DNA of 64,000 bases from Mobula hypostoma. Taxonomy: Eukaryota. The notes beneath the pieces were generated by a model that was not told the origin of the DNA, ran no database searches, and was given only the letters and a program-made list of their open reading frames with translations. How positions within the stretch are numbered: position 1 is the stretch's first letter; every line of letters starts with the position of its first letter. Made by a program: the position numbers and the translations under genes. Positions 1 to 64,000 of this stretch are shown in pieces. The stretch spans positions 9,238,001 to 9,302,000 of the forward strand of contig NC_086097.1 in NCBI RefSeq assembly GCF_963921235.1, in the 5' to 3' direction.

Positions 1-74
1 CTTAGATCGATCAGAGCCTGCCCTCGGTTTAGGTGCATGGGCCCCGAATCTGCTTCTCCTTTAATAATTTAATT

Positions 75-245
75 ATTATGTTAAGTTAGAGTGAAAAAAA
101 CAACCATAAAAAAAATAGTGAGGTAGTGTATATGAGTTTATTGCCCATTCAGAAATCTGATGGTGGAGAGGAAGAAGTTGTTCCTGAAACATTGAGTGTG
201 TGTCTTCAGGATCCTTGATGTTAGATAAGAGAAGAGGGCATGAAA
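75..245 (-). mobile_element. Rex1/Babar-type LINE 3' fragment
   Basis: Resembles the gaagaagctgttcctgaa / agtgaggtagtg segment also at 42070-42200 and 47120-47210. Confidence 0.55.
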
Positions 246-539
246 GCATAGGTAAATATGTTGTTGTATAAGTTATGTATAACCTTTGCTAATTTAAGTT
301 TAAGTGAACTTCACTTCGTAATGTACTGTGTTGTTGTTAAAGGTTAATTTCTGAGGTATTTATACTCTAGGAACGTATGCCTATGACATTAAATCTGAAA
401 AACAGTGGAGCTGATCTAGCAGCCTAGCTAGTGATTATTCTTTAACATCAGGGATTGGCTTATTTCTGATTCAGGAGCTATTCTGTGTAAATTTTTTGCC
501 ATTTTTTCCTACATTATAACAATGGATCCCTTTTTAAAA

Positions 540-797
540 AATTATTTAGCAATATAGTGCAGAATAGGCACCCCGATTTAACGCTAACCTAATCACAGGA
601 CATTTTACAATGACAAATTAACCTACTAACCTGTATGTCTTTGGACTGTGGGAGGAATCTGGACACCCAGGAAAAACGCACACTTTCCCCTGGGAGGATA
701 TACAGACTGCTTTCAGATGACGTCAGAATCGAACTCCAAACTCCAGCACCCCAAGGTATAATAGCAGCATGCTAACCACAATGCCACCCTGATGCCC
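540..797 (-). mobile_element. tRNA-derived V-SINE-like element
   Basis: Reverse strand has a tRNA-like head and the core ttcctcccacagtccaaagacatac; about 10 related copies in the window. Confidence 0.7.
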
Positions 798-1164
798 ATA
801 CTGTTCCAATGTGGGTCACTGGCTATGAGACACTCTGAAAGGAGGTCAAAAATTACAACTTAAATAAATCTCACGGTCTTGGGATGTTCCAAAACACTGT
901 AGAGCGAACAATGTTCATTTGCAGTATGAATCCTTTTGGAATGTCAAAGTGACAGGAGCCAATATGTGCACAGCAAGTTTTCACTATCAACTCCGCCATG
1001 GATTATCCTAAGCCTGGCTGTGGAAGAAGAACAATTGGGCATGAGGCTAGCAAACACATCCCATAAAATCTCAGAGATAAAGAAATGCCAACAGAAGCTA
1101 CCTTAGCCCTGGGAGAATGAGGAACTTCGCCTGGAAGGCTTCTGTGGTGGCAGAGAGGAGAGAT

Positions 1165-1552
1165 CTGTGAAAGGTTTATAAGATTATGAGAGGGATGGAT
1201 AGAGTAGAGAGGGAGTATCTTTTTTGCAGGGTAGAAATACCTAATACCGGAGGACATGTATTTAAGGTGTGAGGGGGTAATTTCAAAGGAGCTGTACAGG
1301 CAACTTTTCTACACAGAGAGTGGTGGGTGCCTGGAATGTGCTGTCTGGTGTGGTAGCAGAAGCAGATACACTTGGGACCTTTAAGAGACCTTTAGATAGG
1401 CACATGAATATGAAGAAGATGGAGAGATATGGACATTCTGTAGGGAGCAGGGGTTAGTTTTTGAGGGTATTTGATTTACTTTTTAGTTGGTGCGGCATAA
1501 TAGTGGGCTGAAGGGCATGTTTCTGTGCTGTACTATTCAACGTTCTATGTCC
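1165..1552 (+). mobile_element. CR1 LINE 3' end, decayed
   Basis: Degenerate EVYKIMRG...FYTERVVGAWN coding remnant, CR1 3' UTR and ttctatg tail. Confidence 0.8.
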
Positions 1553-2949
1553 TAAGTTGTATGAAGTCGTGTAATGAAAGCTGAAGCCAAAAGACCGATC
1601 AATCTTCAATCGACCCAGGATAGAGGACTCTGGCGAGATGTTGTCAGTTGTTGCCCGAGTACGGCTAACGGGCTTAAGAAGAAAAAGAAAGTTTCACAAT
1701 TAGCAACACGATAATGATCAGATAATTGAAACAAGTTAGAGCTACAGTGGTTTGATGCTGAGCTGGCAGACTCTGCTCCGATTAATATCACAGATACATT
1801 GGCAAACTAATGGATATACTTGCCGTTATTATTTTATTTGTCCTAATGATCTAATGCTTCTCCATAACAAAATCTCTGCCCCAATTGACGCTTTTAAGTA
1901 TGGTGGTCAGTCTTCAAAATGTCTCCATCTCTTTAATGGCAGATTACTGTACTTTCTCAGCTTTCACAGTTTAGGACTTTAATCCCTGGAGCGTAGGAGA
2001 ATGAAGGGAGATTTGACAGAGGTATACAAAATTACAAGGGGTATAGATAGGGCTGGTTGGTGGCGTGGAGATACATCTCTACTAAAGGAAGTGTAACATC
2101 TCGTTCCCTCCGCTAGCCTGCAGGTCACCCTTGGCCTTGAGCAAGGTTTAGCAGATGGTTAGTCCCCACACACGACCAGGTGAGATTTCTTAATTTTGTA
2201 GAAATCATTCTCGGATGATGGGAGGGAAGAACAATGAGATTCTGTGGGATAATGCCATGTAATCCATCTATGTATATAAACTATCTTACGTAATTATAGT
2301 TTATGTTTTTATTGCTACTATTATTATTAATATAATTATTGCTTTCTTTATGCTTTGTGGGTTTTTTTGTGCTAAATCAGATCCAGAGTAAGAATTATTT
2401 CATTCTCCTTTCAACTTGTGTGCTGGGAATGGCATGAAACAACCCTGAATCCTGAATCTTGATGTGCAGTTGTAGAGCAGTGTTGAAGTGGGATATGGAA
2501 TGGTTGAGGTTCAGGTGTGTGAGCAGAGAGTTATGGTTCAGGTGTGATTGGAGAGAGGAGGTAGGGCATGTTTGCTGAAGTGTAGATGACAGGTAAGAAG
2601 TGGGAGTTACAAGAGTTTGGGATAGCAAGTGGGAATAAAGAGTGGCAATGGAGAATTGGAGGCTCTGGAGTGAGGTTTGTATATTGCAAGGTGGGGGATA
2701 GGATTGGCTCACATCTTCAAAGTTTTGCAGTTTTATACTGTATATCCAATTTTCCACACAACAGGTCTTCCCTCTTTGGCAAGGCTGAAGAATTACACTG
2801 GTAGGGTGCTCATCTTTTAGTACAGACCATCAGTATTTAAACAGCCTTATGTGGCGTTTTAACACCATTTACAGCAATTGACAAATATCCATCTTTGGGT
2901 GGAGATGAAGTCACAGAGGAGGCCATTGGATAATGATGACTTTCGAGTT

Positions 2950-3082
2950 TCTGTCCTTGTGAAGAGTCTTGGCCCAAAATGTCATCTCTTTTCCACAGAT
3001 GCCTCCTGACCTGCTGAATTCCGTCAGCATTTTATGTGCATTGCTTTGGATTTCCAGCATCTGCAGACTCTCTCATGTGTAT
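2950..3082 (+). mobile_element. Penelope-like element end (pLTR), decayed hammerhead region
   Basis: gaagagtcttggcccaaaatgtc...cctgacctgctgaattcc...tttccagcatctgcag, shared with about 20 copies. Confidence 0.7.
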
Positions 3083-3444
3083 GATACCTCCTGGTCTGCT
3101 GGTCTGAAAGATCTAGGAGGGGATGTTTGACTGACAGTAGGCTCAGTGGCATCCAGTTAGAGATTAACCACTTTAAACGACTGAGTTAGGTTCACTTACG
3201 TCTGCTTAATTACATTGGTAGCCTCATTTGGAAGTATTTGACTTTTGTAGTTAAACAAAATGCAACTATTATCATCCCTTTAAATTAACACACACAAAAT
3301 GCTTGAGGAACCCAGAAGGCAGCATCCATGGAAAGGAATAAAGAGTTGATGTTTCAGGCCGAGACCCTTTGATTAACTTCATCTCTTGTGTTTATAATTC
3401 TTTCAAATCTTGCCATGTTCTTAGATTCTTAATTCTATATCTCT

Positions 3445-4090
3445 TAATAATAATAATAATAGTAATAACTTATTTATAGAGCACTTTTCATACAGACAAT
3501 ATAGTTCAAAGTGTTTTACAATGGGATAAAGTGCAAACATGTGAAATGCATTGCAGTAATTTCATCTATTCAATATAACGCTGTGAATGAGTTATTCTAT
3601 TACTGTTATGAAAATAAAAGACAAAAAGATGAAAGTTAAAAGCAAGGTTAAATAAATAGAGTTTGAGCTGGTGTTTAGAAGTGTCAACTGAGTCTGCACC
3701 CCTTATAGTTTTAGGTATTAACTTCCACAGGTTAGGAACGTTGTTCAAAAATCTGACCTGCCAATTATTTTTTGAGGGAAATTATTAAATTTAAGAGACT
3801 GGCAGAAGAAAACCTGAGAATGCGAGCAAGATTATAAAACAAAAGCAATTCTGTGATATAGTCTGGTCCTAGACCATTGACAACTTTAAAAACAAGTGAG
3901 AGAACGTTAAAATCAACTCTAAAAAAACTACTGGAAGCCAATGCAGAATAATTAGGATCAGACTGATGTGCTTCCTCATCCTGGGTTTTTGTTAAAAGTC
4001 TAGCAGTGTTCTGAATGAGTTGAACCTTGTCAATTTATTGCTTTGGAAGGTCAGTAAAATGCATTGCAGTAACAGTAATCTAGTCTATTC
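3445..4090 (-). mobile_element. L2 LINE 3' fragment
   Basis: ORF 3566-3748 PNLWKLIPKTIRGADSVDTSKHQLKLYLFNLAF resembles the L2 ORF2 C-terminus; (TTA)n tail. Confidence 0.75.
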
Positions 4091-4100
4091 GATATGAGAG

Positions 4101-4488
4101 CATCATCATCATCATTATCAACATTATGTGCTGTGTCTTATGACATGGGCCATCATGGTCTGTGACCATGATTGTTCGTGACACATTTTTCTACAGAAGT
4201 GGTTTGCCATTGCCTTCTTCTGGGCGGTGACTTTACAGGAAGGACAAGTCCAGCCATTATCATACTCTTCAGAGATTGTTTGCCTGGCGTTACTGATCAC
4301 ATAACCAGGACTTGTGATATGCACCAGCTACTCATACGACCATCCACCACCTGCTCCCATGGCTGCACGTGACCCTGATTGGGGGACAAAGTAGGTGTTA
4401 CGGCTTGCCCAAGGGTGACCTGCAGGCTAGTGGAGGGAAGAAGCACTTTACAACTCCTTTGGTAGAAACGTAGCTCCACCCTCCCATC
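4101..4488 (-). mobile_element. RTE-related non-autonomous retroelement
   Basis: gaaggcaatggcaaaccact motif and (GAT)n tail; related copies at 20540-20905 (+), 2051-2185 and 44983-45080. Confidence 0.7.
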
Positions 4489-5404
4489 GTTATATGAAGG
4501 CACGAGCTAGTTTTTCCATTATTTGCACTTCAGCATTGCTTTCTGCACCGCAGTGTGCACTACAATCTTTGCACCATTCTGTAGCCTGTGCTGGTCACTG
4601 CATTTATTGCTGAATTTCTTATAAGCATGCATACTGTTCATTCTGTGAGCTTCACACAAACAAAGGATTTCATTGCATCCTGGTATATATTGCTATCAGT
4701 TTATCTGAATGAGAATTACAATGCAGGTGGGGGTATAAGGAGCTTAACAGTTTACACCTGTAAGAACCTCATAGTTAGTTATAATAATAACATGGTAACA
4801 GGCCTTTCATTGCAACTCATCCACACTCACCACGCTACAAGCCATCTACCTGCACCTGACACATTCCCCTCTAAATCTGACCCAACCATGCAATTCTCCA
4901 AATGTGTTTTAAATGTTGTTATTGTTTCAACCATTGCTTCAACCATCTTTTTTGCCAGTTCATTCCACATTTTGAAAGTAAGATTATAGTTTGAATGTTT
5001 TTTTATTAATCTTGTTAATGATAATATTTTATGTGCTGTGTGTGATGTATGTATTGTGGGAGCACTGTGATCTGGAGGAATGTTGTTTCATTTGCTTGTT
5101 TCTATGTATTGTCAGATAATAACAAACGTGAACTTGAACATCACCCTCTGCATGAAGAAGCTTTCCTTCAAGTCCTTTTTAAATCATTCAGCTCTCACCC
5201 TAATGCTATGCCCTCTAGTTTTTAGTTTTCCTTCCGAGAAAATTATTATACGCGTTCACCCTCTCTATTACCCCAATGATTTCATGATTTTATACACCTC
5301 TATAAGATTACTTCTTAAACTCTTTATGTTCCAGGGAATAAAATCCTAACCTGCCCAACCTCTCCCTGTAACTCAGGCACTGAAGTCCTGGTGGCATTCT
5401 CATA

Positions 5405-5745
5405 ATGATCGTGTGGATAGTCAGAGGCTTTTTCCCCAGGGCTGAAATGGCTATCACGAGAGGGCACAGTTTTAAGGTGTTTGGAAGTAGGTACGGAGGA
5501 GATGTCAGGGGTAAGTTTTTTTATACAGAGAGTAGTCAGTGCGTGGAATGAGCTGCTGGTGGTGGTGGTGGAGGCAGGTACGGTACCGTCTTTTAAGAGG
5601 CTCCTGGATAGGTATATGAAGTTTAGAAAAATAGAGGGCTATGGGTAACCCTAGCTAATTTCTAAAGTTAGTATATGTTCGGCACCCAGGATTGTGGGCT
5701 GAAAGGCCTGTTGGTGATGTAGTTTTTTTATGTTTCTATGTTTCT
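5405..5745 (+). mobile_element. CR1 LINE 3' end
   Basis: TRGHSFKV...RVVSAWNEL remnant and (tttctatg)2 tail; abuts an oppositely oriented CR1 fragment at about 5135-5400. Confidence 0.8.
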
Positions 5746-5932
5746 ATAATGTATAAAGAAAATGAGGAAAATGATCAGCAATATTAAATGAGGTCTCAAA
5801 TCTGTTTTTTTTTGTTTTCTCAAAACCAGTTACTTTCCCAAGCAGTATGGCTGATCATCACCTTCACCCACCAACCCACTCCACCACAATTCTTACCACC
5901 ACTACTTTATCATTTCCTGTCAGAGTCACCTT

Positions 5933-8125
5933 ATGTACGGACAAATGACACTTAAAGGATTGACGGTGGATATGCAATGGCAAGCATTTAAAGATTGCAT
6001 GGATGAACTACAACAATTGTTCATCCCAGTTTGGCAAAAGAATAAATCAAGGAAGGTAGTGCACCCGTGGCTGACAAGAGAAATTAGGGATAGTATCAAT
6101 TCCAAAGAAGAAGCATACAAATTAGCCAGAGAAAGTGGCTCACCTGAGGACTGGGAGAAATTCAAAGTTCAGCAGAGGAGGACAAAGGGCTTAATTAGGA
6201 AGGGGAAAAAAGATTATGAGAGAAAACTGGCAGGGAACATAAAAACGGACTGTAAAAGCTTTTATAGATATGTAAAAAGGAAAAGACTGGTAAAGACAAA
6301 TGTAGGTCCCCTGCAGACAGAAACAGGTGAATTGATTATGGGGAGCAAGGACATGGCAGACCAATTGAATAATTACTTTGGTTCTGTCTTCACTAAGGAG
6401 GACATAAATAATCTTCCAGAAATAGTAGGGGACAGAGGGTCCAGTGAGATGGAAGAACTGAGCGAAATACATGTTAGTAGGGAAGTGGTGTTAGGTAAAC
6501 TGAAGGGATTGAAGGCAGATAAATCCCCAGGGCCAGATGGTCTGCATCCTAGAGTGCTTAAGGAAGTAGCCCAAGAAATAGTGGATGCATTAGTGATAAT
6601 TTTTCAAAACTCGTTAGATTCTGGACTAGTTCCTGAGGATTGGAGGGTGGCTAATGTAACCCCACTTTTTAAAAAAGGAGGGAGAGAGAAACCGGGGAAT
6701 TATAGACCAATTAGCCTAACGTCGGTGGTGGGGAAACTGCTGGAGTCAGTTATCAAGGATGTGATAACAGCACATTTGGAAAGCGGTGAAATGATCGGAC
6801 AAAGTCAGCATGGATTTGTGAAAGGAAAATCATGTCTGACGAATCTCATAGAATTTTTTGAGGATGTAACTAGTAGAGTGGATAGGGGAGAACCAGTGGA
6901 TGTGGTATATTTGAATTTTCAAAAGGCTTTTGACAAGGTCCCACACAGGAGATTAGTGTGCAAACTTAAAGCACACGGTATTGGGGGTAGGGTATTGGTG
7001 TGGGTGGAGAATTGGTTAGCAGACAGGAAGCAAAGAGTGGGAATAAACGGGACCTTTTCAGAATGGCAGGCAGTGACTAGTGGGGTACCGCAAGGCTCAG
7101 TGCTGGGACCCCAGTTGTTTACAATATATATTAATGACTTGGATGAGGGAATTAAATGCAGCATCTCCAAGTTTGCGGATGACACGAAGCTGGGTGGCAG
7201 TGTTAGCTGTGAGGAGGATGCTAAGAGGATGCAGGGTGACTTGGATAGGTTGGGTGAGTGGGCAAATTCATGGCAGATGCAATTTAATGTGGATAAATGT
7301 GAAGTTATCCACTTTAGTGGCAAAAATAGGAAAACAGATTATTATCTAAATGGTGGCCGATTAGGAAAAGGGGAGGTGCAACGAGACCTGGGTGTCATTA
7401 TACACCAGTCATTGAAAGTGGGCATGCAGGTACAGCAGGCGGTGAAAAAGGCAAATGGTATGCTGGCATTTATAGTGAGAGGATTCGAGTACAGGAGCAG
7501 GGAGGTACTACTGCAGTTGTACAAGGCCTTGGTGAGACCACACCTGGAGTATTGTGTGCAGTTTTGGTCCCCTAATCTGAGGAAAGACATCCTTGCCATA
7601 GAGGGAGTACAAAGAAGGTTCACCAGATTGATTCCTGGGATGGCAGGACTTTCATATGAAGAAAGACTGGATGAACTGGGATTGTACTCGTTGGAATTTA
7701 GAAGATTGAAGGGGGATCTGATTGAAACGTATAAGATCCTAAAGGGATTGGACAGGCTAGATGCAGGAAGATTGTTCCCGATGTTGGGGAAGTCCAGAAC
7801 GAGGGGCCACAGTTTGAGGATAGAGGGGAAGCCTTTTAGGACCGAGATTAGGAAAAACTTCTTCACACAGAGAGTGGTGAATCTGTGGAATTCTCTGCCA
7901 CAGGAAACAGTTGAGGCCAGTTCATTGGCTATATTTAAGAGGGAGTTAGATATGGCCCTTGTGACTACGGGGGCCAGGGGGTATGGAGGGAAGTCTGGGG
8001 CGGGGTTCTGCCATGATCATAATAAATGGTGGTGCAGGCTCGAAGGGCCGAATAGCCTACTCCTGCACCTATTTTCTATGTTTCTATGTTTCTATGACAC
8101 TCCTGTACCTACCGTCACTCTGTAG
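5933..8125 (+). pseudogene. Young 5'-truncated CR1 LINE ORF2 (reverse transcriptase); element about 5940-8096
   Basis: 730-aa open frame with KSPGPDG, NYRPISLTS, QHGF, GVPQGSVLGP, FADD and RPHLEYC; no endonuclease; (tttctatg)3 tail at 8073-8096. Confidence 0.95.
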
Positions 8126-8159
8126 ACATACAGTCTATCTATGTATATATTTAAGGTTA

Positions 8160-8995
8160 GGGTTAGATATAACAGAAGCGGCTGAGCAGAGAGTACTGCA
8201 GCACAACTTATCTCATGCCCCATGCTGCACAGAACATCGCATATCATTTGTGAAAGAAAGCTCCAAGTCAAGCGTGTACAGCACAGGTTCACGATCAAGC
8301 ATACTTTCTTCAGCCAATGATTGATGTGTCAAGGCTGACCTGGACGGGAAAGGCAGTTTCCCGGAGCAAATAGCTTTCACCACATTGCGTGCAGATACAA
8401 TCGTATGGTCTGACAGCAGTAGAGAAGTGGTTATTGGTGAACTCACAGTCCCCTGGGAAGACAACATCGATGAAGCCCATGAGAGCAAGTTAACCAAGTA
8501 GGCAAAATTAAGATCAGAATGCAGTGAGAGAAGGTGGAAGGTCTCATGCTATCCATTTGAAGTAGGCTGCCGTGGGTTTATTGCGTTCACTCTCCAGAAG
8601 TGGCTGAGTGACCTTGGCTTCACTAGAAGAGAGATCAAGTCAACCAGCAGGGCTGTAGCTGAGGCAGCAGAGACAGGATCAGCATGGGTGTGGACCATGT
8701 ATGTCCAGAGGGGCAGATAGTCAGACAGTGTATACATATCTTGCAAACCCTTCAGTAGTTGGATAGACACCTGAAGAGCAGACTATCTGTTGGGTGAAAG
8801 TGACCAACAACTCTGATAGAGGCAGATGTCAAGTTTTTAAGCTCACCAGTGGGAGGTGGTGCTTTAGCACTGCTGGCCCACCACCTCGAGGGAGTCTTGG
8901 TCATAAATGGGATGAAACTCCTGAAGATGGGTGGCAGATCAACTGATGATCCCACTGGTGATAGCACAGGACAGTTAACATCTTAGTCCATGTGT
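8160..8995 (+). mobile_element. HERO-clade (R2-group, restriction-like endonuclease) non-LTR retrotransposon, 3' fragment
   Basis: Read-through translation ...TTLRADTIVWS..EVVIGELTVPWEDNIDEAHESKLTK*...YPFEVGCRGF...AEAAETGSAWVW; two internal stops; ends TAG 8718-8720; structured 3' UTR. Confidence 0.85.
8891..8954 (+). ncRNA. Candidate non-circularly permuted hammerhead ribozyme
   Basis: GUC 8894-8896, GAAA 8914-8917, CUGAUGA 8943-8949; stems III (8891-95/8917-21), I (8897-8902/8937-42) and II (8950-54/8908-12) all pair. Confidence 0.7.
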
Positions 8996-10119
8996 ATTTT
9001 TAATTCGGGGATTTATATTTATTGTATTTTGTTATTATTGTGTTGTTTGTGCTGCATCAGATCTGGAGTAACAATTATTTTGTTCTCCTTTACACAGGTG
9101 TACTGGAAATGGCATGAAACAATCTTGAATCTTGACTGAATGAGGTAGAATTACATGGAATTTCCTGTTACGAACTTCTCTATAACTCAGCTAATGCTCC
9201 AAAGCTGGCAACTGCATATTATGATATTTTTAATCCGCCTGCAAGATGCAAGGTTGAGAAACCTACTTCCAAGTCACTGAAATGGAAGCCCTTTGTAAGT
9301 AGCAGCAGCGGTCCATAATTGAATACCAAAATATAAGTAATCTGATTAGGTCAACAGAACAGAAAACTGCTTGTGAGGAGAGGAAACAGCAGCACCCACA
9401 TTTATTCCACTTCCTGGCAGATGAAATCATAACATGGGTGTAGTGGCTACTTGAAAAAGAAAGCAGAATCGCTGAGAGACTGAGTGAGTGAATTAAAACT
9501 GTGTGGCGCGTTTCCAATAAACTGAGTTCCAAATCAAGAAAGTATGTTTGATCTTTTATTATAAAACCAGCAAAAATGAATGGTCAAAAATAGTGATAAA
9601 TGAAATTAATGATACTAACAAAATTAGCGAATTTAGTGATGCCAGCGTTATAAGCAAATTTATCATTCAACAAATAATATCCATCCCCTGCTCAGCCTCT
9701 CTCTAACTGAACTAGCGGCATGCAGGGTGAATATGTAACTATACACATTTGCTTCTACCACGCCACTACCCATGTGACAAATTACTGTAAACCAAAATAA
9801 AAACGCGCAACACAACATACAACAGACAGACAGAAAATAGATACGTGGCTCCTACAGTGGGGTTAAATTAAGAATGGTAGCTATGGGTTAAAAATGGTAC
9901 ATGTTTAGTTCCAGTGATTGGACAATGAGATCTAATGTAATTCCCTATTAACTCTAAGACTCTTCCTAAGACTTCAATGTCCTTCTGGGTTTCCAGTTCC
10001 TTCTGTTCAAGTGTGAAGGTCAATTGAACGGTATAAAGATTCATTATTCCATATAGTTTTAAATAATTCCTGCATGATTTTTGTGCAGCTCAGAGAAAAT
10101 AGGGAAATGGTTTCAACAG

Positions 10120-10372
10120 ATATGAGAGGAAAAACTTCTTCACACAGAGGGTTGTGGTTCTGTGGAATGCTCTGCCTCAGAAGGCAGTGGAGGCCAGTTC
10201 TCTGAATTCTTTCAAAAAAGAGTTAGATAGAGCTCTTAAAGATAGCGGAGTGAAGGGATATGAGGAAAAGGCAGGAAAAGGGTACTGATTGTGGATAATC
10301 AGCCATGATCACAGTGAATGGCGGTGCTGGCTCGAAGGGCTAAATGGCCTAATCCTACACCTATTGTCTATT
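10120..10372 (+). mobile_element. CR1 LINE 3' end
   Basis: MRGKNFFTQRVVVLWNALP remnant and (ctattgt)n tail. Confidence 0.85.
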
Positions 10373-10408
10373 GAGAGTGTTACCAAAGTATCTTCTATTT
10401 TATATATA

Positions 10409-10612
10409 GGCATCCGTTAGTCCCGTGAGACCATGGATTTGTGCCTTGGAAGGTTTCCAGGGTGCAGGCCTGGGCAAGGTTGTAAGGAAGACCGCAGTTG
10501 CCCATGCTGCAAGTCTCCCCTCTCCACGCCACCAATGTTGTCCAAGGGAAGGGCACTAGGACCGATAGAGCTTGGCACCGGTGTCGTCGCAGAGCAATGT
10601 ATGGTTAAGTGC
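10409..10612 (-). mobile_element. 5'-truncated SINE with RTE-type tail
   Basis: Same family as 16936-17228; direct repeat cttctattt at 10392-10400 and 10623-10631. Confidence 0.75.
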
Positions 10613-11119
10613 CGTGCTAAACCTTCTATTTAAACTGGCAAAAAAATAGATTCCTCCTGTTGGCCTTCCAGTTATGACTACAATAGCTACCAAAAGATTT
10701 AATGACATAACTTTTTGCTATTAATATCTCCTACTGCTTCTAAAACAAGCAATTTTTTTCTTATTTAATATCTGCAAAATTCTTCATGACAACCTTAGGT
10801 CTGAACGTTATAAGGATATGTGTTGAATCCAGTTGTTCCACAAACTTTATATTTCTGATACATGAACTGTGGTTTCAACATTATTCTAAATGGATTACAT
10901 CTCTAAATGTATTGATTGCACATTTCTGTGAAATGTTGCACCACTGGAATGCTCCAGATATTTATTTTGCTTATTATAATTAACTTTATTCACATTAGGA
11001 GGTGATGGGGATGGAAGTTTAGTCCTGTTTTCAAAGTGTATCTTTGAATGTCTAGGAATGCATGTCAGTTATCATTTATATAACATATTATTAAGGGCTT
11101 TCAAACTGTATCTATTACA

Positions 11120-11505
11120 CTATAAACACAAGAAAATCTGCAGATGCTGGAAAGCCACAACAACACATGCAAAATGCTGGAGGAACTCAGCAGGTCAGGC
11201 AGCATCTATGGGAATGATTGGTAAATCAAGGTTTCAGGCCAAGACTCTTCATCAGGACTGGAAAGGAAGGGGGAAGATGCCGGAATAAAAAGGTGGAGGG
11301 AGGGGAAAGAGGACTAGCTAGAGATAGGCAGGTGAGAAGTGCTAAGAGGCCAGAGTGGGGAATAAAAGAAGAGGGGAGGAGGAGGGATAATATTTTTTAC
11401 CGGAAGGAGAAATCAATATTCATTTCATCAGTTTGGAGACTACTCAGAAGTTGCTCCTCCACCTTGAGGGTAACATTGAGGAGGCCGTGGACCGATATGT
11501 TTGAA
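11120..11505 (-). mobile_element. Penelope-like element 3' fragment
   Basis: ORF 11397-11633 ends ISVHGLLN..LKVEEQLLSSLQTDEMNIDFSFR (PLE GIY-YIG C-terminus), followed by a pyrimidine-rich UTR and pLTR. Confidence 0.8.
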
Positions 11506-12664
11506 CAGCAACTTCTTTTACACAATATTGCTCTGCAATTCACTGCTTCGAGATTCGAGATTAAAGATCGCTTAATGGCATTTCCAGTACACAAGTGTAA
11601 AGCAGAATGAACTAATTGTTGCCGCACAAACACAATAAGATAGAGAACACAATAGTAACAAATACAATGAATATGAAAATATATGAAAGCTTATATACAG
11701 TAGATTGATTGTATGTAGATAAAGTGACTAGACACAGCAGTGTCTGTACATAAGGTGTCCTTTGACAGGAATTGATAAAGTAGTGGTGGTGGATGGTGTG
11801 GTTGTGGGTGGAGGAGTTGATAAGCCTTACTGCTTAGGGAAAGAGACTGATTTTGAGCCCCGAAGAAGGGTCTCAGCCCAAAACGGTGACTATTTATTCA
11901 TTTCCATAGATGTTGCCTAACCTGCTGTGTTCCTCCATCATTTTGTGTATATTGCGTTGGATTTCCATCTTCTGCAGTTTCTCATGTTTCAAGCAGAGAT
12001 GATTGCTTTATTTCTGCATAGCTGATGTGCAGCCTCCTCTCTGATGTGAGTAGAATATAACAGTCCACGAGCAGGGTGGGTGGGCACCTTTCTCTATATA
12101 TGTCCTTGACAGCGAGGACACTAGTGACAGTGAAGCATTTAATCTTCTTATCTCTGGCTTTTGGTGACCTATTATGACTTCCAAGATAGTTTAGTAAGCC
12201 AATCACTTGATAAGCGATAGAGATCGAATGGCAATGAGGAATTGACAATGATGGCAAAATGCCCAAATACTGTATTTCAAGAAAATTATCTAAAAATTGT
12301 AAGAATTCTCAATGTTACAGTTAAATAGGCTATAATAGTTTTAGAATACACAAACAGATATCAGGGAACTCATTTCATCCAATTCAGTCAAGGTACTGTT
12401 AAGGAACAGCGAAGTAATTTTTGCAATATTACCTGAGCACACAAAATACAAGTAATATTTCTGGAATCTCCATGGAAGTGTCTAGACCCTATGTCCATAT
12501 GTCCTGTTGAAAACTCACTGCTCTTGGAAGAAAGTATAATGAGGGCTAACTAAAAACAAAAGAATTGTAAAGTATTGAGAAATATCATTAGCTACTTTTA
12601 ACTTTCCTTTATATACTAGATCAAGATAGCAAACAGAGATGCTTGCCTTATTTCAGCATTGGAA

Positions 12665-13178
12665 GGTGGTGAGCAGTTTTTGGCACCTTATCTAAGAAAA
12701 GATGTGCTGGCATTGGAGAATGTTCAGAGGAAGTTCACGAGAATGAAGGGGTTAATGTATGATGAGGGTTTGATGGTTCTGGGCTGTATCTGCTGGACTT
12801 TAGAATGGGGGAATCTCATTGAAATGTAATAAATTTTGACAGGCCTAGATAGAGTGGATGGGGAAAGGATTGTTCCTACAGAGTGAAATCTAGGATCAGA
12901 GGGCACAGCCTCTATTTAGAATGGAGACAAGAAGGAATTTCTTTAGCAGTGGGTGGTGAATCTGTTGAATACATTGCCACAGATGGTTTGTGGAGAACAA
13001 GATACTGGGTGTATTTAAAAAGGAGATTGATAGGTTCTTGATTAATCAGAGTGTCGCAGGTTACAGGGAAAAGGCTGGTGAATTGGGTTGAGAGGGATAA
13101 TAATTCAATCATGATGGAACGGTGGAGCAAACTCAATGGGCTAAATGGCCCAATTCTGCTCTTACGTCTTGGTCTTAT
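12665..13178 (+). mobile_element. CR1 LINE 3' fragment, decayed
   Basis: EQFLAPYLRKDVLALENVQRKFTR remnant and tcttggtcttat tail. Confidence 0.8.
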
Positions 13179-13190
13179 AGTCCTTATTTC

Positions 13191-13776
13191 TGAAATGCCC
13201 TGGTTCACATGATTCATATTTTTTCTCTGTTATGCTTTTCTGTTCTCTGTGTAAGCTGCTTGTTACTGTTGAAGACAAGAGATAAGAGAAATATGTGCCA
13301 TCCAATCGGGATGAACAGATTCAGAGGAGGTTTTTCTGGTAAGGGACACTAAGGTTGGGCTTGGGGCTTTTGAGAGGGGAGGAGAGAGAAGACGCCGGAA
13401 AGAAGAGGTCGGAGGAACCAGCCCGGAGTGGGGCCATGATTCAATCAGGCCTGGGGAGGTTGAAGGAGAATTAGCGAAGGGGAAACCGTGAGCTCCAACT
13501 TGTGTGTAATGACTGTTTCATTAAAATGGGCCCTTTTCTTTTTTTCCTTTTTCTTTACTAACCCTTTAGTCAAATTAAGAATTATAAAGCTAAACCTTTT
13601 ACTTGAATGCAGTGTACCGTCTGTTATTTTGTGGTAGTTTTTTTGTGATGCAGCATCCACACAAACAGGGTGATTTGTTGGGAGTAGGGGGGACTTGCAC
13701 TTCCATCTCCCATGTTTGGTGGGGCCAGAGGGTGTCTTCCCTAGACTTACACAGTCAGTTGAACCAGTGTGTTACA
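13191..13776 (+). mobile_element. Solo LTR (Gypsy-like)
   Basis: tgaaatg...gtgttaca termini flanked by 4-bp direct repeat tttc (13187-90 and 13777-80). Confidence 0.6.
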
Positions 13777-13838
13777 TTTCTTAAATATCGATGGAAGAAC
13801 TATAAAGGAACTTGATCGTAAGAAACGACACTTCTGTG

Positions 13839-14108
13839 TAACACACACAAAATGCTGGAGGAATCAGCTGGGCCGGGCAGTATCCACGGAAAAGTGTAAA
13901 CAATTGACTTTTCGGGCTGAGACCCTTCATCAGGACTGAGAAGAAAAATATGAAAAGTCAGGTGATAAATCTGAAGCAGGGTCTCAGCCCGAAACATCGA
14001 CTGTTTACTCTTTCCCATAGACACTGCCTGATCTGCTGAGTTCCTCCTGCATTTTGTGTGTGTGTGTTGCTTTGGATGTCCAGCATCTGCAGATTTTCTC
14101 ATGTTTGT
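13839..14108. mobile_element. Fold-back Penelope-like pLTR pair
   Basis: Inverted arms about 13841-13935 and 13971-14065; TSD gacacttctgtg/gatacttctgtg at 13827-38 and 14109-20. Confidence 0.8.
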
Positions 14109-14314
14109 GATACTTCTGTGATACTCCAGTTTGCTCCCAGGCTGCCAATGCCATTGTCTCACCACAGCTAGGAGATTATATTTTCCCCCAAGGATTTATC
14201 TTCTGGTGTAAGTATCATCAAAACACTTACAATACCTACTGGCATTTTCGAACAGGAGACGGAAGCATTTCATGCAACTCGCTGGCATAGGGACTGGAAC
14301 TACCTGCTGTTTAA

Positions 14315-14775
14315 GACCATAAAACATACGAGCATAATTAGCCTATCCAGCCCGTCGACTCTGTTCCACCATTGGCTAATTTTTTCCCTCTCTCAATCCC
14401 ATTCTCCTGCTTTCTTCCCATATCCTTTGACAATCTGACTAATCAGGAACCCTCTGTTTTAAATATATCCAATGTCTTGGTCTCCACAGCTGTCTGCAGC
14501 AATGAATTCAACAGATTCACTGCCCTCCGGCTAAGGAAATTCCTCCTCATCTCTGTTCTAAACGGATCTCCTTCTATTCTGAAGCTGTGCCCTCTTATCC
14601 TTGACTCCCCCACTATTGGAAACATCTTCTCCACATCCACTCTAGCTAGGCCTTTCAATGTTCAATAGGCTTCAATGAGATACCCCCCTTATTCTTCTAA
14701 ACTCCAGCGACTACAGGCCCAGAGACAGCAAATGTTCCTTATACATTAACCCTTTCATTTCCAGAGTCATTCTCA
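14315..14775 (-). mobile_element. CR1 LINE 3' fragment
   Basis: ORF 14443-14658 GESRIRGHSFRI...RRNFLSRRAVNLLNSL. Confidence 0.85.
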
Positions 14776-15589
14776 AGGTATTTTCAGATTATTTTTAGAA
14801 CAATGTAAGAATTTCTAAAGTTACAAATCCACAGCTCTAATGATATATCCCTAAGGAAAAATATAATTCTCTCAACTTAATTTACTTCTGGTGATATCTA
14901 TATTCTCTAACCTGAGAAAACCTGAAGATGCTGGAAATCCAAAGCAACACACACAAAGTGCTGGAGGAACTCAGCTGACCAGGCAGCATTTATGGAAAAG
15001 AATACCCATCATCAGGTCTTTGTCTGGAACATCAACTGTTTACTTTTTTCCATACCTTCACCATGCCTTCATTTTTGGGGGATTTCTGAGCTCAGGAATG
15101 TCTCTTTGTAAACCCCTTTGCCTCATCATCTGCCTCCCCAGTATCTTCATTTCTTACTTAGGATTGATTTAAGGACTGATCAAAATGAGCTGGAGGCCCT
15201 TGGACCTCGAATCAGACCAGGATTGACAAGATCCTTGAAGATAAATGAAAACTACTCACTTAGAGCAAGGACAATTCCATGCCCTCCCCCCCTTAGCACT
15301 ACATACTGATCTATTGTTGGTGCAAGCATGTTGACCTATTGTCTTCGTATGTGCATTGCTCCTTCTCTCTTCGGCTGCAATGTGAATACACCAGATAAAG
15401 CTGTCTCCTGTGTGCGTGCTTTTATTTAATTGATATATAGTTGTGCACAGACACAACAAATTGGTGATGAATGCGAACTTGAATGTCAGAAAATATCACA
15501 AACTGCACCGACTGTTTTGGCACAATTATAGGATGAAACAGCAGGAGTTAAACATTACAGAGAAGGCAGTCTAGGATGCTAACAATGGG

Positions 15590-16075
15590 CAGGTAAGGAG
15601 TCCATCCATGGCCTCCTCCATTGTCGGGATAAGGCCACACATAGGCTGGAGGAACAACACTTTATATTCCATTTGGGTATCCTCCAACTTGATGACATGA
15701 ACAATGATTTTTCAAGCTTCCAGTAATGTCTTCACCACACCCCCCCCCCTTCACCATTTCCCATCCGCTTGTCCCTCTCTCATTTTATCTCCTTGCCTGC
15801 CCATCGCCTCCCTATGGTGCTCCTCTCCCCTTTTTTTCTTTCTTCCATAGCTTTCTGTCTCTTTCACCACTCAGCTTCCTAGCTCTTTGCTTCATTCCTC
15901 CCCCTCCAAGTTTCATCGATAGCCTAGCGTTTCTCTCTCCCCGCCCCACCTTTCAAATCTACTCGTCAGCTTTTTTTCTCCAGTCTTGCCAAAGAGTTTC
16001 AGCCTGAAATATTGTGTGTACCTTTTTGCATAAATGCTGCCTGGCCTGCTGAATTCCTCCAGTATTTTGTGTGTG
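15590..16075 (+). mobile_element. Penelope-like 3' fragment nested in the Gypsy element
   Basis: SIHGLLHCRDKATHRLEEQHFIFHLGILQLDDMNNDFSSFQ* followed by pLTR. Confidence 0.8.
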
Positions 16076-16079
16076 CTTT

Positions 16080-16825
16080 TGATCGCTGTGGATGCTCATT
16101 TAAAGTGGCCTATGGTTAAACCAATGAAGTCAACCACCTGAACAAAGACCGCATCAGCCCTGAGAATTACTTTGCCAGAAATGGTTTACCTGAATAAATT
16201 GTGAGTGACAATGGACTACAATACGCGTCAGAAGGAGTCATATTCTTCTTGAAGAAAAACGACATTCGACACTTCAAGTTAACCCAGCAACGAATGGGTT
16301 AGCTGAATGGTTTATCCAAACCGTCAAGAAGTCCATTAAGCTATGGACAAGGAGGATATTCCTCTACAGCACAAGGTAGACAACTTCCTTTTTGTGTATC
16401 GGAACTCTGTTTATGCGGCAACAAATCAAACACCTGCAATGGTGTTCATGAACAGGACTTTGAGTTTTCGCATAAACCTCCTGAAACCAGATCTACGGAG
16501 ACAAGTGCAGAATAAACAGTTCAACCAGTTGTCGAGTGAGGTAACAAGCAGCTTTATGATTGGACAGGAAGTGCTAACATGTGATTATCGAGAAGATAAG
16601 CGGACATCTGGTAGCATAGCTACAAGAACTGGATCACTGATGTACACAATGGATGTTGGAGATCTGACATGGAGATACCATGTGGACCAGATACTGGATG
16701 CTCTACTGAAGAACACACCTGATTTGAATGCATTAACCAAGATGGACAGATTACAGTTACTGGATTTACCTCTCCATGATGATGTCACTGACAGCAACGT
16801 GACACAGGAAACTTACCAAACCTGA
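16080..16825 (+). pseudogene. Gypsy integrase remnant
   Basis: VDAHLKWP, IVSDNGLQY, PATNGLAE, FLFVYRNSVYAATNQTPA motifs with frameshifts and stops. Confidence 0.85.
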
Positions 16826-16935
16826 TGCATCTCTGCAGGAAACAGAGCACTATCCAAAAGACTGAACCTGTAGAACTGTGAAGTTAGTTATGGACTGTTA
16901 TTGTGAAAGCAGGTTTAGCTGGGGTATTTTTTTTA

Positions 16936-17228
16936 GGCATCCGTTGGTCTTGTGAGACCATGGATTTGTGCCTTGGAATGTCGCAGGCCTGGGCAATGTT
17001 GTATGGAAGTCTGGCAGTTACCCATGCTGCAAGTCTCCCCTCTCCATGCCACCATGTTGTCCAAAGGAAGGGCACTAGGGCCGGTACAGCTTGGCACCGG
17101 TGTCGTCGCAGAGCAATGTGTGGTTAAGAGCCTTACTCAAGGACACAACACGTTGCCTCAGCTGAGGCTCGAATTAGTGAACTTCAGAATATTAGACCAA
17201 CGCCTTAACTACTTGGCCATGCGCCAAC
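16936..17228 (-). mobile_element. tRNA-headed SINE with RTE-derived 3' tail
   Basis: Reverse strand: A-box-like tggccaagtagttaagg, gtgtccttgagtaaggctcttaacc core, tail matching the RTE at 41969-42010. Confidence 0.8.
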
Positions 17229-19099
17229 ACATATTAGTTGGAATATAGGTTTATGAAAAGGAAATTGAATGTTTTGTACATGTAAAGTTTTATGTTGCAT
17301 TAATCTAAAGGAGGAGGAAGTGCAACGTGTAGGTCTATTTCCTTTAGAATAATGACACCACCCCCCCCCAGCACAACATATCCATCTGTTGTCCGTGCCT
17401 GCGCATTGACCTGTTGTCTACACGTGTGCATTGCTCCCTCTTTCTCTCACTGCAATGTGAATACACCAGCTAAAGCCACCTCCCGTGTGCATGCTTTTAT
17501 TTGATGGATATGTGGTTGTACACAGGCACTGCAACATGGCTTAAGGATGCAGCCAATCAGAGTTCTGATGAAATGCCATTGACCCAAAGCATCACAGTCA
17601 TTTCTCTTACCACAGTTGCTTCCAGAGCTGCTGAAGATTTCCAACAGTTGCTGTTTTCATTTAACATTCCTGGTGTTCTCAGCATCCTGCTTTTGCAGCT
17701 TTTTAATGTGTTAGTCATTGCAGAGATCTTTCAAGGTGCCTTATTTTCAAGCGGTAAATGAAAATTCACTTGCTTTTAGGAATACTCAAGACCACATTAG
17801 TTACATGTATGTTAATGCATCCTGTTCAGTATCACTTCGGACAATGTTTCCATCCTGAATTTTTGTAGCATATGTTTGTGATAGTAAGAATATACATCTA
17901 AACAACAAAACAAAATACCCTCAACCTGGCTCCCCTTCTTCCCTTTCTCCCATGGTCCGTTGTCCTCTTGTATCAGATTCCTTCCTCTCTAGACCTTTAT
18001 CTTTTCCACCTATCATCTTCTAACTTATTACTTTATCTCCCCCTCCTTCCCCACCCAGATGGCTTCACCTATCACCTCCTAGCCTGTACTCCTTCCCCAC
18101 CCCCACTTTCTTATTCTGGCTTCTTCCCCCTTTCTTTCCAGTTCAGATAAAGTATCTCGGCTCAAATGGCAATTCATTTCCATAGATGCTGCCTGATCCG
18201 CCAAATTCCTCCAGCATTTTGTGTGTGTTGCTCTGGATTTCCAGCAAGTGTAGAATCCCTTGTGTTCAAACTAGACATTGTGAATGCTTTAAGAATATTG
18301 TGAAGGGATGAGCAAATTAATCAGATGCTTTGGAATGTGTAATAGCTGAATGATTTTGAAACTATTCCATACAACATGAGGAGATGTCATGACCACAGTC
18401 TCTCTGAGATTCTAAATGAGAAGCATATGGACATTTGCCTTCTGTTTTGTAACCCTCGTTGTCAATATTTCTTCAGGCAACATAAACACTCATCTGTACA
18501 CTGCATGAGAGAATTAGCAGGATTTAATTTTTGTCTGGGGTTTCCAAATACTTTAATGACATGAAGAATTATTGCACAGTATAAGGTTTCTGTAAAGCCA
18601 TCAGAACATTCCCAAAATGGACAGTTGTTGATTTTGATAAATCATCTGCCACAAGCGGGTCTTCTCGATAGCCAAACATTTTAATTTCCATTCCCGTTCC
18701 CATTCCCATTCCCATTCCAAGGTTTTGGCCCATGGCTGCCTTCTGTACCACGATTCGGCCTCTCTCAATGTGGAGAAGCAACATCTTATATTCCATCTGG
18801 GTAACCTTCAACCTGATGGCTTGAATATCAATTTATCCTTCCCCCCCACTCTGACCTGTAACCTCTTCTCACCTATCAATCACCTTCCCCTGTGTCTTCC
18901 CTCTTCCTTCTCATTCTCACATGCTCCTTCCTCCTCTCCCATTAGTTTCCTTCCTTGACCTTTCCCACCCACCTAGCTTCACCTGTCACTTTCCAGTAGC
19001 CTCCTTCTCCTCCCCTCTTCTTCGTATTCTGGCATCTTCCCCCTTCTTTCTCAGTCCAGAAGAAGTGTCTTGGCCCAAATCCTCGACCATGAATTCATT

Positions 19100-19702
19100 A
19101 GGGGACGGGTGAGTCCTGAGCTGGATGCCCTGCTCACCTCAGGAAGGTGAAGCATATCCCATAGCCTCTCCTTTCCAGTTGTGATCATCACAGGACCACT
19201 GTTTGGCTTACCATGCAGGAGGTCACTTACATATGTCCTCTCCTACACTATTGTGCCCAAAGCAATGCCTTCACATGACGTCCCTGATCTTACTGAGTTT
19301 GCAATGTCGTGTTGCGGCCGCGTGTCCAGTGGTATAGCTGGACGGGCAGGCTGGGCTCGACAGCCTTGGTTGGCAGCCAGTCTAGGAGGACAGCTCTGAT
19401 TCCAACCCCGGGTAGATGGGGGTCATTAACCTTGCCAGGCAGTCAGTCTAGGAGGAGGAAAACTCTGATACCCAGCCTACAGCCTTGTGGTCGCCACAGT
19501 TGTCACAGCTTGCTGTGCCATTGTGGAGCGTCCATGGCCAAGAGAGTGGAATCAGTCCTCGCGCACTGATCCTCATTATAAACCTCTGCAGTGCAGGCAG
19601 AAAGTTGGCCTCTACAGTCACCGACAATCGTGCTGACACTCCTGAGGAGTCTTTTTCCTTCCTGATCATTGCAAGCAAAGAACCAGCCATCATCATCATC
19701 AT
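19100..19702 (+). mobile_element. Non-autonomous RTE-derived retroelement
   Basis: Duplicated RTE 5'-UTR-type motif ggcagccagtctaggagga..aactctgat, (CAT)n tail, TSD attcatt/attcgtt (19093-99 and 19703-09). Confidence 0.75.
19101..19311 (+). ncRNA. Candidate HDV-like ribozyme (decayed)
   Basis: P1 GGGGAC/GUCCCU with G-U at position 1; P3 GCC/GAC; L3 UUCACAU; P1.1 UC/GA; candidate catalytic C at 19302. Confidence 0.55.
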
Positions 19703-19799
19703 ATTCGTTTCCATTGGTGCTGCTTGACCTACTGAGCTCCTCCAGCATTTTATACGTGCTACACGATTTCAATATTATTTTTAAGATTTTTGAGGCGAA

Positions 19800-19931
19800 G
19801 ATTCTTTTTCTCCCAGGAGTGAGGTCTTTGGAGCTTCTGTTGGTGTTTCCACACCTCTGGGTTTTATGGGATGGGGTTGGTAGCCTCAGCCCAACACAGC
19901 TGGGATTGGGACCATCCATGGCAGGGTTATG
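19800..19931 (-). mobile_element. RTE 5' UTR fragment with twister-ribozyme remnant
   Basis: Reverse strand caTAACCCTGCCatggatGGTCCCAAtCCCAG...gttgggctgaggctaccaaccccatcccataaaa. Confidence 0.6.
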
Positions 19932-20539
19932 GAATCACAGAATCATGCAAAATGTATTACACAGGAGGAAGCTATTTGTCTATTCTGACAATGATGGTTG
20001 AATAAGATTAATCCCAAATTTCAGCACTTAGTCTCTAGCTCTTCACGTATGCATTCCCACACAGTTTAAATATAGTGAGTGGTACGGCTGTTCCACCCTT
20101 TCAGGTCATGTATTCCAGACCTCTGTCTGAAAAGGATTTTTATGATCTCTCTAGTTCTTCCATCGGTCAATTACATCTTTTACCCCTTCTTTTTACTTTA
20201 TGCTATACCCTCAGCCTTTATTTCAAAGAAAATCATCATAGCTTATCCAATCTTTCTTTAAAGGTTTGAAGATCAATAAGTTCTCATCTGAGACATTGGC
20301 AGTTCATTTCCTCACTAAACAGCAACTTCATAAATGTCTTGAACTTTTCCAGAGGTTGTCCACTGATCCACAAGTTGTTTGTTTCTCAGATGATCACCAT
20401 CTCTGAATTATCATTACCATTCTAGGTCAATTATGTTTCTATCAATGATTCCACCTATGATAGGAATCCATTTTGCAGAAGGATTATGGTTGAGGCTTTC
20501 ACGAAAAGAGAATGGGGTTAATTAATTTTCCAATATCAT

Positions 20540-20905
20540 TGGGTGGCGGTGTGAAAACGCATCTCCACCAAAGGACATGTGAGGTGCTCCTTCTCTCCGC
20601 TAGTCTGCAGGACACCCTTGGGCAAGGTGCTTAGAGCCTCGATTATTGTCACGTGAAGCCATGGGGACAAGTGGAGGATGGTCGTGTGAGCAGCTGGTAC
20701 ATATCACAAGTCCTGGTATGCCACCATTGATGCCAGGCGGACCATCTCTGAAGAGTATTGATAATGGCTGGGGTCACCCATCTTGTAAAGACACTATCCA
20801 GGAGAAGGCAATGGCAAACAACTTCTGCCATGAGCAAATCAGGGTCATAGATAGGTCATGATCGCCCACATTATAAGACACAGAACATAATGATGATGAT
20901 GATAA
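20540..20905 (+). mobile_element. RTE-related non-autonomous retroelement
   Basis: Same family as 4101-4488; (GAT)n tail. Confidence 0.75.
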
Positions 20906-21750
20906 TGAATGTTATGACTTCATGATATTACTATAACTATGCTTAAAATTCAGTAAGTCAGGGAGAGGCCTGTACCATCGAATTACTGCCAGTAAATCTG
21001 AAATGGGAGGTGTCACTTAAGTGGTGAAGGTCAGCTCCTTTTAGAACTTCCTATATGCCTTTACCACTCCATTATGATCCTCTTAACCTCTTTTACAGAG
21101 GGAATTTGGGATTCTAAGATGGAGAGCTTAGTGGCATGGTATCAAGATTTCAATTAAAGTTCAAGTTTAATTGTCATTCAACCATACACATGAATACAGC
21201 CAAACAAAACAGCATTCCTTCAGGACCAAGTGCAAAACACAGAACTGACATTCACACACAGCACAAGGTAAATATAGCATGTATATACAATAGCAGAAAA
21301 ACATATGGTCAGAAACAAATAGTAATATAGCCCAAATCCCTATGTGTCATGGCCTAAGAGTTGATAGTGCATGCGATGTTGTTCTGGAGCCACGTTTCTG
21401 CAAGAACAAGCACACAGCAGTTCCTCATCTCATACTAATGCAGCCACAGATAAATGCAATGTCAGCAAAACTCTGCCCAAGTCTGCAAGAAATTGTAGAG
21501 TTGTGAGTTATATGAGACAGCCTTCTCTCCACTCAAACTCTTTACACTTCCTGTTACTTCAGCATAGTAGCTGACATAACTCAGAAGTGTCTCGGCCTGA
21601 AACACGGATTACTTATTTATTTCCGTAGATGCTGCCTGACCTACTGATTTCCTCCAGAATTCTGTATACGTGGTTTTGGATTTCTAGTATCTGCTGAATC
21701 TTGAAAAGGCATCTTATACACTCAAGGTAAATTCATGATCTCCCAGTCTA

Positions 21751-22253
21751 TAGTACTGTGCAAAGGTCTTAGGCATATACATATATAACTAGGGTGCTAA
21801 AGACTTTGCAGAGTATTGCATTTGTCAATGTGCAGCGGAGAGCAAGCTTGTAAATCTGGTGGGAGCAAAGAGTGTTGGGAATGCAAGGGTGGAGCGCCAT
21901 AGAAGGAGTGTGAGACAGGTGGGTAAAGGTGTGCCAGAGAGGTGGATGGAACACACTCAGCCCCACATACCAGTCAAGGCAATTTGCTCGCAAACAATTG
22001 GCTCATTGATCATTACAGAATGTCCCTCTGGTGCCTCCCACTCCCTCACCTCTCCCTTCCCCTTTTCCCAACCACGATTCCCCTCTCACTGCCCCCTTCC
22101 CACTCTCAGTCCACATTCGAGACCCATATCAGAATCAGGTTTAACATTACTAACATCTGTCATGAAATTTGGTTTATTTGTGTGTGTGTGGCAGCAGTAC
22201 AGTGCAACACAAATAAATTACAACACCATGTCTAAGCTTTTTGCACCGTACTG
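21751..22253. mobile_element. Tc1/mariner-type MITE
   Basis: TIRs tagtactgtgcaaaggtcttaggca / tgtctaagctttttgcaccgtactg, plus an internal copy of the repeat at about 21795-21819. Confidence 0.65.
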
Positions 22254-22258
22254 AACCC

Positions 22259-22660
22259 TGTCATTGTCAGGCCTCCCAGCCTGACGTTCCAGTCTCCACC
22301 CAGCTAATGGGATTCACCTGCCACTCATTTCAAATTTATCACCTGCAGCCTATTTAACCCCTGTTTGCTTCCACTGTCTTTGTTCACTCATCCTTTTGGG
22401 AAATATAGAGGCGGTTGACCCAAAGGCAGAGCAGGGGAGAGGACTCAGCAATGAATGATAACTTTAATAATAGACCGCAAAATAACAAGCCACAGGGGGC
22501 CACAAAACATAGAGAACAGGGCAGGCAAACACAACAGGTAACAAGGTAAACTTTAGGCAGGGAGAGTGTCAGCTAGGAGCAACTGGCTGAAGCTGGCTCA
22601 TTTGACGAGGGACCAAGGAGTGTGGATGAAAAATGGGGTTAAATAGGCTGCAGGTGCTGG
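22259..22660. mobile_element. Rearranged LTR fragments in opposite orientation
   Basis: Perfect 22-bp inverted repeat cacctgcagcctatttaacccc at 22340-61 and 22635-56. Confidence 0.5.
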
Positions 22661-23236
22661 GTGCTTCAGTTTGCTTTCAGAGTCCAACAGTTTACCAGTT
22701 AGTAAGTTTAGTGGACAACGTAAATTGTCCTGTCATTGGATTAGGGTTAAATCAGTGGGTTGCTTGGTGGCACAACTCATTGAGCTAGAGGATCTGTTCT
22801 GCACTGTATCTCTAAATAAAATATATCATTAAGCTGAAGTTGGAGGATCAGGCACATTGATGCTCATTACATATCCCATGTGGTGATCATCCGTTGCCCT
22901 GTCAACATCTAGGAAAACACTTCGGATCTTGCATATGTTAGAACAGCAATAAAAAAACATTTAACAGCAAGCAAATCTTCTTCATTCTGGATTTACATAC
23001 ATTTCAGCAAGACTGAAGTTCATTAGTATTAGCAATTCATTTTGTCTGATGTCTTCCTGCATAATGGAGTATTTGGTTAATGTGTCACACAGCACAGTAA
23101 AATGATAGTTAGCACAAATTTTGAAAAATTATAAAGCCAAGGAATTAATTATATAGAATTTCAGTTTTACACTAGTAGTGCTGAATCTCTGCAGTCTCCG
23201 AAAGAAATAGAACTCCAAATCAAATTATGTCATTTA

Positions 23237-24266
23237 CACTCAGTGGCCACTTTATTAGGTACGGTATGTCTGTTTGTTTATGCAAATATCTAACTTGGAC
23301 AATTGAAATGCCGGCCCAGATAGACTAGAGGCTCCTCTCTCCATGATGCTGTGGCTGTGAGACTGCCCCTGGCCATTGTGCTTCGTGTCTGTGAATTTTG
23401 CAGAGATTTGCCCTGCTAATATGCTGGGCCTACTCCATACTGCTCTGGGGATTTGCATTTTAGGACTCAAACTGGTTTGTAATGCTGTTGTTGTTTCTCA
23501 TTTCTATAGATTACTTGATTTGTTTTTTCTCTCTTTCTCTGTGTGCATTGGGGGTTGGCCTTTATTTTTTTTAATTGAGTTCTTTCGGGTTCTTTGCTTT
23601 GCGACTGCCTGTAAGCAATCAAATCTCAGGACTGTATAATTTATACATTTTTTGATAATAAATGTACTTTTAATACTTTGAATGTGGCAGCAACTCATTG
23701 CATAAAACCATTCAGACACTTCATAAGGATCAGCATTATTATTATAGATTGCACTCTGTTGCCGCCGTACAACAGATTTCACAGCATATGCCAGTAGTGT
23801 TAACCCTGACTTTGCCATGGTCAGGCAGTTCAATTGTTGTTCAGACCAAACATCAGAATGGGGAAGAAATGTGATCTAAGTGAAAAGTAATCTTTGGCCA
23901 TGGGATGATTGTTGGCGCCAGAAACGTGGTTTGAGTATCTCAGAAACTGCTGATCTCCTGGGATTTTCATGCACGACAGTTTCTAGAGTTTCTAGAGAGT
24001 GGTGTGAAAAACAAAAAAGAGTGCCATTCTGTGAGTGAGCACACCTTGCTAATGAAAGAGATCAGAAGAGAATGGCCAGATTGGCTCAAGGTGACAGTAA
24101 CTTAAATAACAATGCGTTACAACAGCAGTGTGCAGATGAGCATCTCTGAACCCAGAACACGTCGAACTGTAAAGTGGATGAGCTATACCAGCAGAAGATC
24201 ACAAACATACACACAATAGCCACTTTATTAGATACAGAAAGTATCTAATAAAGTGGCCACTGAGAG
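23237..24266 (+). mobile_element. Internally deleted Tc1 transposon with nested LINE tails
   Basis: TIRs cactcagtggccactttattaggtac / gtatctaataaagtggccactgag after TA; MGKKCDLS...GLSISETADLLGFSCTTVSRV HTH remnant at about 23858-24200. Confidence 0.85.
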
Positions 24267-25605
24267 AAAGGTAAACGACCTTATTTGTCATCAGTGATTT
24301 GCAATGTGAGACACTATCAATTGTAGAAACTATCAATTTTTAAGTGATCCCTTATTTTACTATTCAATAGTTCAAATAATCTTTGTGTCCCTATTAAAAC
24401 TATGGAAGGAAACATTGGATTGATTCTTGCTTACATTTAAATTATGCACTTTTCTTGGAGGCAAATTTCAATTCAATTTACAATGCTCAAATCTCTTCGG
24501 CTGTGAAAATGAATTTGGACTTGGTTAGTTTGACATTAGATTGTGGAGTTTCTTGCCACCTAAGGACAATAGTTAATGATCTCAGAGTACAGAGAAAGAA
24601 ATGAATGACACCGATGACTTTCCACAGCGACTTGAGATTTATTGAATGCACGGAGTTATCAAGGTAGGGCCAGTCCTGTGTCTTGCTTTATTGATCCATC
24701 TGCCTGGGAATTATTCAGCCATAAATCCACTGCCGCTTCTGCAGTCTCAGCTCAGACAAAGTGAAGACAAATCTGCATGAGGAGCTTAATCAGAAATAAC
24801 TCACCGACTGTCCCTTGGTATTCAATTTGTATCGCTGCAGAAATTATTTCTGAAGAAGCAGCAAATAATCCTAAGGCACAAATGACAGCACTCGCTAATT
24901 AATGATGTGTCATTGTGGTCAAAAGCCGAAACACTGTGCCCAGGTCAGAGAACGAATTCTTTAAATGTTTGATTGAGAGCTCCAGTTTATTCCAATTTTC
25001 TTACATTCTCAGGTCTTCTTTGCTTTTCCCACAACAGATTAACAGCAGGGAAGCATCAGCTTTGGGCCTTAAAATGAATTCCATGCAGAGGAGAATTTTG
25101 TTCATGTGTTCGCCAAGCGAAATGTGGAATTTAGATGGGATGTTATTTGCAAGGATTTCTGCATTTGATCAGCTAGTTTCTCTACATCGTCTTGGACTGG
25201 GAGGAAGCAGAGTACCACAGTAATTTACAGTCACTGTTTGAGCCTTTGCTTTGATTTGTAAGGCCTCTGTTTGTACTTGTGGTTTTACTTTGGCTCAAAA
25301 AATAGTATTGGGCTCGCACTGGTGGCATAAAACACATCTAAGTCACTTTAAAACAAAACAGGAGAAAATGTTTTATTGAATCTTGACAGTACTGTGTGTT
25401 CCTCTGGCTCCAAGCCCAAAAAGCAGAGCACTACCTGTCACACTGCAAATATAACTCAACATGGAGATAAAGGACCTGATATTTGTGGTGATTTTGGGTT
25501 TCATGGTAGATCAGACAAGACTACTGATATCTTGTTGGGAACGAATCTTACATGGTCTGCCTCACATGCAACTCTAGATCCACAGGATTGAAAAAATATG
25601 GAGAA

Positions 25606-26392
25606 AGTCCACAGGACTTATTTCCAAAATGCATCAGGCTTGTTTAGATGTTCCTTTGAACCTTTTGAATAGAACTTTTTGACTGCAATGAGCTAAGGTA
25701 TGTTTGGAGAAAAAAGGGTGCAGAATTTCATGAAAAGAACCCCTCTCCAACTGTTAAGCACAGGGGTGGATCAATCATGCTTTGGGCTTGTGTTGCAGCC
25801 AGTGGCATGGGGGACATTTACTGGTAGAGGAAAGAATGAATTCAATTAAATACCAGCAAATTCTGGAAGCAAACATCACACCATCTGTAAAAAAGCCGAA
25901 GAGGAAAAGAGGATGGCTTCTACAACAGGAGAATGAACCTAAACACACCTCAAAATCCACAATGGACTACCTCAAGAGGCGCAAGCTAAAGGTTTTGCTA
26001 TGGCCCTCACAGTCCCCTGACCTAAACGTCATCGAGAATCTGTGGATAGAGCTCAAAAGAGCAGCGCGTGCAAGACGGCCCAAGAATCTCACAGAACTAG
26101 AAGCCTTTTGCAAGGAAGACTGGGTGAAAATCCCCCAAACAAGAATTGAAAGACTCTTAGCTGGCTACAGAAGCGTTTACAAGCTGTGATACTTGCCAAA
26201 GGAGGTGTTACTAAGTACTGCCATGCAGGGTGCCCAAACTTTTGCTTCAGGCCCTTTTCCTTTTTTGTTATTTTGAAACTGTAAAGGATGGAAATAAAAA
26301 AGTAATCTTGCTTAAGATATTAAAGAAATGTGTCATCTTTACAGTAACAAAAATTTTGACCAGGGGTGCCTAAACTTTTGCATACCACTATA
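25606..26392 (+). mobile_element. Tc1 (IR/DR-type) transposon, 3' half
   Basis: TVKHRGGSIMLWAC, QQENEPKH, WPSQSPDLNVIENLW; direct repeat gggtgcc(c/t)aaacttttgc at about 26228 and 26364 in the right end. Confidence 0.9.
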
Positions 26393-26509
26393 TGTATATG
26401 TACTGAAATCCATTTATGTATTTTTTTCTGTATTTATTATGTATTGCATTTTACTTCTATCACAAAGTTAACAAATTTCACAATGTAATGTTAGACCTGA
26501 TTCTTAATG

Positions 26510-26990
26510 AATTACTGGGTCAGGTAGAATCCATGGAATGAATTAACAGTCAACATTTTAGGCTGAGACCCTTCATCAGGACTGGAAAGAAAGTGTGGAA
26601 GATAACAGAATAAGAAGGTGAGGGGAGGGGACAGAGGACTGTATAAGCTGGAAGCTGATAGGTGAAGGCAGGTGGGTAGGGGAGGGAGGATGAAGAAAAA
26701 TAGTGGGAGGAGTGGCACCAGGGGGAGGTGAAAGGCAGGTGAGGTAAAGAGAATACGACACCATGGTGGGGAGTTGAAGAAGAGAGGAAGGGGAGAGGAA
26801 AAATTACATAAATTTGGAGAAACCATTGTTCATGCCATTAGGTTGAAGATGGAATATGAGGTGCTGCTCCTCCAACATGAGAGTGGCCTCACTGTGGCAG
26901 AAGATGAGGCCATAGATTGACATGTCGGGTGGGGAATGGAGGTGGGAAATGGTTGGCCACCAGAAAATTCTGCACTTTTCAGATGGCGTG
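26510..26990 (-). mobile_element. Penelope-like 3' fragment
   Basis: GIY-YIG C-terminal remnant (EEQHLIFHL) and pLTR with CUGAUGA but mutated GAAA. Confidence 0.8.
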
Positions 26991-27179
26991 GAAGCATGAC
27001 TGTCTAACCAATCAGACTGAAGAATCTATCTGTGGTACATGGATCTTTAACCAGGAAGTAAATCAATGTAAAATCACTGTCAGAAAGCAAAATATTATAC
27101 TTATTTATTTAGAAATACAGTGCATAACTGTACTGTCTACTATCAAAGTCCTTTTGGAAGTTCTTATTAATGTTATTTA

Positions 27180-28130
27180 AACAAAAACAACAACAGATTG
27201 TGCTGCAAAATTCTCAATTAATAAACAACTCAATACTTATCTTACATTGTTGGCCTAGAAATTCATTTCCTTGGCAAATGAACATCAAAGGCAGGGCGGA
27301 GTGGCACAAATGCTATTGTTTAGTGTGTTCAGTAACCGCATGGGTATTTTTAAGGTATTTTGGGTATATTTAACTAGAGACTGATAGGGCATGAAAGGAT
27401 ACAGGGAGATAGTAGGTGTTTGGGGCTGAGAGGGAAAGCAGATCAGCCATGATGAAATGGTGGAGCAGACTCAATGGGCCGAATGGCCTAATTCTGCTCC
27501 AATATCTTATAGACTTATTGGAACATAATGTGGTGGTAATAACTGAAGCTTAGCTCAGAAAGGGGCAGTAGTGGGCATCAGATAGCCTGAATATAAAGAG
27601 ATCAGCAAAAAAAAAGAAGGAAAAGGAGGAGGAGCGATGGCAGTGTTGATTAAAGAGAATATTGCAGTGAAGGAGAGAGAGGTGTCAAACACAGAATCTC
27701 TTTTATTGGAGAAAATAAGTGGCAAAGGCAATACTAGATTGGTCTGTCTATTTTATTTTTATTTATTATATACACAGATACAGAGCAGAACAGGCCCTTC
27801 CGGTCCTTTGAGCCACATGGCCCAGCAACCCCCCCCCCCCACCCCTCCCGATTTAACCCTAGCCAATGATGGGACAATTTAAATGACCAATTAACCTATT
27901 AACTGATACGTCTTTGGACTGTGGCAGGAAACTGAAGCCCCTGGAGGAAACCCATGTGATTGACAGGGAGAATGTACCAATTCCTGACAGACTGCGCCCG
28001 ATGGTGCAGGAATTGAACTCTGACCTCCGGAATGCTGTGCGTTAACCGCTCTGCTACCATGGCATCCAAAATAAAGAAAGTGAATGACTTGGAAGTTTGA
28101 GAGAAATAGAAGAACAAAAAAATGTATAAA
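27180..28130 (+). repeat. Local duplication, copy A
   Basis: Collinear with 53755-54590 across unique sequence, CR1 tail, old CR1 endonuclease remnant and SINE junctions. Confidence 0.8.
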
Positions 28131-28744
28131 TTGCTCTCCGACAGTCATTCCTTTGTGTAGGAATGGGACACCTTGAGGATCTTTTTTATTTTTAATGTTT
28201 TATGATAGGGAGTTAATTTAAGACTTCGAATAACATAGTGACACTGCTTGCTCATCAACTTCATAGCTCTCTGGACCTGAGTTCATTCTTGATCTCTGAT
28301 ACTATCCAAAGTTTGTATATTCTATTTGTCACTGCTTGGGTTACTCTGGGTACTCCGATTTCCTCCCACGTCCCAGTGACGTGAGGATTGGTTGGCTAGT
28401 TGGCTATTTAAATAGCCATGAATGTGCTGGTTTGGAGTAGAAGAATGAGTGGAGAATGAAATGTGATTAATGTAGGGTCACTGTAAATGGGCACTGCAAG
28501 GTTGATGCTGACATGGTGGGACTTGGTAGGACGTCTATTTCCATGCCGTTTGACATGGTGATTTTATGAGTTACTGTGTTGTTGAAAACCAAAACATAAT
28601 GCTTCTGAGGAGACAGCGGCTATTCTTTCATTCAAATGCAATGCTGAGTCTACTGCTGAGATAATGTTTGTGGTGAACCTTCTGAAAGAGGAGGGAAATC
28701 AAAGCAGCACCTCCCCTGATTCCATGTTATGTGTTGATTCATTA

Positions 28745-29140
28745 ATTTATTTTAGAGATACAGCGCAGTACTGGTCCTTCCAGCCTAATGAGCCACCAAT
28801 TCCAGCAATGTACCTATTTAATGGAGGATTAATGAGGAATTTAAGGTGGGGGGGTTATATGGGATGCAGGGTTTAAGGGTCGGCACAACATTGTGGGCCA
28901 AAGGGCCTGTACTGTGCTGTACTATTCTATGTTCTATGTCTATATTCACCCTGGCCTAATCACAGGACAGTTAACAATGACCAATTAACCTACTGACCGG
29001 TATGCCCTTGAAGGGTGAAAGGAAGCTGGAGAGCCCACAGAAAACGGGGAAAACGTACAAACCCCTTACAAATGCCACCAGAGTTGAACTCTGAACTTCG
29101 ACTCGCCAAGCTGTAGTAGCACTGCACTAACCACCACGCT
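28745..29140 (-). mobile_element. V-SINE-like element interrupted by a CR1 tail (about 28833-28938)
   Basis: SINE halves flank a fragment near-identical to 62887-62985. Confidence 0.7.
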
Positions 29141-29877
29141 ACTTTGATTTAACTCTTCAGGGTGACAGAAATTATAGTTGAATTTATATTTTCATATCCG
29201 CTGCAAACTAATAACCTCAGTTTTACAGCCAATTCTCGTCTAATATATTTCGGTGGAAGGCAGGCAAAAAGTCAAAAATTCTGCTTAAGTGCAGTTCCCT
29301 TGCTCTTTATCCATTGTAATATTTTTCTCTGGTTTCTACTTCTCCTAGTCTTCAGTCCTCAGCTAAAATCAGCAATTGAAATGATGTCTGCAAGATTAAA
29401 CATATTAAGACACACCTGAGCCAGAACCTTGTCTCATTTAATGAAAGATACACATTGTTCCGAGCCAATATGGTTCGATTCGCAAACCTTTCACAGATGG
29501 TTAAAAACCATACCCTAATTATTTATTTTCATACACCATTAATTACTTTCAAATACCATTTCCACTCTAGAGTATTCGGTAACAAGATTTCTACTTCAGT
29601 GTCAAAGGGTTAATGCATTTCTTCTGTTCATTTTCTGACCTGACATAAATAAAGCCTGCACTAATTAGGAGTGATGGGTCACCTCTCCCCTGATAATGGA
29701 ATGATAATTATTCTTTATTATTCATATTCACCAGCAAGCCAGTGGCAGCATTTTAAATTTAATTCCCCCAGCAGAAAAGTTATTTAGATGATATCATTAG
29801 CTTTGACTTGGATAGTTTCCTGTTAGTAGCTCCCAGTCTCCAACAGACAAAATAAGCTTACAGCATGGTGCCTTTAG

Positions 29878-30425
29878 TAGATCAGGGTCGACCACGGATG
29901 TTACATCCTAGCTGTTTGCACAAGCCTGGGCAGTACAATATGGAGAGCAGGCTGTTGCCCGTGCAGCAGGCTTCCCCTCTCCACACAGCTGTTGAATCCA
30001 AAGGAACGGCGGAGACCGATACCATTTGGCACCAGCGACGTTGCAGGAGTTGCCAGTCAGCGTGGCACTCAACATACGACTGCCTTAGGGACTTCATCCC
30101 TGGATCTTTCCTTAGGGCTTACTCCCAAAGCCTTCCCCATGAGTGGGTATAGCTGCAAGGTAGCGGAGGTTTGAGATCAGAGATTTCCTCCTCCTAGAAG
30201 AGCTGCCAACCACAGCTGACAAGTCACATCTACCCAAAGTGTCTGGTTTTGAGGCTTCAATAACCCGCATTTACCCCTCCTCTTGTCACCAGGCTTAGAA
30301 GCTAAGCCGCACATGAAGGCCAGGAACTGGACTTGGTTATCAGAGACTATTTGAGAGGCACACCATTGGGAGCATTTAATAGATAGTGGGAGTTTAACCC
30401 CACCACTCCTCCACACTATGACAGG
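29878..30425 (-). mobile_element. Non-autonomous RTE-derived element
   Basis: ctaggaggaggaaatctctgat RTE 5' motif; homologous pieces at 43205-43500 and 43610-43740 (+). Confidence 0.7.
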
Positions 30426-32099
30426 GATTGAGGTGCCTGTAGACAGCACCTTATGTGACTTGATGTGCTGGCTCTCTGTTTATATATTCAGGTACCACAG
30501 CAGTGTAGCAGTTAGTTTGACACATTTACAGCTTGGAGCTTTGTGATTTTGGAGTTCAGTCCCATTGTCCTCTGTAAGGAGTCTCTGTACGTTCTCGCTG
30601 TGGAATGCATGGGTTTTCTCCAGGTCCTCCTCTCTCCTCTTACAGCCCAAAGACATACTGGGGTTTAACTGGTTTTTGCAACTGGTGAGGATTAGGGTTA
30701 AATCATGTTTGTCAGGGGTGCTGGGCAGTGTGGCTCGAATGGCCAAAAGGGCCTGTTCCTCACTGTATCTCAAAGCCACACAGACAAAATGCTGGAGGAA
30801 CTCAGCAGGTCAGGCAGCATCGGTGGAAAAAAGGTTAAAGTCTGTCCCGAGCCTTGTGGCCCATCAGGCCGGTGCTTATGCCGGTTTCTGTGACGTGAAA
30901 AGAGTCAACAATATTCAAAATACCGGAGGAACTCAGCAGGCCAGGCAGCATCAATGGAAAAGAGTCAACAATATTCAAAGCTGGGTTTTTTTGTTCTATT
31001 GAAACCAAAGCTGAGGTGCATCAACAAAGGTAAATCTCTCAAGCCTTGTGTTGCACTATTTCTCTGCATAGCCTTCAACTGAGACATTATATTGTCTCCA
31101 AATTCAAAGAGCTCAATATCTGCTCAAGCACAAAATTATTTATTCAGAGATAGTAACACTGTGCCTTTCCAGCTGTGACATGACCTTGAGGAAGATAAAC
31201 ATGTGAATGGGATCTCCACTGTCCCAGTTAATCAACATGTCGATTATTTTATTTTATTTAATTTAGCAATCTGATCTTCAAACCACGGTGCCCCAGCAAC
31301 TCCTGACAAAACCAATTAACCCTAACATCATCACAGGAAAAACTTGCAATGATTAATTAATCTATACAGTACACCTTTAGACTGCGGGAGGAAACCGAAT
31401 CATGTAGAGAAAACCCACGCATTCAATGGGGGCGGGGGAGAGGAAATGTGCAGACTCCTTACACAACAATGCTGGAATTGAACTCCGAACTCTAGAATGT
31501 TCCGAGCTGTAAAGGTTTCACACTAACTGCTATGCTACTGTCTGTCCAACCTAACCTTTTGCATTCTTCTTGGACAAACTGAGACAAAAGCTGTCAGTAA
31601 CTTCTTTTTTAATTTAGTAATATTTTCTGTTGTTGAAGGGAACAGCCTTAATTTTGAGGTGTTCATCATACATTGTGATGGTAGTGGATTCCCTGATCAA
31701 AAAGCCCTAAACTGAAAAGAAAGTTTTAAGCCCTATCCAATATACTGTAGATAACCATGGGTACCTTCACTATAGGGAGGTTATACTGGATCTACCTGCT
31801 CTTTAAGGACTAGCTTACTTCCCTGTCTAGTCTCTGCCAATACTCACCCAGTCAAGAGTTTCTGCAGATGCTGGAGATCCAGAGCAACACACACAAGAAG
31901 GGTCTTGGCCTGAAATGTTGACTGTTTATTCACTTCCATAGATGCTACCTGACCTGCTGGGTTCCTCCAGCGTTTTGTTTGTGTTGACAATCCCCACTAC
32001 TTGAGTGGGAGGCTCCCCCCTCCCTACCAAGGAGGATATTCTTCCAGCTAGAGATTCCTCAGCTACGAAATTTGAACCCATATTAACATGGAATTCAAT

Positions 32100-32580
32100 A
32101 AATTCGAGAAAGTATGCTGATGCTGGAAATACAAATCAACACATACAAAATGCTGGAAGAGCTCAGCAGATTAGGCAGCATCCATGGAAATGAATAGATA
32201 GTCGACATTTCAGGCCAAGACAATTCTTGAGGAGTGGAAAGGGAGGAGGAAGATGCCAGAGTAAAAGGGTAGGAGGAGGGGAAGGAGGTCCTGCCGGAAG
32301 GTGTTAAGTGAAGGTGGGTGGGAAAGGTAAAAGGCAGGAGAAGAAGGAGTTTGACAGGAGAGTAAAGTGGACCATAGGAGAAAGGAAACGAAGAGGGGAC
32401 CCAGGGAGAAGCAATAGGCAGTGAGAAGAGGTAAGAGGCCAGAATGGGGAACAGAGGAAGGGGGTGGGGTGGAAAATTTGTTTACAAGAAGGATAAATCA
32501 ATATTCAAGCCATCAGTTTGGAGACCACCTAGATGGATTACAAGGTACTGCTCCTCCACCCTGAGGGTGGCCTCATCTGG
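32100..32580 (-). mobile_element. Penelope-like 3' fragment
   Basis: EATLRVEEQYLVIHLGGLQTDGLNID remnant and pLTR. Confidence 0.8.
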
Positions 32581-33269
32581 AGATCAATCCCCATCTTTGA
32601 GCTCTGTTGGACTGGTTACTAGTTTGTCTACCTGAACATCAACAGGAAAAGAGAGTATAAACCCTTTCAAAATAAAGAATAAAGAACTCTGCATTAATGA
32701 TATTTATAACTATATTCAAATTACTAATGATTATGGAAGCTGAGTACTGCAAATGCATGTTTATTTAATATACCGTTACCTGATTTTAGATAGGATATAA
32801 AATTAATGGTGGGTGTTAGAAATCTTGAAGAAAGCAGAAAACTGTAAAAAGTCAAACACTACATGTGTGAGTGAACAGATACAATATTAATGGTGAAATG
32901 TGTGTTGCAGTGACTCTTGAAGATTTGAATGGAAAAGGTTTTAATTAAAAAGGCCTTAGGTAATGCAGAAAGTACAAACAGAATAATGAACTAATGATCA
33001 CAACATCAAACTCAAACCCACAGCTGGAAAGTGAGAAAAACTCGCATTGATATAGTACATTCCATTACCACAGGTCAGCCGATATTACAATATTTTTGAA
33101 GTGTCGCACTATGTTCTACTACTCTGATATAAGAAACATGAGAATCAATGTCTTAGCCGAGGCAGTAAGGTAATTGATAAATACCAAGAAACTTGAAATT
33201 GTAATTTTCACAATACAAAAGATATTGGAAAGATCCAGATGGAAATCCCCTTCTTTTGAAAATACTGTT

Positions 33270-34072
33270 ATAGATAAAAAGATAGACATACTTTATTGAT
33301 CCCGAGGGAAATTGGGTTTCGTTACAGTTGCACCAACCAAGAATAGAGTATAAATATAGCAATATAAAACCATAAATAATTAAATAATAATATGTAAATT
33401 ATGCCAGATGGAAATAAGTCCAGGACCAGCCTATTGGCTCAGGGTGTCTGACCCTCCAAGGGAGGAGTTGTAAAGTTTGATAGCCACAGGCAGGAATGAC
33501 TTCCTATGACGCTTAGTGTTGCATCTCGGTGGAATGAGTCTCTGGCTGAATGTACTCCTGTGCCCAACCAGTACATTATGTAGTGGATGGGAGACATTGT
33601 CCAAGATGGAATGCAACTTAGACAGCATCCTCTTTTCAGACACCACTGTCAGAGAGTCCAGTTCCATCCCCACAACATCACTGGCCTTACAAATGAGTTT
33701 GTTGATTCTGTTGGTGTCTGCTACACTCAGCCTGCTGCCCCAGCACACAACAGCAAACATGATAGCACTGGACACCACAGACTCGTAGAACATCCTCAGA
33801 ATCGTCCGGCAGATGTTAAAGGACCTCAGTCTCCTCAGGAAATAGAGATGGCTCTGACCCTTCTTGTAGACAGCCTCAGTGTTCTTTGACCAGTGCAGTT
33901 TATTGTCAATTTGTATCCCCAGATATTTGTAATCCTCCACCATGTCCACACTGACCCCCTGGGTGGAAACAGGGGTCACCGGTACCTTAGCCCTCCTCAG
34001 GTCCACCACCAGCTCCTTAGTCTTTTTCAAATTAAGCCGTAGATAATTCTGCTCACATCATGTGACAAAGTT
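33270..34072 (-). mobile_element. Rex1/Babar LINE 3' fragment
   Basis: ORF 33431-34030 KKTKELVVDLRR...YKYLG...LYFLRRLRSF...RKSFLPVAIKLYN. Confidence 0.9.
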
Positions 34073-34186
34073 ATGCAGTTAGATTTTCTGAATCCACGTA
34101 AGAGATTTCAGCACTTAATCCTAAAGACCAGATAAACAACCGTCCAACCCGCATTCGTAATATTTATAAACCATCAGCTGAGGTTT

Positions 34187-34585
34187 GGGGATCTGATTGA
34201 AACGTATAAGATCCTAAAGGGATTGGACAGGCTAGATGCAGGAAGATTGTTCCTGATGTTGGGAAAGTCCAGAACGAGGGGTCACAGTTTGAGGATAGAG
34301 GGGAAGCCTTTTAGGACCGAGATTAGGAAAAACTTCTTCACACAGAGAGTGGTGAATCTGTGGAATTCTCTGCCACAGCAAACTGTTGAGGCCAGTTCAT
34401 TGGCTATGTTTAAGAGGGAGTTAGATATGGCCCTTGTGGCTACAGGGGTCAGGGGGTATGGAGGGAAGGCTGGGGCGGGGTTCTGAGTTGGATGATCAGC
34501 CATGATCATCATAAATGGCGGTGCAGGCTCGAAGGGCCGAATGGCCTACTCCTGCACCTATTTTCTATGTTTCTATGTTTCTATG
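34187..34585 (+). mobile_element. Young CR1 3' end, same subfamily as 5940-8096
   Basis: Near-identical to 7712-8096; (tttctatg)3 tail. Confidence 0.95.
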
Positions 34586-34804
34586 TTATTGTGCTCAGGT
34601 CTCAGAAGCAACTGATCAATATGTTCACAACACAAATAAAAACATGTCTTCTAATGATTCTCTAGTTATGAACTTGAAATGACATATTACGATGAGAGAC
34701 TGAATAGATATGGTATTATCATGACAAAGCGACACCAACTCTGATGGATAGGTCCCATCATCCAGATGCCTAACTCGCAATCAATCTCCCAAACAGATCC
34801 TTGA

Positions 34805-35935
34805 CTTATAAGACCATAAGACCATAAGTTATAGGAGCAGAATTAAGCCATTTAGCCCATTGAGTCTGCTCCACCATTTCGTCATGTCTGATCCATTTTC
34901 CCTCTCAGCCCCAATCTCCTGCCCTCTCTTCTGGTCTCTTCATGCCCACACTAATCAAGAATCTATTAACCTCTGCCTTAAGTATACCCATTGACTTGGC
35001 CTCTACAACTTCCTGTGGCGATGAATTCCACAGATTCACCATGCTCCGAAGCTGTGTCCTCTGATCTTAGACTCTCCCATCACAGGAAACATCTTCTTTA
35101 CATACACTCTATTTAGGTTTTTCAACATAGGATAGGTTTCAGTAACTCATTCTTCTGAACTCCATCAACCTCTTTTTGTATGACAAGCCTTTCAATCCTG
35201 CAATTATATTTGTAAACTTCTTTTTGAACCCTCTCAATGTCGGTCCATCCTTTCTAAGATAAGGGGTCCAAAACTGCTCACAATACTCCAAGGGAGGCCT
35301 GAAAAGAGTTTTATAAAGCCTCAAAGTTGCATCCTTGCTTCTTTTATATTCTAGTCCACTCAAACTTAATGTTAACATGGCATTTGCTTTCCTCACCACC
35401 AAGTCAATCTGCAAATTAACCATTAGGGAATCCTGCACAAGGACTCCCAAAACCCTTTGCACTTCAGATTTTTGTATTTTCTCTCTACTTAGAAAATAGC
35501 CAACACATTTATTTCTTCTAAAAAAGTGCATGACCATACACTGTATTGTATCTAACACTTCTTTGCCCATTCTCCTAATTCATCTAAGTCCTTCTGTAGC
35601 CTCTCTACTTCCTCAAAACTAACTACTCCTCCACCTAACTTTACATTGTCTGCAAACTTGGTGACAACGTAATCAATTCCATCATCCAAATCATTGACAT
35701 ATGATGTAAAAAGAGGCAGTCCCAACACAGACCCTTGCAGACTACTTGTCACCGGCTGCCAACCGACGAACGATCCCTTTATTCCCACTCTTTTCCTAGT
35801 GCTAATCAGCCAATGCCCTATCCACGCTAGAAACGTTCCTCTTACACCATGAGCATTTAACTTGTTAAACAGCCTCATGTGTAGCACCTTGTCAAAGACC
35901 TTCTGAAAGTCCAAGCACACAACATCCACTGATTC
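34805..35935 (-). mobile_element. Decayed CR1 RT fragment
   Basis: DVVCLDFQKVFDKV, QGSVLG, KFADN and RPPLEYC in ORFs 35139-35929. Confidence 0.9.
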
Positions 35936-35940
35936 TCCTT

Positions 35941-36306
35941 TGTCTTTCCTGGTGTCATGGATTATTGATTACCTGACTGGCAGACCACAGTACGTGTGCT
36001 TGCAACACTGTGTGTCAGACAGAGTGATCAGCAGCACTGGGGCTCCACAGGGGACTGTCTTGTTTCCCTTTCTCTTCACCATTTACACCTTGGACTTCAA
36101 CTACTGCACAGAGTCTTGCCATCTTCAGAAGTTTTCGGATGACTCTGCCATAGTTGGATACATCAGCAAGGGAGATGAGGCTGAGTACAGGGCTACGGTA
36201 GGAAACTTTGTCACATGGTGTGAGCAGAATTATCTGCAACTTAATGTGAAAAAGACTAAGGAGCTGGTGGTGGACCTGAGGAGGGTTAAGGCACCGGTGA
36301 CCCCTG
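35941..36306 (+). mobile_element. Rex1/Babar RT fragment
   Basis: STGAPQGTVLFPFLF...QKFSDDSAIVG...LNVKKTKELVVD. Confidence 0.9.
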
Positions 36307-37085
36307 TATTGTGTACAGGAGTTGGGATGTTATATTGCAGTTGCATAAGACATTGGTGAGGCCTAATTTGGAGGATTGTCTGCAGATTTGGTCAGCTACC
36401 TACAGGAAAGATGTAAACAAGGTAAAAAGAGTGCAGATAACACACACAAAATGCTGGAGGAACTCAGCGTGCCAGGTAGCAGCTATGGAAAAGAGTACAG
36501 TCGACTGTATTCTTTTTCATAGATGCTGCCTGGCCTGCTGATTTCCTTTAGCATTTTGTGTGTGTTGCTGGGATTTCCAGCATCTGCAGATTTTCTCTTG
36601 TTTATGAAAAAAATGCAGAAAAAAATTACAAGGATGCTGCTGGGTCTAGAGGACTTGAGCTGTAAGGAAAGATTAATTAGCTTAAGACTGTATTCCTTAG
36701 AATGTAGAAGACTGAGAGGAGATTTGATTGAGGTATACAAAATCATGAGGGGTGTAGATGGGGTAAGTGCAAGCGGCTTTTTCCACTGAGGTTGGGTGGG
36801 ACTACAGCCAGAGGCCAGGACTCAGGTGAAAATTTTAAGGGGAACATGAGGGGAAATTTCTTCACTCAGAGGATTGTGAGAGTGTGGAATGAGCTGCCAG
36901 CACAAGTGGCCCAAGTGAACTCAATTTCAACGTTTTAGAGAAGTTTGGATAGGTACATGGATAGTAGGGATAGGGAAGGCTATGGTCCAGGTGTACGTTG
37001 TTGGGAGTAGACAATTTAAATCGTTTTGGCATGGACTAGATGGGCTGAAGGACCTGTTTCTATGCTGTACTTCTCTATGACTCTA
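36307..37085 (+). mobile_element. CR1 3' fragment interrupted by a PLE palindrome
   Basis: LVRPNLED...RVQ / KKITRMLLGLE...RRLRGDLIEVYKIMRG; ctctatgactcta tail. Confidence 0.85.
36438..36606. mobile_element. Palindromic Penelope-like pLTR insertion
   Basis: 65-nt inverted arms with no spacer centred at 36502/36503; TSD-like aaaagagtgcaga/aaaaaaatgcaga. Confidence 0.85.
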
Positions 37086-37099
37086 CTTCTAAAAGCTTT

Positions 37100-37380
37100 T
37101 AAGACATTCAATTCAATCGATGTACCTGGAGCAAATCTGCTCAAGAGGGAGTTGCGCTACACGTGATCGACCTCCGCTGTGCCTCAGAAAACAAGCAGCT
37201 GCTGTGAACGGAGAGACTGAGCAACCAAAAGACCCAACCGCTAACCAGAGCCACCACTTACTTGATTCCACACTGCGCCAGAACATGTGGATCCCAGATC
37301 AGTAACTGCAGCCACTTGAGGACCCACCGGTAGACAATGCCACAGGAGACCGTCTTACTCGACTCATGTGATCGTGCTAC
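37100..37380 (+). mobile_element. Old RTE 3' end
   Basis: One frame reads ...TTYLIPHCARTCGSQISNCSHLRTHR*, the RTE terminal zinc finger. Confidence 0.7.
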
Positions 37381-38414
37381 AAAGATGTGGCTTTATATTA
37401 ACTACAAGTGAGGAAAACAGGTAATTAGAGTCATTTTTATGATACATTATTGTCATATTTAAGATAATAACAGAAACAGATCGAGTGTCAATAGGACAAT
37501 TCCTCCTTATTTTCAGAGACAATCAATTTACAATTCAAACCAAGCCAGCTAAAGAGAAAGTACTAGACAAGTATAAAATATGCTGCCTCAGACTACAATA
37601 AATAAAGAATTAATTGATGATTTTTAAAAGAGAGTTAATTAGTTCCTTGAGAAATTAATGGCATTGAGAAAAAAACAGCAAGCCAGGAGAATTGGTGCTT
37701 AAAGAAAAACTGTCTTTGCAGGTTGGACAGATTAATGGTTTGCTGCATTCTCTGCTTCCCTGAAAAATATATTCAGTTTTTCCCCTGTGTAATTACTTGT
37801 CCAGATTTACTTTGTTATACTTTCGGTTGTGACGGGCCATGCGGTTAAAATAAAGCAATTTCCCGCTGTCCACATAACTTCCTGTGATGCTGGTGAGAAC
37901 TACTGAAACACTCATTGAGATGGCTATGTTCTACTCATGAGCCAGAGTAATGCATTATTTAGTTACCAGATCTGTTCAGTTATTAAAAGTTCCACATTCA
38001 AAGTAAATTTTATTATCAAAATACATAAGTCACTATATATAATCCTAAGATAAATTTTCCTGCGGGCATACTCAGCAAATTTATAGAATGGTAACTATAG
38101 CAAGATCAATGAAAGATTAACCAGAGTGCAGGAGATAACAAACTACAACTGTGGAAAAGTGAGATCACATCTCAATGGATGGGTGAGCGATGGTTGTGGG
38201 GTAGTCGTAGTGGCGTAAGTCCTGAGGCGCTTGTATCTTCTACCTGATGGCAGCAGCGAGAAGAGATCATGGCCTGGGTTGTGGGGGTCCCCGATGATGG
38301 ATGCTGCTTTCCTACGACAGCACGTCATGTAGATTAGCTCAGTGGTCGGGAGGGCTTTACCCATGATATACTTAGCGTATTATTCAGACGTTTGTGCTAT
38401 TTATTCCATAAATT

Positions 38415-38920
38415 TAGATTATGATTATGAGGACATGCAGTCCTCTTTTATTGTCATTTAGTAATGCATGCATTAAGAAATGATACAATGTTCCTCCAGA
38501 ATGATATCACAGAAACACAAGACAAACCAAGATTTAAAAACTGACAAAAACTACATAATTATAACATATAGTTACAACAGTGCAAAGCAATACCATAATT
38601 TGATAAAGAACAGACCATGGTCACGGTAAAAAAAAGTCTCAAAGTCTCTCGAAAGTCCCATCATTTCACGCAGACGGTAGAAGGAAGAAACTCTCCCTGC
38701 CATGAGCTTCCAGCACTGCAAACTTGCCAATGCAGCACCCTGGAAGCACCCGACCACAGCCGACTCTGAGTCCGTCCAAAAACTTCGAGCTCCGATCAGC
38801 CCTCTGACACCAAGCACCCAGCACCATCTCTGCCGAGTGCTTCGACCCCGGCCCCAGCAACAGGCAATAGGCAAAGCCGAGGATCTGGGGCCTTCCCCTC
38901 CGGAGATTCTCAAGTGCACA
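38415..38920 (-). mobile_element. Non-autonomous LINE-tail element
   Basis: Homologous to 58970-59595; CpG-rich; gattat-repeat tail. Confidence 0.7.
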
Positions 38921-39351
38921 GTAAGTTCAAGTTCAAGTTCAAGTTTAAGTTCAAGTTTATTGTCAACTGATTGTACTTATATACAACCAAATTAAACAAT
39001 GTCCCTTCAGACCATGGTGCACCCACAATATATATATATCACATAGCAAATTAATCAAAATATTACCACAAACAGGTTAATAAAATATAATTTAAAATGC
39101 ATTGTATTGCACAGCACAGATAAACAGTAAACAAGACCTTGCTGGAGGCAAGGTATTCACTAGTCTTACAGCCGGAGGGAAAAAGCTGTTACCCACTCTG
39201 GCAGTCCTAGTCCTGAAGCTTCTGTACCTCCTTCCTGATGGTAGTGAGTCAAAGAGATTGTGAGAAGTGTGGATATTATGAACAGTTGTGACTAAACCTT
39301 TATGTATTTCTCATTGTAAACAGTAAACAGCTCACTGTTCTTTGTACCATA

Positions 39352-39850
39352 ATACTTTATGCTTTATACTTTATTGTGACCAAACAATTGATACTAGAGC
39401 GTACAATCATCACAGCGATATTTGATTCTACGCTTTGCGCTCCCTGGAGTACAAATCGATAGTAAATAATAAAAATTTAAATTATAAATCATAAATAGAA
39501 AATAGAAAAGGGAAAGTAAAGTACTGCAAAAAAACCGAGAGGCAGGTCCAGATAGTTGGAGGGTACGGCCCAGATCCAGGTCAGGATCCGTTCAGCAGTC
39601 TTATCACAATTGGAAAGAAGCTGTTCCCAAATCTGGCCGTATGAGTCTTCAAGCTCCTGAGCCTTTACCTGGAGGGAAGAGGGACGAAAAGTGTGTTGGC
39701 TGGGTGGGTCGTGTCCTTGATTATCCTGGTAGCACTGCTCTAACAGCGTGTGGTGTAAAGTGAGTCCAAGGACAGAAGATTGGTTTGTGTGATGTGCTGC
39801 ACCGTGTTCACGATCTTCTGCAGCTTCTTTCAGTCTTGGACAGGACAACT
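39352..39850 (-). mobile_element. Rex1-type LINE 3' fragment
   Basis: Reverse strand KKLQKIVNTVQHITQTNL...RFGNSFFPIVIRLLN remnant; adjacent Rex tails at 37995-38385 and 38922-39265. Confidence 0.75.
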
Positions 39851-41229
39851 TGTGACCATTAGACCATAAACTTAAATCATCTCCCAAACCTTTAATCTCC
39901 CCGTACCTAGAAAGACAAAAATGGAGGAAATAATGTAATGCTATCATCTGTCTTGGGAACATTCTGTCTAGGGACAAGCATTTTTTTGGAATCTGTGGAA
40001 TTCTCTGCCCAATGAAGCAGTGGAGGCCACTCAGTAAACGTATTTTAAGACAAGGTTGGATAGATTTTTGCATAGTAGGAAAATTAATGGTTATGTGGAA
40101 AAGGCAGGTAGGTGGAAATGAGACCATGGCTTGATCAGCCATGATCTTATTGAATGGCAAAGCAGGCTTGACTGGCCGGATCGCCGACTCCTGCCCCTAT
40201 TTCTTATGTTCCTACATTTCTTTCTTTGCTCACCTGCGCAAAATGGAACATTGATTTATACTCCTTAATGTGTCCTAGGCATTCCTGATGTGAGGAGACT
40301 CGCTTTTGATCTTAGACCAAAGGATTTGGGAGCAGAAGTAGGCCATTCGGCCCATCGAGTCTTGCATTATGAAGCTGAGATTGACTATTCCTTCTCTTCA
40401 TTATCACTTGGGATAATTCAGTCATATAGTTCCTTTTAATATCTCGTGAACAAGACGCTGTTTATTCATTTTCATAGATGCTGCTTGAAGTGCTGAGATC
40501 CTCTAGCATTTTGTGTGAGTTACTATTCAAGAACAACCTGATCTCCAGATCTTCCCTGGCCCAGCCTATGTGATCCTCTGTTGTTTACGCACATATAGAG
40601 GGGGTTAATGTTCTTGTTACCATTTGCCTGATTTATCTTTTTGCACATGGGGGCTGATGCTCTTGTTACCACTTGTGCAATTCATTGTTTTATTTTTTTG
40701 CGCGTGGGGTGACGTACTTCTTTGAACAGATTCCACGGTTTTCTTTGTTTCGTGGCTGTCTGGAGAAGACAAATGTCTGAGTTGTACACTGCATACATAC
40801 TATGATAATAAATGTACCTTGAACCTTGAACCTTGGCTACAGTGCTCATTGTTGTTTGTGGAACTTTATACTAAGGTGTGGTGGTAGTATAGCGGTAAGC
40901 ACAACACTATTGCAGCTTGAGACCTTGGAGTGCAGAGTTCGGTTCCAGCGTCACCTGTAAGAAAGTTTATATGCTCTTCCTGTGAGTGTGTGGGTTTCCT
41001 CCAGGTGCTCTGGTTTCCTCCCACATTTCAAAGATGTACCAATTAGCAGGTTAATTGGTCATTGTAAATTTTCCTGTGATTAGGCTAATGTTAAATCGGT
41101 GGGATACTGGGTGTTGTGGCTCATTGGGCCCCACACTGCTACCATAAATAAATAATTTAGAGGCACTGATTCTACACTATACTTTCAAATAAAAAAGTAA
41201 TTCTGAGTGACCTGAGTGATCCAAAGCAC

Positions 41230-42625
41230 AACAGAATCAGGTTTAACTTCACCAGCATATGTCATGTAATTTGTTGTCTTTGCAAAGCAATGCAAAGCAA
41301 TAACAGAGAAAGAGCATGAATTGCAGTAAATATACATATATATTAAATAGTTGCAGTCTACAGGGCCTGTGTCCTCAGCACACTGCTTTACGGCAGCGAG
41401 ACCTGGAGCCTCTACTACAGACAAGAGCGGCGTCTCAACGTCTTCCACCTTCGCAGCCTGAGACGCATCCTGGACATCACGTGGACTGACCGAGTCACCA
41501 GCAATGAGGTCCTGGCCCACGCCCAGATACCCAGCCTCTTCACCCTGCTCCAACAACGCCGTCTCCGCTGGCTGGGCCACGTACGCCGCATGTCAGATGG
41601 GAGGATCCCGAAAGACCTGCTGTACGGGGAACTGGCCTCCGGCAAGAGAGCACAAGGGCGGCCCCATCTTCGTTTCAAAGACGTTTGCAAGAGAGACATG
41701 AAGTCACTGAAAATGAACGTCGAGAGGTGGGAGGTCATCGCAAGCAATCACTCTCGCTGGAGGCTGGAACTACGCAGAGGTCTAAAAAGAGGAGGAGAGA
41801 AGCTGAGGCTTGCTGCTGAAGAAAAGCACACTCGTCGGAAAAAACAGCACCAAGACAACACTGGAGGACAGCGCCTTCGAGTGCAGTCGCTGTAGTCGAG
41901 ACTGTCACTCCCGTGTGGGCCTCTACAGCTACAACAGACACTGCTCTAACACAGACTGAAGCAAGACTTTCCAGGCGCAGATCCATGGTCTCGCAAGAGT
42001 AATGGATGCCACCACCACCACCATATTAAATAGTTAAATTCAATAAGTTGTGCAAACATAGAAATAAAAACGTAGTGAGGTAGTGTTCATTCACAACTCA
42101 GATAGCAGAGAGGAAGAAGCTGTTCCTGAATCATTAAGTGTGTGCTCAGGCTCCTGTACCTCCTTCCTGGTGGTAACAATGAGAAAAGGGCATGTACTGA
42201 GTGATGGGGCCCTTAATGATGATGCCGACTTTTTGAGGCATCACTCCTCTTTGAAGACATCCTGGATATAACAAAGGCCAGTGCCCATGATGGAGCTGAC
42301 TACGTTTGCAACTCTCTGCAGCTCACTTTGATCCTGTGCGGTGCCCCCGACATCCCCCCACACCAGACAGTGAAGCAGCCACTTCGAATGTTCTCCCTGG
42401 TGGAGCTGTACAAATTGCATGTGTCTTTGCTGACATGGCAAATCTGCTCAAACCCCTAATAAAATACAGCCATTGTCGTGTCTTCTTTGTAGCTGCATCA
42501 ATATGTTGGATTCAGGGTAGATCCTCAGAGATATTGACACCCAGGAATTTGAAACTGGTCACTCTTTCTACCTCTGACCCCTCTATGAGGACTGGTATGT
42601 GTTCCCTCATCTTACTCTTTCTAAG
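41230..42625 (-). mobile_element. Rex1-type LINE 3' fragment hosting an RTE insertion
   Basis: FKFLGVNISEDL, LQRVANVVSSIMGT remnants; aaacctgattctg tail. Confidence 0.7.
41353..42022 (+). mobile_element. Young 5'-truncated RTE LINE
   Basis: VYRACVLSTLLYGSETW...RRLRWLGHVRRMSDGRIPKDLLYGEL...CSRCSRDCHSRVGLYS; (CCA)n tail; 13-bp TSD atattaaatagtt (41340-52 and 42023-35). Confidence 0.93.
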
Positions 42626-45120
42626 CATAAAGGTAAATTACTGTTGATATGCATACTCTTCTGTGTTGATAGAGAAGAATCTTGAAAGATGAAAAAAACT
42701 TGAATGTAAAATTGCTAGTAATAGAGGTCACTACTTGAAATTAAGCACTTACTTTGCTGCCACTTAATTGTGTTAGTTCGCTTAAATGTGGTCCACACTG
42801 CTGTCTCTTTTAGTTCATGGCATTTCGTGGACAAGCATTGCAAATCAATGAATTCCTTTGGACAGTCTGATTGATAGTGTCAATCCTCCATGATAAGCTG
42901 ATGCCAGGCAGCTCAGGAGCTCATTACAATGAATGGCTGGTATTGGGTAATTGATCATCTATGTCAATCAAACCCTTCAGATAGATTTGCATCACTTAAT
43001 GAGGCAATCACATCTGGTTGCAATCTTCATTCAGGCACAGAGTCAACAGAACAGAAAATGAAGACTTAAACTGAAATCTCAGTCAATTAGTGTTTAATAC
43101 TAAATACCCCTTCAGAACCAAACACAGGTCATTAGTTTAAATTATGTGACCTTTAAAAACTTTGTCCTTTAACCAAAGACATCCTTTTCTGATGGTTCCT
43201 TCAGGTTGTCATAGCCAGGGAATGCAGTGGGGATTAGTCCCCACTGCCTATTAAATGCTCCCAATGGCGCATGTCTGAAGTAGTCTCTGATGACCAAGAG
43301 CAGCTCCTGGCCTTCACATGTGGCTTAGCTACTAAGCCTGGTAGAACTGTTTCTATTGACAGGAGAAGGAGAAGAAAAAAACATATTTTTAAATGACTCT
43401 AGACTCTAAGGGGCAAAGGCAGGTTATTGGTGCCTTAAAACCAATTGCTTCAGGCTGATGGAGCTCCTCAGCCATGGTCTAGGAGGAAAAAACCTGTTCT
43501 CCTACAGTATATATATATGACTGTAATTTACAGTTTTTATACTGCTGCCACATAACAACAAATTTCACAACATCTGCCAATGATATTAATCCTGAATCTG
43601 ATTCATCAGCTGCCTGAAAAGGAGGAGCGTACTCCTTGGGCAACAGCTTGCTCTCCATAACATACTGACCTGGCTTGTGTGTCACATTGACTGCTGGGAT
43701 GGAACATCCATGGTCTATCCCGACCAGTGGAGGGCCTTACTCCTTTTTTGATTAAGGCTATTTGCTGCATGTGACTACATTCTTGTAACTTCTTGCATGT
43801 TGCTTGAAGGATGTGTATCTCACTCTCGTGAATAGTAACTTCAAGGTCATTAAAATAGGAAATATAAAAATAAGCTACCCATTTAGTTAAACAAAAATGC
43901 TTAAACAGGATTGAGCTAGGGTGAATTTACACATGAAGCCTGTGCAATTTTCTTAGCAATGTTGGTGTTTGTTCAAGAATCTTTAATCGCATTCTGCATA
44001 GCAGCAAAGAGATCAGTTTGACATAATTCCTTGAAATTTAATCTTTTGGTATTTACTTATTTTTTTACTTAAACATAACAAAGTGCTTTCACTTGTGTGT
44101 TTTCAGCAAAAGAGGTTCTTCAATTGAATGAAGGTAATCTCCTTTAAAAGAATTACTAGAAAAGAAAATCTAATTTGCATTCAGAACACAAGAGAGATTG
44201 CAAAGGGGTTATTTTGTGTTAAAATTCATGTAGCACTGATTTAACAGCATATAATGATGAATTAATTTTGATTGTTCTACAAATGGGAAAGAAATAAGGA
44301 AATAAAAATTGGGAAATGGTATTTCATGTTTAAGTGTTATCCAGCAAGAGGTTCTTGGGCTGACCATTTAAATTGAGAATAAGTATTATATTCTGGTTCA
44401 AGCCAGAAAGGAAGGGGATGGATGCCTAAGAGAAATCTTCTCACCACTGAGAGGATTAAACGCGCAAAGCATTGCTGATATTAAACTCCAAACTTTGTGG
44501 TTGTGTTACTGCTGGAGATGGTATCTCTGATGTCCTCACCTCCTTCGGTCTGTGCCTTTGGCACATTCTCTCCACTATTTCAGCGGCAAAATCTACTCCA
44601 GTGAGTATTCCACAAGAAAGGATTATTATTTCCTTCACAGCGCTCTTGGTCAGATGCTACGATACTTTCTCTCCTGCTGATATCTGGTATCACCACCAGT
44701 AGAGAGGTCAGAGTAGATCCTTCAGGGTTGCTTAGCTACCGTTTCATGGGGGGCCTTTTTATCATTATAAATCATAGATTAATTGACATTATAAATTGAG
44801 GAAAATGGACTGATATATCTTTCCTTTGAGATTATGTTACATTGAATATTCTTTCACATTCTACAGAGAATGTATTATCAGTCCTTTCTTGCTTGAATTA
44901 GAATCAGAATCATGTGTAATTATCACTTACATATGTCAAGAAATTTGTTGTTTTGTGGCAGCAGTACAGTGCAAGATTGACAGGGTGGAGATACATTTCT
45001 ACCAGAGTTATTGTAAGGAGCTCTTTCTCTTTCCTAACCTGCAGTTCACCCTTGGGCAAGGTGTAGCATCTGCTTAGACCCTATGATAAAACTGGCCGAG
45101 TGTGCAACCCTTCATGAAGC

Positions 45121-45277
45121 TGTTACGTGACCATGGTTTGGTTTACTGTGGGTGTCGCTTTAAAATGCCTGGGTGAGGTGGGACTATGACGTCAGTATAA
45201 CAAGCTGGGACAGACTGCGGGGACTTTCAGAGAGGGAAGAGAGAGAGGGAGAGAGAGAGAAAGAGAGAGAGAGGGGG

Positions 45278-45340
<63 letters not shown>

Positions 45341-45962
45341 CTTTGGACCACAAGCTGCTCTCAGGAGCTTGCTGCAACAATGGGTAAAGTCTGATACTTT
45401 CCCATGCCTTGAGAACTGGGTTGATCAACAGCACCAAATGCACAATGGATGTGTGACTGTCACTTTGTATGATCCATACGTGGATTTTGTTGGAGTATCC
45501 TGTGGCGACCACCTTTGTTAACCTTTACATGGTTCCGGGTATGTTATGTGGTAACCACTTGTGCTGAGGAATATTCAGTGACTGTCACCTTGTGATATTT
45601 CTACGTGGATTTCAGGACGACTTGACGGATAAGATCTTCGGCGACTGTTACTTCGTTTTACCAGCGTGGAACCTGTGGAATTCTTCATAATCGCCTCCTC
45701 TCTACATGTTAATGTGGATTTACAAGTTTCTCCCCTCATTTACTCTATGGATTACTGGACCTTTCTAGTTTGCCATCTTGAGACTTTAAGAACTGTTCCT
45801 AAGTTTGACAGTCTGGGAGCTACAACGCATAACACTGTTAACTTCTGTTTAGAAGAGTAGTCTGTTTAATTTTCTATATTTTTGAGTAGATACTAATAAA
45901 TATAGTGGTTTTAACATTAAAACCTGTCTCAATTTGTGATCTATTGCTGCTGGTACATAACA
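45121..45962 (+). mobile_element. Solo LTR (Gypsy-like) containing a (GA)n tract at about 45229-45335
   Basis: TGTTACG...CATAACA termini, 4-bp TSD aagc (45117-20 and 45963-66), AATAAA near the 3' end. Confidence 0.85.
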
Positions 45963-46238
45963 AAGCCCACAAATATTCATGCAACACACAATAAAATGCT
46001 GAATTCATTCATACTCTGACAGTCCACTCCTTCCTTTCAGCATCCAATGAATTATTCATTTGTCTTTAGAATGAGAATCTGATTCTTCCTTTTCTTTGAA
46101 GGTTCCTGATTGTAGCATTCCTCTGCACTCGCCCAGAGATGCCAGGAGCCGTGAAAAAATCTTTTGTAATTCTGCAATCAACATTTTATTGGCCTCTGGT
46201 AGAAATACGGTACTGGACCGAAGAAGTACAAGAAATTT

Positions 46239-46540
46239 TTGCAACACACGTAAAAATTGCTGGTGAACACAGCAGGCCAGGCAGCATCTGTAGGAAGAGG
46301 TACAGTCGATGTTTCAGGCCGAGACTCTTCGTCAGGATGAACTGAAAGAAGAGATAGTAAGAGATTTGAAAGTGGAAGGGTGAAGGGGAGATCCGAAATG
46401 ATAGGAGAAGACAGGAGGGGGAGAGATGGAGCCAAGAGCTGGAAAGCTGATTGGCAAAAGAGGTACCAGGCTGGAGAAGGGAGAGGATCATGGGATGGGA
46501 GGCCTAGGGAGAAAGGAAGGGGGAGGGAAGCCCCCTTTCC
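46239..46540 (-). mobile_element. Penelope-like pLTR, young subfamily
   Basis: Similar to 50278-50743; TSD caagaaattt (46229-38 and 46541-50). Confidence 0.85.
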
Positions 46541-48359
46541 CAAGAAATTTGTGACTGCTTCTTTTATAACTAAGTTCAAAGTAAATTTATTATGAAAATA
46601 CATATGTGTTATTGAACCCATGAACACAACCTCACTACTCTTTTATTTCTGTTATTTACGTACAATGTATTTTAACTTAACTATTTAATAGAAACATATG
46701 TATACTTAATGTAACTCATTTTTTTCTGTATATTTATTAAGCATTTCATTGTACTGTTGCTGTAAAGTTAACAAATTTCACAACATATGCTGGTGATGTT
46801 AAATCTGATTCTGATATGTCAGCATATACAACACTGAGATTAATTTTCTTACAGACATACTCAATGAACCTTTAGAATAAGAACCAGGACCAAATCAGTG
46901 GAAGATTGCACCAAGTTGGATGTTCAATTAGTGTGCATAATACAATAAACTGCAAAACCAACAAGAAAGAAATAATAATATTAAATAAATAAACAATAAA
47001 TATTGTGAATATGAGATGAAGAGTCTTTAAAAGTGAGACCATAAGTTCTGGGAACATTTCAATGATGGGGCAAGTGAAGTTGGGTGAAGTTATCCCTTTG
47101 GTTCAAGAGCTTGGTGACTGAGGATTAATAACTGTTCCTGACCCTGGTATTGTGAGTTCTGAGGCTCCTGTACCTTCTTCCTGAAGGCAGCAGTGAGAAG
47201 AGGGCATGTCCTGCATGGTGGGGGACCCTGATGATGGATGATGCTTTCCTACAACAGTACTCCTTGTAGACGTGTTGAATTGTGGGGATGGCTTTACCCG
47301 TGATGGACTAGGACCTATCTACTACTTTGATAGATAGTGAAGTTGTGTATGTCACTACAATCTGCATGCTCATATACAGAACTGGAATGCGTTACAACTT
47401 AATAAAGCAATCTACATGTTGGCTTTCAGGTGAGGAACCTGCTGACATAAACTAATAATCCAGAGAATGTGTTAAGGACCCACAAAGCCGTGGGAAAGCT
47501 GAATTCCATTGAATAGTGATAGCAATTACAGACACTGTCACATGGCAGCACAGTGGTGTGGCAGTTACCAGAACACTTTTATAGCACCAGTGACCCAGGT
47601 TCAATGTTGGGCAATATTATATTTTTCAATGTAGTTATATTCAGCATAGTTGGGCTATATTATTTTTTGTGACTGTATGTTTTTCTGCTATTGTGCTGTG
47701 TGCTGTTGCTACAGTGTTTTGCACCTTGGCCCTGGAGGAAGAATATTTATTTTGGCTGTATTCATGTGCATGGTTGAATCATCATTAAACTTGAACTTGA
47801 ACTCTGAATTCCACAGGTGTCTGTGAAGAGTTAGTACATCTTCCCATGTGTAGGCTCCTTGAGGTGCTCTGGTTCCTTCCCACATTCCAAAAACATGTGG
47901 GTTAGTAGGTTAATTGGTCATATGGGTGTAATTGGGTGAGTCATCCCTGAACGAGTTCCAGAGCATGCCGGGAACTCCATTTGGATAGATCTACTTTAAC
48001 CAATTTATTTGCATGGCGTTGCTTTGGAAACAGCCAGGTAATTACTAACCCCACCACACTACCAAGTCTGTGATCTTTGCTGACTCCACCACCATCACTC
48101 AGTAGCTAACCAAACAAACGGTTCACCAGCCAGCCATCACAGCTGACTGCTGACTGCACATATCAACGGCAATAACCATTCTCCTCCAACAGCTTCTCGC
48201 AACTTTTCCTTCTCCACCACTCCAGCCTCTTGACTGCGCACTGTAACCAGTAACTCAGTTACCATATTCCGACAGCAACCATTCAAAGCCTCAAGAATAT
48301 TCACCTTGACTAGTTGCTAGCCCACACAGTACCACCAAATGTGATAGTCAACTATCTTA

Positions 48360-48777
48360 CTTCTCCGTGGATTGTCACCTTGTCGCGGTGGAGAAGCTTG
48401 TGTGGTCCTGTGATCCCGAGAGCGATGCCGTCTGGAGCTATACTCCTGGTAGGGTCACCCATGGCGGTAAGGTCGAGGGTGAGGTCCCTGACAAAGGACA
48501 ATCCAACCAAGACATCAACAGTGGAACAGGAGGACGATGTTACTTCGAACTCAATGGCTGTGAAGGTGGATGAAGGCTGCAACAAATCCATCAGCTCCAA
48601 TCGTCGTGGTTTCCATGCCATTTGAATCAGTTGGTTGATTTGAAGTATCGTGCGCTTCTTGGAGTGAAACATCAAGTACACGTTAAACAAATACACGCAT
48701 AGGCATCTTCACTCTGTGGGCCACTTCTTCAGAACAAAGACTATCATCTTCGACCTCGAGGGATAGCCATAATGATG
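48360..48777 (+). mobile_element. Bipartite non-autonomous RTE (Expander/BovB-like 5' UTR)
   Basis: caccttgtcgcggtggagaagcttgtgtg...ggtagggtcacccatggc...ctgacaaag head; atgatg tail; TSD actatctta (48351-59 and 48778-86). Confidence 0.75.
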
Positions 48778-48835
48778 ACTATCTTAACCCCCATACAACC
48801 CTATAACCTGGCCTCTGTCCTACAGCTTAATTTTC

Positions 48836-49118
48836 CCACAACCCCAAGCCTGACTTGCCCACAAACTCTGGCCTGTCACCCCAACAACCCCAGGCCTGTC
48901 TCACTTATAATTTCAGGCCAGTCTCACCCACAACCTCAGGCCTCTCTTGCTTACAATCTCAGATGTCTCTTACCCACAACCGCAGGCCTCGCTTGCACAC
49001 AACCCTAGGCCTCTCTTACCCATAACCTCAGTCCTGTCTCCCCTATAACTCCAGACCTGTCTCGCCTACAATCCCAGGCCTCACTTGCCCACAACCTCTT
49101 TTGCCTACAACCTCAGGG
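48836..49118. repeat. Degenerate 23-bp minisatellite
   Basis: About 12 units resembling cccacaacctcaggcctctcttg. Confidence 0.85.
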
Positions 49119-49236
49119 ACCTGGAATGGCCAGCAGCCTATTCTTGTTGAGATGGGGGCACACAGTGCGCAGCGGCTCCTTATAACGTTACTAGCTCAGT
49201 GGAAGGATTTTCCTGTGTATATGGTGACTCACGTTC

Positions 49237-49474
49237 TGATGCACCATCAATAACTCCAAAAGACTGGAAGTAGAGTAAATACTGAAAGGCTTTTATTAGC
49301 AGTAAAATGTGACCTCGACCATGCTGAGTATCTGCCCCTGGACTGAGAGGAGGAGCAATTGCGCAATCGCTTTTATTCAGGGGTCTGTGGGAGGAGCCAC
49401 AGGAGCAGTCAGCAGAGGGGCGTGTCCAGACAGGTAACCCAGTTACAACATATATATATATATGGTTCACCACA
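49237..49474 (-). mobile_element. Short solo LTR
   Basis: Reverse strand TGTGGTGAACC...GGTGCATCA with AATAAA; 5-bp TSD cgttc/cattc. Confidence 0.8.
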
Positions 49475-50277
49475 CATTCCCATTAAGTTTTTTAGCAACT
49501 CATCCACGAACACATTTATTGGCCTGCCACACAACCACCATTTAATTTCATTCTGTATATACTGCAGAAACCTAGAGCGAATTGTGTGAAGAGAGCGCTG
49601 TACACAGCTGGGTATATGCTGAAATCTAAATTGTTGGATACATAATTGAAATTCTCCCATGCCACAAGGGCACCATAGCGGTTAGCACAACACTATTCTG
49701 GCTCGGGGTTTTCTGGAGATTGGTGTTCTGTTCCAGCCCCACCTGTAAGGAGTTTGTATGTTCTCACTGTGAGTGAGTGGACTTAGTTCCAGCTGCTCTG
49801 GTTTAGTCCCACAATCCAAGACCTGTCCATTTGTAGGTTAATGGGTTATTGTAACATGTCCTGTGATTAGTCCAGAGTTAAATAGGTGGGTTGTTGAGAG
49901 GTGTGGCTCCTTGGGTCAGGAGGGTCTGTTCCGCTCTGCATTTCTAAATAAAATCTATATTATTTGTAGAATTCATCTTGCACTTTCATTGCAAGGCTAA
50001 ATGCAATTTAGACTTCATTCTTTCACTAGTTTATTTGCTATCTAACAGCGAGTGTTTAGTTGTTAAATGAATTGAAAAAGAGCTTCCATTAAAATGACAT
50101 AGTTTAGTAACTTTAGTTTGCTTTCTCAATATATTCAGAGTATAATTTTCAGATGAATAAGCAATAAAATAAAAATGCAAAAATATTTACCTAACATGTA
50201 TGTGTTTTTTCTGTTTAATTATACTCTTTAAAACAGTGAAAAAGCTTTGCTTTTGAAGCATATAATTTTAAAATGTT

Positions 50278-50749
50278 AACAACAGGAATTCTGCAGATGC
50301 TGGAAATTCAAGCAACATACATCAAAGTTGCTGGTGAACGCAGCAGGCCAAGCAGCATCTATAGGAAGAGGTGCAGTCGACGTTTCAGGCCGAGACCCTT
50401 CGTCAGGACTAACTGAAGGAAGAGTGAGTAAGGGATTTGAAAGCTGGAGGGGGAGGGGGAGATGCAAAATGATAGGAGAAGACAGGAGGGGGAGGGATAG
50501 AGCAGAGAGCTGGACAGGTGATAGGCAAAAAGGGATACGAGAGATCATGGGACAGGAGGTCCGGGAAGAAAGACGGGGGGGGCGGGGTGACCCAGAGGAT
50601 GGGCAAGAGGTATATTTAGAGGGACAGAGGGAGAAAAAGGAGAGTGAGAGAAAGAATGTGTGCATAAAAATGAGTAACAGATGGGGTACGAGGGGGAGGT
50701 GGGGCCTTAGCGGAAGTTAGAGAAGTCGATGTTCATGCCATCATTTTAA
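50278..50749 (-). mobile_element. Young Penelope-like 3' end
   Basis: DGMNIDFSNFR* ORF end, UTR and pLTR; 14-bp TSD aattttaaaatgtt (50264-77 and 50750-63). Confidence 0.9.
50374..50411 (-). ncRNA. Minimal type I hammerhead ribozyme
   Basis: uaguc CUGACGA a gggu-cucg-gccu GAAA cg UC^ gacug: stem I pairs and stem III is a minimal palindrome. Confidence 0.8.
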
Positions 50750-50896
50750 AATTTTAAAATGTTGTCACGTTTCAATAGTGTAGGCTTTGAAATGAAAGGT
50801 AAGGTTGGTGACATGGGTTGGCTGTTTACTTGTGGAGTTGTTTGCTGAGCCTGGAGGTTAGATCGCAAATGTTTCCTCACCAGCTGAGGTCAGGTC

Positions 50897-50927
<31 letters not shown>

Positions 50928-51878
50928 CAGATAGATAGATATACTTTATTGATCCCGAGGGAAACTGGGTTTCGTTACAGCTGCACCAACCAAGAATAGA
51001 GCATAAATATAGCAATACAAAAACCACAAACAATCAAACAACAATGCAAACTATGCCAGATGGAAAATAAGTCCAGGACCAGCCTATTGGCTCAGGGTGT
51101 CTGACCCTCCACAGGAGGAGCTGCAAAGTTCGATGGCCACAGGCAGGAATGACCTCCCGTGCTGCCCAGTGTTGTATTTTGGTGGAATACGAAGTCCAAC
51201 AACAAAAAGTTCCATATCCGGTCTACAAACACGTTCCTCAATCGTAATATGACCCGGATTGCACCATCTGTTGTTAACCAGAACAGTAAGCCCCCAACTC
51301 CTTTATGCTTACCACTCTTAGTGCACTTCCGGTCAACCCGAAAGGTTTGGAAGCCATCCATGGAAAAGTTTTGATAAGGTATATGCTCGTGCAGCCCCGG
51401 TAAAACACATAACACTGCACTCCTCAAATGTTCTCTGACGCCTGGCTAGCGCCATCAACTCGTCCATTTTATTACCCACCGAACTCCTCTTCTCCATAAG
51501 TCTCTGTTGTCTCGACCCAGTCCTCTTTCCTCACCTTTGTGATCCCCCTCTGCATCCTCTGAGTGTTTTCCTCCAGATTTCAGCAGGGGTGTCCGCCGTT
51601 CTCCCTCGCTAAACCGGCCGGCATAAGCGCAATCAGCTGGTCCCTGGAATAAACAATGCGACCATGCTGCTGCCCGGCTAATGAGATGTGTCGGAATGTA
51701 ACTATTTCCAGCGCTAAAAACCCAAATAAAACTCTTCTGTATCAGCATGTTAGAGAGGGTGCAGCTTCAACGTGTTACCGTGAAAAAAAAATACAACAAA
51801 TAACGTAAGTTAAGAAAGTAAGAATACTAGTCGGAACGGTTGTAACAGGCTGCATGCACGACCGGCGCATGCGCACTA
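50897..51878 (-). mobile_element. Internally deleted Rex1 derivative (5' UTR and endonuclease start fused to the 3' end)
   Basis: Endonuclease remnant FSMDGFQTFRVDRKCTKSGKHKG joined at about 51188 to a 3' end matching 33285-33535; (CTAT)n tail at 50897-50941. Confidence 0.85.
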
Positions 51879-53754
51879 ATATAAAGTCGGACCAATATCA
51901 ACATGAACACTTGGTAGAAATTAAACTCAATTGCTTGCAGATGATGTCATCTCACCTGGTGACTAAATGTTTATGACCTAACACCTAGGGTCAGCGAACA
52001 ACCCTAAAAACACTATGGTCTCTTTGGCCCAAAGTTTCGTGCTGACTACCATTATATTCTAAGGTCATCATTGCGATCAAAATATTTAAGATTTATGTTA
52101 TATGAACCATTTATGAAGGCTCACAGTCTAAAACATTGACTATTTATTCATTTCCATAGATGCTGCCTGACATGTGTGGAAATATATCTCCAAACCCCGA
52201 AGTCTTTATGAATTTATATCTTTCGTAGATTGTAATGTAACAAAATGGAACCAGTGCAATCCCAGAGTGCTTTTCTGGTTTGCTGATGGAGTTGTGTTCA
52301 GAAGCTTGCAAGAGTATGTGATTTATAACAGAGGGTGTTTTGACATTGCATGATTGAAAACAGAAAGAGCAGGACATAGTTGCTGGGGAAAGATGCCTCA
52401 AAGACAAATGGGCTTATTAAAGACAAATGCGGCTCATTCAAGACGAATCCAAGATAAAACATGAATACAATTAGCAGATGGAAGAACATCCAAAATGTGG
52501 ACTTATGAATTACTGGACTCTGTAAATGTATAAAAATGATTTGTTTTGAGCTGTAAGATTAAAGCTACCTATCAATGACTTAACATATGGAGGTAGTCTT
52601 CCTAAACGTGCATATCATTTGATCCATTCTTAAGTTTGTTGTGGTCTGTTACTGTATATTTAGGAGACCTAGCTGAACAGTATACAGCACCTGCTGAGTT
52701 TCTCCAGCATTTTTTGTGTGTTGCTTTGGATTTCCAGCATCTTAAGACTCTATTGTGTTAGTAAGTTCAGATGAACAGGTAAATGGAGCCACAAATATGG
52801 TTACAGGGGTGATTGATGGCAGCTTCACAAAGGATTACAAATAAAGTTAGAATAGTGTCATAGTGACTAGGAATGCCCAGTTTCTAATGTTTTAACTACT
52901 CTTTGAGATCTGAATGTGGTAATGAACCATTGCATTGAGTAATGGAGTAATCCAAGCTGAAAACAAGTCCTTCGGCTTCATTTCTTGAAATGTTTAATAA
53001 AACTGTTTCCTTACAGTTAGCAGTTCAAAGTCAACACAAACAGTGATACAGATAAAGACTGGATTGCCATATGACTTCAAGGAGAAATTATGGCTCATGA
53101 TTTTTCCGTGTGCTTGCTGATATTATCCTTCTGGGCAGTAGCTGTCAAAGTTGCCCTGGTGAGTTATTATGGCTAATACACAGGACATGTTTCAAGTAAA
53201 GCTAAAGGTGACAATCGGGCAACTTGTTTTGTTCTCCAGGATGTCACAAGTCTCCTGAAAGTTGTTGGAGCATCATTGCTTCAGTCATGTGGAAAATTTC
53301 CTTCACACTCCTGTCTTGTGCCTTTTAGGGATTAGTATGTCTTTGAGATACCTCTTGTAGGTCATTCACCATGGAATATCTAGATTCTGGGTTCAAAGCA
53401 GTTACTGACTGGTTACTTGTCCTATTGTGGCAGCTACACCAGTATTTTTAAATTGTATTTTTATTTGAACATACACTGTAAAATAGGCCATTCCGACCCT
53501 TTGAGCTGGACTCCGGATTTGACCCTAGCCTACAAAGACCAATTAACGTACTAACTGGTACATCTTTGCACAGTAAGAAGAAACCAAAGCATAGGGAGGA
53601 AGCCTACACTTTCCACTTTTCAGACTCCTTGCAGAAGACATTAAATTGAATTCCAAACTCCAACGGTCCAAACTGTAACAGCGTCACACTAACCGTCACG
53701 CTACCGTGGCACCTGATATTAAGGTAATACCACCAGGTTCTGTCATCAGAAGAG

Positions 53755-54590
53755 AAAACAACAACACAAAATTGTGTGTGTTGCTTGAAATTCTAGCATC
53801 TGCAGATCTCCCCGTGTTTGCGAACACAAAATTCTTCCTCATTTTACCTTACATTGTTGGCCTAGACATTCATTCCATTGGCAAATGAACTGCAAAGGCA
53901 AGGTGGGGTGGCACAAATGCTATTGTTCAGTGTGTTTAATATGACACGAATGGCCTAATTCTGCTCCTATATCTAATGGACTTATTGGAACATAATGTGG
54001 TGGTGGTAACAGAAACTTAGCTGAGAAAGGGGCAGTCGTGGGCATTCGATATTCCTGAATGTAAAGAGATCAGCAAAGAAAAAGGAAGGAAAATGAGGAG
54101 GAGGAGGAGCAATGGCAGTATTGATTAAAGAGAATATTGCAGTGAGGAAGAGGAAGGTGTCAAACACAGAATCTCTTTTATTGGAACAAATAAATGGCAA
54201 AGGCAATGTTAGATTGGTGTGTCTATTTTATTTTTATTTATTATGTTTGCAGATACAGCGTGGGACAGACCCTTCCGGCCCAATGAGCCACAGGGCCCAG
54301 CAAACCCCCAATTTAACCCTAGCCTAATCACAGGACAATTCACAATGACCAATTAACCCACCAACCAGTATGTCTCCGGACTGTGAGAGGAAACCGGAGG
54401 AAACCCACACAATCACGGAGAGAACATGCAGAATCTTTGCACATGGCCCAGAATTGAACTCAGAACTCTGAATCACCCTGAGCTGTAATAGCATCGTGCT
54501 AGCTGCTACGTTACCATGATGCCCAGGTATTCTGCGGGGCACCGATAAGCGGGAGAAATGAAGAGGAGAAACAATGAAGAAATGTGTAAG
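53755..54590 (+). repeat. Local duplication, copy B
   Basis: Collinear with 27180-28130; paralogous ORFs MAVLIKENIAV at 27637 and 54112. Confidence 0.8.
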
Positions 54591-55029
54591 CAGATTTCAG
54601 AAAAGTACAAAACCAAAAGGAAGCTTAAACTGGGGGTCTTTAATGTTTGAGCACACTCATAGATCTCCTGGAAGTTGCACCCCCTCAGTTTCAAGTCCAT
54701 AAGGCTCATTTCTCTTTGCCCTCATTACTTAGCCTCTACCCCTGTACTGGTAATATAAATCACCTTTCCAGTCATGGTCATGGGTAGATCAGTTATCACT
54801 ACTGATGCCCCTGAGTCCACTAACCTATTGCTTTGCCAGCAATGTACTAACAATGCTGGTGTGTACACTTGCAGGTCAGTAGTGCTGGCAATGGAGGCCA
54901 CCACAAGCTATTTGTTTGATCATCATTCCCATAATCCCTCTGCAATTGGATCCTCGGCTTCCTAACCGGAAGACGACAACCTGTGCAGATTGGTGACCCT
55001 TGTTGGTACTGTTGAAGTGTAACACCTTG

Positions 55030-57950
55030 GCATTAAATCCCATCTAACATTCTTCAGCTCATTTACCCAGCTGGTACAAGCTTTGATAGTCTTCCTCACT
55101 GTCTACTACACCCCTAATTTTGGTGTCATCCACAAATTTACTGAACCAGTGAACAACATTATCATCCAGATCGCAGATATACATGATAAACAACCATGGA
55201 CCCAGTACTGATCCCCACAGTGCTCCACGAGTCGCAGGCCTCCAGTCAGAGAGGCAACCATCTACTATCACCCACTGGCTTCTCCTACAAAGCTAACGAC
55301 TAATCGCTTTTACTACCACATCTTGAATGCCGTGTTACTGAACCTTGTTGACTATCCTCCCATGCGGGACCTGCTTTTACTTGCAATGCATTTCTTTTTT
55401 TTCATAGCAGTATCACTTGAAAACCAAGGTTCCTAAAATTGTTATCTTTACCTTTTATTCTGACAGGCAAATACGAGCTTTGTACCCTGAAAATTTCACT
55501 TTTGAAAGCCTCCTGTTTACGTGCTGTAGAATGGCACAGCTGAAGGTAGGCGACAACTTACTGGTGGCTCCCAAAGCAGGAAATACAACTAAATACTTAA
55601 TTAATAGTGCTTTATCTGTGAAAAATCCTAGGAAGTGATCACTGCGAAAAATGAAGAGGCATACAAAGGCAAGGCTGCATCAATGGTTGACGGAGTCAGT
55701 GAACGATCGGTGAGCGAGCTGGAGGCTTGGTTGAGACAGAGTCAGGGCACGTAAAGTGGTGCAAACAGGAAGTAAGTACTGGGCTGATTTGGAAAGATCA
55801 AGTAGGTGCCAGAACATGGTGGTGGGGTCCAGGCCAAAAGCATATCGAAGTGACAAGGCCAGGGTCCTAGGGCGATTTAAATGCTGGGCCAGCTGGTTCA
55901 AAAGACCAGGCGTCAGGACTAGAGGCGAGGGTCGGGTCAGTTCTGCTCGCTGCTCTGCAAAGTTTACTCTGCTCTTTTCTGCATTGAGGCTGTGGCCTGC
56001 TCCAACTGCTCCATATATCGCGACTGTGGGCTCTGCCATATTTACTCCACTATGTGCTGAACTGATTCTGAGGCTGTGGCCTGCTTCAGCTGCTCCGAGC
56101 TTCATGTCTAAGGACTCACTTTCATTCTAAATACTATTTGCTTACTTTTATTGTTTGCATGATTTGTTTTTTTTTTCTCTCCCTCTTTCTGCACCTTGAG
56201 TGTTTGTGTTTTTTATGGGTTCTTTTGAGTTTCTTGTTTCATGGCTGCCTGTAAGGAGACAAATCTCAAGGTTGTATAATGGTTACATACTTTGATAATA
56301 AATGTACTTTGAAATTTGAACCAAGTACAGCTTTGCCAGAAACAGTCTGTCCCAATCCACTCTTGCCGGATACCATTGAAATTGGTCTTTCCCTAATTTA
56401 GAATCTCAACCCACAGATCAGACCTACCTTTGTGCATATTTACTTTGAAACTAATGACATTATGATCACTAGATTCAGAGTGTTCCCCAAACAAATTTCT
56501 GTCACTTGCCCTATCTCATTCTTTAATAGCAGATCAAGTATTGCATACTCTCTCATTGGAAATTTTACGTACTCATTAATGAAACTTTCCTGAATATATT
56601 TCACAAACTCTATCCCATCTGGTCTGTTTATAGTGTGGGAGTCCCAGTCAATATCTGGACATTTAAAATCAACTTCTGTAACAATCTTATGTTCCCTGCA
56701 GTAGTCTGCCATCTCTCTATAATTTGTTCCTCTAAATCCTGCGGACTTGTGGGTGGTCTGTAATATAGCCCCATTAAAGTGGCCCTACCATTCTTATTCC
56801 TCAATTCCACCCACAAAGTTTCACTAGATGAGTTCTCCAGGGTGTCCTGACTGCCTCTCCCTTTAATCCCTCTCGATTTGTCGAATCTAAAGCAAAGGAA
56901 CCCCAAAATACTGAGCTGCCAGTCCTGCCCCTCCTGCAACCAAGTCTTACTAATGGCTACAATATCATAATTACAGGTGTTGATCCACGCCCTGTTTTCC
57001 ATCCCTACAACATCTCTTGCATTGAAATATATGCAGTTCAGGACACTAGTCGCACGATGCTCAATGGTTTGACTCCTGATTTTGTCTGAAGTCTTAACAA
57101 CATCTGTTTCCATTAACTGTTCTGATACTCTAGTTCCATCCCCCTTCACCTCTCATTTACATCCCCTCATGCTGCACCAGCAAACCTTTCCACTAGGGTA
57201 TTAGTCCCCTCCAGTTCAGGTGCAAACCATCACTTCTGAACAGGTCCTACCTTCCCTGGAAGAGAACCCAGCGATCCAAAAATCTGACACCCTTCCTCCT
57301 ACACCGACTCCTTAACCATGTACTAAACTATATAATCTTCCTATTTCTGGCCTCATTAGCATATGGCATGGGTAGCAATCCTGACAACACAAGCCCGGAG
57401 GTCCTGCTCTTTAACTTAGCACATAACTCCCTGAATTCCCTATGTAGGAGCTCATCACTCATTCTACCCATGTCATGGTTACCTACACGGACCACAACCT
57501 CTGGATGTTCTCCCCCTCACTTAAGAAGGCCGAGATGTTGTGGGTCCTGGCACCTGGGAGGCAACATACCATCCAGAAATATTGTTCTCACCCACAGAAC
57601 CTCCTTTCTGTTCCCCTAACTAATGAATCTTGTTCCCCTTTCTCTCTGAATCACAGAGCCAGACTCAGTGCCAGAGACCTGCTGTTACTTTTCCCTGCTA
57701 GGTCATACGCCCACCCCCCAACAGTATCCAAAGTGCTATACCTGTTATTGAGGAGGATGGCCACAAGGCTACTCTGCACTGGCTATTTAAACTCTTTCCC
57801 TTCCCTGACTGTTACCCAGCTTCATGTGTCCTGCACCTTGGGTGTAGCACCCCCTCTATATGTCCTATCTATCACAGCCTCAGACTCCCAAATGATCCAA
57901 AGTTCACCCAGTTCCAGCTCCATCTCCTTAACTTGGATTGCTGGAACTTC
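55030..57950 (-). mobile_element. Old fragmented CR1 (ORF1, endonuclease and RT remnants)
   Basis: LNCIYFNAR, YDIVAISKTWL, GLYYRPP, GSVLGP and SKFVDDTKI; interrupted by a LINE-tail element at about 55660-56322. Confidence 0.85.
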
Positions 57951-58969
57951 AGCTGAGAGAGCCCTATTGGCATCTGATGGAGTAACGCCGTTTCAGATTG
58001 CTCCTACCCTATTTACTTTATTGTCTCCTAACTGTTTTTTTGTTTGAAAGCTTATTATAATTCTTTAATACTGCTCTACTATGGCTTGGAAAAGAACAAA
58101 AGCTTCTGCAAAAGATAGGGAAACAGAAGATGAATCCCCAGTCACTTTGGATTCAATCAGCGACTTCCTTAAACGGCAAAAATCCGCATTCTCTGAGGAG
58201 TTTCAACGGCTTAATGGCAAATTGGATACAATCCAACAAACTTTAACTGAGCATGAGAACCGAATTCAGGAAAATACTGGAAAACTGGTGACACTTGAAG
58301 AGGATCTTGAAGATATATCTAAACTCTGCGAAGAGTTATCCTTATCCAGTGAAAAACTGATGAAAATAGAAACAGGAGAAATAACTTGCAAATTTTGGGT
58401 CTTGAAGAATCTATTGAAGGCACTGATCCTACGATGTTCTTTGCAAACTTTCTGAAGCAGCTATTCCCTGCTCTACTCACTTCTGAGCTGAAGTTAGATC
58501 AAGCTTTCGCTCGCCGACTTCGAAGCCATTGTCGTCGGCTGCTAGACCCAGGTCGGTCATTCTAAGTTTTCATGAATTTTGTATTAAGGACCTTTTAATG
58601 CGCCATACCTGTCGACAAGGAATGATCAGTTTCCATGGTTACAAGATTAGATTTGTGGAAAATTATTCACCTGAAGTTATGGCTGATCACATGAAACATA
58701 AAGAAGTTATGTCAGAATTTTATAATAAAGAATATAAACTATCCCTTCAGTTTCCCGCCCGTCTGAGTATTGTTTTGAAGAATGGATTGTGACAAAGAGT
58801 AAAGTCGGTTGAAGACACAAAGGAGTTTCTGAAGGATGAAGCCTAAAGCTGTTATATTTCTTATCTGATCAATTTTTTCCTCTGTTAACATGAATTTGAA
58901 ATAAGGTTTCAATAAGCCTACATTTTGGATGTCCATATATTGCTTTTTATTTTTTTGATACTTTTTTAT

Positions 58970-59595
58970 TAGATTATGAAGACATGTAGTCCTCTTTTAT
59001 TGTCATTTAGTAATGCATGCATTAAGAAATAATACAAAATTTCCTGCGGTGTGATATCACAAAACACAGGACAGACCAAGACTGAAAAAAACTAACAAAA
59101 CCACATAATTATAACATATAGTTACAACAGTGCAACAACACCATAACTTGATGACGAACAGTCCATGAGCACAGTAAAAAGTTCAAAGTCTCTCAAATGT
59201 CCCACATCTCACGCAGACGGGAGAAGGAAGAAAAACTCTCCCTGCCATGCTCGACCACAGTCTGACTCTGAATCGTCCGAAAACTTCGAGCCTCCGATCA
59301 GCTTTCCGACACCAAGTACCGAGCACCATCTCTATCTGAACGATTCAACCTCAATCTCAGTCGCCAACAGTAGGCAAAGCCGGGGATTTTGAGGCCTTCC
59401 CTCCGGAAGTTTCTCGATCGCGCAGTAACAACAGCAGCAAACGTGCATTTCAGAAATTTCTCCAGGATGTTCCTCTGTGCTTTCACATCTGTCTCTATCA
59501 ATTCAGAATTGTCCACGGTCCCTATTTAACGGATACAATATCATTTTCACCAGAGGGCTGCGCACACACAGCGTGCTGCTATCTCTCCTCCCGCT
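58970..59595 (-). mobile_element. Non-autonomous LINE-tail element in the L1 inter-ORF region
   Basis: Homologous to 38415-38920. Confidence 0.7.
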
Positions 59596-60814
59596 GATAT
59601 TATACAGTATCCCCTTTTGAGGCTTTATTTTAATATAGCTCTCTTTGAATCTATTTAAACTGATCCTTTTGTATTTTTGATTACTGAGTTATTTTTCTTT
59701 TTATGTTGTCTCTTGGTAGGGACATATTTGACCTTGTAGGATTGGAATTTCTGTCAACAGGATTTTTTAGGATGGGAACTTAGTTGTTAGCTCACTGATT
59801 GTCTATTAGTCAGCCTTCTTGCTTTGGGTGGGGGAGAGGGAAGGTCCTAGTTCTCTCTGGGAGCTGTGTTGGGTTGGTTATATGATTGTTTGTTTGACTA
59901 CCTTACCTTACGGTTTGCTTTCTAGCTTTAATAACTTATGGCCAGAACTTTTAACTACATGAAGATTTGTATTTAAAATGGTTCAAAATATTAACTTACT
60001 TAGTCTGAATGTGAAAGGGTTGAATCACCCCATTAAACAGAACAAAGTGTTTGCTTATATTAAAAAATTAAAAGCACCCATTATTTTCTTACAAGAAACG
60101 CACATACACAGCTGTGATAGCTTACGTTTGCTTACTGGATGGAAGGGTATGCAATTCCACTCTTAGTTTAATGCAAATTCACGCGGAGTTTCAATTTTGG
60201 TAGATAATACAGTTTCCTTTGTTCAGCATAAAGTTGTTTCTGATCCTAATGGTTGATTTGTTATTGTATCAGGGAGTTTAGACAGTAGATTGATAGTTTT
60301 TGCTAATGTATATGCCCTTAACGTAGATGATCCTGGATTTTTTTGAACGACTATTCTTGTTTTTGCCGGATTTGTGTACTTACTCTCTTGTGGTGGGAGG
60401 AGATTTTAACTGCTGGTCAGATCCAGTATTAGATCGCTCATCTGTCAAACCAGCCACACTTAATAAATCAGCTTTGTTTATCCATATAGTTGATGCTTGG
60501 CATTTTCTTCATCCGACAGACAGGGTTTATTCTTTTTTCTTTCATGTCCATCATTCTTATACCAGGATTGATTATTTCTCTGTTGACAGTCAAATGATTC
60601 CATTGGTTCGATCAATCGAATATAAAGAGATTGCTTTCTCTGACCACTCTCCTGTACTTCTATCTTTAAATCTCCCTGGTCCTACCCCTATGAGTAGACT
60701 TTGGCGATTTAATTTAACTGTGTTATCTGATGAGGAGTTATTAAGATTTATGGAAAATCAAATTACTCTTTTTTTTGAAGCAAATACTTTAGAAGAGACG
60801 TCTAGTCTTATTAT

Positions 60815-62985
60815 GTGGAAAGCGGCCAACGAGTGAGTGGGCCAGTGAAGGAGTGGAGCTTTGAGGCTTTGACTCAAGAGATTTTGGCAGTTTTGGCAGT
60901 TGGTCTGTGCAATCAAGTCAATCAAGATTTGAATAGCTCAGACTCAGCAGAAAGCAGCTGATTGGGCAATCGAGGTCAGGTGACCAAGCATTTTGAAAAG
61001 CTCAAACAGATAAATGGAGGGATAACTCAAGCGAAGTGGCCTGTGGAAAGCGGCCAGTGAGTGAATGGGCCAGTGAAGGAGTGAAGCTTTGAGGCTTTGA
61101 CTCGAGAGGTTTCGATGAGAAGAGGCGGAGGACAAGCTTGCTTGCAGTTAGTCTTTACAATGCCTCCTGAGACGGTGATGTGCCTCTCATGTGAGATGTG
61201 GCAGTATTGGGGGAACACCCCTCTACCGCAGAGTCACATTTGCCAGAAGTGCATATGGCTCGGCGATCTGGAAGACCGTTTAAGGAATCTGGAGCAGCAG
61301 CTGGATGACCTTCGACACATAAGGGTGAATGAGGCAGTCATAGATGAGAGCTACAGGGAGGTAGTCGCACCTAGGCTGTCGGAAGCAGGTCGTTGGGTGA
61401 CAGTCAGAGGGGGGAAAGCGAAGGTGAGCAGACAGGTAGTGCAGAGCACCCCTGTAGCCATTCCCCTGAATAATAACGTTACCATCCTGGATACTGTTGG
61501 TGGGGATGACCAACCAGGTGTGAGGCACGATGGCAGGGCTTCCGGCACTGAGTCTGACCCTGTGGTGCAAAAGGGTAGGACGGAGAAGAGGAGAGCTGTC
61601 GTCATTGGAGACTCTATAGTCAGGGGAGCAGACAGGAGATTTTGTGGACGTGAGAAGGACACCCGCATGGTTTGTTGCCTCCCGGGTGCCAGGGTCCAGG
61701 ATGTCTCTGACCAGGTGCACGACATCCTGGTAGAAGAGGGAAAGCAACCAGAAGTCGTGATACATGTTGGGACCAACGACATAGGCAGGAAGAGGGATGA
61801 GGTCCTGAAGTGTGAGTTTCGGGAACAAGGCAGAAAGCTGAAGAACAGGACCTCAAGGATGGCGTTTTCAGTATTATTACCAGTGCTACGTGACAGTGAT
61901 GTTAAGAATTGGAGGAGATGGAAGTCGAATGCGTGGCTGAGGAGTTGGTGCAGGGAGCAGGGTTTTAGATTTTTGGATCATTGGGATCACTTCTGGGGAA
62001 GGTGGGACCTGTACAGATTGGATGGGTTGCACCTGAACTCGAGGGGGAGCAATATCCTTGCAGGTAGGTTTGCTAGCATGGTTCGGGAGGGTTTAAACTA
62101 ATTTGCAAGGGGGATGGGACCCAGAGCGATAGAGCAGTGAAAGAAGTGCATGGAGTAAAGCCAGATCTAACATATAGAGAGGCTTTGAGGAAAGAGAAGC
62201 AGAATAAACGGTGTAAATATAGTAAGGGAGAAGGGCTGAAATGTGTGTACCTCAATGCAAGAAGCATCAGGAACAAAGGTGATGAACTGAGAGCTTGGAT
62301 ACATACATGGAATTATGATGTCGTGCCATTACAGAGACTTGGCTGGCACTAGGGCAGGAATGGATTCTCAATATTCCAGGATTTCAGTGCTTTAAAAAGG
62401 ATAGAGAGGGGGGAGAAAGGGGAAGAGGGGTGGCATTACTGGTCAAGGATACTATTACAGCTACTGAAAGGGTGGGTAATGTAGCAGGATCCTCTTTTTG
62501 AGTCAGTTTGGGTGGAAGTCAGGAACAGGAAGGGAGCAGTTACTCTATTGGGGGTATTCTATAGGCCCCCTGGTAGCAGCAGAGATACAGAGGAGCAGAT
62601 TGGGAGCCAGATTTTGGAAAGGTGCAAAAAGATGAGAGGAGACATGATAGAGGTGTAAAAGATAATAAGAGGAATAGATAGAGCGGATAGCCAGCGCCTC
62701 TTCCCCAGGGGACCACTGCTCAATACAAGAGGACATGGCTTTAAGGTAAGGGGTGGGGAGTTCAAGGGGGAAATTAGAGGAAGGTTTTTTACTCAGAGAG
62801 TGGTTGGTGTGTGGAATGCACTGCCTGAGTCAGTGGTGGAGGCAGATACACTAGTGAAGTTTAAGAGGCTACTAGACATGTATATGGAGGAATTTAAGGT
62901 GGGGGTTTATCTGGGAGGCAGGGTTTGAGGGTCGGCACAACATTGTGGGCCAAAGGGCCTGTACTGTGCTGTCCTATTCAATTTC
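60815..62985 (+). mobile_element. CR1 with both ends, intact ORF1 and most of ORF2 deleted, inserted in L1 ORF2
   Basis: TSD tattat (60809-14 and 62986-91) restores the L1 reading SSLIIWDTFK; deletion junction at 62630/62631. Confidence 0.9.
61160..62101 (+). CDS. CR1 ORF1 protein (zinc finger, leucine zipper, SGNH esterase)
   Basis: CLSC...CQKC, heptad leucines, VIGDSIVR, HVGTND and DGLHLN; uninterrupted; the ORF track starts upstream at 61097. Confidence 0.9.
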   Translation: MPPETVMCLSCEMWQYWGNTPLPQSHICQKCIWLGDLEDRLRNLEQQLDDLRHIRVNEAVIDESYREVVAPRLSEAGRWVTVRGGKAKVSRQVVQSTPVAIPLNNNVTILDTVGGDDQPGVRHDGRASGTESDPVVQKGRTEKRRAVVIGDSIVRGADRRFCGREKDTRMVCCLPGARVQDVSDQVHDILVEEGKQPEVVIHVGTNDIGRKRDEVLKCEFREQGRKLKNRTSRMAFSVLLPVLRDSDVKNWRRWKSNAWLRSWCREQGFRFLDHWDHFWGRWDLYRLDGLHLNSRGSNILAGRFASMVREGLN

Positions 62986-64000
62986 TATTATATGGGACAC
63001 TTTTAAAGCATATATTCGGGGTCAAATTATTTCTTATACTGCAAACATCATTAAAAATGCTAACAAAGAGAGAAACAAATTAGCTAATCAGTTGAAACAA
63101 CTGGACCATAAATATCCTTCGATACCTGATCCTGAAACATATAACAGACGTAATGAAACCAAAACTAAATATGATCTTCTTTTAACGTGTCCTATTGAAA
63201 GCCGGCTTATAAAAGATAGAAGTCAATTTTATATTCACGGAGATAAAACTGGGAAGCTACTGGCTAATCATTTGAAGCCATCTATAGCTAAGCGGCAAAT
63301 TTAAAAATACGTAAAAGTAATGGGGACATGACAACTGACCACTTTGAAATTAATGACACAAATTGTATAGTCTGACTCTGTTAAGGATAATATTGCAATG
63401 AATAATTTTTTAGATCAATTAAATATTCCTAAACTTTCGATAGACGATCATAGGCAATCGGACCAACCCATTTCCCAGGAGGAAATTGCACAGGCTACTC
63501 GAGAATTGCATTCTGGGAAATCCCAGGACCCGATGGATTCTCTGGAGAGTTTTTTAAGGCTTTTTCCTCCTTGCTTATACCACATTTATGTTCTACCCTT
63601 ACAGATTCCTTTAATGTAGGAAGACTACCGCAGTCCTTTTACGAAGCTTCCATTTAGCTTAGTCACAAAAAGAATAAGAATCCTACTGAAAGTTCTTCAT
63701 ATAGACCTATCTCTTTACTCAATTTTGATACTAAAATTTTATCTAAAGTGTTGGCTGACAGACTTGAAAATATTATATCTTCTATAGTTTTGGATGATCA
63801 GACAGGATTTATTAAAAATCGATATTCCTGTTTTAATATAAGGCGTTTGTTAAACGTTATGCATTCTCCATCTAAGGAAATATTGGAATGTGTAATATCT
63901 TTGGATACAGAGAAGGCCTTTCACAGAGTTGAATGGAATTATCTATTTACATCCTTAAAAAAAAATTAATTTTGGACCTAGTTTTATTCATTGGATTAAA

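What the first reader, a model, noticed from the sequence alone, without database searches (positions are those of the whole stretch)
8843..8961. Non-circularly permuted hammerhead ribozyme in a HERO retrotransposon 3' UTR
Seen: all hammerhead core elements are present with pairing helices. GGAGU (8891-95) pairs with ACUCC (8917-21) as stem III, with a GUC cleavage triplet at 8896. UUGGUC (8897-8902) pairs with GAUCAA (8937-42) as stem I, directly before CUGAUGA (8943-49). UCCCA (8950-54) pairs with UGGGA (8908-12) as stem II, with one extra U before GAAA (8914-17). The order GUC, GAAA, CUGAUGA does not match types I, II or III, so it needs a pseudoknotted or dimeric fold. A perfect 12-bp helix (8843-54/8950-61) competes with stem II, and a 9-bp hairpin (8853-61/8879-87) lies upstream. 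Known: rearranged hammerheads have been reported, but I cannot check whether this family is among them. Inference: a switchable ribozyme that processes or circularises HERO RNA. The genomic copy spans the cleavage site, so its template was uncleaved or re-ligated.
Basis: partly seen in the sequence, partly recalled or inferred. Interest (0 to 1): 0.85.

Follow-up and report, generated by a model that had tools for sequence, protein, structure and literature searches.

The report
Rearranged hammerhead ribozyme in HERO-like retrotransposons
The 3' untranslated tail of a HERO-like jumping gene carries a conserved RNA fold with every catalytic letter of a hammerhead ribozyme in an unusual order, and the same fold recurs in dozens of distant relatives, which would place this rare kind of rearranged ribozyme in animal genomes.

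Summary
The hammerhead reading holds, but the anatomy needs correcting. I fetched 80 related retrotransposon loci from metagenomes. Of these, 61 carry the same roughly 115-nt domain, always on the coding strand just after the ORF. The invariant letters are CUGA-GA, GAA, the A15.1-U16.1 pair and a cleavage-site base that is never G. Position 7 is free.

Six helices covary:
- stem I and stem III;
- a hairpin (P2);
- a helix between the G-to-C linker and the segment before the cleavage block (P3);
- a helix between an upstream C-tract and the strand just before GAAA (P4).

In this copy it rests partly on a copy-specific letter. P4 takes the place of stem II, while A9 runs straight into P1. Together these give a gapless four-way junction. 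A kink-turn-like loop links stem III to P3.

The block order matches the type-SGC hammerheads of Eckert et al. 2023, which were known only from metatranscriptomes. The split C block is new. Self-cleavage was not tested. The window copy is 5'-truncated and decayed.

The parts
8325..8720 (+). 5'-truncated C-terminal ORF fragment of a HERO-like (R2-group, REL-endonuclease) non-LTR retrotransposon. It has an in-frame TAG at 8499-8501 and its stop at 8718-8720.
   Evidence: The translation matches 32 longer proteins with E down to 1e-58. Several carry RVT_1 and zf-RVT. Alignment A1 shows the conserved ELTVPWE and EVGCRGF motifs. The fragment itself has no Pfam hit.
8843..8854 (+). P1, 5' strand. 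It pairs with 8950-8961.
   Evidence: 12 perfect pairs. In relatives 10 of 10 pairs show changes on both sides and 92-93% of cells are paired.
8855..8874 (+). P2 hairpin (8855-62 with 8867-74, loop UUUA). It directly follows P1 and directly precedes P4.
Evidence: 8 of 8 pairs show changes on both sides.
8875..8880 (+). P4, 5' strand. It takes the place of the hammerhead 10.x strand, and G8875 sits where G10.1 would. It pairs with 8908-8913.
   Evidence: P4 is a pseudoknot helix that was not in the covariance model. 92-95% of cells are paired and 4 of 5 pairs show changes on both sides. The closing pair is G-C in 41 and G-U in 7 of 51. In this copy G8876 faces A8912, a mismatch. The family majority reads C at 8912.
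8881..8886 (+). P3, 5' strand. It pairs with 8929-8934.
   Evidence: 6 of 6 pairs show changes on both sides and 96% of cells are paired on A5. On the MAFFT alignment 5 of 6 pairs change on both sides and 88% are paired.
8887..8889 (+). Junction C-G-A. G8888 and A8889 form the non-bulged side of a kink-turn-like loop.
   Evidence: G in 48 of 52 letters and A in 51 of 54, immediately 5' of stem III.
8890..8896 (+). Stem III 3' strand (16.x, 8890-8895) and C8896 (position 17). The predicted cleavage is between 8896 and 8897.
   Evidence: Stem III is 100% paired on A3. U16.1 is present in 54 of 54. Position 17 is C in 19, A in 19, U in 16 and G in 0 of 54.
8897..8902 (+). Stem I 5' strand (1.x). 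It pairs with 8937-8942.
   Evidence: Stem I is a pseudoknot helix that was not in the model. 6 of 6 pairs show changes on both sides and 91% of cells are paired. G8900-U8939 is a wobble in this copy. The family majority reads A at 8900.
8903..8907 (+). A-rich linker joining the far end of stem I to the far end of P4.
   Evidence: The linker is short and variable in all copies.
8908..8913 (+). P4, 3' strand (the 11.x strand), directly before G12.
8914..8916 (+). G12 A13 A14 of the hammerhead core.
   Evidence: G in 50 of 53, A in 53 of 53 and A in 53 of 53 model hits.
8917..8922 (+). Stem III 5' strand (15.x). A8917 is position 15.1.
8923..8928 (+). Kink-turn-like bulged side: three variable bases (8923-25), then G8926 and A8927, then one more base.
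   Evidence: G in 49 of 51 and A in 49 of 51, after exactly three variable bases. The kink-turn consensus itself is recalled, not tested.
8929..8934 (+). P3, 3' strand.
8937..8942 (+). Stem I 3' strand (2.x).
8943..8949 (+). C3 U4 G5 A6 U7 G8 A9 of the hammerhead core.
   Evidence: C in 52 of 52, U 52 of 52, G 52 of 52, A 53 of 53. Position 7 is free (U 24, C 13, A 9, G 7). G8 in 52 of 53, A9 in 53 of 53.
8950..8961 (+). P1, 3' strand. It starts directly after A9.
   Evidence: Offset 0 in 20 of 24 copies.
8962..9006 (+). 3' tail of the element. The element ends at about 9006-9008.
   Evidence: Loose ends of many contigs lie at 9006, and depth falls in the bin 9015-9044. Similarity to locus L069 runs from 8846 to 9008.

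Best explanation
Window 8843-8961 is one copy of a conserved domain of about 115 nt in the 3' UTR of HERO-like (R2-group) non-LTR retrotransposons. The copy is decayed and 5'-truncated. The domain is a rearranged hammerhead ribozyme.

Shown:
- The catalytic core and stems I and III are those of a hammerhead, with the blocks in the order cleavage site, GAAA, CUGANGA (type SGC).
- Stem II is not a hairpin. The strand before G12 pairs with an upstream C-tract (P4, with a G-C closing pair where G10.1-C11.1 would be).
- A9 continues into a long helix, P1, with the 5' end of the domain.
- Hairpin P2 fills the gap between P1 and P4.
- So the core, P1, P2 and P4 meet in a four-way junction with no unpaired bases in most copies.
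- Stem III continues through a kink-turn-like loop into P3. P3 ties the far ends of P4 and stem I together.

Inferred:
- In intact copies the RNA cleaves between position 17 and 1.1 (8896|8897 here).
- After cleavage the two products stay joined by P1, P4, P3 and stem III (about 29 bp), which favours re-ligation or use as a nicked template.
- Reverse transcription starts about 45-70 nt downstream of the domain and copies through it. Hence genomic copies contain both sides of the cleavage site.
For: Distribution:
- A core-plus-stem I/III scan finds the motif in 50 of 80 related loci, all on the + strand. It gives 0 rows on the minus strands of all 81 sources.
- Model R1 finds 54 matches at E<=1e-4, all on the + strand.
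- Taken together, 61 of 80 loci carry it.

Covariation on a MAFFT alignment of 18 copies:
- 92.7% of cells are paired against 66.1% in shuffles (0 of 500 shuffles reach it).
- 36 of 41 pairs change on both sides.
- Slid controls give 35-43%.

Helices left out of the model (P4 and stem I) on 54 model-aligned copies: 92.4% paired against 57.6% shuffled (0 of 500).

Core letters in the 54 model hits are invariant or nearly so. Position 7 is free and position 17 is never G.

Junctions have no spacer columns in most rows. GA and NNN-GA flank stem III.

Published type-SGC hammerheads with this block order cleave in vitro (PMC10085705, section 14).
Against: - No cleavage data exist. Every run available was kept as contigs, which cannot show RNA ends.
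- Genomic copies span the cleavage site, so the template RNA was intact or re-joined.
- A9 is not covalently followed by the 10.x strand. No tested hammerhead I know of has this break, and Eckert et al. assumed the blocks cannot be interrupted.
- My rough geometry suggests the closed ring (stem III, kink, P3, stems I/P4) may not fit a canonical stem II on stem III coaxial stack.
- The perfect-core scan selects for the core, so only the model-based counts are unbiased. About 10 recognised copies carry lesions in the core or blocks, as expected for dead copies.
- 5 loci with 284-782 nt downstream have no motif at all.
Confidence: 0.7

Rival explanations
1. The domain is a non-catalytic recognition structure. 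It would be the 3' UTR element that the HERO reverse transcriptase binds to start target-primed reverse transcription, and it keeps a hammerhead-like fold only as a scaffold.
For: - It lies 45-70 nt from the element's 3' end, where R2-group enzymes are known to bind structured, pseudoknotted 3' UTR RNA (abstract of PMC12222951 seen in the listing; the rest is recalled).
- Copies contain both sides of the 'cleavage' site.
- P1, P2, P3 and the kink-turn-like loop go beyond what cleavage alone needs.
- In a Penelope-like element, hammerhead mutants did not affect insertion in vitro (PMC11167929, passages).
Against: - The conserved letters are exactly the catalytic ones. The pattern follows the hammerhead rule: position 7 free, position 17 any base but G, 0 of 54.
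- A pure protein-binding site gives no reason for that pattern.
- The two roles do not exclude each other.
Confidence: 0.2
2. One reading: a switchable ribozyme in which a direct stem II (8950-54 with 8908-12) forms the active state and the 12-bp helix 8843-54/8950-61 is the competing inactive state.
For: - Both pairings can be drawn in this copy.
- In lineages where the bases after A9 are CCC, they are also complementary to the G-tract before GAAA.
- Slid registers of the direct stem reach 57-62% paired.
Against: - The direct stem II is at chance level: 45.6% against 46.6% shuffled (362 of 500 shuffles as high), and 44.1% against 41.3% (48 of 500).
- The 10.1/11.1 position is paired in 0 of 18 and 4 of 50.
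- Lineages whose strand before GAAA is not G-rich (L034, L040, L047, L059) still pair it with the upstream tract, not with the strand after A9.
Confidence: 0.05
3. Chance resemblance to a hammerhead in a structured repeat.
For: A single copy at the loosest descriptor is expected about 0.07 times per shuffled window (4 in 60). Over very many windows, such hits would occur.
Against: The same arrangement, with a perfect core, recurs in 50 of 80 independent relatives whose helices differ in sequence. It never appears on the other strand.
Confidence: 0.01

Closest known systems
Type-SGC hammerhead ribozymes (HRIMA-1 motif and type-SGC variants; Eckert, Friedrich, Weinberg and Weinberg, NAR 2023, PMC10085705)
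   Same: Both have the block order S, G, C, and so a pseudoknotted fold. The core letters are the same. Stems I and III are present. A short linker joins the 1.x strand of stem I directly to the 11.x strand before GAAA (sections 13-15; supplementary alignments).
   Different: - Theirs have a direct stem II. In the supplementary alignment rows, the strand right after CUGAUGA pairs with the strand before GAAA. They also have a stem linking the other sides of stems I and II, and they are about 80 nt long.
- Here the C block is split: A9 runs into P1, the 10.x strand comes from upstream (P4), and P2, P3 and a kink-turn-like loop are added.
- Theirs were found in metatranscriptomes only. [quoted passage not shown] This one is in DNA, in retrotransposons.
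Hammerhead ribozymes of Penelope-like elements and retrozymes (Cervera and de la Pena 2014, PMC4209133; 2020, PMC7229834; Frangieh et al. 2024, PMC11167929)
   Same: A hammerhead core carried by a eukaryotic retroelement. Head-to-tail arrays occur in both (9 of 80 loci here). In both, unprocessed RNA can serve as template (PMC11167929, passages).
   Different: Those are canonical type I motifs, often minimal and acting as dimers (recalled). They sit in pseudo-LTRs of elements with GIY-YIG endonuclease, or in non-autonomous elements. I saw only listings and abstracts of the first two papers.
HDV-like ribozymes of R2 and other non-LTR elements (Eickbush and Eickbush 2010; Ruminski et al. 2011; seen only as references)
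   Same: A self-cleaving ribozyme encoded by an R2-group or other non-LTR retrotransposon.
   Different: A different ribozyme class. Those lie at the 5' end, where they release the element RNA from a co-transcript. Rfam found no HDV-like or any other family in 20 HERO-like loci.
Structured 3' UTR of R2 elements bound by the R2 protein
   Same: A pseudoknotted RNA close to the 3' end of an R2-group element.
   Different: No hammerhead core has been reported there, as far as I recall. I saw only one abstract, in the listing.

Membership tests
Hammerhead ribozyme | Core C3 U4 G5 A6 N7 G8 A9, with position 7 free | tested here: met
   In 54 model hits: C 52/52, U 52/52, G 52/52, A 53/53. N7 is U 24, C 13, A 9, G 7. 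G8 52/53, A9 53/53. Window 8943-8949 reads CUGAUGA.
Hammerhead ribozyme | G12 A13 A14, followed by the A15.1-U16.1 pair | tested here: met
   G 50/53, A 53/53, A 53/53, A15.1 52/53, U16.1 54/54. The three G12-to-A rows are decayed copies.
Hammerhead ribozyme | Cleavage-site base 17 is A, C or U, never G | tested here: met
   C 19, A 19, U 16, G 0 of 54. Three rows (L024, L026, L028) are shifted by one column in that alignment. Their true base is U.
Hammerhead ribozyme | Stems I and III flank the core and covary | tested here: met
   Stem I: 6 of 6 pairs change on both sides, 91% paired, and it was not in the model. Stem III: 100% paired on A3, 4 of 6 pairs change on both sides.
Hammerhead ribozyme | Stem II is formed by the strand after A9 and the strand before G12 | tested here: not met
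   The pairing is at chance level. A helix with a G-C closing pair does abut G12 (P4), but its other strand is not joined to A9.
Hammerhead ribozyme | Site-specific self-cleavage giving a 2',3'-cyclic phosphate and a 5'-OH | not testable with these tools
   Only contigs of sequencing runs were available.
Type-SGC hammerhead (Eckert et al. 2023) | Blocks occur in the order S (cleavage site), G (GAAA), C (CUGANGA) | tested here: met
   8896, 8914 and 8943 in the window. The order is the same in all 50 scanned loci.
Type-SGC hammerhead (Eckert et al. 2023) | Uninterrupted blocks: CUGANGA is contiguous with the stem II strand | tested here: not met
   A9 is followed by P1. The stem II-like strand lies about 70 nt upstream.
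HERO clade of the R2 group of non-LTR retrotransposons | A single ORF with RT followed by a PD-(D/E)XK-like endonuclease (PMC3636483, passages) | tested here: inconclusive
   Full-length relatives have RVT_1 and zf-RVT and a conserved C-terminal domain. No Pfam model hit that domain. Named hits are from Takifugu, Lytechinus, Amphiura and Branchiostoma.
HERO clade of the R2 group of non-LTR retrotransposons | Placement by RT-domain phylogeny | not tested
   No reference set of clade RT sequences was at hand.
Kink-turn | Canonical helix, three-base bulge, tandem G-A/A-G pairs, non-canonical helix (consensus recalled) | tested here: inconclusive
   The sequence pattern fits: stem III, 3 variable bases, then GA (49/51 each), opposite GA (48/52 and 51/54), then P3. 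The fold itself was not tested.

The most novel reading that the evidence does not exclude
The ribozyme would serve to join as much as to cut. Under this reading:
1. Unit-length HERO RNA is released from head-to-tail arrays by two cleavages.
2. Its 5' end carries the catalytic strands. Its 3' end carries the substrate strand and the 5' strands of P1, P4 and P3.
3. Four helices of about 29 bp clamp the two ends into an intact hammerhead, and the RNA is re-ligated into a circle or a stable panhandle.
4. The reverse transcriptase then starts internally, 45-70 nt past the domain.

This would give both the truncated solo copies and the tandem arrays. It would be the first autonomous LINE with a retrozyme-like circular RNA stage. 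It would also be a hammerhead that works with stem II broken open into a four-way junction.
Probability: 0.2. Interest if true: 0.92.

Novelty: new variant of a known kind. Interest (0 to 1): 0.8.

Why it matters
- Non-circular permutations of a ribozyme were first reported in 2023, and only in RNA from environmental samples of unknown hosts. This finding would place one in the DNA of animals, inside an autonomous retrotransposon clade. In some genomes it is present in very many copies: 13,872 and 12,948 contigs were laid in two runs.
- It shows a block arrangement that the 2023 scheme excluded by assumption, because the C block is interrupted. That widens what searches for rearranged ribozymes should allow.
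- It gives R2-group elements a second ribozyme class, at the opposite end from the known HDV-like ones.
- It makes directly testable how a LINE uses, or restrains, a self-cleaving RNA that lies inside its own reverse-transcription template.
- Four full-text searches found no paper that links hammerheads with HERO or with REL-endonuclease LINEs.

Tried and rejected
- **Rfam.** No family reached its gathering score in the window. At E<=10 on 8700-9100 there were only two chance matches. There were 0 matches in 20 related loci.
- **Own genome.** It is not held. The records behind the loci are not held either, so I could not look further upstream for tandem copies.
- **Second copy in the window.** None found.
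- **Sequencing runs.** All 24 runs are kept as contigs. The four I laid (X1, X9, X10, X19) cannot show RNA ends, strand or expression. The table of molecule starts and ends was empty. The dip in depth at 8895-8924 coincides with copy-specific letters and is not a finding. Only the best-supported 41 rows of differing letters were shown; 183 were not.
- **First scans.** They demanded a direct stem II and so found only 13 and then 23 of 80 loci. Dropping that demand gave 50.
- **Scan on helices alone.** A scan without core letters was too noisy to use. Random top hits scored as high as true ones. Still, top hits had either 0 core mismatches (or 3, in L043) or at least 5.
- **MAFFT on all 23 first instances (A2).** It misaligned P1 and P2 and was not used.
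- **Terminal direct repeats of contigs.** None found.
- **Earlier notes of this scan.** Nothing by sequence, by words or by place.
- **Supplement of Eckert et al.** No mention of reverse transcriptase or kink-turn, and the only 'retrotransposon' and 'eukaryot' matches lie in its reference list. Its alignment rows show a direct stem II.
- It failed on a mistyped structure length and was repeated.
Full report
**What is in the window**

- the cleavage block GGAGUC followed by UUGGUC (8891-8902);
- UGGGA-U-GAAACUCC (8908-8921);
- GAUCAA-CUGAUGA-UCCCA (8937-8954);
- a perfect 12-bp helix, 8843-54 with 8950-61.

The order cleavage site, GAAA, CUGANGA is the one that Eckert et al. (PMC10085705; sections 13-15 read) named type SGC. 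It is one of three non-circular permutations of the hammerhead.

Rfam 15 has nothing here.

On its own the single copy is only moderately improbable. My descriptor finds exactly one site in the window. Sixty shuffles gave 4 sites at the loosest setting and none at 5/4/4 bp.

**Context**

- Window 8325-8720 is the C-terminal end of an ORF, with an internal TAG at 8499-8501.
- Its translation matches 32 longer proteins with E down to 1e-58. Several carry RVT_1 and zf-RVT. The named hits are from Takifugu, Amphiura, Lytechinus and Branchiostoma. The motifs ELTVPWE and EVGCRGF are conserved.
- This is the layout of the R2 group of non-LTR elements, to which the Hero clade belongs (PMC3636483, passages). 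I did no RT phylogeny, so 'HERO-like' is as far as the evidence goes.
- The ORF at 5855-8125 belongs to a different element.

Contigs of four runs from four coded organisms were laid on 8325-9200. They show:
- The family is present in very many contigs (13,872 and 12,948 laid in X1 and X9).
- It ends at about 9006. Similarity to locus L069 also ends at 9008.
- This copy differs from nearly all contigs at 8900, 8907, 8912, 8928 and 8929, and from part of them at 8908.

The copy is therefore 5'-truncated and somewhat decayed.

**Relatives**

No genome is held for the window. I therefore used the C-terminal protein alignment to fetch 80 loci from metagenome contigs, each oriented with the ORF on the + strand.

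How many loci carry the motif depended on the search:
- Printing these side by side showed a larger common architecture.
- A scan that asked only for the core letters plus stems I and III found it in 50 of 80 loci. All were on the + strand, downstream of the ORF. There were no rows on any minus strand.
- A covariance model built from 18 copies, with only the nested helices, finds 67 matches at E<=1. Of these 64 are on the + strand, and the 3 on the minus strand have E 0.24-0.76.
- The same model finds 54 matches at E<=1e-4, all on the + strand. The window scores 71.2 bits, E 3.6e-16.

Taken together, 61 of 80 loci carry the domain. The other 19 break down as follows:
- 9 have fewer than 160 nt after the ORF;
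- 5 have weaker model hits;
- 5 have 284-782 nt after the ORF and no motif even with two core mismatches allowed. These probably have another kind of 3' UTR.

**The fold (window coordinates)**

- P1: 8843-54 with 8950-61.
- P2: hairpin, 8855-62 with 8867-74.
- P4: 8875-80 with 8908-13.
- P3: 8881-86 with 8929-34.
- Stem III: 8890-95 with 8917-22.
- Position 17: C8896.
- Stem I: 8897-8902 with 8937-42.

On the MAFFT alignment of 18 copies:
- 92.7% of cells pair, against 66.1% in shuffles (0 of 500 reach it).
- 36 of 41 pairs show changes on both sides.
- Sliding one strand by 1-3 columns drops pairing to 35-43%.

P4 and stem I cross the other helices and were not in the model, so the model-based alignment of 54 copies is not fitted to them. 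There they pair in 92.4% of cells, against 57.6% shuffled (0 of 500). The nested helices on that alignment give 94.6%, but that alignment is fitted to them.

- 45.6% against 46.6% shuffled on A3, with 362 of 500 shuffles as high;
- 44.1% against 41.3% on A5, with 48 of 500 as high;
- the pair next to the core forms in 0 of 18 and 4 of 50.

Lineages whose strand before GAAA is not G-rich still pair it with the upstream tract (for example L029, L038, L047, L059).

**The core**

Counts in the 54 model hits:
- C3, U4, G5 are present in 52 of 52.
- A6 and A9 are present in 53 of 53.
- G8 is present in 52 of 53.
- Position 7 is U 24, C 13, A 9, G 7.
- G12 is present in 50 of 53.
- A13 and A14 are present in 53 of 53.
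- A15.1 is present in 52 of 53.
- U16.1 is present in 54 of 54.
- Position 17 is C 19, A 19, U 16, G 0.

This is the hammerhead rule. It holds across lineages whose helices share no sequence.

Copies recognised by the model but lacking a perfect core are visibly decayed:
- G12 changed to A in L055, L067, L079;
- deletions in L068 and L071;
- a changed 15.1 in L056;
- a stem I mismatch in L042.

L003 and L006 have U at position 3. L043 has U3 together with A8. C3 and G8 are known to pair: single changes abolish cleavage and the double change partly restores it (as cited in PMC11167929). With one such copy, and transitions being common, I treat this as a curiosity only.

**How the pieces fit a hammerhead**

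- P4 abuts G12 with no spacer. Its closing pair is G-C in 41 and G-U in 7 of 51. That is the place and identity of the G10.1-C11.1 pair (recalled).
- The G is not joined to A9. A9 runs without spacer into the 3' strand of P1.
- The 5' strand of P1 runs without spacer into P2, and P2 runs into P4 (column layout).
- So the core helix, P1, P2 and P4 form a perfect four-way junction, and the C block of Eckert's scheme is split.
- At the other end, the far ends of stem I and P4 are tied by a short A-rich linker, as in published type-SGC ribozymes, and also by P3.
- P3 is connected to stem III through GA (48 of 52 and 51 of 54) on one strand, and three variable bases plus GA (49 of 51 each) on the other. 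This is the sequence pattern of a kink-turn (consensus recalled, fold untested).
- A sharp kink there is what the topology needs, because stem III points away from stems I and II.
- My rough distances suggest the ring closes more easily if P4 is not coaxial with stem III. That leaves open which arm stacks on the core. This is inference only.

**Function**

Shown: a conserved, selected RNA domain with a hammerhead core lies 45-70 nt before the element's 3' end.

Inferred: self-cleavage at 8896|8897 in intact copies.

After such a cut, the two products would remain held by P1, P4, P3 and stem III. This suits re-ligation or use as a held-together template. It also fits the fact that genomic copies, including this 5'-truncated one, contain both sides of the site.

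In 9 of 80 loci a second ORF start follows on the same strand. It begins 567-700 nt after the domain in eight of them and about 940 nt after a weak model hit in L003. In the L051 family the sequence after the domain runs without a foreign spacer into what is the 5' region of other copies. Solo copies of that family end about 68 nt after the domain.

Head-to-tail arrays with a ribozyme in each unit recall Penelope-like elements and retrozymes. They make unit-length processing and circularisation a real possibility, but nothing here shows it.

The main rival is a purely structural reverse-transcriptase binding site. It does not explain the pattern of conserved letters. It may also be a second role of the same RNA.

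**Comparison and novelty**

- Eckert's HRIMA-1 and type-SGC variants share the block order and the stem I to stem II linker. They have a direct stem II (supplementary alignment rows), are about 80 nt long, and were found in metatranscriptomes only.
- A 2026 paper still lists retroelement ribozymes as hammerheads of Penelope-like elements and retrozymes, HDV-like and twister motifs (PMC13725137, passages).
- Full-text searches for 'type-SGC', for HERO with hammerhead, and for hammerhead with non-LTR or REL-endo found nothing on this element. Subscription journals are not covered.
- I therefore rate it a new variant of a known kind.

**Limits**

- There are no cleavage data and no raw RNA reads.
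- The host organisms of the metagenome loci are unknown.
- The HERO assignment has no phylogeny.
- Covariation counts are over copies, not independent events.
- The perfect-core scan is biased towards the core by design, so the core statistics I rely on come from the model-based set.

Noticed in passing
Loci L020-L075 and others, P2 loop (alignment A5 columns 19-48): The P2 hairpin loop holds a self-complementary hexamer in 36 of 54 copies. UGAUCA occurs in 25 and UGGCCA in 4 (L025, L045, L056, L066). The central AU-to-GC change keeps the palindrome. This is the signature of loop-loop (kissing) pairing between two RNAs. GACGUC occurs in 6 others but sits inside an extended stem, and AGUACU occurs in one more (L058). 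The window's family has loop UUUA and lacks it.
   Followed up: partly
L003, L025, L031, L043, L051, L058, L059, L062, L075: These loci show head-to-tail arrangement. A second HERO-like ORF start follows on the same strand, 567-700 nt after the 3' UTR domain in eight of them and about 940 nt after a weak model hit in L003. In the L051 family there is no foreign spacer, and solo relatives (L026, L028) end about 68 nt after the domain. I could not check whether this is an assembly effect.
   Followed up: partly
L043:1522-1639; L003:2188-2292; L006:2138-2242: L043 has U at core position 3 together with A at position 8. That is the double change that would keep the C3-G8 tertiary pair. L003 and L006 have U3 with G8. 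These may simply be decay by transitions.
   Followed up: no
window 9046-9135: A separate repeat of about 90 bases, present in very many contigs of all four runs and especially in X19. T-rich loose ends lie before 9046 and varied sequence lies after 9135. It looks like the tail end of a SINE or LINE lying on the minus strand.
   Followed up: no
window 5855-8125 (+): A 756-codon open frame with an RVT_1 domain (E 3.6e-32). This is another non-LTR retrotransposon directly upstream of the HERO-like fragment.
   Followed up: no
L012:1585-1869; L015:3390-3730: Two HERO-like loci without the hammerhead domain instead carry several copies of a short GGAUUA-containing repeat unit in their 3' region. 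This may be a different kind of 3' UTR.
   Followed up: no
P0017, P0018, P0019, P0031 (alignment A1 columns 300-457): Four related predicted proteins read through the usual stop for about 100 residues into what should be the 3' UTR. The extension is conserved among them. The DNA could not be fetched.
   Followed up: no

Follow-up and report, generated by a model that had tools for sequence, protein, structure and literature searches.

Does a short, decayed retroelement in the genome of Mobula hypostoma begin with a ribozyme that could have released it from longer transcripts? Processing of 5′ ends by HDV-like ribozymes is known from several LINE clades and is a known route by which such elements are released from host transcripts; to our knowledge, few LINE ribozymes have comparative support and few come from vertebrate-sized genomes. 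The locus lies in a 64-kb stretch of DNA (the window, meaning the whole stretch that was analysed), in which a preliminary description had recognized a putative HDV-like ribozyme at the head of a non-autonomous RTE. From a comparison of this copy with its genomic family and a sister family, we consider it likely that an RTE-type LINE gave rise to this element by internal deletion, that the resulting non-autonomous copy is dead, and that it is headed over ~206 bases (19101-19306) by a decayed HDV-like ribozyme. Predictions made from one decayed copy were confirmed by the family consensus and by the sister family. Our literature search, which was insufficient to exclude prior publication, found no report on LINE ribozymes in such fishes.

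Boundaries and origin of the element

The element occupies 19101-19702 of the window on the forward strand. Its 602 nt agree with the roughly 600 nt first estimated, and its supposed non-autonomous nature was borne out, as it derives by internal deletion from a ~4-kb LINE encoding an endonuclease and a reverse transcriptase. The element and its flanks comprise the following parts.

19093..19099 (+), left target-site duplication, ATTCATT (from the sequence)
19100..19100 (+), single extra base A between the left duplication and G1 (from the sequence)
19101..19702 (+), whole non-autonomous element (from matches to L044, a copy of the parent LINE)
19599..19688 (+), 3′ module with the final codons of the LINE ORF and a short 3′ UTR (from comparison with L044)
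19689..19702 (+), (ATC)n trimer tail (from the sequence)
19703..19709 (+), right target-site duplication, ATTCGTT (from the sequence)

A 7-bp target duplication, read by eye in the window copy, flanks the element. The insertion site is inside an abundant repeat, and other copies of this repeat in the window (D1 and D6) read straight through. Because these uninterrupted copies of the host repeat fix the element boundaries, the boundaries are independent of any proposed fold. Between duplication and element, other copies carry 0-4 extra bases, and such bases are common at LINE 5′ junctions. Loss of the ORF has left the 5′ 500 nt of the LINE joined to its 3′ ~100 nt: in the comparison with L044, element positions 2-505 correspond to L044:140-639 and positions 499-595 to L044:4072-4166. 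Several deletion forms coexist in the M. hypostoma genome. L024/L031 was rejected as the full-length parent, being cut by another insertion and having no long ORF.

The family of the window element (family A) gave 792 candidates in a first look at the genome; the 40 that were scored had 75-82% identity. Copies were sampled with a 30-nt motif of J1/2, outside the helices, which matched the genome 211 times compared with 0 for the reversed control. The 5′ start was at G1 in 50/101 family A rows and at base 2 in 12; the other rows started 2-11 bases short or were unclear (8 rows). No conservation upstream of G1 was seen when it was looked for across these 101 rows. Target duplications stopped 0-4 bases before G1 in 10 of the 28 family A copies with both ends, a script-based count from which L012 and L013 were excluded as artefacts and which missed the duplication of the window copy. 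The first base of P1, G1, is thus also the commonest 5′ end of the element, pairing as a G1-U wobble in family A and as G1-C in family B, the sister family described below. The 5′ ends pile up at G1 as had been expected, and full-length copies do not extend upstream of 19101.

A conserved pseudoknot at the 5′ end

The strand order P1-P2-P3-L3-P3′-P1′-P1.1-J4/2-P2′ fits the consensus of family A and that of family B, and it fits the window copy with three helix mismatches, one in P3 and two in P2. The window copy contains the following features.

19101..19106 (+), P1 5′ strand, GGGGAC, with the predicted cut 5′ of G19101 (from the sequence, the family A consensus and 5′ ends)
19107..19257 (+), J1/2 insert, 151 nt here and 154 in the consensus, with three predicted hairpin domains (from RNAfold)
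19107..19139 (+), first J1/2 hairpin domain, GGGTGAG 19107-13 with CTCACCT 19133-39 (from the sequence and RNAfold)
19258..19265 (+), P2 5′ strand, CAAAGCAA, with U at consensus position 163 (from the consensus)
19267..19269 (+), P3 5′ strand, GCC (from the sequence and consensus)
19270..19276 (+), L3 loop, UUCACAU, consensus UUCACGU, in which C19272 is the P1.1 partner (from the sequence and consensus)
19277..19279 (+), P3 3′ strand, GAC, consensus GGC, with one mismatch in the window copy (from the sequence and consensus)
19280..19285 (+), P1 3′ strand, GUCCCU (from the sequence and consensus)
19286..19287 (+), 3′ side of P1.1, G19286-C19272, with A19287-U19271 in the window copy only (from consensus pair counts)
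19288..19292 (+), linker of five bases, UCUUA, where P4 would lie (from both families)
19293..19296 (+), J4/2, CUGA (C-N-R-A), with C19293 as the candidate catalytic cytosine (from both families)
19299..19306 (+), P2 3′ strand, UUGCAAUG, with U at consensus position 206 and containing GCAA 19301-04 (from the consensus)

Every sequence feature named in the preliminary description was found in place, including a J1/2 of about 150 nt with its own hairpin. P1 has six pairs in the window copy, counting a G19101-U19285 wobble. The three mismatches agree with the earlier judgement that this copy is decayed, and from its sequence it is probably inactive. RNAfold predicted the same three-domain layout of J1/2 in the family A and family B consensus.

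The family A consensus was built from 100 copies, the first 100 of the 211 motif matches, and pair counts were taken from within-family alignments. For the bases of the core, agreement with the consensus ranges from 53 to 90 of the 100 copies and is lowest at CpG sites. In the consensus, P1 is GGGGAC/GUCCCU and begins at element base 1; P2, one base from P3, has eight perfect pairs (CAUAGCAA/UUGCUAUG, positions 161-168 with 202-209); and P3 is a perfect GCC/GGC closing the 7-nt L3 UUCACGU. The sequence GCC-UUCACGU-GGC matches exactly what had been predicted for the consensus from the decayed copy, and the good P2 that was expected is present. The conserved core also includes G189 and C196-U-G-A. 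At positions 6-7 the dinucleotides were TG in 32 copies, CA in 14 and CG in 11, a pattern of CpG decay from which position 6 was taken to be an ancestral C.

Three details of the original proposal need revision. It had placed the control for the catalytic C at C19302, in GCAA; this base pairs in P2 of the consensus, lying in the P2 3′ strand, and is ruled out as the catalytic cytosine. The conserved CNRA is instead CUGA at 19293-96, two bases before the P2 3′ strand, and its C (C196, window C19293) is kept in 78/100 family A copies, so that the control mutation moves from C19302 to C19293. P4 had been called weak; it is absent in the whole family, with five bases in its place. For the proposed P1.1 of UC with GA, the G19286-C19272 pair stands, its family-wide equivalent C175-G189 being a standard pair in 78/100 copies, and the U-A pair does not: position 190 is U in 81/100 copies and A in 4/100, leaving a U-U mismatch at the second P1.1 position of the consensus. 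An alternative P2 between GCCAUG in J1/2 and a downstream CAUGGC was rejected, being 51 nt from P3.

The M. hypostoma genome also contains a younger LINE family, family B, sister to family A. It has 418 first-look candidates, a median identity of 94.6% between copies and their own consensus, and the same starting base in 20 of 39 matches. Its P1 is GGGGGGC/GCCCCCC, its P2 CGUAGCAA/UUGCUACG and its P3 ACC/GGU, where the changed position is a standard pair in 21/21 copies. The equivalent of C175-G189 is a standard pair in 17/21 copies, again followed by U-U, and a 5-nt stand-in for P4 is present as in family A. J4/2 is CCGA, with the C in 21/21 copies, and this C of CNRA is the only linker C kept in both families. 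The two consensus sequences differ at 45 of 212 aligned columns. Of the 17 helix pairs, none is broken and one has a one-sided change. Three have changed on both sides, a single pair in each of P1, P2 and P3, and all three of these double changes are transition pairs favoured by CpG chemistry. In simulations, no pair was broken in 3,803 of 400,000 trials and at least three double changes were found in addition in 49 of 400,000, figures that describe one evolutionary contrast because two families were compared. The fold is thus conserved in two families with compensatory changes.

An HDV descriptor anchored at base 1 required P1, P3 together with its loop L3, the G of P1.1, a P2 adjoining P3, and a CNRA ahead of the P2 3′ strand. 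The family A consensus (with C at position 6) and the family B consensus both satisfied this descriptor, which was written after the fold had already been seen, and dinucleotide shuffles of each consensus passed it in 3/60,000 cases. The one mismatch in P3 and the two in P2 made the window copy fail the full descriptor. Only 4/100 family A and 3/21 family B copies passed individually, indicating that nearly all genomic copies are dead.

General RNA models did not detect this fold. Rfam gave no match at gathering threshold across the whole 64-kb window; with the limit relaxed to E 10, still no HDV-type family matched positions 18900-19900, six well-kept copies or L186, a distant relative on a metagenome contig. 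The lack of an Rfam HDV match is expected because of the 154-nt insert and the missing P4, and annotation based on Rfam misses this ribozyme class entirely. RNAalifold on a MAFFT alignment of both families returned only -10.5 kcal/mol with a shifted P1-like helix; this result is uninformative because the indel between L3 and P1′ is misaligned by MAFFT and RNAalifold cannot represent pseudoknots. The 5′ UTR of L186 itself contains an HDV-like core that includes the R2-type motif CCUCCUCGUGG.

Proposed processing and the parent LINE

In active master copies, RNA would be produced by read-through from host or neighbouring promoters. It would fold into a nested double pseudoknot with a 6-bp P1 from G1, an 8-bp P2 and a 3-bp P3 with a 7-nt L3, completed by a one-pair P1.1 and a structured J1/2 of ~154 nt and having no P4. 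The candidate catalytic cytosine of CNRA, C196 (window C19293), would cut just 5′ of G1, and the freed RNA would begin with the element's own first base. The reverse transcriptase of the full-length LINE may then recognize the shared 3′ end and (ATC)n tail and copy the RNA into new sites. In this way, non-coding deletion derivatives could multiply while keeping just the ribozyme and the 3′ end.

The covariation shows selection for pairing, not for catalysis, and the conserved pseudoknot might be a non-cleaving 5′ UTR structure for protein binding or translation start, with G1 set by an internal promoter. We consider this unlikely, although no other alternative deserves as much weight. Binding of protein and promotion of translation are also ascribed to HDV-like folds of R2 in the part of PMC6765202 available to us, but the same part describes RTE and Baggins as lacking promoters of their own. 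The weak P1.1, the absence of P4, the absence of a G1-U wobble in family B and the lack of an Rfam HDV match would suit a purely structural element; however, the accessible text of PMC3774820 gives moth R2 elements the same P4-less layout, and the helix starting exactly at element base 1 has the position of P1, at which HDV-type cleavage occurs. In addition, C-N-R-A stands at the J4/2 place in both families, with a C that we describe as invariant (78/100 in A and 21/21 in B). Self-cleavage by an HDV-like ribozyme is the reading that we prefer.

The parent LINE was characterized through L044, which is collinear with residues 2-1050 of the 1053-residue protein P0002 in two frames, so that this copy has at least one frameshift. 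P0002 is encoded by a single ORF with endonuclease at 7-243 and reverse transcriptase at 542-809, and L044:2270-3097 matches RVT_1 (E 1.1e-17). In L044 the protein match runs to position 4111, and the element closes with an (ATC)n tail near position 4175, leaving ~60 nt between the ORF end and the trimer tail. For the endonuclease part of the nearest full-length relative, many of the named matches are 'craniofacial development protein 2(-like)'; the bovine protein of this name contains an RTE-1/BovB endonuclease. Protein relatives occur in amphioxus, coral and mollusc, and among birds the matches were confined to a parrot and manakins, lineages that carry AviRTE (PMC4844689). RTE hallmarks, as given in the available portion of PMC1291365, are a single endonuclease and reverse-transcriptase ORF, an unusually short 3′ UTR and an end of trimer-to-pentamer repeats. 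The ORF layout, short 3′ UTR and trimer tail of L044 agree with these hallmarks, although the (ATC)n repeat is not AT-rich in the strict sense. An RTE-type parent is thus supported by sequence comparison, and the original RTE assignment holds to the extent that anatomy and named relatives agree, resting on these and not on a tree.

It is quite unlikely that the fold is real and the parent belongs instead to a CR1-, L2- or jockey-like clade, which would be the first such clade with an HDV-like ribozyme. The only name given on reverse-transcriptase matches is 'mobile element jockey', but the names on the endonuclease matches, the confinement of bird matches to AviRTE-carrying lineages (PMC4844689) and the single-ORF layout with ~60 nt to the trimer tail, set against the excerpts of PMC1291365 consulted, all fit RTE. 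A very abundant LINE family of the same genome (L153-L157) has 44% identity to the reverse-transcriptase piece and could hint at another clade; its 5′ region, in five copies, is GC-rich and unrelated. A chance resemblance, in which a low-information motif was spotted by eye in one decayed copy, is very improbable: HDV descriptors often match in large genomes and the window copy alone fails ours, but the consensus repairs all defects of that copy as predicted beforehand, shuffles rarely pass (3/60,000) and family B keeps the fold through three compensatory changes.

An RTE-type LINE with a 5′ HDV-like ribozyme thus remains our preferred parent. A bolder extension, which we think improbable, is that one ancient RTE lineage, with ~70% reverse-transcriptase identity to amphioxus, has carried a P4-less, long-J1/2 ribozyme since before vertebrates, with hundreds of copies scattered through this genome of which those of the younger family may still cut. 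If so, sense-oriented copies inside genes could cut host pre-mRNAs, and such elements would be a plausible seed for domesticated CPEB3-like vertebrate ribozymes.

Comparison with known ribozymes and elements

The element would belong to an already known type, the HDV-like ribozyme at the 5′ end of a LINE. With genomic HDV and CPEB3 it shares the strand order, a 7-nt loop on a 3-bp P3, C-N-R-A before P2′ and, in family A, the G1-U wobble. Unlike these, it lacks P4, its P1.1 has one pair instead of the two G-C pairs of HDV, its J1/2 has 154 nt compared with a few bases, and it has no Rfam match; the G1-U wobble of HDV is replaced by G1-C in family B.

In 2011 (J Biol Chem), Ruminski et al. reportedly described RTE and other non-LTR retrotransposons that carry HDV-like ribozymes at their 5′ ends. 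As in those elements, the ribozyme comes first and the parent has an endonuclease and a reverse transcriptase, a short 3′ UTR and a repeat tail, with no evident promoter of its own. By analogy, cleavage would fall at the 5′ junction, where ribozyme cleavage is placed for R2, R4, L1 and RTE in the sections of PMC3774820 at hand. Unlike those systems, which we know via citations in the available parts of PMC3774820 and PMC6765202, the host genome is vertebrate-sized (3.48 Gb), P4 is missing and J1/2 is a structured 154 nt.

A close counterpart is silkmoth R2 (Eickbush, Burke and Eickbush 2013, PMC3774820). According to the text of that paper available to us, J1/2 measures 216-498 nt in moth R2 ribozymes, which lack P4; in an abalone ribozyme 5 nt replace P4; and P4 is not required for HDV-like activity. 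On this partial account, the missing P4 is not disqualifying because P4 is dispensable and is absent in moth R2. Silkmoth R2 shares the very long J1/2 and, in the same excerpts, conserves only the catalytic C and one A in L4 and J4/2. R2 differs in being site-specific in 28S rDNA, where the P1 5′ strand can be 28S sequence (PMC3774820, in the part available), whereas copies of the present element are dispersed and carry their own P1 sequence. The two also differ in LINE clade and endonuclease type. A structured J1/2 activates large HDV-like ribozymes, as stated in the portion of PMC4908430 available. The present families offer a clean natural example of this minimal architecture, P4-less with a large structured J1/2.

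Short internally deleted elements of R2 are said to have been described by Eickbush and Eickbush in 2012 (Mob DNA), and NARTc of trypanosomes is a non-autonomous, internally deleted element that keeps its parent's 5′ ribozyme and 3′ end and is moved by the parent's protein. The element analysed here resembles both in its internal deletion and in keeping the ribozyme and 3′ end of its parent, and would likewise be moved by the parent's protein, in a different clade and host.

Limits and origin of the element

The element (19101-19702) interrupts a copy of an abundant repeat. Because the other window copies of this host repeat (D1, D6) are uninterrupted at that site, the element limits and target duplication are defined independently of any fold. 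On the forward strand the landmarks are:

19093-19099, left target duplication, ATTCATT
19100, single additional A between the left duplication and G1
19689-19702, (ATC)n tail
19703-19709, right target duplication, ATTCGTT

The host repeat spans 19000-19099 and 19703-19763 and occurs at about 10 other window sites (e.g. 11862-11956 and 31894-31988). It is very abundant (a 62-nt core in 11 copies per 64 kb) and is often found in inverted pairs with another conserved segment (D1, D2, D6, I9, I12). Four other repeat pairs (D5, D9, D10, D13; 85-97% identity), including 7712-8096/34187-34585 and 27617-27936/54092-54398, show a near-equal spacing of 26,462-26,489 bases, a possible sign of an old, large-scale tandem duplication or of one long composite repeat. 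The genome search with the element found no partner of it at +26.5 kb.

A search of the assembly (3.48 Gb, 200 contigs) with 19080-19730 gave 792 first-look candidates, and the 40 that were scored were 75-82% identical. What copies of this family (family A) have in common is about 500 bases of 5′ sequence and 45-100 bases of 3′ sequence; the middle varies in length. A decayed full-length copy with the same ends was present at L044:139-4175, where element positions 2-505 correspond to L044:140-639 and 499-595 to L044:4072-4166. This copy is collinear, in two reading frames, with residues 2-331 and 333-1050 of P0002, a 1053-residue amphioxus protein with an AP-type endonuclease (7-243) and a reverse transcriptase (542-809), and L044:2270-3097 matches RVT_1 (E 1.1e-17). 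These common ends and the coding content of L044 show that the window element arose from a full-length LINE by internal deletion; non-autonomous, as originally proposed, it retains the 5′ UTR, the last ORF codons, a 3′ UTR of ~60 nt and the tail. Distinct internal-deletion forms of ~0.5 to 1.55 kb coexist (L005, L016, L024, L028, L035), which suggests that non-autonomous derivatives arose several times and not from one founder. Internally deleted derivatives have reportedly been found for R2.

Consensus 5′ end and predicted fold of family A

Copies were sampled through a 30-nt motif inside J1/2, avoiding bias toward the helices; the motif had 211 genome matches, compared with 0 for the reversed control. 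The consensus was built from the first 100 matches and is numbered from G1:

1-6 with 183-188, P1, GGGGAC with GUCCCU
161-168 with 202-209, P2, CAUAGCAA with UUGCUAUG
169, unpaired C
170-172 with 180-182, P3, GCC with GGC, closing the L3 loop UUCACGU
189 and 190, G and U
191-195, linker UCUUA
196-199, CUGA
200-201, G and U

The majority base at each listed position occurred in 53-90 of 100 copies, and CpG sites were lowest. Position 6 was T in 46 and C in 37 copies, and dinucleotides 6-7 were TG in 32, CA in 14 and CG in 11. CpG decay leaves such a distribution, so the ancestral base was C. The preliminary description had predicted a consensus GCC-UUCACGU-GGC, a good P2 and 5′ ends piling up at G1, and all three were found: 50 of 101 rows began at G1 and 12 at base 2 (31 others began at bases 3-12 and 8 were ambiguous). 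The 14 bases preceding G1 were unrelated among copies. Of the 28 copies with both ends, 10 had a target duplication stopping 0-4 bases short of G1; two more flagged by the script were dropped as artefacts.

The window copy is identical to the consensus at 187 of 215 positions. Its GGGGAC (19101-06) can indeed pair with GTCCCT (19280-85), with a G19101-U19285 wobble, and GCC-TTCACAT-GAC (19267-79), directly 5′ of GTCCCT, could fold into a P3 stem of 3 bp, one of them mismatched, with 7 nt in its loop. Including this P3 mismatch and two in P2, its helices carry three defects. The long J1/2 with structure of its own was also borne out (154 nt in the consensus; RNAfold predicted three hairpin domains in both family A and its sister family B). 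Other details required revision. P4, described as weak, is absent, because just 13 bases separate the 3′ strands of P1 and P2. GCAA (19301-04), which contains the C19302 originally chosen for the control mutation, falls within the P2 3′ strand, and the J4/2 place is held by a C-N-R-A sequence, CUGA (19293-96). The proposed UC/GA P1.1 stands for the C175-G189 pair, but the second position is a U-U mismatch in the consensus; the U-A pair is peculiar to the window copy, since A occurs at 190 in 4 of 100 copies. If base 201 is bulged, C169 and G200 could extend P2 to nine pairs, and J4/2 would then have four bases, the length seen in HDV.

Covariation with a sister family

Family B, a younger LINE family found through L160, shares ~72% identity with family A in the 5′ UTR and ~52% in the reverse transcriptase. 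It has 418 first-look candidates. Of 39 non-self hits, 20 had a common start base and 33 began at most 3 bases from it. An alignment of 20 fetched copies plus L160 (median 94.6% identity to their consensus) gave:

P1, GGGGGGC with GCCCCCC, 7 bp, at the element start
P2, CGUAGCAA/UUGCUACG
P3, ACC/GGU, a standard pair at the changed position in 21 of 21 copies
L3, UUCUCGUC
Linker, UUCCA, then CCGA, with C in 21 of 21 copies

From A to B, two-sided changes occurred in P1 (A5-U184 to G-C), P2 (A162-U208 to G-C) and P3 (G170-C182 to A-U), all of them transition pairs, together with a one-sided change of G1-U to G-C. None of 17 helix pairs was broken between the consensuses, which have 45 differences over 212 aligned columns. 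When unconstrained change at this rate was simulated 400,000 times, no pair was broken in 3,803 runs, and 49 of those runs showed three or more double changes as well; with two families, this is one contrast. Both consensuses satisfied, anchored at base 1, a full descriptor (P1, P3 with L3, the P1.1 G, P2 adjoining P3, and CNRA before the P2 3′ strand) that was composed after the fold had been seen and was passed by 3 of 60,000 dinucleotide shuffles. Rfam gave no HDV-family match in the window or in six well-kept copies. The sequence observation as a whole is confirmed, and the comparison supports the 5′ ends of families A and B as a putative HDV-like self-cleaving ribozyme, subject to the revisions above of the candidate catalytic C, P4 and P1.1. 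Activity in the window copy itself is improbable.

RTE-like relatives and known ribozymes

Marks of the RTE clade are one ORF of ~1000 residues that encodes both endonuclease and reverse transcriptase, a 3′ UTR that is unusually short and made of trimer-to-pentamer repeats, and SINE-like derivatives (PMC1291365). All of these are present in family A (ORF layout, short 3′ UTR with a trimer tail, SINE-like derivatives). Among endonuclease relatives of P0002 that carry a name, many are annotated as 'craniofacial development protein 2(-like)'; the bovine protein so called contains an RTE-1/BovB endonuclease. The birds among the protein hits were parrot and manakins only, lineages described as carrying AviRTE (PMC4844689). 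Anatomy and named relatives together argue for the original RTE assignment.

The decayed family A reverse transcriptase is 69-70% identical to amphioxus proteins (P0001, P0002), and 54-77% relatives occur in corals (P0014), molluscs, urchins and shrimps. The related proteins include P0219 of an electric ray. Horizontal spread is known for RTE elements, and such patchy high similarity across animals would fit it. The same genome holds a very abundant young LINE family (L153-L157; C50:39668667-39670467 and others) whose open frames reach 1129 residues, with 44% identity to the family A reverse-transcriptase piece and an unrelated, GC-rich 5′ region.

The protein encoded by L186, a metagenome contig, is 49% identical to the family A relative P0012. 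A candidate HDV-like core precedes the L186 endonuclease by about 770 bases:

P1 partners, 190-210 bases upstream
P2, 10 bp
P3/L3, GCC-UCCUCGU-GGC, containing the CCUCCUCGUGG motif
P4-like hairpin
CUAA preceding the P2 3′ strand

The CCUCCUCGUGG motif is where conservation in the R2 ribozyme is described as highest (PMC5035012). As one copy, this core lends support, short of proof, to a ribozyme in the wider lineage. The L186 5′ UTR has a second match to the descriptor, smaller and weaker (L186:199-335; CGAA before the P2 3′ strand, no P1.1 G), which is probably fortuitous and favoured by a direct repeat of 10 bases (196-205 and 211-220). L186:1-110, upstream of the RTE-like element, looks tRNA-derived by eye and may be a SINE.

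Ribozymes cutting at the 5′ junction are described for R2, R4, L1 and RTE (PMC3774820), and likewise for Baggins and RTE, elements described as having no promoter of their own (PMC6765202). Structured J1/2 regions are reported to accelerate large HDV-like ribozymes (PMC4908430). The moth R2 ribozymes lack P4 and have a J1/2 of 216-498 nt (PMC3774820), a combination shared by the putative family A ribozyme with its J1/2 of 154 nt. Given these 5′-junction ribozymes and the P4-less moth R2, the layout is therefore uncommon but precedented.
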